From: Candidatus Aenigmatarchaeota archaeon
GTDB taxonomy: Archaea; Aenigmatarchaeota; Aenigmatarchaeia; Aenigmatarchaeales; JACQIB01
Assembly (NCBI GenBank): GCA_038999215.1
Contig: JAWABM010000001.1
Coordinates: forward strand, 1 to 15,338
Direction: 5' to 3'
DNA length: 15,338 nucleotides
Below the pieces are notes generated by a model that was given only the letters and a program-made list of their open reading frames with translations, searched no databases and was not told where the DNA came from. Both the position numbers and the translations under genes were made by a program. How positions within the stretch are numbered: position 1 is the stretch's first letter; each line of letters starts with the position of its first letter. Below are positions 1 through 15,338 of the stretch, one piece after another.

Positions 1-1745
1 GGAAGCTCGAAGCGGACAAGGTCGTGTACGCGGCCAGGGCCTCGATGATAATCTCCGTGGTGGTCTTCCTTTCACTCGGCGCCGCGGCGTTACTGTTCGG
101 AACCAACCCGATAATATTCCTTGTTGCAGCGGCCGTGTTCCCCCTCATATGCAACCAGCTCGTATCGGACTATCCCAAGAGCGTGGCGAAGCAGCGGGCA
201 CTTACGGCGCTGGGCACGTCGCCGCAGATAGTCGCGCAGCTGGCAGCCAGCCTGAAACAGAACCCGAACCTCGAGAAGGCGATGGAGTTCGTTGCCGAGC
301 ACGGCGAAGGGGAGCTGGCGGACGACTTCAGGAAGACCCTCTGGAGGATGTGGACAGGCAAGGTAAGCAGCGCAGCGGAAGCCTTGCCTGCGATAGCGGA
401 CAGGTGGGGCAGATGGTCAGAGGGCTTCCACAGGGCGATGTACCTGATAATATCCAGCCAGCACGAGAGGAACCCGGCAAGGAGAAGGTTCTCGCTCGAC
501 AGGGCTGTCGAGGCGGTGCTGGACGACATGCTGACGAAAATGAGGGAGTACTCCTATGGCCTGCACATACCGACGCTGATACTCTTCAGCTTCGGGATCA
601 TAATGCCGCTGATACTCATATCTTTGTTCCCGTTGTTAGGTTTCTTCGGCATACCGCTTTCCATCGAGGCCATAACACTCTTCCTGCTCGGCTCGATATT
701 CGCCGTGTACACGTACTCGAACACAGTGCTCGGCAAGAGGCCCGTGACCTTCCCGATGCCCGATGTGAGGACGAAGGTGCCGCGAGGGTACCTGAGCATG
801 TGGAACCATGTGCTGCCGGCTGTGCCGTTCTGCGTTGCAACAGGCCTGCTAATAAGCTTCCCCTCGATATTCTACCTTTTCACGCTGACCGGCGCGATAG
901 CGCTGCAGGGGCCGTTCGGCGACTTCATAAGCTTCGTCAACACGATGCCGCTGATATGGGGCATAGGCCTGCCGCTGGCGCTGTACGCGTACGGCAGCAG
1001 CTGGTTCAAGAAAAAAGAGCGGGAGCGCATAGCGAAGATAAACAACCAGATACCGGACGCGCTCTACCATATAAGGAGCGTGCTCTCGGACTCGAGGCCG
1101 ATGGAGGAGGCGCTCGACTTCGCAAGCAAAGCGCTCGGCAGGAGCGAACTGGGAGCCAGGCTGCGGGAGACCGTGAACATAATCAGGAGGAGGCACATAA
1201 CCTTCGAAAGGGCTGTCATGGGCGAGGGCGGGATAGGCCATATTTCCAAGGCGGCGAACACGGCGTTCTCGCTGCTCATCGCCTCGATGAGGAAGGGTAT
1301 AAAGAACGCGTCGCAGACCTGCGACGTCATTTACAGGTACCTCTCCAAAATAAAGAAAATAGAGAAATCGATGACGCTCATGCTCGAGCGCAACCTTTCG
1401 ATGATGAGGCTGACCGCAATGGTCTTTGCGCCGCTGGTCTGCGCGATAATCGTAGTCCTGTTCCAGCTGATACTGAAGGGCGTGACCGGAGCGTTCGAGA
1501 GGTTCCAGGTCATGGGCTTCATGCCTATAATGCCGATAAGCTCGCCCTCGATACCCACGCCCGTGCTGCAACTGATATTAGGGCTTTATTCGCTGGGCCT
1601 CAACTTCGTGCTCATAAGGTACATCTCCATGGTGAGGCACGGCGACGACCCTGTGGCCATAAACCTGGAGCTGGCCAAATCCACGGCGATATCGCTCACG
1701 CTCTTCACAGCAGCTTTAATAGCGTTGTGGACCTTATTGATTTAG
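1..1745 (+). CDS. Type II secretion/type IV pilus inner-membrane platform protein (GspF/TadC/ArlJ-like, two-domain), 5' truncated by window
   Basis: Frame is open from base 3 (KLEADKVVYAAR...). Multiple TM segments alternate with two soluble segments of GspF-like pattern (LAASLKQNPNLEKAMEFVAEHGEGELADDFRK; QIPDALYHIRSVLSDSRPMEEALDF). Directly followed by pilin-like genes. Confidence 0.75.
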   Translation, partial: KLEADKVVYAARASMIISVVVFLSLGAAALLFGTNPIIFLVAAAVFPLICNQLVSDYPKSVAKQRALTALGTSPQIVAQLAASLKQNPNLEKAMEFVAEHGEGELADDFRKTLWRMWTGKVSSAAEALPAIADRWGRWSEGFHRAMYLIISSQHERNPARRRFSLDRAVEAVLDDMLTKMREYSYGLHIPTLILFSFGIIMPLILISLFPLLGFFGIPLSIEAITLFLLGSIFAVYTYSNTVLGKRPVTFPMPDVRTKVPRGYLSMWNHVLPAVPFCVATGLLISFPSIFYLFTLTGAIALQGPFGDFISFVNTMPLIWGIGLPLALYAYGSSWFKKKERERIAKINNQIPDALYHIRSVLSDSRPMEEALDFASKALGRSELGARLRETVNIIRRRHITFERAVMGEGGIGHISKAANTAFSLLIASMRKGIKNASQTCDVIYRYLSKIKKIEKSMTLMLERNLSMMRLTAMVFAPLVCAIIVVLFQLILKGVTGAFERFQVMGFMPIMPISSPSIPTPVLQLILGLYSLGLNFVLIRYISMVRHGDDPVAINLELAKSTAISLTLFTAALIALWTLLI

Positions 1746-1754
1746 GGGAGAGCA

Positions 1755-1937
1755 ATGGAAGGGCTTCCGTTCAAGTACATCGTGATGCTGATTGCCGCAG
1801 CGCTGGTAGTGGGCGCCCTGATGATGGCGCTGGACCTTCTCACGGCCACGGCGAAAGCCACCACGAGCTCGGCGAACGCCACGCTGATGGACGCCCTGAA
1901 CAACTCGCTCAGCCGGGCGGTCAAAAGGACGCCGTGA
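1755..1937 (+). CDS. Small type IV pilin-like protein (MEGLPFKYIV..., 60 aa)
   Basis: N-terminal hydrophobic helix paralogous to the next gene (IEGLPLKYIL). AGGGGAG SD-like sequence upstream. N-glycosylation sequons NAT, NNS. Confidence 0.7.
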   Translation: MEGLPFKYIVMLIAAALVVGALMMALDLLTATAKATTSSANATLMDALNNSLSRAVKRTP

Positions 1938-1974
1938 TATTATGTATTTAAACCTTAGCCAACAAATATTTCGT

Positions 1975-2172
1975 ATGCGAAAGATGAAGGGGATAGAGGG
2001 GCTGCCTCTCAAGTACATTCTGATAATCCTTGTGGCGGCGCTCGTGATAACCGCAGTTGTGACTATAATCAATACCATTACCATGCAGGCCATGCTCAGC
2101 ACGAACCAGACCCTGGCCATAATGAACGAAACGACGAGCCACGCGCTGGACATACTGAGGAACACCACCTAA
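1975..2172 (+). CDS. Small type IV pilin-like protein with class III signal peptide (MRKMKG|IEGLPLKYIL..., 65 aa)
   Basis: Basic leader, KG, then hydrophobic stretch. Start moved from 1942 to ATG 1975, about 25 nt after TTTAAA (1947-1952). Sequons NQT, NET, NTT. Confidence 0.75.
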   Translation: MRKMKGIEGLPLKYILIILVAALVITAVVTIINTITMQAMLSTNQTLAIMNETTSHALDILRNTT

Positions 2173-2203
2173 GGCTTATATCTTTTCGTCCTGAACTTCT
2201 ATT

Positions 2204-2641
2204 GTGAAAGGGCTAGAGGTAATGCCGATAAGGTTCATCGCCGGGCTGGCCATAATAGCCATGGTGGTGAGCGTCGGCTTCTACGAGCTGAACACGTACG
2301 TGGAATTCAGGAAGCAGCAGAAGTTCAAGGAGGAGATGGTGGGCTTCTACCAAACCATACGCACCATGCAGAGCCTTGGTGACTACGGGAGCTTCACCTC
2401 TGTCCAGCTGCACGTGCCCAAAGGCTACCTGCTCCAGATAGACAACGCCACCAACAAGCTGATCGGCACGCTCGACACAGGCGAGATATACGTGATAAAC
2501 CTCACGGCGGACGTGACCAACATCTACCTGCCGGCCGGCTGCGCGCCTTCGGGCTGCCTGATGGGAGAGGCCGAGTACGAGCTGAGGCTGGCGTACGGGC
2601 AGCCCGAAAATCCGAAGAACTTCACGGTGGTGTTCGTATGA
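2204..2641 (+). CDS. Minor pilin-like protein (MKG|LEVMPIRFIAGL...)
   Basis: GTG start about 25 nt after TTATAT. KG plus hydrophobic helix followed by a beta-rich soluble domain. Overlaps next gene by ATGA. Confidence 0.7.
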   Translation: MKGLEVMPIRFIAGLAIIAMVVSVGFYELNTYVEFRKQQKFKEEMVGFYQTIRTMQSLGDYGSFTSVQLHVPKGYLLQIDNATNKLIGTLDTGEIYVINLTADVTNIYLPAGCAPSGCLMGEAEYELRLAYGQPENPKNFTVVFV

Positions 2642-2982
2642 TAGACTGGTTCGTCTCGAAGATAGGCATGCTGCTGTTCGTGGCAGTGGCAATGGGCCTG
2701 CTGATAGGCTTCGCCAGCATGCAAGCGGGCTTTTTCGAGCAGGAGAAAGACGCGAGAGCAGCAGAGGACGTGGCCAGGCTGATAGACGCTGCCGCTGACG
2801 GCGGGTCAGTGACATACCGCCCAGACATAGGGAACTACACTCTCGTCGTGAACAGCAACCGCCATTCCGTCGCCGTCAACGGCCATGAGAGGTTCTTCTA
2901 TGCGAACGCCAGCGACGCCACGATAACAGGGAAGGACGCGATAAAGATAGAAGGGAGAGGAGGCAATGTCACGGTCTCTTAA
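2638..2982 (+). CDS. Pilus-locus membrane-anchored protein (minor pilin-like)
   Basis: N-terminal TM helix, ATGA coupling to the upstream gene, several NxS/T sequons. Confidence 0.6.
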   Translation: MIDWFVSKIGMLLFVAVAMGLLIGFASMQAGFFEQEKDARAAEDVARLIDAAADGGSVTYRPDIGNYTLVVNSNRHSVAVNGHERFFYANASDATITGKDAIKIEGRGGNVTVS

Positions 2983-3373
2983 GGGCGAACTCGGAGAGGA
3001 GGTCTTCGCCGTGATATTCATCATAGCCCTGATATTCGTGTTCATAATGTCCGTTCTTGGGGCGTATACGAACTACCTGAACATGCAGGAGACCATAAGC
3101 TCCGGCCGCATCGCGAGCGAGCTGGCCGAAAGCATGTTCTTCTCTAACCAGGGCATCATAACTGAGGAGGCCTGCCAGAGCCTGAACAGGACTTACGGGA
3201 ACCTGTCGAACGTCCGAATAGATATATTATATAGGCAGGAAAACGGCCTGAAAAACTGCTCCGCCGGCTCTGTTGCCGAAGGGGACCAGGCAGTTGCTTC
3301 GATGCCGCTGCTGATTGCAGCGGACGGAAAATACTATCCTGGGAAGGTGAGGGTGCATGTTGGGACAGGCTAG
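2966..3373 (+). CDS. Minor pilin-like protein (MSRSLKG|ELGEEVFAVIFII...)
   Basis: Class III-like signal (KG, Glu at +5, hydrophobic helix). Overlapping operon arrangement. Confidence 0.65.
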   Translation: MSRSLKGELGEEVFAVIFIIALIFVFIMSVLGAYTNYLNMQETISSGRIASELAESMFFSNQGIITEEACQSLNRTYGNLSNVRIDILYRQENGLKNCSAGSVAEGDQAVASMPLLIAADGKYYPGKVRVHVGTG

Positions 3374-3878
3374 CATGATAGACATCCTGCTGCTGGGGCT
3401 GTTCATCTCGTTCGTGCTCATAGGAGGGGCGGTGTTCATAGGCCAGGAGGAGCTCAGGGCGCAGTCTGGCAAGGAGGAGGCAGTGTACGCCCAAGGCATG
3501 CTCATCACCGCGCTGCAATGGCGGAACGCAACGCTGTCGAACATGACTGGCAGCGAGCTCATAGAAGCCTGCTTCTGCGGGGACGAACGGCAGCCGTTCA
3601 ACGGCACTATGAAGGCCATGGAGCAGGTCATGAACTGGACCAACAGGGACGGCTACAACTACATTTTTTACGTTGAGGCGAAGAACGCCACGTGCGGCGG
3701 CCGCAACGAAACGCTGAGCATATATGACAGGCAGGCGACAATCTGCGCGAAGCACCTGCCCTCGATAGCGCATTCCACGCATATGATATTCTGCCCGTCG
3801 GACGGCAAAAGGGTCGTGCTGGAATATTATATGGGCATATGGCCTTCCTGGAAGGACCTACCATTGAACTGCACCTAG
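3357..3878 (+). CDS. Minor pilin-like protein (MLG|QASMIDILLLGL...), Cys-rich C-terminal domain
   Basis: G|QxS N-terminus with hydrophobic helix typical of archaeal pilins. Six Cys and many NxS/T sequons. Confidence 0.65.
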   Translation: MLGQASMIDILLLGLFISFVLIGGAVFIGQEELRAQSGKEEAVYAQGMLITALQWRNATLSNMTGSELIEACFCGDERQPFNGTMKAMEQVMNWTNRDGYNYIFYVEAKNATCGGRNETLSIYDRQATICAKHLPSIAHSTHMIFCPSDGKRVVLEYYMGIWPSWKDLPLNCT

Positions 3879-4113
3879 GCCGGTTCTGCAGCCAAGTCCA
3901 GGAAAAAGCCGAGCTCATACCCGCTTATGCCCAGCTTCTTGAGAATTTCAGGCAAAGGCCTGACGCCGGTGAGTTTGTGCAGCTTCCACAGCTGCCATTG
4001 CGCGGATTCCGCTTTCTTGCCGGAGTTGTAGTCAATGAAAAAAAAATGGAATTCGCCCGGCGGTTCAGCGCGGTATCGTAATTAATTACCAAATAGAATA
4101 GCAATGCTTCCAT
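3875..4113 (-). pseudogene. Possible small gene split by a frameshift at an A9 run
   Basis: ATG 4113 frame (MEALLFYLV...NSIFF) and a second, start-less frame (FIDYNSGKKAESAQWQLWKLHKLTGVRPLPEILKKLGISGYELGFFLDLAAEPA*) are joined if the A9 at 4038-4046 were A10. The second frame's stop overlaps the TAG of the upstream + strand gene. Confidence 0.3.
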
Positions 4114-4116
4114 CCT

Positions 4117-4149
4117 ACGCTTTTCACCGTGAAAAGCGTTAATTTAACG
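4117..4149. repeat. Two adjacent perfect palindromes: ACGCTTTTCAC-C-GTGAAAAGCGT (4117-4139) and CGTTAA-T-TTAACG (4137-4149)
   Basis: Read directly from the sequence. Lies between divergent ORFs and contains BRE-like GAAAAGC on both strands. Confidence 0.85.
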
Positions 4150-4197
4150 AAGGATTGGCGCGATGCCCACTTAAAGTTTTGCGTGCATAATCTTTGC

Positions 4198-4512
4198 ATG
4201 AACGGGGGGCCGAAGAACAGGGAAGTGCACTACGTCCTGAAAAGGAAGAAGGGCGCAAGCGGCAAGGTCTCGTATGAGTACGCCATAGTCTCGAACAACA
4301 TGTATCTCGGCAAGTACAACCAGACATGGAAGAACTACGAGGTGGTCGGCAAGTTCTCGCACGAGATGGAGATAAACTGCTATTGCGACCAAGCCAACCT
4401 GGCCGAAAGGCTGGACTCGCTGGGCGAGACAATACCCCAGGAAAAGGACAACCTCAAGGCCATAAGGGAAAAAGTGTTGGAGGGAAAAACTCATGCTGGC
4501 AAGCAGGGCTGA
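4198..4512 (+). CDS. Hypothetical protein (MNGGPKNREV..., 104 aa)
   Basis: Typical codon usage from ATG 4198, which lies about 22 nt after TTAAAG (4171-4176). The track start at 4129 falls inside the palindrome. Confidence 0.6.
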   Translation: MNGGPKNREVHYVLKRKKGASGKVSYEYAIVSNNMYLGKYNQTWKNYEVVGKFSHEMEINCYCDQANLAERLDSLGETIPQEKDNLKAIREKVLEGKTHAGKQG

Positions 4513-4618
4513 AGTGGAGAACCTGAAAGACATGGTAAAATCTCTGTCCAGGAGCGTGGAGGACCTGACAGCAGAGGTAAAGCTGCTCAGGGAAGAGGTC
4601 GAAAGGCTCAGGGAATAG
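4493..4618 (+). CDS. 41-aa coiled-coil microprotein (MLASRAEVENLKDMVKSLSRSVEDLTAEVKLLREEVERLRE), not in ORF track
   Basis: GGAGGG SD upstream, clear heptad periodicity, stop TAG abuts the stop of the convergent DUF333 gene. Confidence 0.65.
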   Translation: MLASRAEVENLKDMVKSLSRSVEDLTAEVKLLREEVERLRE

Positions 4619-4903
4619 CTACTTCCTGTATTGGCCGCCGCACTCGCCCCTGTAGAAACCCCATTCCTCGCATTCATTGCCGTCTGGGAAGACGCATATG
4701 CCCATCTGCCCGCCGTCTGGCGCGGCCACTATCTTCACAGTATAACCCATGCCGGCGCAGTAAACTGACGCAGGATTGGCCAGGGTCGTGCGGTTGCCGG
4801 GGAACTGCGTTTCAGCAGGCCGCGCTGAAAGCAAGAGGAGAGCGACAGCGATGAGGACCGCGGATGCGGCCAAAAGCAGGTACATCCTCTGCCTCTTTCT
4901 CAT
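4619..4903 (-). CDS. DUF333 domain (putative hemolysin-like) secreted/anchored protein
   Basis: Signature LANPASVYC...G...G.C.FPDG.ECEEW.FYRGEC after a hydrophobic N-terminal segment. Confidence 0.9.
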   Translation of the reverse strand: MRKRQRMYLLLAASAVLIAVALLLLSARPAETQFPGNRTTLANPASVYCAGMGYTVKIVAAPDGGQMGICVFPDGNECEEWGFYRGECGGQYRK

Positions 4904-4946
4904 GCACTAGAATTCGCCATTCTTCCCTAAAAAGCTTTCGAGGGAA

Positions 4947-5210
4947 TCAGGCCCTCGCGGGAACAAGCAGCCTGGGGTCGTACATCTCAGGATGCCTCTC
5001 GTTCAGCTCAACCATCCTTGCGACAAAGTACTGCATGGCCGCCTGCCTGAGCTCCTCGCCCTTCAGGTGGCTGTTCTCGGGCTTTCCCATGAAGTCCAAA
5101 GTGTAGATTGTGTACAGGGCTATCTCCAGCTCTTCTGGCGCGTAATCGCCCCTGCTGAGGAACAGCTCCTCCGCCTTGCGGTCCAACGGGACCCTTGTTT
5201 CGGTCATCAT
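4947..5210 (-). CDS. Hypothetical protein (MMTETRVPLDRKAEELF..., 87 aa)
   Basis: C-terminal part of the track ORF 4947..5708. AGGGG SD before ATG 5210. The upstream part of the track ORF overlaps ftsZ and is discarded. Confidence 0.6.
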   Translation of the reverse strand: MMTETRVPLDRKAEELFLSRGDYAPEELEIALYTIYTLDFMGKPENSHLKGEELRQAAMQYFVARMVELNERHPEMYDPRLLVPARA

Positions 5211-5224
5211 GAATCCCCTGAAAT

Positions 5225-5309
5225 GGGGGGTGGGGGGCGCGGGACAGGCCGCTTTAGGCCAGCCCGGCCCCCTCGCAGACCCAAAAGAAGTTCTTTGTTT
5301 GGGGTCTGC
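5225..5309. repeat. GC-rich double stem-loop with G-tracts downstream of ftsZ
   Basis: Stem 1: GGGGGC/GCCCCC (5233-5238/5267-5272), CGGG/CCCG, GGCC/GGCC. Stem 2: GCAGACCC/GGGTCTGC (5275-5282/5302-5309). G6-T-G6 at 5225-5237. Confidence 0.7.
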
Positions 5310-5326
5310 CGAATGGTCTTTTCCGA

Positions 5327-6478
5327 TTACTTGAAAATCACCGGTATTCCCAGCGCGTTCTCTGTCTCCCTGGATGCCACTTCGCTCTTCTCCATGGGTC
5401 CGAGCAGGTACGGCGACTTCACTCCTGTTATTATTGCTATCACCTGCACCTTGCCGGCGTATTCCGGCATTATCCTTGCTCCCCAGATGACCTGCGCTTC
5501 CGGCGAGAGCCTCTTGCTTATCAGCTCTCCTGCCTCGTTTATCTCTGCTAGCGTGCAGTCGGGCCCGCAGACAACGTGCACCAATGCTCCCATCGCGCCC
5601 GCATAGTCCACTTCCAGCAACGGGTGATTGATCGCCTTCAACACCGCGTCCTTTATCCTCGACTGGCTGTCGCTTTCTCCCACGCAGATGGCCGAAACGC
5701 CGCCGCACTTCATTATCGACTTCACGTCGGCGAAGTCCAGGTTGACCAAGCTAGGCACTGTTATTGTCTCTGTGATGCCTTTTATCATCATAGAGATCAG
5801 TTCGTCCGCCAATGCGAATGCCTGCGCCAACGGCATGTTTCCTGCGTATTCAAGCAGCTTCTGGTTTTCTATCACGACCACAGTGTCTGCGACCTGTCGC
5901 AATGCGCTCAAGCCGTCCTCGGCCTTGTTTATCCTGGTTCCTTCCATCTTGAAGGGCATTGTAACGGCTCCGATCACTATCGCACCGAGCGATTTTGCCA
6001 TCTCGGATACGACAGGCAGCGAACCTGTTCCGGTTCCTCCTCCGAGACCTCCTGTCACGAAGACCAGGTCCACGCCCTCGAGCATCTGCTTTATCTCGTT
6101 CCTGCTCTCCTCGGCAGCCTTCTTGCCCACCTGCGGGTATCCTCCTGCTCCGAGACCGCGCGTCGTGTCCTTTCCTATAAGGAGCTTCTTGTGGGCCTTT
6201 GTTATGCTCAAGTGCTTCGCATCGGTGTTGAGCGCTATTATGTCGGCCCCTGCCGCTCCCATCTCAGACAGCCTGGTTATCGTGTTGCATCCTGCGCCTC
6301 CGCAGCCGACGACCATTATCTTGGCCTTGTGCAGCTGTATGTCGAATTCCTCGGATGCCTTCTGCTCCCAGTCTATCCTTTCTGCCTGCTCTATCCTGCC
6401 CTGTGTTCCGGGCGCCACTGCGTTCGATGCCTTTCCTCCGAACGCCTTGTCAAAAGCGGACTGTATAAAAGAGTCCAT
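5327..6478 (-). CDS. ftsZ: Cell division protein FtsZ
   Basis: VVGCGGAGCN, ALNTD, GLGAGG.P..G, tubulin signature GGGTGTG, T7 loop NLDFADVK, IWGAR. GGAGG SD at 6488-6492. Confidence 0.98.
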   Translation of the reverse strand: MDSFIQSAFDKAFGGKASNAVAPGTQGRIEQAERIDWEQKASEEFDIQLHKAKIMVVGCGGAGCNTITRLSEMGAAGADIIALNTDAKHLSITKAHKKLLIGKDTTRGLGAGGYPQVGKKAAEESRNEIKQMLEGVDLVFVTGGLGGGTGTGSLPVVSEMAKSLGAIVIGAVTMPFKMEGTRINKAEDGLSALRQVADTVVVIENQKLLEYAGNMPLAQAFALADELISMMIKGITETITVPSLVNLDFADVKSIMKCGGVSAICVGESDSQSRIKDAVLKAINHPLLEVDYAGAMGALVHVVCGPDCTLAEINEAGELISKRLSPEAQVIWGARIMPEYAGKVQVIAIITGVKSPYLLGPMEKSEVASRETENALGIPVIFK

Positions 6479-6554
6479 ATTTTGATTCCTCCTTGCATGT
6501 TGACTATCAAGCGGTATGCGCTTGTGCGCATCTTTTTGGTGTATTCTTCATCAG

Positions 6555-6570
6555 CGAAATGCTTTTATAT
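6555..6570 (+). promoter_or_regulatory. Archaeal BRE/TATA-like promoter (CGAAA...TTTTATAT), divergent from ftsZ
   Basis: Matches archaeal consensus and predicts a start near 6593-6595. The reverse strand (ATATAAAA) could alternatively or also serve ftsZ. Confidence 0.5.
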
Positions 6571-6593
6571 CAAGCAGCATGATATTTCCTTTA

Positions 6594-6753
6594 GAACAAG
6601 GCTCGTTTGCCCAAATGAGCTGCAATTGATACGTTAGACTGGAGTGAACTTACACGTTGCCCAACAGGTAAGTTTGCCCGAACTTACATGCGAACGAACA
6701 TTCACGTGAACTTTGCCCAAAGTTGCGTGAACGAACCAATTAGTTTTTTCTTT
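6594..6753 (+). ncRNA. Candidate structured small RNA with four GCCC-loop hairpins
   Basis: Hairpins at 6601-6620, 6647-6674, 6668-6687 and 6701-6731, each centred on TTGCCC(A/G)A. G-U wobbles favour the + strand. TATA upstream and TTTTTTCTTT at 6744-6753. Confidence 0.45.
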
Positions 6754-6950
6754 AAGGCTATATAAAGCGATTTGTATAGAATAAAATATACTTCAATTTA
6801 TAATGTTTTTCGGCCTGCTTTGGCGTTTTTTGGGAAAAAATCATAAATTTTTCAACTTCATCCAAGAGCTATGCCACAAGTAATGGCCGCCGAAGCCAAG
6901 CAAGGAGCATCTGGAGGCTTTGCTGGCAGACGAGAATGCCTTTCCCTGAA

Positions 6951-6965
6951 GAAAAGCTTTTAATT
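6951..6965 (+). promoter_or_regulatory. BRE/TATA promoter of tRNA-Asn copy 1 (GAAAAGCTTTTAATT)
   Basis: Purine-rich BRE followed by T/A box about 30 nt before the tRNA 5' end. Confidence 0.6.
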
Positions 6966-6995
6966 ATTAATAACCTATGACAAATCTTAATACAT

Positions 6996-7112
6996 GCCCA
7001 GGTAGCTCAGCGGAAGAGCGTCCGGCTGTTAAGAAGCGCCGCCGCTTCATCAGCGGAAGGGCTTCAGACGGGAACCGGCAGGTCGCAGGTTCAAATCCTG
7101 TCCTGGGCGCCA
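6996..7112 (+). tRNA. tRNA-Asn(GTT) with 42-nt intron at 37/38 (7032-7073), encoded CCA; copy 1
   Basis: Acceptor GCCCAGG/CCTGGGC, D-arm GCTC/GAGC, anticodon GTT 7028-7030, T-loop TTCAAAT, G73-CCA. Splice motif: CTGT pairs with ACGG (7068-7071) flanked by 3-nt bulges TA|A and GA|A. Confidence 0.96.
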
Positions 7113-7125
7113 TAATGGTGACAGA

Positions 7126-7515
7126 ATGAGAAAAATGCTCGCAATGGCGGTTCTGGCCGCGCTTGTCTGCGGCTGCATAGGCCAGACCGGAACGGACAGC
7201 ACGCCCACGAAAGGCGTTGACTATACCAAGCAGGAAAACCTTGAAGTTGCCAAAGGCGACACGGTTTCCGTATATTACACCGGCACTTTCGTGAACGGTA
7301 CTGTTTTTGACAGCAATGTGGGCGGCCGGGCGCTGACTTTCCGGGCGGGGATGGGGCAGATGATACCGGGCTTCGACAACGGGGTCATAGGCATGAAAAT
7401 GAACGAGGAGAAGACGCTGACCCTGCCGCCTGAGCAGGCGTACGGCACAGGCAGCCACCCGCTGGCGAACGAGACACTGGTATTCAAGGTAAAGGTAGTG
7501 TCGATAAGCAAGTAG
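7126..7515 (+). CDS. FKBP-type peptidyl-prolyl cis-trans isomerase, probably lipoprotein/secreted
   Basis: GDTVSVYYTGTF.NGTVFDS, F..G.GQMIPGFD.GV.GM, PPEQAYG, L.NETLVFKV. N-terminal signal with CGC lipobox-like motif. GGTGA SD. Confidence 0.93.
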   Translation: MRKMLAMAVLAALVCGCIGQTGTDSTPTKGVDYTKQENLEVAKGDTVSVYYTGTFVNGTVFDSNVGGRALTFRAGMGQMIPGFDNGVIGMKMNEEKTLTLPPEQAYGTGSHPLANETLVFKVKVVSISK

Positions 7516-8700
7516 CTACTTCTGAAGGACGTTTATCATCCTCAATGTGCTGTGCCTTTCCTCAAAGTCCGATAGAGGGAAGGCGTGAGGGAGATTGACC
7601 CCTTCGAAGACGTCGACCTGGGCCAGGCCAGCCGCCTTGGCCAGTTCTGCCATGTCAAGGCCCATGTCCCTGCCGCCTACCCTGAAAAACGGGGATATGA
7701 CGACGGCGCGCGAGCCCTTCCTGAGCACCTTCGCGGCCTCCTTCAGGAAAGAGGCGTAGAGCGGCCTGACCTCATCTAGTATGGCTTTTGCATCGGCAAG
7801 GCATGGCCTTTCCAGAAGCGGCCTGCCCAGATAGGGCTCAGTGACTATGGCGTCGACCGAGCCCGGGCTGAAAAGGTCCGATAGCTTCTTGGCGTCGCCG
7901 TGCCTGATCTTCTCCTCAAGGCTGCCCATGCTCAGGCCATACTCCTTTTGAAGCCATTCCAGGTTCTTCCTGCAGTCAGGGACGCATTTGGGGTCGATGT
8001 CTATTCCCCTTATGTCAAGGCCCAGAAGGCACGCCTCCATAAGTATGCAGCCTATGCCGCAGAAGGGGTCCAACAGCACGCCTTTCGGCATGGAGAGGTT
8101 TATCATCATCCTGCACAGCCTCGGAGATATCGAGAATATGGTCCTCTGCACAGGCTTGCCCACGTCCCTTTTCATGAAATCATCAGGATTGTGGACAGCG
8201 ACCGTCTTCGCCAGCCTGAAACCGCCTGCCCTGAGGGAAAGGAACTCGGCACCCTTCTGCAAAAGGCGCTTTTTCAGAACTTCTGTGTGCGTGAGCGGTT
8301 CGTCCGAATGGATGTAGCCTGGGCTGAGGCCGACCTCCTTCATCCTCTGCTTGAGCAGCTCAGGAAAGAAGTTCTGGTCGGACTTTGACCCGTAAGCGCT
8401 CACCGCGAACAGGGGCTTCTCCGGAAGCCCGACGAACAGCTTCTCGAAGTCCAGGCCGTTCATCTCAGCGGAGATGTCCCGGTGACCGCGCTTGCCTGTG
8501 ACAAAGAAAACCTCGGCTATTTTAAGCGTCCCGCCAAGGCCCTCAATCATGCCTTTCGGCAGGGCCTTTGCCTCAATGACAATGAACTCGTCGGAATAAT
8601 CGGTCACCTCGAAAGCGACGCCCCTGGCCCTGAGGAAGCAGACCAGCTCTGCGGCCGAAAGGTCGAAGTTCTTGCCCAGCACGAAAGCGAATTCCGGCAT
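7516..8700 (-). CDS. SAM-dependent RNA methyltransferase, Trm11/TrmG10 (UPF0020)-like
   Basis: ISPRLCRMMINLS, LLDPFCGIGCILMEA (motif I), GIDID, GDA, DAIVTEPYLG (motif IV variant). N-terminal region compatible with a THUMP-like module. Confidence 0.8.
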   Translation of the reverse strand: MPEFAFVLGKNFDLSAAELVCFLRARGVAFEVTDYSDEFIVIEAKALPKGMIEGLGGTLKIAEVFFVTGKRGHRDISAEMNGLDFEKLFVGLPEKPLFAVSAYGSKSDQNFFPELLKQRMKEVGLSPGYIHSDEPLTHTEVLKKRLLQKGAEFLSLRAGGFRLAKTVAVHNPDDFMKRDVGKPVQRTIFSISPRLCRMMINLSMPKGVLLDPFCGIGCILMEACLLGLDIRGIDIDPKCVPDCRKNLEWLQKEYGLSMGSLEEKIRHGDAKKLSDLFSPGSVDAIVTEPYLGRPLLERPCLADAKAILDEVRPLYASFLKEAAKVLRKGSRAVVISPFFRVGGRDMGLDMAELAKAAGLAQVDVFEGVNLPHAFPLSDFEERHSTLRMINVLQK

Positions 8701-8729
8701 GCCTATTATTCAGCAGGCAATCCTTTAAA

Positions 8730-9362
8730 TTAGCCCGGCAGGGCGGGATAGAAGACGTCGAGAAGGTAGTCGTGCTTCATGCCCTCTATCTCCCTTGTCG
8801 CGACCCCCTGGCGCGCCAAGGCAGCGGCCATCCTGTCGACGCAGCCCGTCTGCTGGTCGTTCGAATAGAGGCCGCATATCTCGGCAGTCGCGCCCTTCCC
8901 CAGCAACGCCCTTATTGCAGCGGCAGCTGCGCGGAAGCCTGTCTCAGGCCAGCATTCGACGAGAACCATCTCCTTTTCCGAGATGTCCGGCCTGATGGCC
9001 CTCGGCACGCTCTTGTAAAGCTCCCTAAAGTATTCCCCGTCAATCTTCGCCCTCTTGAAGCGCGGATGGCGCAGGAAGTAGGCCATGTTCTCTCTCCTGC
9101 TGAGCCTCCATTGCGGCAGATGGACGCCCTCGGCGTCGAGCTTTATCAGGCGGTAGCTGTCATAAATTCCTGCCTCGCGATCAAATTCGTCGACATCGAT
9201 GAAATCATTGGAGTAGTTGTGCACTATTATGGTGCCGTTGCCCCTTTCCTCGCGGAGCCTCTTGCCTATCCTGCCTGTCAGCTCGCGGACGACAGAGCCG
9301 TCGCTCAGCTCGCACATGAAGTTCGGGTGCTGGACAATGAACGCATGGCCGTATTTTTTCAT
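8730..9362 (-). CDS. Hypothetical protein with weak isochorismatase/cysteine hydrolase-like C-terminus
   Basis: 210-aa ORF with its own promoter-like box. EICGLYSNDQQTGCVDRMAAALARQG loosely resembles the xxGxxxxxCVxxTA motif. Confidence 0.55.
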   Translation of the reverse strand: MKKYGHAFIVQHPNFMCELSDGSVVRELTGRIGKRLREERGNGTIIVHNYSNDFIDVDEFDREAGIYDSYRLIKLDAEGVHLPQWRLSRRENMAYFLRHPRFKRAKIDGEYFRELYKSVPRAIRPDISEKEMVLVECWPETGFRAAAAAIRALLGKGATAEICGLYSNDQQTGCVDRMAAALARQGVATREIEGMKHDYLLDVFYPALPG

Positions 9363-9379
9363 GAGAAGAGTTCGGAAAC

Positions 9380-9396
9380 AAAGGATTTATGCTTTT
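9380..9396. promoter_or_regulatory. Probable bidirectional core promoter AAAGGATTTATGCTTTT between divergent leaderless genes
   Basis: Centred about 25 nt from both ATG 9362 (-) and ATG 9415 (+). The 12-mer GATTTATGCTTT recurs upstream of thyX at 14955-14966. Confidence 0.55.
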
Positions 9397-9414
9397 CCGC
9401 CCAATATTTCCGTC

Positions 9415-10704
9415 ATGGCAAAATATCAGGTTAACATGCGCGGCAAGGACCTGGAAGGGAGCATAGACACCATAGTCAGCAGGCTCAGAAGGAGGCTGCC
9501 GGACAAGGGCTACAAGGCCGATGTCAGGAAGAACAGGGACGGCAGCATCGCCATAGACACCGAAGCTCCGTATGCCGCCGTTGACGAGGCGATGGGCACG
9601 ATAAGGCAAAACATGGTCGGGCCCAGAGGCATGTGGATGACTTACAACATCAGCGAGCTTGACGAGAACGGCGTGAAGAAGGAGGAAGAGGGGGAGGAAA
9701 GCGCGCGCCACGAAAAGGAAATAGAGAGCATCGCCAGGACGTACAACATAATTCTTCAGAAGAAGGACGAGGAGATAACGCAGCTTAACGAGGCGAAGAG
9801 GGCGCTGGTCAGCATAAAGGAGCAGAAGGACCAGCAAATAGCCGACCTGCAAGAGGAGCACAGGAAGAAAATTGCGGAGCAAGAGGAGAAATACAACAAG
9901 CTCAAGAGGGATTATGAAGCGCTCTCCAAGATGATCGAAGGCATAGGCAAAAAGGAGGCCTGCACGACCGAGGCCTGCCTCAGGGAGCTCGAGGAATATT
10001 CGCTCGCCCTCGAGTCGGCGGACGTGAAAATGGACAACGTTGACCTAGGGACGGCGCTTGAGGCGGCGAAAATGAGCCTCGACGACTGGCTCAAGACAAA
10101 CGGCGCAGATAATGCGCCTGAGCAGGAGCTTGTCAAATGGACCGACTCGGAATATTGCAAAACCGCCTTGGCAAATTATGAGAAGGCGCGCGCGGAGAAC
10201 GCATATATACTGAAAGCCAGGAGCGGGGAAGCTGGCATACCGCCGAGCCTGCTCGAGATACTTGAGAAAAGCGCGGATTTCGAGGGCAACAGGGCGCTCA
10301 TAGAGGAATTCGAAGCCAAGAAGGCCGAATACGACGCTAAGGCAGAGCTGCACGAAAAGGCCAAGAAGCTGCGCCGGGCGCATGCGAAGGGCGCCGAACT
10401 GAAGAAGGCCCTGGAAAGCATCAGCCGTGAAGTGCCGTTATACCTTGAAATGAGGGCTGGCATGGCATGCACCCTTACCCTGCCCGTCATGCAAACCGAA
10501 GAGCACGGCGCCATAGCATCCGCCATAATCGAAAGCGTTTCGCAGACAGGCAAAGGCAACCGGATGAAGAATAACGAGATGCTTGCTTTCGACCTCGGCC
10601 AGAACCCAGAAGGGTTCGACATAATCGGTATCAAGAAGGAAATCGATGATAAGCTCGGAAGGGGCTTCGGGCTGAAGGCAAGGCTCTTTGTGAACTATTG
10701 CTGA
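9415..10704 (+). CDS. Hypothetical coiled-coil-rich protein (429 aa)
   Basis: E/K-rich heptad stretches in the centre with globular ends. Start moved from 9217 (overlaps the opposite gene) to ATG 9415. Confidence 0.75.
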   Translation: MAKYQVNMRGKDLEGSIDTIVSRLRRRLPDKGYKADVRKNRDGSIAIDTEAPYAAVDEAMGTIRQNMVGPRGMWMTYNISELDENGVKKEEEGEESARHEKEIESIARTYNIILQKKDEEITQLNEAKRALVSIKEQKDQQIADLQEEHRKKIAEQEEKYNKLKRDYEALSKMIEGIGKKEACTTEACLRELEEYSLALESADVKMDNVDLGTALEAAKMSLDDWLKTNGADNAPEQELVKWTDSEYCKTALANYEKARAENAYILKARSGEAGIPPSLLEILEKSADFEGNRALIEEFEAKKAEYDAKAELHEKAKKLRRAHAKGAELKKALESISREVPLYLEMRAGMACTLTLPVMQTEEHGAIASAIIESVSQTGKGNRMKNNEMLAFDLGQNPEGFDIIGIKKEIDDKLGRGFGLKARLFVNYC

Positions 10705-10754
10705 GCCCACGAAACAGCTCCTTTTATAAGTTACTACCGCCTAATAATTATCAG

Positions 10755-11064
10755 GTGAAACCTGTGAGAGGGGATCTAGAAAATAACGGATTCTCAGGAT
10801 CTGCGTAGTTTCACCGCTAAAGTCGATTCAAAAGGAAGGATTCTTGTCCCGAAGCCAATAAGGCTGCTCTATTCCCTTGACCGAGACTCGGTCGTTTCGC
10901 TTCATGTTGCCCAGGTAGCTCAGCGGAAGAGCGTCCGGCTGTTAAGAAGCGCCGCCGCTTCATCAGCGGAAGGGCTTCAGACGGGAACCGGCAGGTCGCA
11001 GGTTCAAATCCTGTCCTGGGCGCCAAAGCTTAAAAAAGAGGCAGGGCTAATAGAAGGTGATTGA
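10755..11064 (+). pseudogene. AbrB/MazE/SpoVT-family DNA-binding domain reading frame lacking a canonical in-frame start; runs through tRNA-Asn copy 2
   Basis: Frame open 10780-11064 encodes SFTAKVDSKGRILVPKPIRLLYSLDRDSVVSLHV (swapped-hairpin signature). TTTTATAA at 10722-10729. GTG 10755/10764 lie one base out of frame; ATA 10783 follows GAGGGG. Confidence 0.65.
10909..11025 (+). tRNA. tRNA-Asn(GTT) with 42-nt intron (10945-10986), encoded CCA; copy 2, identical to copy 1
   Basis: Base-for-base match to 6996-7112 including the intron. Confidence 0.96.
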
Positions 11065-11065
11065 A

Positions 11066-12328
11066 ATGTTCATTGCGATAACCGAAATACCGAAGCATGA
11101 CGGCAGAGAAGTGGCGCTGCGCGGCTGGGTGCAGCGCAAGCGCGACCAGAAAGAGCTAGTATTCATCATACTGAGGGACGCGACCGGGACAGCCCAGCTG
11201 GCCTGCAAGGGCCTGCCTGAGGCCAAGAAAGCCACAATCGAGAGCTCTATAGAAGTCATCGGAACAGTGAAAAAGGACGAGCGCGCTCCCGGCGGATACG
11301 AGATAAAGGCCGAGAAGATCAAGATTATAGGGCTGGCAGAGCGCTGGCCAATCGAGCAGATCAAAGGCAAGGAGCTCACGGAGGAGTTTCTGCGCGACAT
11401 GCGCCATCTTTCGATAAGAGGCTCCAAGCTCACCGCAATGCTAAAAGTGCGCTCGGCCGTGTTCCAAGGGCTGAGAAAGTTCTACGAGGAGCGCGGATTC
11501 TTTGAGGTGCAGTCGCCCATATTCACGACCGCCGGCTGCGAGGGCGGGTCCACCCTATTCAAGGTTGATTATGGAAGCAAGAAGGTGTATCTTTCGCAGA
11601 GCTGGCAGCTCTATGCGGAAGCGATGATATACTCGCTGGGGAAGATATACACGATTTCACCGTCGTTCAGGGCCGAAAAATCAAGGACGGTCCGCCATTT
11701 GTCAGAATACTGGCACCATGAGATGGAGGCCGCCTGGATGGGCTTTGACGAGCTGCTCGAGTTCGAAGAGGACCTGATAATTTTCATAGCCAAGTACGTG
11801 CGCGAGCACTGCGCCGCTGAATTGAAGGAATTGGGAGCCGATTTCAAAAGGCTTGAAGGCATAAAGAAGCCATTCATGAGGATGACCTACGCTGAAGCCA
11901 CCAAAAGGCTCGGCAAGAAGCACGGCGACGACATCACGGACAAAGAGGAGCGCGAGCTGCTCAAACTGATGGGCGACGCCCCGATGTTCCTGACCGCGTT
12001 TCCGCGCGACATGAAGGCGTTCTACATGAGGCCCGACCCGAAGGACAAGAAGACCGTGCTGGCGGCGGACTTGCTTTTGCCGGGCGTGGGGGAAACCATC
12101 GGCGGCAGCGAAAGGATAATGGACGAGAAGGAGCTGCTCGAGAGCCTGAAGATGTTCGGCCTGAAGAAGGAGGATTACGAATGGTACCTTGACCTGCGAC
12201 GCTTCGGAACCGTCCCGCACTCCGGGTTCGGCCTGGGCATAGAGCGCCTGCTGATGTTCCTCACGGGAGTGCCGCACATATTCGACACCATAGCCTTCCC
12301 GCGCACGCTCGACAGGGTCACTCCTTAA
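11066..12328 (+). CDS. asnS: Asparagine--tRNA ligase (class IIb)
   Basis: OB-fold N-terminus (RGWV..KR....VFIILRD), YLSQS.QLY.E, motif 2 FRAEKSRTVRHLSEYW, GGSER, motif 3 YLDLRRFGTVPHSGFGLGIER. Start at ATG 11066 after AGGTGA. Confidence 0.9.
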   Translation: MFIAITEIPKHDGREVALRGWVQRKRDQKELVFIILRDATGTAQLACKGLPEAKKATIESSIEVIGTVKKDERAPGGYEIKAEKIKIIGLAERWPIEQIKGKELTEEFLRDMRHLSIRGSKLTAMLKVRSAVFQGLRKFYEERGFFEVQSPIFTTAGCEGGSTLFKVDYGSKKVYLSQSWQLYAEAMIYSLGKIYTISPSFRAEKSRTVRHLSEYWHHEMEAAWMGFDELLEFEEDLIIFIAKYVREHCAAELKELGADFKRLEGIKKPFMRMTYAEATKRLGKKHGDDITDKEERELLKLMGDAPMFLTAFPRDMKAFYMRPDPKDKKTVLAADLLLPGVGETIGGSERIMDEKELLESLKMFGLKKEDYEWYLDLRRFGTVPHSGFGLGIERLLMFLTGVPHIFDTIAFPRTLDRVTP

Positions 12329-12359
12329 GGTTAAATCCTTTTCTTGGCAGAATTATCTA

Positions 12360-13079
12360 ATGCTTTCGGACAGGGACATACTGAAGCTCATGGAATCGAA
12401 AGACATAGTCATATACCCGTTCTATGAGGACTGCCTTGCGCCGGACGGATACTACGTGCACATAATGCCGATAGTCAAATTCTACAGGGGGTATGGGGAG
12501 CTGAATTTCGCGGGCAAACAGGAGGATTTCGAGAAGAAGCACCTGAAGAAGGTCGATCTCTCCAACTCGGACTACAAGCTGAAAATAAGGCCGCAGGAGA
12601 GCGCGCTGGTCGCGACGTTCGAGGAGCTGGGCGTCTCGAAGAGGGTCGGAGGGAAGTTCATACCCTCGATGGTGTCCAGGGTGCCTTTGCACATCTCCGA
12701 AGGAGTGCTGGTCCCGGGATGGAACGAAAGCGCGCCCGGCGTCTATACTGTGTGCCTGACGAACCTGAGCCCGAGCAAGACAATCTGCATAGAGGCGAGC
12801 TACAAGAAGGACAACAAGGTCTATTGGGGCGACCAGATAGGAAGGATAAGGTTCGAATACCCGTCGTCCGACGTTATGAAAGGGTATGACGAGTCCGTCT
12901 ACAAGTACCCGCGCGCACGCGAGCCGCAGGCTCCGGTTTCGTGGATGAGGTTCAGCGAGCTGAAGAAGAGGGGCATGCCCCTGGACCCAAAGACAGCTCC
13001 GGAAGGCTCTAAGCTGGCCGTCGACGTCATAGAGAGCCTTGACGCGTTCTCGGAAGATGGCAAGCGGCGGAAGAAATAG
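12360..13079 (+). CDS. Divergent dCTP deaminase/dUTPase-superfamily protein
   Basis: MLSDRDI...IVIYPF..DCL.P.GY, I.PQE..LV.T.E, L.NL, GD.IG...FE and Y...KY follow the Dcd layout, but catalytic motifs are altered. Confidence 0.7.
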   Translation: MLSDRDILKLMESKDIVIYPFYEDCLAPDGYYVHIMPIVKFYRGYGELNFAGKQEDFEKKHLKKVDLSNSDYKLKIRPQESALVATFEELGVSKRVGGKFIPSMVSRVPLHISEGVLVPGWNESAPGVYTVCLTNLSPSKTICIEASYKKDNKVYWGDQIGRIRFEYPSSDVMKGYDESVYKYPRAREPQAPVSWMRFSELKKRGMPLDPKTAPEGSKLAVDVIESLDAFSEDGKRRKK

Positions 13080-13110
13080 GATTATTAAATCCCCAATACA
13101 ACTTCTAAAT

Positions 13111-13231
13111 GGGCCCGTGGCTTAGCATGGATAGAGCGCCTGGCTTCGGAGCACCCTTTTAAGAAAAGGCTGCACCGAAAAACCGCGGAGAAACCAGGAA
13201 ATCGGGGGTTCGAATCCCTCCGGGCCCGCCA
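13111..13231 (+). tRNA. tRNA-Arg(TCG) with 43-nt intron at 37/38 (13150-13192), encoded CCA
   Basis: Acceptor GGGCCCG/CGGGCCC, anticodon stem CCTGG/CCAGG, TCG 13146-13148, T-loop TTCGAAT. BHB: CTTC pairs with GGAG (13187-13190), bulges GG|A and AA|A. TTAAAT upstream. Confidence 0.96.
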
Positions 13232-13368
13232 AACCTTCTTTGACAAAGAAGCTTTACCAAAAAACGAAAAACACGCATTAAAAGAAAGAGTTTCGAAACA
13301 TCCTTTGCAGGAGAAGAATGCTTAAATACCGCCCAAGCGACCATCTGTATTCCAAGGAGGTGAAGCAG

Positions 13369-13566
13369 ATGAGGCATGAATCAGGGCTCAGCGAAAAAAC
13401 CAAGGAAATAGTCCACAGGATGCTCGACAAGGGATACAACACCACATCGATAGCATGCTACATAGGCGTGGACCAGGCAAGGGTCGACACGGAAGTGAGC
13501 AATTACAAACATTCGAAGTCCGATGGATACATAAAAATCGCGAAGGAAGCATTGGGATTCGCATAA
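13369..13566 (+). CDS. Small helix-turn-helix-like protein (65 aa)
   Basis: Strong SD AAGGAGGTGA before ATG 13369, TTAAATA at 13322-13328. EIVHRMLDKGYNTTSIACYIGVDQARV fits an HTH pattern. Confidence 0.6.
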   Translation: MRHESGLSEKTKEIVHRMLDKGYNTTSIACYIGVDQARVDTEVSNYKHSKSDGYIKIAKEALGFA

Positions 13567-13587
13567 TTCTCATGATTTTTCGGCGGC

Positions 13588-13610
13588 ATTTTTTCTTTTT
13601 TTTCATTTTT
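13588..13610 (+). terminator. Oligo-T archaeal terminator-like tract
   Basis: TTTTTTCTTTTTTTTCATTTTT-type T runs about 20 nt after the HTH gene stop. Confidence 0.55.
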
Positions 13611-13702
13611 GCAGGATTGTTTTATAAAATTCCTTATAATTTATAAGGAGAGAAATATTTATTGCACAATACAAATAGCTTTTAAATGCGTTCCGCAAGA
13701 AA

Positions 13703-14074
13703 ATGATGCGGATTGCCATGAAAAGAATAATCCATACGCCATCTTTGTCAAACAAGATAGCCACAGGATTGGACATGGGAATAACCTTTGCTGTCGAGCA
13801 GGTCGGGATGACATTGCACCTTCCTTTCTGGCATCCTGTGATACTGGGCGGCGTAGCTGGAATAACCTGGGCGCTCTTCAAATGGAAGGACGACATAACA
13901 AGCGCCTTTGTGAGCACGATTGAGGCATTCCAATTAAGGGAAGGCTATGCCTACAAGAAGCCGCAGCACGTCGTGCTGTTCGACAAGTGCAGGCAGAAAC
14001 TTGTCACCAAGCCTGTAAGGAGAAAATACAGAGGCCAGCCCATACTCCTTGTCGACCAGGACGGGGCGAACTGA
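13703..14074 (+). CDS. Hypothetical protein with one hydrophobic segment; may extend to 14139 via a frameshift
   Basis: 123-aa ORF after TTTTAAAT box. A protein-like tail (ELSEAEVHKRVLDALEPMLKDMN*) lies in the -1 frame. Confidence 0.55.
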   Translation: MMRIAMKRIIHTPSLSNKIATGLDMGITFAVEQVGMTLHLPFWHPVILGGVAGITWALFKWKDDITSAFVSTIEAFQLREGYAYKKPQHVVLFDKCRQKLVTKPVRRKYRGQPILLVDQDGAN

Positions 14075-14135
14075 GCGAGGCCGAAGTGCACAAGCGGGTG
14101 CTGGACGCGCTCGAGCCTATGCTGAAGGATATGAA

Positions 14136-14939
14136 TTAAATCTTTCTTACCAGCAGTTTCATATCATAGGCAAGGTCCAGGAGCTCCAAGGGGACATCCA
14201 GGTATCTTCCCCTCTCCGTGGCATGGAAGGCCGGCATGTTCAGCTTCGCGATCTCATCGGCATGCCTCAGCCTCTTGAGCGCTCCGCCGCATCTTTCGGT
14301 CTTCTCCTTCTCGCGGCAGCGGCCGGCCGCGCAGTTCGTGCCGGCGCCCGCGAAGACCACGGGGGCGACCAGCTTCGAAGCGACAAGCATGCCGTAGGCA
14401 AGCGAATTTATCTCCCCCTGGGCCCTTTCGCACAGCCTCTGCGGAAAGAAGCTGTTGAGAAGCTCGGTCGCGTTGCAGGAAAAATAAAGGGAAGTCGTTA
14501 TCCTCTGCGGCAGGACATCCCTTGCCTCCTCCTCCGGCACGCCGAGGGCAATCAGCTTCTCATAATCGCCATAGCTCCTGTCGCTGGACTCGTTGTACAG
14601 CCTTAGCGCCTCAGGGTTGGAGGCAACGCCTTTGGACGGCTGCCTGAAGGACTTCTTCTTCAGCATCCTGTGGCTCTGCTGAGAATAGGAGCCGTGCCTG
14701 TGGCGGACGAGCTGGTGCGAGCACACTCGCGAGATGTCGTCGACCATGAAGGTGAGTATGTTGTGCTCCAAAGTGCTATAGTGGCGGACATCGTTTATGT
14801 ATTCTATCGTTCCCTTGACCTGCTTCTCTCCGAGTTCGTCCCTGTCCACGCACTGCTCCGAACGGCAGGTCCTTGCCGCTGCAGCGGCAATCTCGTCGAT
14901 GAACGGGGAATAGTTCGTGAGCGCAAGTCGCATGCACAT
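14136..14939 (-). CDS. thyX: Flavin-dependent thymidylate synthase
   Basis: HYSTLEH, ISRVCSHQLVRHRHGSYSQQSHR (RHRx7S motif), E.AR.VLP, RLCERAQ.EI. Confidence 0.95.
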   Translation of the reverse strand: MCMRLALTNYSPFIDEIAAAAARTCRSEQCVDRDELGEKQVKGTIEYINDVRHYSTLEHNILTFMVDDISRVCSHQLVRHRHGSYSQQSHRMLKKKSFRQPSKGVASNPEALRLYNESSDRSYGDYEKLIALGVPEEEARDVLPQRITTSLYFSCNATELLNSFFPQRLCERAQGEINSLAYGMLVASKLVAPVVFAGAGTNCAAGRCREKEKTERCGGALKRLRHADEIAKLNMPAFHATERGRYLDVPLELLDLAYDMKLLVRKI

Positions 14940-14964
14940 TATGCGCTGCGAAAAGATTTATGCT

Positions 14965-15338
14965 TTATCCGCCGAAGATGAACCCGCCGCCCGATGGTAT
15001 CAAACGTTGGAAATCTTCTATCGGTATCTGCTCTATCAGCGCCGTGTCCTCCGGCATGGACTTGATCAGGATCTTCCTCTTTATCTCAGCCGCGAGCTGC
15101 GGCTGCTGGACCGCGCCGGGCCTGATTGTGACGAAATAGTCGGCGTTCTTGTTCAGCGCCTGGACCGAGCCGGCAACGGCCTTGGCGACGCGGTTTCCCT
15201 CCTTGTCCTTCTCTATCATAACGCCTATCGAGACCTTCAGCTCCATCTTCTTCATGAAGTTGCGCTTATGGAAGATGAACGCGCCCTTGGGCAGGAACTC
15301 GCCGGCCTTAGGCGTCTTGGAGACGTCCTCAGGCTTTG
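14965..15338 (-). CDS. NFACT-family (Rqc2/RqcH) ribosome quality-control protein, C-terminal part; 5' truncated by window
   Basis: Frame is open to the window edge and reads KPEDVSKTPKAGEFLPKGAFIFHKRNF...L..SIG...IP.G, matching the archaeal NFACT C-terminal VSKT..SGEYL.KGSF.I.GKRN pattern. Confidence 0.8.
   Translation of the reverse strand, partial: KPEDVSKTPKAGEFLPKGAFIFHKRNFMKKMELKVSIGVMIEKDKEGNRVAKAVAGSVQALNKNADYFVTIRPGAVQQPQLAAEIKRKILIKSMPEDTALIEQIPIEDFQRLIPSGGGFIFGG

What the first reader, a model, noticed from the sequence alone, without database searches (positions are those of the whole stretch)
6555..6753. Candidate novel sRNA divergent from ftsZ: four hairpins presenting the same GCCC loop, two mutually exclusive
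Seen: TTGCCC(A/G)A occurs at 6607, 6657, 6674 and 6713, each time at the apex of a different stem: GCTCGTTT-GCCC-AAATGAGC; AACTTAC..GTT-GCCC-AAC..GTAAGTT; GTAAGTTT-GCCC-GAACTTAC; TTCACGT(G)AACTTT-GCCC-AAAGTTGCGTGAA. Stems differ while the loop is constant. Three non-Watson-Crick pairs are G-U on the + strand but A-C on the - strand. Hairpins 2 and 3 share GTAAGTT (6668-6674) and so cannot both form. GAACGAAC follows hairpins 3 and 4. A BRE/TATA (6555-6570) precedes the array and a T-tract (6744-6753) ends it. No convincing ORF is present. Inference: a ~155-nt RNA displaying repeated protein-binding loops, architecturally like bacterial CsrB/RsmZ sponges but with a different motif, or a switchable element linked to cell division. 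A perfect TTTATATA on the - strand (6759-6766) means it could instead be a long ftsZ 5' leader or a sense/antisense pair.
Basis: partly seen in the sequence, partly recalled or inferred. Interest (0 to 1): 0.8.

Follow-up and report, generated by a model that had tools for sequence, protein, structure and literature searches.

The report
Antisense hairpin RNA facing archaeal ftsZ2
In front of a cell-division gene of tiny DPANN archaea, two promoters face each other across a short row of hairpins with matching tips, which looks like an undescribed sense/antisense RNA pair that sets how much division protein is made.

Summary
The four GCCC-tipped hairpins are real and belong to a conserved module. 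They lie between two convergent BRE/TATA promoters upstream of ftsZ2 in Ca. Aenigmatarchaeota (antisense promoter in 54 of 57 ortholog loci) and, read by eye, in two further DPANN phyla. Stems vary freely (all four pair types), while loops match within a genome and drift between lineages. The predicted ~157-nt + RNA is not a free-standing divergent sRNA: it is antisense to the first ~145 nt of a ~260-nt ftsZ2 leader. Loops repeatedly flip to their reverse complement and drift fast when single-copy, which favours loop-loop (kissing) sense/antisense recognition, as in plasmid Inc/RNAI systems, over a CsrB-like sponge (no CsrA in 41 genomes). The hairpin 2/3 'switch' is not conserved. The RNA does not cover the ribosome-binding site, so the effect is probably transcription interference or early termination/decay (inferred). 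Transcription is not shown: no RNA data were available. No Rfam or literature match was found. The module sits where other archaea keep the regulator cdrS. This scan found the same kind of element before on other DNA (Woesearchaeota, Nanohaloarchaeota).

The parts
5327..6478 (-). ftsZ2 coding sequence (383 aa)
   Evidence: Pfam Tubulin + FtsZ_C. The other ftsZ of the genome is followed by short ORFs I read as secE, spt5 and rpl11 (names from my knowledge). A quick tree places this one with a cdrS-linked FtsZ.
6488..6494 (-). Shine-Dalgarno of ftsZ2
   Evidence: sequence
6479..6737 (-). predicted ~260-nt ftsZ2 5' leader; its first ~145 nt carry the G-rich (UUGGGC/UCGGGC) loops
   Evidence: start inferred 29 nt from the minus-strand TATA; leaders 144-489 nt in 97 loci; not shown by RNA data
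6516..6531 (.). operator-like palindrome (fixed arms, 2-6 nt variable spacer), 62-77 nt upstream of the antisense start
   Evidence: this type found in 56 of 100 loci; folds on either strand
6539..6548 (+). upstream AT element (consensus ATATATTTT, 8 nt before the BRE) of the antisense promoter; degenerate in the window
   Evidence: PWM consensus; same element upstream of the sense promoter
6554..6570 (+). antisense promoter P+ (BRE and TATA)
   Evidence: >=17 bits in 54 of 57 ortholog loci, PWM trained on these loci; best hit in the genome
6593..6752 (+). predicted ~157-nt cis-antisense RNA
   Evidence: start at the conserved TTAGAA about 30 nt from the TATA; T-rich end; transcription not shown
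6601..6620 (+). hairpin 1, loop GCCC
   Evidence: z -2.5; one double and several G-U/G-C single changes against the two closest relatives
6628..6641 (+). conserved single-stranded linker box (GAUA..ACWG type)
   Evidence: pattern in 56 of 120 zones; alignment A3
6646..6675 (+). hairpin 2, loop GCCC (preferred over hairpin 3)
6668..6687 (+). hairpin 3, alternative to hairpin 2; not conserved
6701..6731 (+). hairpin 4, loop GCCC
   Evidence: z -3.7; 92% of cells paired in three close sequences
6701..6710 (.). TTCACGTGAA palindrome inside hairpin 4, the unit of a separate repeat array upstream of an AAA+/winged-helix gene
6744..6753 (+). T-rich tract, probable 3' end of the antisense RNA
   Evidence: T fraction 0.59 vs 0.29 at the mirror position, higher in 93 of 100 loci
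6759..6776 (-). ftsZ2 promoter P- (TATA and BRE)
   Evidence: called in 100 of 124 loci; BRE score >=2 of 3 in 89 of 100
6779..6793 (-). upstream AT element of P-

Best explanation
A chromosomal sense/antisense RNA pair that limits or times ftsZ2 expression. Step 1 (inferred from conserved promoters): P- makes ftsZ2 mRNA with a long leader; P+, lying inside that leader, makes a 100-250-nt RNA exactly complementary to its 5' part. Step 2 (shown by comparison): both strands fold into hairpins whose GC-rich 4-7-nt loops are complementary. Step 3 (inferred): the loops kiss and the duplex zips up. Identical loops let any antisense loop engage any sense loop, which would explain why copies match within a genome yet drift between lineages. 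Step 4 (inferred, weakest): the ribosome-binding site is untouched, so the outcome is mutual transcription interference plus early termination or decay of the paired leader, giving a threshold or toggle on FtsZ2. DNA-binding proteins probably bias the two promoters through the shared AT element, the 6516-6531 palindrome and the TTCACGTGAA site. The module occupies the place of cdrS.
For: Both promoters are conserved and point inward (BRE score >=2 of 3 in 86 and 89 of 100 loci; outward reading of P- in 11 of 100). Copies chosen by motif alone sit in stems: 49 of 58 CGCCAA and 73 of 113 YGCCCR copies have >=6 of 8 Watson-Crick pairs, against 22 of 1594 genome-wide; all four pair types occur at each of six positions for CGCCAA. 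Stems are mostly Watson-Crick, so they fold on both strands; G-U exceeds A-C on + only about 2:1 (26:12 and 23:11). Polarity flips recur: the homologous Undinarchaeota-phylum hairpin has loop TTGCCG in 4 of 10 and its reverse complement CGGCAA in 6 of 10; all copies are G-rich in L014/L165, L041, L313, L283 and L302. One homologous hairpin shows 7 different loops in 9 single-loop loci, but 2 loop types in 9 two-loop loci, one of which changed both loops together. CGCCAA, the commonest loop (37 of 161 unique CC hairpins), is the complement of the UUGGCG loop of the ColIb-P9 Inc target (reference title). cdrS is reported beside ftsZ2 in all archaeal clades except DPANN (PMC7439475, passages); no cdrS-like hit lies on an ftsZ2 contig in 42 genomes.
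Against: No transcript is shown for either strand. Cis-antisense kissing does not strictly need identical loops; homogeneity within a genome is more simply explained by a protein reader. Several lineages have unpaired direct repeats without stems (only 180 of 349 copies lie in loops). No effect on ribosome-site accessibility (0.42 vs 0.44 unpaired; shifts over 0.15 in 16 of 97) and no long U-run in the leader (longest 3-6 nt), so there is no visible effector step. RNAalifold on a 33-sequence close clade found 10 pairs and 0 compensatory changes. The three-sequence pair count is not significant (54 of 500 shuffles). The P+ TATA could also fire toward ftsZ2 in about half the loci (reverse BRE score >=2 in 49 of 100; none in the window), which would bypass the array. 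Some stems are built from the TTCACGTGAA palindrome and would look paired anyway.
Confidence: 0.5

Rival explanations
1. Protein-titrating sRNA: the + RNA shows C-rich motifs to an unknown RNA-binding regulator whose specificity co-evolves with the motif; overlap with the ftsZ2 leader couples the two.
For: Loops identical within a genome but on different stems; motif also shown in unpaired A-rich linkers; + strand folds better than - in 40 of 52 zones; G-U bias about 2:1 on +; P+ very well conserved.
Against: Reverse-complement loops tolerated repeatedly; 7 loops in 9 close single-loop loci; no CsrA (0 of 41); no evident set of mRNAs with the motif at their starts in this genome; no second array in 15 genomes probed.
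Confidence: 0.2
2. Leader docking platform: a protein binds the G-rich loops of the ftsZ2 leader and controls termination or translation; the antisense RNA merely masks the sites.
For: Stems fold on - too; repeated identical loops; reading preferred by earlier notes on Nanohaloarchaeota (not tested there by me).
Against: G-U bias is on + rather than -; in flipped lineages the leader carries the C-rich form; no structural link to the ribosome site.
Confidence: 0.13
3. DNA-level element: repeated orientation-free sites (or cruciform tips) for a DNA-binding protein between two convergent promoters; the RNA is a by-product.
For: Explains homogeneity, polarity flips and stemless direct repeats, some about 11-12 bp apart (10 of 62 stemless spacings); a probable DNA repeat (TTCACGTGAA) is embedded in the array (20 hits inside 100 zones, 1 in 29.8 kb of far flank).
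Against: Stems of median 10 bp with freely exchanging pair types are not expected of operators; the nearby 6516-6531 element shows the opposite, operator-like pattern; G-U exceeds A-C on one strand.
Confidence: 0.13
4. Trans-acting base-pairing sRNA whose C-rich loops seed on other mRNAs.
For: C-rich exposed loops are typical seeds (own knowledge); strong dedicated promoter.
Against: Fast loop drift and polarity flips would need matching changes in all targets; no candidate target found.
Confidence: 0.04

Closest known systems
I-complex plasmid antisense systems: ColIb-P9 Inc RNA/repZ, IncB/O and IncK RNAI/SLI (PMC10724649 passages; reference title in PMC3753616); R1 CopA/CopT (recalled)
   Same: Cis-antisense RNA fully complementary to a leader; stem-loops with a GCC-containing loop facing UUGGCG; loop-loop kissing as first step.
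   Different: Chromosomal and archaeal; target is ftsZ2, not rep; 1-6 near-identical loops; loop polarity can flip; no overlap or pseudoknot link with the ribosome site; no Rfam match.
pCF10 prgQ/prgX (Qs and Anti-Q) reciprocal RNA control (PMC3181467 abstract); convergent-transcription switches (search listing)
   Same: Two opposing transcription units whose RNAs could repress each other.
   Different: Only one unit is protein-coding here; that system needs RNase III, which I recall archaea mostly lack (not tested); no repeated identical loops known to me there.
StfZ, cis-antisense RNA to E. coli ftsZ (PMC9628754 abstract)
   Same: Cis-antisense RNA proposed to tune FtsZ level.
   Different: StfZ is 366-552 nt, bacterial and proposed to act on translation; this RNA is about 100-250 nt, a hairpin array, and stops 70-338 nt short of the start codon. 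No homology implied.
CsrB/RsmZ sponges (features recalled)
   Same: One short word repeated in loops and linkers on varied stems.
   Different: No GGA word on the + RNA, no CsrA in 41 genomes, word varies by lineage and flips polarity, cis-antisense to an mRNA leader.
CdrS-ftsZ2 (PMC7439475 and PMC8406309, passages)
   Same: Same genomic slot, directly upstream of ftsZ2; activator-like DNA element about 50 nt upstream of a start.
   Different: CdrS is a ribbon-helix-helix protein; none is encoded here.

Membership tests
Plasmid kissing-loop antisense RNAs (Inc/RNAI/CopA) | antisense RNA from a convergent promoter, complementary to the mRNA leader | tested here: inconclusive
   both promoters conserved and inward-facing; transcripts not shown
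Plasmid kissing-loop antisense RNAs (Inc/RNAI/CopA) | GC-rich recognition loop (GCC on the antisense, UUGGCG on the target) | tested here: met
   CGCCAA in 37 of 161 unique CC-loop hairpins, GCC core in most others; papers. The window itself has GCCC.
Plasmid kissing-loop antisense RNAs (Inc/RNAI/CopA) | binding blocks translation of the target (ribosome site, leader peptide or pseudoknot) | tested here: not met
   overlap ends 70-338 nt before the start codon; accessibility 0.42 vs 0.44
Plasmid kissing-loop antisense RNAs (Inc/RNAI/CopA) | plasmid-borne, controls a replication initiator | tested here: not met
   chromosomal context, linked to ftsZ2 while neighbours vary
Plasmid kissing-loop antisense RNAs (Inc/RNAI/CopA) | kissing-dependent pairing kinetics | not testable with these tools
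   needs in vitro pairing assays
CsrB/RsmZ sponges | many copies of one short word in loops or linkers | tested here: met
   116 of 120 zones have >=2 and 68 have >=3 copies of their top 5-mer (no null run for this count)
CsrB/RsmZ sponges | the word is GGA | tested here: not met
   loop census
CsrB/RsmZ sponges | CsrA/RsmA partner encoded | tested here: not met
   0 of 41 genomes; control rings in 3 of 14
CsrB/RsmZ sponges | same word at ribosome sites of target mRNAs | tested here: inconclusive
   scattered single hits in this genome with a rough gene caller; only the ftsZ1 hit was checked in relatives and was not kept
Any Rfam 15 family | match at gathering score | tested here: not met
   window: only tRNAs; best E 4.1 in the region; 0 in 12 relative loci
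DNA operator array | fixed arm sequence, no pairing-dependent variation | tested here: not met
   stem pairs exchange among all four types; met instead by the 6516-6531 element
FtsZ2 clade (the target gene) | groups with cdrS-linked FtsZ, not with secE-linked FtsZ1 | tested here: met
   quick IQ-TREE search, SH-aLRT 100, 66 rows, long-branch warning given; synteny

The most novel reading that the evidence does not exclude
DPANN archaea replaced the protein regulator CdrS with an RNA-only device: a multivalent kissing-loop sense/antisense toggle, borrowed in logic from plasmid copy-number control, that reads chromosome number or concentration and triggers FtsZ2 synthesis. It would be wired to chromosome replication or segregation through the TTCACGTGAA sites shared with the array upstream of a conserved AAA+/winged-helix gene.
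Probability: 0.2. Interest if true: 0.92.

Novelty: new variant of a known kind. Interest (0 to 1): 0.76.

Why it matters
How DPANN archaea control division is open: the conserved regulator CdrS is reported missing from them (PMC7439475). This module is a concrete, testable candidate in exactly that position, kept across at least three phyla of reduced genomes. It would also be an archaeal chromosomal case of kissing-loop antisense control, with a feature I know from no other system: loops that match within a genome but can invert polarity between lineages.

Tried and rejected
RNA evidence: no RNA holder listed; the one added run gave no cover of the region; neither counts for or against. Rfam: nothing. 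Small protein in the spacer: only short frames; zone length varies 93-260 nt. Dispersed repeat or mobile element: single copy in this genome; in 15 probed relatives other paired hits were at control level. Hairpin 2/3 switch: not conserved. Ribosome-site switch or long U-run attenuator: not seen. Regulon with the same word: scattered hits only; the one beside ftsZ1 is not kept in six relatives. ParB reading of TTCACGTGAA: no ParB_N in this 88%-complete genome. Co-encoded partner gene: neighbours vary; the largest neighbour family is in 39 of 128 loci, downstream and convergent. Pair count had helix 2 misregistered and was redone. Alignment A4 was poor because of the flipped loops and was not used. 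Automatic zone calls were unreliable (17 of 28 called, several misplaced); only its hairpin list was used. The tRNA calibration of G-U versus A-C is uninformative because ARAGORN does not draw A-C pairs. The sigma-70 scan does not suit archaea. The careful tree did not finish; the quick tree is cited. Literature searches with no relevant hit: (0 papers; 5 papers; 2 papers), judged from listings only. Supplements were not opened; ncRNA catalogues in supplements or subscription journals could hold this motif.

Full report
Context. The window is the start of contig C1 of a 571-kb, 88%-complete archaeal genome. The closest named relatives of its FtsZ are labelled Ca. Aenigmatarchaeota. The gene at 5327-6478 (-) is ftsZ. 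The genome's other ftsZ is followed by ORFs I read as secE, spt5 and rpl11, and a quick tree of 66 proteins separates that group from the window protein, which joins a Jordarchaeia FtsZ that has a ribbon-helix-helix ORF directly upstream. The window gene is therefore ftsZ2-type.

Observation. All stated features are present. The clustering is beyond chance (36 of 20000 shuffles) although the window-wide count is not (16 of 200). Single hairpins fold at z -2.4 to -3.7 on +; the whole region only reaches z -1.5. Nothing matches Rfam, and the region is single-copy in the genome.

Conservation. Upstream of the ftsZ2 ortholog the same plan recurs: ribosome site, an AT element, a BRE/TATA pointing away from the gene (P+), a start at about TTAGAA, a repeated short word, a T-rich tract, then a BRE/TATA pointing toward the gene (P-) with its own AT element. 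A PWM trained on these loci scores P+ at >=17 bits in 54 of 57 ortholog loci; 52 of 57, from 19 of 23 families, were long enough to delimit. Of 155 further loci examined, 69 were new positives, 50 duplicates and 36 low-scoring. P- was called in 100 of 124 loci, many misses being cut-off contigs; the zone between the promoters is 93-260 nt. Read by eye, the plan also appears in 15 of 19 loci from the phylum of G209 and 13 of 14 from the phylum of G210 (Undinarchaeota by record label). It is not seen before ftsZ1 in six relatives, in L064, in two long-branch copies (L216, L219), in L117/L119/L120, or clearly in the two Woesearchaeota ftsZ2-side loci I held. Neighbouring genes vary, so the element travels with ftsZ2.

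RNA or DNA. In 52 zones there are 106 Watson-Crick hairpins, 82 with CC in the loop, against 28-59 and 5-13 in 20 shuffles. With copies selected by word alone, 49 of 58 CGCCAA and 73 of 113 YGCCCR copies have >=6 of 8 pairs (genome-wide control 22 of 1594), and pair types exchange freely. The closest relative (96% FtsZ identity) shows a C-G to U-A change and G-U/G-C exchanges in hairpin 1, though three sequences give no significance. Against this, a 33-sequence close clade has a near-invariant stem with no compensatory change, and about half of all copies lie outside loops (180 of 349 inside). The + strand is modestly favoured: lower z in 40 of 52 zones, G-U to A-C 27:14 in distinct contexts (p 0.06) and 26:12 and 23:11 in motif-selected stems. 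Relatives are not independent, so these are tendencies. The weak bias fits a need to fold on both strands. The palindrome at 6516-6531 shows the opposite pattern, fixed arms and variable spacer in 56 of 100 loci, as expected of a DNA operator.

What reads the loops. Words are uniform within a genome and differ between lineages (TGCCCR, CGCCAA, TGTCCR, AACCCG, GTCCCA and others). Two results point to base pairing rather than a fixed protein. First, polarity flips: one homologous hairpin has TTGCCG in 4 of 10 and CGGCAA in 6 of 10 loci, and arrays with all copies G-rich occur in L014/L165, L041, L313, L283 and L302 beside C-rich relatives. Second, the homologous TACCT-stem hairpin carries 7 different loops in 9 single-loop loci (of 11 flagged by the script; L049 and L011 were dropped because they hold further copies), but only 2 loop types in 9 two-loop loci, where L188 changed both together and L191 is mixed. 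In a cis sense/antisense pair such changes compensate automatically. CGCCAA, the commonest loop, complements the UUGGCG loop named for the ColIb-P9 Inc target (reference title seen in PMC3753616 and PMC10724649), and G37-C38-C39 are described as the kissing nucleotides of IncB/O RNAI (PMC10724649, passages). All window loops cross-pair at about -9 kcal/mol. A protein reader remains the simpler account of within-genome uniformity, but CsrA is absent from 41 genomes, the array is unique in the genomes probed and no target set emerged.

Effector step. The antisense RNA ends 70-338 nt before the start codon, blocking the overlap hardly changes ribosome-site accessibility, and the leader has no long U-run (97 loci). 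Translation occlusion and simple intrinsic attenuation are therefore unlikely. Mutual transcription interference, with factor-dependent termination or decay of the paired leader, is the remaining inference; reciprocal RNA control between opposing operons is known from pCF10 (PMC3181467, abstract), and a cis-antisense RNA tunes E. coli ftsZ (PMC9628754, abstract). One caveat: the P+ TATA has a weaker reverse BRE in 49 of 100 loci (none in the window), so a short-leader bypass transcript is possible in some lineages.

Link to known division control. cdrS accompanies ftsZ2 in all archaeal clades except DPANN (PMC7439475, passages), and CdrS binds 41-110 nt upstream of starts (PMC8406309, passages). 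Here RHH_1 is not found in the genome, and a cdrS-like query gives weak hits in 7 of 42 genomes, none on the ftsZ2 contig. Hairpin 4 also contains TTCACGTGAA, which is rare in the genome (7 exact copies, 5 in one cluster) and forms an array upstream of an AAA_22 plus winged-helix gene in 12 of 12 fetched loci; 29 of 41 genomes have paired copies, the reversed control none. This suggests a DNA-level input on top of the RNA layer and means some stems may owe their pairing to that palindrome.

Novelty. No Rfam family and no paper found in searches. Other papers touched: PMC9977716 (passages). Earlier notes of this scan describe the same kind of array before ftsZ in Woesearchaeota (kissing reading) and Nanohaloarchaeota (protein-platform reading). 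My kissing reading was noted before I saw them; they are leads, not support, and I could not check their DNA. Verdict: a real, undescribed, widely conserved RNA module that works like plasmid antisense systems but is not a member of them; mechanism inferred, transcription unproven.

Noticed in passing
G000:C2:25610-27321 (L229:1311-3022); relatives L231-L242: Array of about 11-bp TTCACGTGAA repeats in an AT-rich spacer directly upstream of a conserved AAA_22 plus winged-helix gene; paired copies in 29 of 41 genomes. The word also occurs in papers on bacterial parS (search listing), yet no ParB_N was found; the canonical cdc6 lies 16 kb away. Candidate centromere, origin or autoregulatory array.
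   Followed up: partly
window 6996-7112 and 10909-11025: Two identical copies of an intron-containing tRNA-Asn(GTT) gene, 3.9 kb apart, with identity ending at the gene borders; the enclosed genes (FKBP-type isomerase, methyltransferase, two unknowns) may be an island integrated at the tRNA.
   Followed up: partly
window 13111-13231: Intron-containing tRNA that ARAGORN calls SeC(TCA); the sequence reads more simply as tRNA-Arg(TCG) with the intron placed one or two bases later.
   Followed up: no
window 6516-6531 and relatives: Operator-like palindrome of the GTGC-N3-GCAC type, often in several copies between the ftsZ2 start and the antisense promoter; binder unknown, no RHH_1 found in the genome.
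   Followed up: partly
window 24-3878: Type II secretion F-like gene followed by several short pilin-like membrane ORFs, probably a type IV pilus cluster (for the first; the rest from sequence).
   Followed up: no
L216, L219: Long-branch ftsZ2-like copies without the RNA module, directly preceded by a coding region.
   Followed up: no
L304-L314: In this phylum the antisense RNA has a conserved 5' hairpin with a UGAA/GAAA-type loop plus one long recognition hairpin, the simplest form of the module and the best for a covariance model.
   Followed up: partly

What the first reader, a model, noticed from the sequence alone, without database searches (positions are those of the whole stretch)
10722..11064. 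AbrB/MazE-type DNA-binding domain encoded in a frame that runs through an entire intron-containing tRNA-Asn gene and stops at the asnS start
Seen: an ORF missed by the track (open 10780-11064) encodes FTAKVDSKGRILVPKPIRLLYSLDRDSVVSLHV. The domain ends exactly where the tRNA begins (10909), and the frame continues stop-free through the tRNA to TGA 11062-11064, one base before the asnS ATG. The 42-nt intron occupies exactly 14 whole codons, so splicing would keep the frame. The only clear TATA box for this tRNA copy (10722-10729) lies upstream of the AbrB frame. Known: (K/T)VDxKGRIxIPxxIR is the AbrB/MazE/SpoVT/MraZ swapped-hairpin signature, and RNase P/Z cut at tRNA ends. Inference: one transcript could be regulator mRNA, pre-tRNA and asnS leader. 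RNase P cleavage would leave a stop-less AbrB mRNA, so translation and tRNA maturation would compete. That could couple regulator level or asnS expression to tRNA processing. Alternatively a tRNA copy landed in and truncated an abrB gene. There is no canonical start: it needs ATA 10783 or loss of one A in AAAA 10780-10783 to join GTG 10755/10764.
Basis: partly seen in the sequence, partly recalled or inferred. Interest (0 to 1): 0.85.

Follow-up and report, generated by a model that had tools for sequence, protein, structure and literature searches.

The report
AbrB-type gene fused to tRNA-Asn
A small DNA-binding-type gene, a transfer-RNA gene and the matching charging-enzyme gene sit head to tail as one unit in a tiny hot-spring archaeon, and related genomes show this layout is a family habit, though this particular copy of the small gene looks damaged.

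Summary
An AbrB/MraZ-like frame (10780-10908) runs without a stop through an intron-bearing tRNA-Asn (10909-11025) to TGA 11062-11064, inside the asnS start region. The only promoter-like box lies upstream (10722-10729).

The open frame through the tRNA is not itself special: 2 of 3 frames are open.

Comparison shows a conserved module in Aenigmatarchaeota (DPANN). It consists of a family-specific promoter (CCCAC box plus TATA), a 52-64 aa AbrB-like gene, then asnS, sometimes with asnA and tRNA-Asn between. The AbrB gene precedes 13 of 26 asnS orthologues in the order.

A paralogue precedes tRNA-His and often hisS. Its frame runs through the whole tRNA with no earlier stop in 10 of 13 such loci in the order and 3 loci in other orders. 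One genome of another order (G186) repeats AbrB-through-tRNA-Asn-asnS.

The window's copy is atypical. It has no in-frame start: GGG stands where relatives have GTG, and TAG is codon 3. It is one base out of frame with GTG 10755/10764. It also lacks its tail, its stop and asnA.

Best reading: one transcript carrying a probably impaired regulator gene, pre-tRNA-Asn and asnS.

The parts
10706..10710 (+). CCCAC box directly upstream of the TATA box; candidate operator or BRE-position element of the AbrB-family promoter
   Evidence: Conserved upstream of nearly all AbrB-family genes compared. The 18-mer CCCACATARNTTTAWAWA gave 16 hits in 42 genomes and 0 in the reversed control; all 16 lie upstream of AbrB-family ORFs. 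The window has the variant CCCACGAAACAGC shared with the same-genus relative.
10722..10729 (+). TATA-like box TTTTATAA; inferred transcription start near 10752-10755
   Evidence: Its position relative to AGGTGA is conserved in the orthologues. The start-site position is inferred from the usual archaeal spacing (recalled).
10753..10779 (+). Conserved leader and initiation region: AGGTGA (10753-10758), GTG 10755 and GTG 10764 (both one base out of frame with the AbrB frame), GGG 10771-10773 where orthologues have the GTG start, TAG 10777-10779 in frame
   Evidence: Codon-by-codon comparison with 25 related loci; frames.
10780..10908 (+). AbrB/MraZ-type swapped-hairpin domain frame (43 codons), without its own start or stop
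   Evidence: All 5 invariant and 2 nearly invariant family positions are kept.
10909..11025 (+). tRNA-Asn(GUU) copy 2 with encoded CCA; 42-nt intron at 10945-10986
   Evidence: Rfam 55.3 bits; ARAGORN with introns; fold; identical to copy 1 over 118 nt.
11026..11064 (+). Spacer with the asnS ribosome-binding region (GAAGGTGA) and TGA 11062-11064, which ends the through-tRNA frame
   Evidence: The region is homologous to the asnS upstream region of G001 and G005.
11057..12328 (+). asnS, asparagine--tRNA ligase (GTG 11057, or ATG 11066)
   Evidence: NCBIfam NF003037, 443.2 bits against a cut-off of 414; Pfam tRNA-synt_2 and anticodon-binding OB domain.
6996..7112 (+). tRNA-Asn(GUU) copy 1, free-standing with its own A/T-rich box (about 6959-6976); likely donor of the sequence of copy 2

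Best explanation
Window 10706-11064 is the head of the asnS operon of an Aenigmatarchaeota (DPANN) archaeon.

In this lineage a dedicated promoter (CCCAC box plus TATA) drives a small AbrB/MraZ-type gene. That gene is followed on the same strand by asnS, in some genomes with asparagine synthetase A and a tRNA-Asn in between. In this genome I infer a deletion between the 3' end of the AbrB gene and the 5' end of the tRNA, across the near-identical stretch GTTGCCCnGG. It removed the AbrB tail, its stop codon and asnA. The tRNA was then made identical to the free-standing copy at 6996-7112, probably by gene conversion.

The AbrB frame therefore runs on through the tRNA and ends by accident at a TGA in the asnS ribosome-binding region. 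The copy has also lost the family's GTG start, so it is probably impaired or dying. It is still one base from an intact frame and keeps every conserved residue.

The tRNA has no promoter of its own. I infer it is made from the AbrB promoter as part of one precursor: AbrB leader/mRNA, pre-tRNA-Asn, asnS mRNA. RNase P, a 3' nuclease and the splicing endonuclease would cut the tRNA out.

Shown here: sequence anatomy, family membership, synteny, promoter conservation, presence of RNase P RNA.
Inferred: co-transcription, the deletion, gene conversion, autoregulation by the AbrB protein at the CCCAC box.
For: Family membership:
- A profile of 14 orthologues hits 2glw_A (a Pyrococcus two-repeat AbrB-like protein) at E=1.6e-9. 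SpoVT, AbrB, Abh and MraZ hit more weakly.
- 14 of 14 members hit Pfam MraZ and 11 of 14 hit MazE_antitoxin at E<=0.1.

Synteny:
- An AbrB gene lies upstream on the same strand of 13 of 26 asnS orthologues found in 42 genomes of the order.
- The order AbrB, asnA-like, asnS occurs in G036 and G039. AbrB, asnA-like, tRNA-Asn, asnS occurs in the same-genus G001 and in G110 of another order.

Promoter:
- It is conserved across loci and orders.
- All 16 exact 18-mer hits precede AbrB genes.

No promoter for tRNA copy 2. RNase P RNA is present at 95.9 bits.

The only tRNA-His gene found in this assembly lies in the same way inside the paralogue's frame, also without a promoter. This organism therefore has to process tRNAs out of such co-transcripts.

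Deletion:
- G001's AbrB ends ...GTT GCC CTG GAG GTG TTG AAA TGA. The window reads ...CAT GTT|GCC CAG GTA G.
- The spacer between tRNA and asnS is homologous in both genomes.
- No asnA-like hit was found in G000.

Start defect.
Against: - No transcript data exist, so a weak internal promoter cannot be excluded.
- The genome is 88% complete, so another tRNA-His or an asnA gene may be unassembled.
- The window copy keeps all 7 conserved positions of the family. That argues against long-standing decay.
- Four other loci also lack a regular in-frame start yet keep intact domains. Two have TAG at the same third codon (G034 and G031).
- The other two are class-Y loci, and that pair shows dN/dS of about 0.3. 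An unusual way of starting translation, rather than decay, is therefore possible.
- The sequence at 10771-10783 could not be checked against reads.
Confidence: 0.6

Rival explanations
1. The AbrB frame deliberately has no stop before the tRNA. Ribosomes reading into the tRNA block its folding, and RNase P cleavage leaves a stop-less AbrB mRNA. Regulator output, tRNA maturation and downstream synthetase translation would thus be coupled.
For: - The paralogue's frame passes through the whole tRNA-His with no earlier stop in 10 of 13 loci of the order.
- It does the same in 3 loci of other orders: G083, G192, G072.
- It always reads in the same register, although linker lengths differ.
- The codon before G-1 is AAT in 8 of 10 loci.
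- In G025 an inserted racemase-like ORF takes over the same stop-less junction.
- In G083 one 527-codon frame spans AbrB, tRNA-His and hisS.
- G186 has AbrB reading through tRNA-Asn and stopping 8 nt before the asnS ATG.
- In the window the frame ends inside the asnS start.
- The same logic was proposed for selB/selC (PMC8124441; abstract and sections 2.6 and 3 read).
Against: - The register used is open in tRNA-His genes that have no AbrB in front (2 of 2 controls).
- Stops after the tRNA fall 8-48 nt downstream at varying places, so the tail is not conserved as protein.
- Kin share the junction by descent, so the counts are not independent.
- Other ORFs of this genome overlap tRNAs and end at the tRNA's own UAG at positions 8-10 (also G110 asnA). 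G001's asnA stops 8 nt before the tRNA. Overlap therefore looks like compaction.
- The window's own copy has no start to translate from.
Confidence: 0.2
2. The AbrB gene of the window is intact in the cell. The missing start would be a sequence or assembly error in a thinly covered genome, or translation would begin in an unusual way: at ATA 10783, or by a +1 shift from GTG 10755/10764.
For: - The frame is one base from joining GTG 10764.
- All conserved residues are kept.
- The only DNA run holding the region has contigs at depth of about 3-4.
- Startless but conserved relatives exist. Their dN/dS is 0.30 in the AbrB frame against more than 1 in the other two frames.
- In those class-Y loci the AbrB frame is likewise +1 of a short GTG frame.
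Against: - The region differs from relatives at several bases, not one.
- AAAA is too short for common slippage errors (established knowledge, recalled).
- No shift signal was recognised.
- No read evidence either way.
Confidence: 0.15
3. A tRNA-Asn copy recently landed in, and truncated, an otherwise ordinary abrB gene: a one-off insertion.
For: The two tRNA copies are identical over exactly 118 nt, 3913 nt apart. Orthologues of the order have their own stop.
Against: - A tRNA-Asn directly upstream of asnS is also present in G001, G040, G110 and G186.
- The spacer between tRNA and asnS is homologous between the window and G001.
- The tRNA was therefore already there. Identity limited to the tRNA fits gene conversion.
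Confidence: 0.05

Closest known systems
selB ORF containing the whole tRNA-Sec gene (selC) in Alphaproteobacteria (Mukai 2021, PMC8124441; abstract and sections 2.6 and 3 read)
   Same: An entire tRNA lies inside a protein ORF on the same strand, and the ORF ends at or over the start of the next ORF. The tRNA and the protein belong to one amino-acid pathway. The proposed consequence is the same: tRNA processing leaves a stop-less mRNA, so protein and tRNA output are alternatives.
   Different: That case is bacterial and the host ORF is an elongation factor. Here the organism is an archaeon, the host is a small AbrB-type gene, and three tRNA kinds are involved (His, Asn, a Tyr-like one). One tRNA carries an intron. 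The paper calls its case the first in bacteria; my searches found none described for archaea.
MraZ, first gene of the bacterial division and cell-wall operon (recalled; Pfam PF02381)
   Same: A swapped-hairpin protein with the DxxGR(I/V)xxP motif, encoded as the first gene of the operon that it is thought to control. The tRNA-His-linked paralogue has two tandem half-domains, like MraZ.
   Different: The asnS-linked form has a single repeat of 52-64 aa. The operons hold tRNA and synthetase genes, not division genes. DNA binding was not tested.
AbrB / SpoVT / Abh N-domains, and the archaeal PhS018 (2glw) and AbrB-family histone-like proteins (5itj/5itm)
   Same: Profile hits are 2glw_A E=1.6e-9, SpoVT 0.0023, 5itm 0.0046 and AbrB 0.0077. 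The predicted monomer superposes on them over 30-34 residues at 1.2-1.8 A.
   Different: Foldseek E-values are all above 0.4 because the query is short. An extra N-terminal segment (VDVKIW...) is conserved in this family.
MazE/VapB-type antitoxins
   Same: Same domain family in Pfam (PF04014).
   Different: No toxin gene follows. The neighbour is a tRNA or a synthetase in every locus examined.
tRNA punctuation and nested tRNAs in animal mitochondria (recalled; mentioned in PMC8124441 section 3)
   Same: mRNAs and tRNAs are cut from one precursor, and ORFs lack complete stops at tRNA borders.
   Different: There the stop is completed by polyadenylation. Here the frame is complete at the border, so no such repair is evident.

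Membership tests
AbrB/MazE/SpoVT/MraZ swapped-hairpin superfamily | Sequence profile match over the hairpin-helix core | tested here: met
   The window fragment alone is below Pfam's cut-off (15.9 against 24.7 bits). The family profile hits 2glw_A at E=1.6e-9 plus SpoVT, AbrB, Abh and MraZ. 14 of 14 members hit MraZ and 11 of 14 hit MazE_antitoxin at E<=0.1.
AbrB/MazE/SpoVT/MraZ swapped-hairpin superfamily | Fold: beta-beta-alpha-beta half-barrel | tested here: inconclusive
   AlphaFold2 monomer of the 43 residues has mean pLDDT 80.5, but DSSP assigns only one helix. 13 of the top 14 Foldseek hits are AbrB-type or related small barrel proteins (TM 0.37-0.69), but none reaches E<=0.001.
AbrB/MazE/SpoVT/MraZ swapped-hairpin superfamily | Obligate dimer forming the interleaved barrel; DNA binding | not testable with these tools
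   Needs purified protein (gel filtration, band shift on the CCCAC-box promoter).
MraZ proper | Two tandem repeats in one chain | tested here: not met
   The window gene and its asnS-linked orthologues have one repeat. The tRNA-His-linked paralogue of families f1, f5, f7 and g18 has two.
Toxin-antitoxin antitoxin (MazE/VapB) | Adjacent cognate toxin gene | tested here: not met
   The downstream neighbours are tRNA-Asn and asnS in the window, and tRNA or synthetase genes in relatives.
tRNA nested in a protein ORF (selB/selC type) | Whole tRNA on the same strand inside an uninterrupted frame | tested here: met
tRNA nested in a protein ORF (selB/selC type) | The ORF has a usable start | tested here: not met
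   The window has no in-frame ATG, GTG or TTG after TAG 10777. The feature is met in the tRNA-His paralogues.
tRNA nested in a protein ORF (selB/selC type) | Arrangement conserved in relatives | tested here: inconclusive
   Not conserved for this orthologue within the order (0 of 12 others). Present in G186 of another order. Conserved for the tRNA-His paralogue (10 of 13 loci plus 3 elsewhere).
tRNA-Asn | Cloverleaf, GUU anticodon, intron at 37/38 | tested here: met
   Rfam 55.3 bits; ARAGORN Asn(gtt) i(36,42); the minimum-energy fold keeps acceptor, D and T arms. The bulge-helix-bulge geometry of the splice sites was not examined.
Asparagine--tRNA ligase (asnS) | Curated equivalog model above cut-off | tested here: met
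   NF003037, 443.2 against 414 bits.

The most novel reading that the evidence does not exclude
In Aenigmatarchaeota a family of small AbrB/MraZ-like proteins, each expressed from a private CCCAC-box promoter, would be the transcriptional regulators of operons that pair a tRNA with its own charging enzyme (His, Asn, perhaps Tyr; a tRNA-Cys/cysS unit carries the same box). Their reading frames would be kept without a stop before the co-transcribed tRNA. Cutting out the tRNA and translating the regulator, and coupling to the synthetase, would then exclude each other. This would be the first archaeal case of tRNAs nested in protein frames and the first dedicated control system proposed for archaeal tRNA/synthetase genes.
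Probability: 0.25. Interest if true: 0.8.

Novelty: new variant of a known kind. Interest (0 to 1): 0.6.

Why it matters
No dedicated regulator of aminoacyl-tRNA synthetase or tRNA genes is described for archaea, to my recollection. Six literature searches found nothing on this arrangement.

A promoter box found only in front of one small DNA-binding-type gene family gives a directly testable candidate. The genes of that family head units of a tRNA plus its matching synthetase across several orders.

The sole tRNA-His gene of the assembly is embedded in a protein frame without a promoter. These cells must therefore routinely cut tRNAs out of messenger RNAs and cope with messages that lose their stop codon.

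For annotation, gene callers will either miss these small genes or call ORFs that swallow tRNAs.

The window's own copy is the least informative member, because it looks damaged.

Tried and rejected
- Reads: the look-up of sequencing runs listed one DNA holder (share 0.42) and no RNA holder. Read laying on X1-X3 gave Logan contigs covering 10425-10692 and 11126-11400 at depth of about 3-4, plus short tRNA pieces from other organisms. Nothing covered 10706-10909, so neither the bases at 10771-10783 nor transcription could be checked.
- Complex prediction on two copies of the same-genus orthologue with an 11-row alignment gave no verdict: score 0.35 against the mark of 0.42.
With A1 it gave 6 loci. 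These served mainly to name the phylum from record titles (Candidatus Aenigmatarchaeota).
- A DNA search with the tRNA-His sequence found only 3 of 42 genomes. It was too insensitive to give a denominator of all tRNA-His genes.
- A strict TATA regular expression misclassified many tRNA promoters. I replaced it with the longest A/T-only run.
- TAG reassignment is rejected. The FKBP gene at 7126-7515 ends at TAG where its domain ends.
- I considered that the RGE/RGD residues after the tRNA were a conserved AbrB tail split by the tRNA. I rejected this: the motif is the AGGTGA ribosome-binding site of the next gene.
- A protein-only RNase P (Pfam PIN_5) was not found in G000, which is 88% complete. 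This is not informative, since the RNA enzyme is present.
- The search of earlier findings by words and by sequence found nothing on this arrangement.

Full report
**What is in the window.** From 10780 it reads KITDSQDLRSFTAKVDSKGRILVPKPIRLLYSLDRDSVVSLHV, continues through a tRNA and ends at TGA 11062-11064.

Rfam places a tRNA at 10909-11022 (55.3 bits). The plain tool missed it. An identical 118-nt copy lies at 6995-7112.

asnS follows. It scores 443.2 bits against NCBIfam NF003037, cut-off 414. It starts at GTG 11057 or ATG 11066.

Both the tRNA and the intron (10945-10986 at the canonical 37/38 site) begin on codon boundaries of the frame. A second frame is also open through the tRNA, so that openness carries little weight.

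**What organism.** The window is the start of a 63-kb contig of a 571-kb, 24-contig genome that is 88% complete. Record titles of the nearest relatives read Candidatus Aenigmatarchaeota. The one run that holds part of the stretch is labelled hot springs metagenome.

**The domain is real and has complete orthologues.** The fragment alone is below Pfam's threshold: MazE_antitoxin E=0.013, MraZ E=0.034.

The same-genus genome G001 and the same-family genome G005 each carry a complete 53-aa gene with the same core. G001's reads MVNEKTWKRAFEDLSSFTAKLDSKGRIIVPKEVRKIKKISPSSKVRVALEVLK.

A 14-sequence alignment (A2) has 5 invariant and 2 nearly invariant positions, and the window keeps all of them. Its profile hits the Pyrococcus two-repeat AbrB-like protein 2glw_A at E=1.6e-9. 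SpoVT, AbrB, Abh and MraZ hit more weakly. 14 of 14 members hit Pfam MraZ and 11 of 14 hit MazE_antitoxin at E<=0.1.

The AlphaFold2 monomer has pLDDT 80.5. It superposes best on SpoVT, AbrB, archaeal AbrB-family histone-like proteins and PhS018, but no Foldseek E-value is significant for so short a query.

**Conserved neighbourhood.** I call the asnS-linked form class N.
- asnS orthologues were found in 26 of the 42 genomes of the order.
- 13 of those 26 have a class-N AbrB gene upstream on the same strand.
- It sits directly in front of asnS in G005, G010, G015, G017, G025, G027, G030, G031 and G034.
- An asparagine-synthetase-A-like gene lies between in G036 and G039. It scores 351.9 bits against NF005052, cut-off 368.
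- That gene plus an intron-less tRNA-Asn lie between in G001.
- The G001 order recurs in G110, a genome of another order. The four-gene asparagine module is therefore old.
- 12 of these relatives in the order end the AbrB gene with its own stop.
- Only the window has the AbrB frame abutting the tRNA.

**How the junction probably arose (inference).** G001's AbrB ends ...GTT GCC CTG GAG GTG TTG AAA TGA. The window reads ...CAT GTT|GCC CAG GTA GCT, where GCCCAGGTAGCT is the 5' end of the tRNA.

The two sequences share GTTGCCCnGG. A deletion across this short homology would remove about 5 AbrB codons, the stop and asnA. No asnA-like hit was found in G000.

The spacer between tRNA and asnS is homologous in the window, G001 and G005, including the GATTGA that holds the terminal TGA. 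In G005 that same TGA is the genuine AbrB stop. The tRNA was thus already in place. Its exact identity with copy 1, confined to the tRNA, fits gene conversion.

**The start.** All loci share one promoter and leader: (T)TTCCCACATAGnTTTAWATA, about 20 nt, then TTACTATTAGGTGAAAnnnATGG GTG GAY. The start is the GTG behind an AGGTGA ribosome-binding site.

The window has GGG (10771-10773) at that place and TAG as codon 3. It has no other in-frame start. GTG 10755 and GTG 10764 lie one base out of frame, so removal of one base around 10779-10783 would give an intact gene.

I therefore rate this copy as probably impaired. Three facts keep me from calling it dead:
- It keeps every conserved residue.
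- G034 and a second locus of G031 have TAG at the same third codon, with intact domains downstream.
- Two further loci (G002, G006; class Y below) have the AbrB frame +1 of a short GTG frame. They still show dN/dS 0.30 in the AbrB frame against more than 1 in the other two frames (23 differences in 229 nt).

I have no explanation for this recurrent oddity at the start.

**One transcript.** The inferred start site, from the usual archaeal TATA spacing (recalled), is at about 10752-10755.

The tRNA has no A/T-rich box. The longest A/T-only run at -50..-16 is 4 nt for tRNA-Asn copy 2 and 3 nt for tRNA-His. It is 6 or more for 39 of the 46 tRNAs predicted in the genome. Copy 1 has its own box.

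RNase P RNA is present (95.9 bits, cut-off 84).

The strongest argument comes from the paralogue. The only tRNA-His gene found in the assembly lies inside the frame of a second AbrB gene on contig 17, again without a promoter. That tRNA must be cut out of a messenger precursor.

I call the tRNA-His-linked form class H. Thirteen such loci were examined in the order.
- In 10 the AbrB frame, with a regular GTG start, runs through the entire tRNA-His with no earlier stop. These are G000, G001, G002, G006, G010, G012, G015, G027, G030 and G036.
- In G025 the AbrB has its own stop, but an inserted racemase-like ORF runs through the tRNA instead.
- In G004 and G034 no tRNA was found within the locus.

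In all 10 the tRNA, counted from G-1, begins on a codon boundary. One search prints phase 2 for L042 because ARAGORN's start there already includes G-1. The peptide register is the same as in the others.

The preceding codon is AAT in 8 of 10 loci.

hisS follows in G000, G001, G010 and G012 (TIGR00442, 374 bits).

Outside the order, the 17 further loci analysed gave:
- three more read-throughs of tRNA-His (G083, G192, G072). In G083 one 527-codon frame spans AbrB, tRNA-His and hisS;
- one read-through of tRNA-Asn ending 8 nt before the asnS ATG (G186, in a different register);
- hisS downstream in 7 loci.

Two loci of one genus (G002, G006; class Y) run through a tRNA-Tyr-like gene with an insert in the D-loop. 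Rfam gave a partial match of 33.4 bits for G002. G006 was matched by sequence likeness only.

**Why I do not adopt the coupling device as the best explanation.**
- The register used is the only open one in 8 of 10 tRNA-His genes. It is equally the only open one in 2 of 2 tRNA-His genes without an AbrB in front, so the tRNA is not shaped by the frame.
- The stops after the tRNA lie 8-48 nt downstream at varying places.
- The junction is shared by descent, so the counts are not independent.
- The same genome has a 215-codon frame that runs into tRNA-Gly(CCC) and ends at the tRNA's own UAG at positions 8-10.
- G110's asnA does the same, while G001's asnA stops 8 nt before the tRNA.

Overlap of ORFs with co-transcribed tRNAs thus looks like a general result of compaction in these 0.5-1 Mb genomes. 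The coupling model remains a serious rival. It is also the model proposed for the one close precedent, the selB frame that contains the whole tRNA-Sec gene in Alphaproteobacteria (PMC8124441; abstract and sections 2.6 and 3 read).

**What the protein probably does (inference).** The exact 18-mer CCCACATARNTTTAWAWA occurs 16 times in the 42 genomes and 0 times in the reversed control. All 16 hits lie in front of AbrB-family ORFs. The box also precedes these genes in other orders.

A box abutting the TATA element, private to a DNA-binding-type gene that heads the operon, is most simply an autoregulatory operator, as recalled for MraZ.

In G000 a near-variant of the box (CCCACATAGGTTTATTTA) precedes the intron-bearing tRNA-Cys, which is followed directly by a cysS-like ORF. 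The cysS name is from reading the sequence and was not profile-tested.

**Literature.** Six full-text searches found no paper on AbrB-type genes with tRNAs or synthetases in archaea, and none on tRNAs nested in archaeal ORFs. The library covers open-access papers and bioRxiv only.

**Verdict.** It is a new variant of a known kind. The wider pattern found through it is of more interest than the locus itself.

Noticed in passing
G000 contig C3, about 42527 to 40910, minus strand (outside the window): A near-variant of the AbrB promoter box (CCCACATAGGTTTATTTA) precedes an intron-bearing tRNA-Cys. A cysS-like ORF (MKLYNTLTRKKEEF...) follows directly. This is a third unit of a tRNA plus its own synthetase carrying the CCCAC box, this one without an AbrB gene.
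   Followed up: partly
G000 contig C16, tRNA-Gly(CCC) at 8903-8976, minus strand: A 215-codon open frame runs into the tRNA and ends at TAG formed by tRNA positions 8-10. The asnA-like ORF of G110 (L111) ends the same way in tRNA-Asn. The tRNA's conserved U8-A9-G10 thus serves as the stop codon of the upstream gene.
   Followed up: partly
L026 (G034), L034/L105 (G031 C4), window 10777-10779: An in-frame TAG sits at the third codon after the family's GTG start in three loci of different genera, with the AbrB domain intact downstream. TAG is a normal stop in G000. Unexplained.
   Followed up: partly
L040 (G002 C4) and L093 (G006 C16): A third AbrB class has a frame that runs through a tRNA-Tyr-like gene with a long insert in the D-loop. 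The AbrB frame is +1 of a 10-codon GTG frame. The start motif GGGTGAATTACTTTATAG recurs at the start of the next gene in G002.
   Followed up: partly
L123 (G083 C10), minus strand 76-1656: A single 527-codon open frame spans the AbrB domain, the whole tRNA-His and a full-length hisS.
   Followed up: no
L045 (G001) 1161-1299 and 2405-2436: A free-standing tRNA-Asn with non-canonical inserts is followed by 1.1 kb holding two ORFs, one with a DTGG aspartic-protease-like motif. Then comes a 20-30-nt repeat of the tRNA's 3' end, directly abutting the AbrB promoter. This looks like the scar of an element integrated at tRNA-Asn.
   Followed up: no
window 13111-13228: A third intron-bearing tRNA (Rfam 52.9 bits). 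ARAGORN labels it SeC(tca) with a 43-nt intron, which is doubtful. Its identity was not resolved.
   Followed up: no
L016 (G000 C17), about 1870-1951: A small ORF (...DLEKVQKDYADGKISDREYNELTILIGAYKIDGG) lies between tRNA-His and hisS, with a counterpart in G010. It resembles a SHOCT-type short C-terminal domain by recall; not profile-tested.
   Followed up: no
window 9217-10704 (+) and 8730-9362 (-): A 495-aa ORF and a 210-aa ORF lie between the two tRNA-Asn copies. Neither has a significant Pfam or NCBIfam match.
   Followed up: partly
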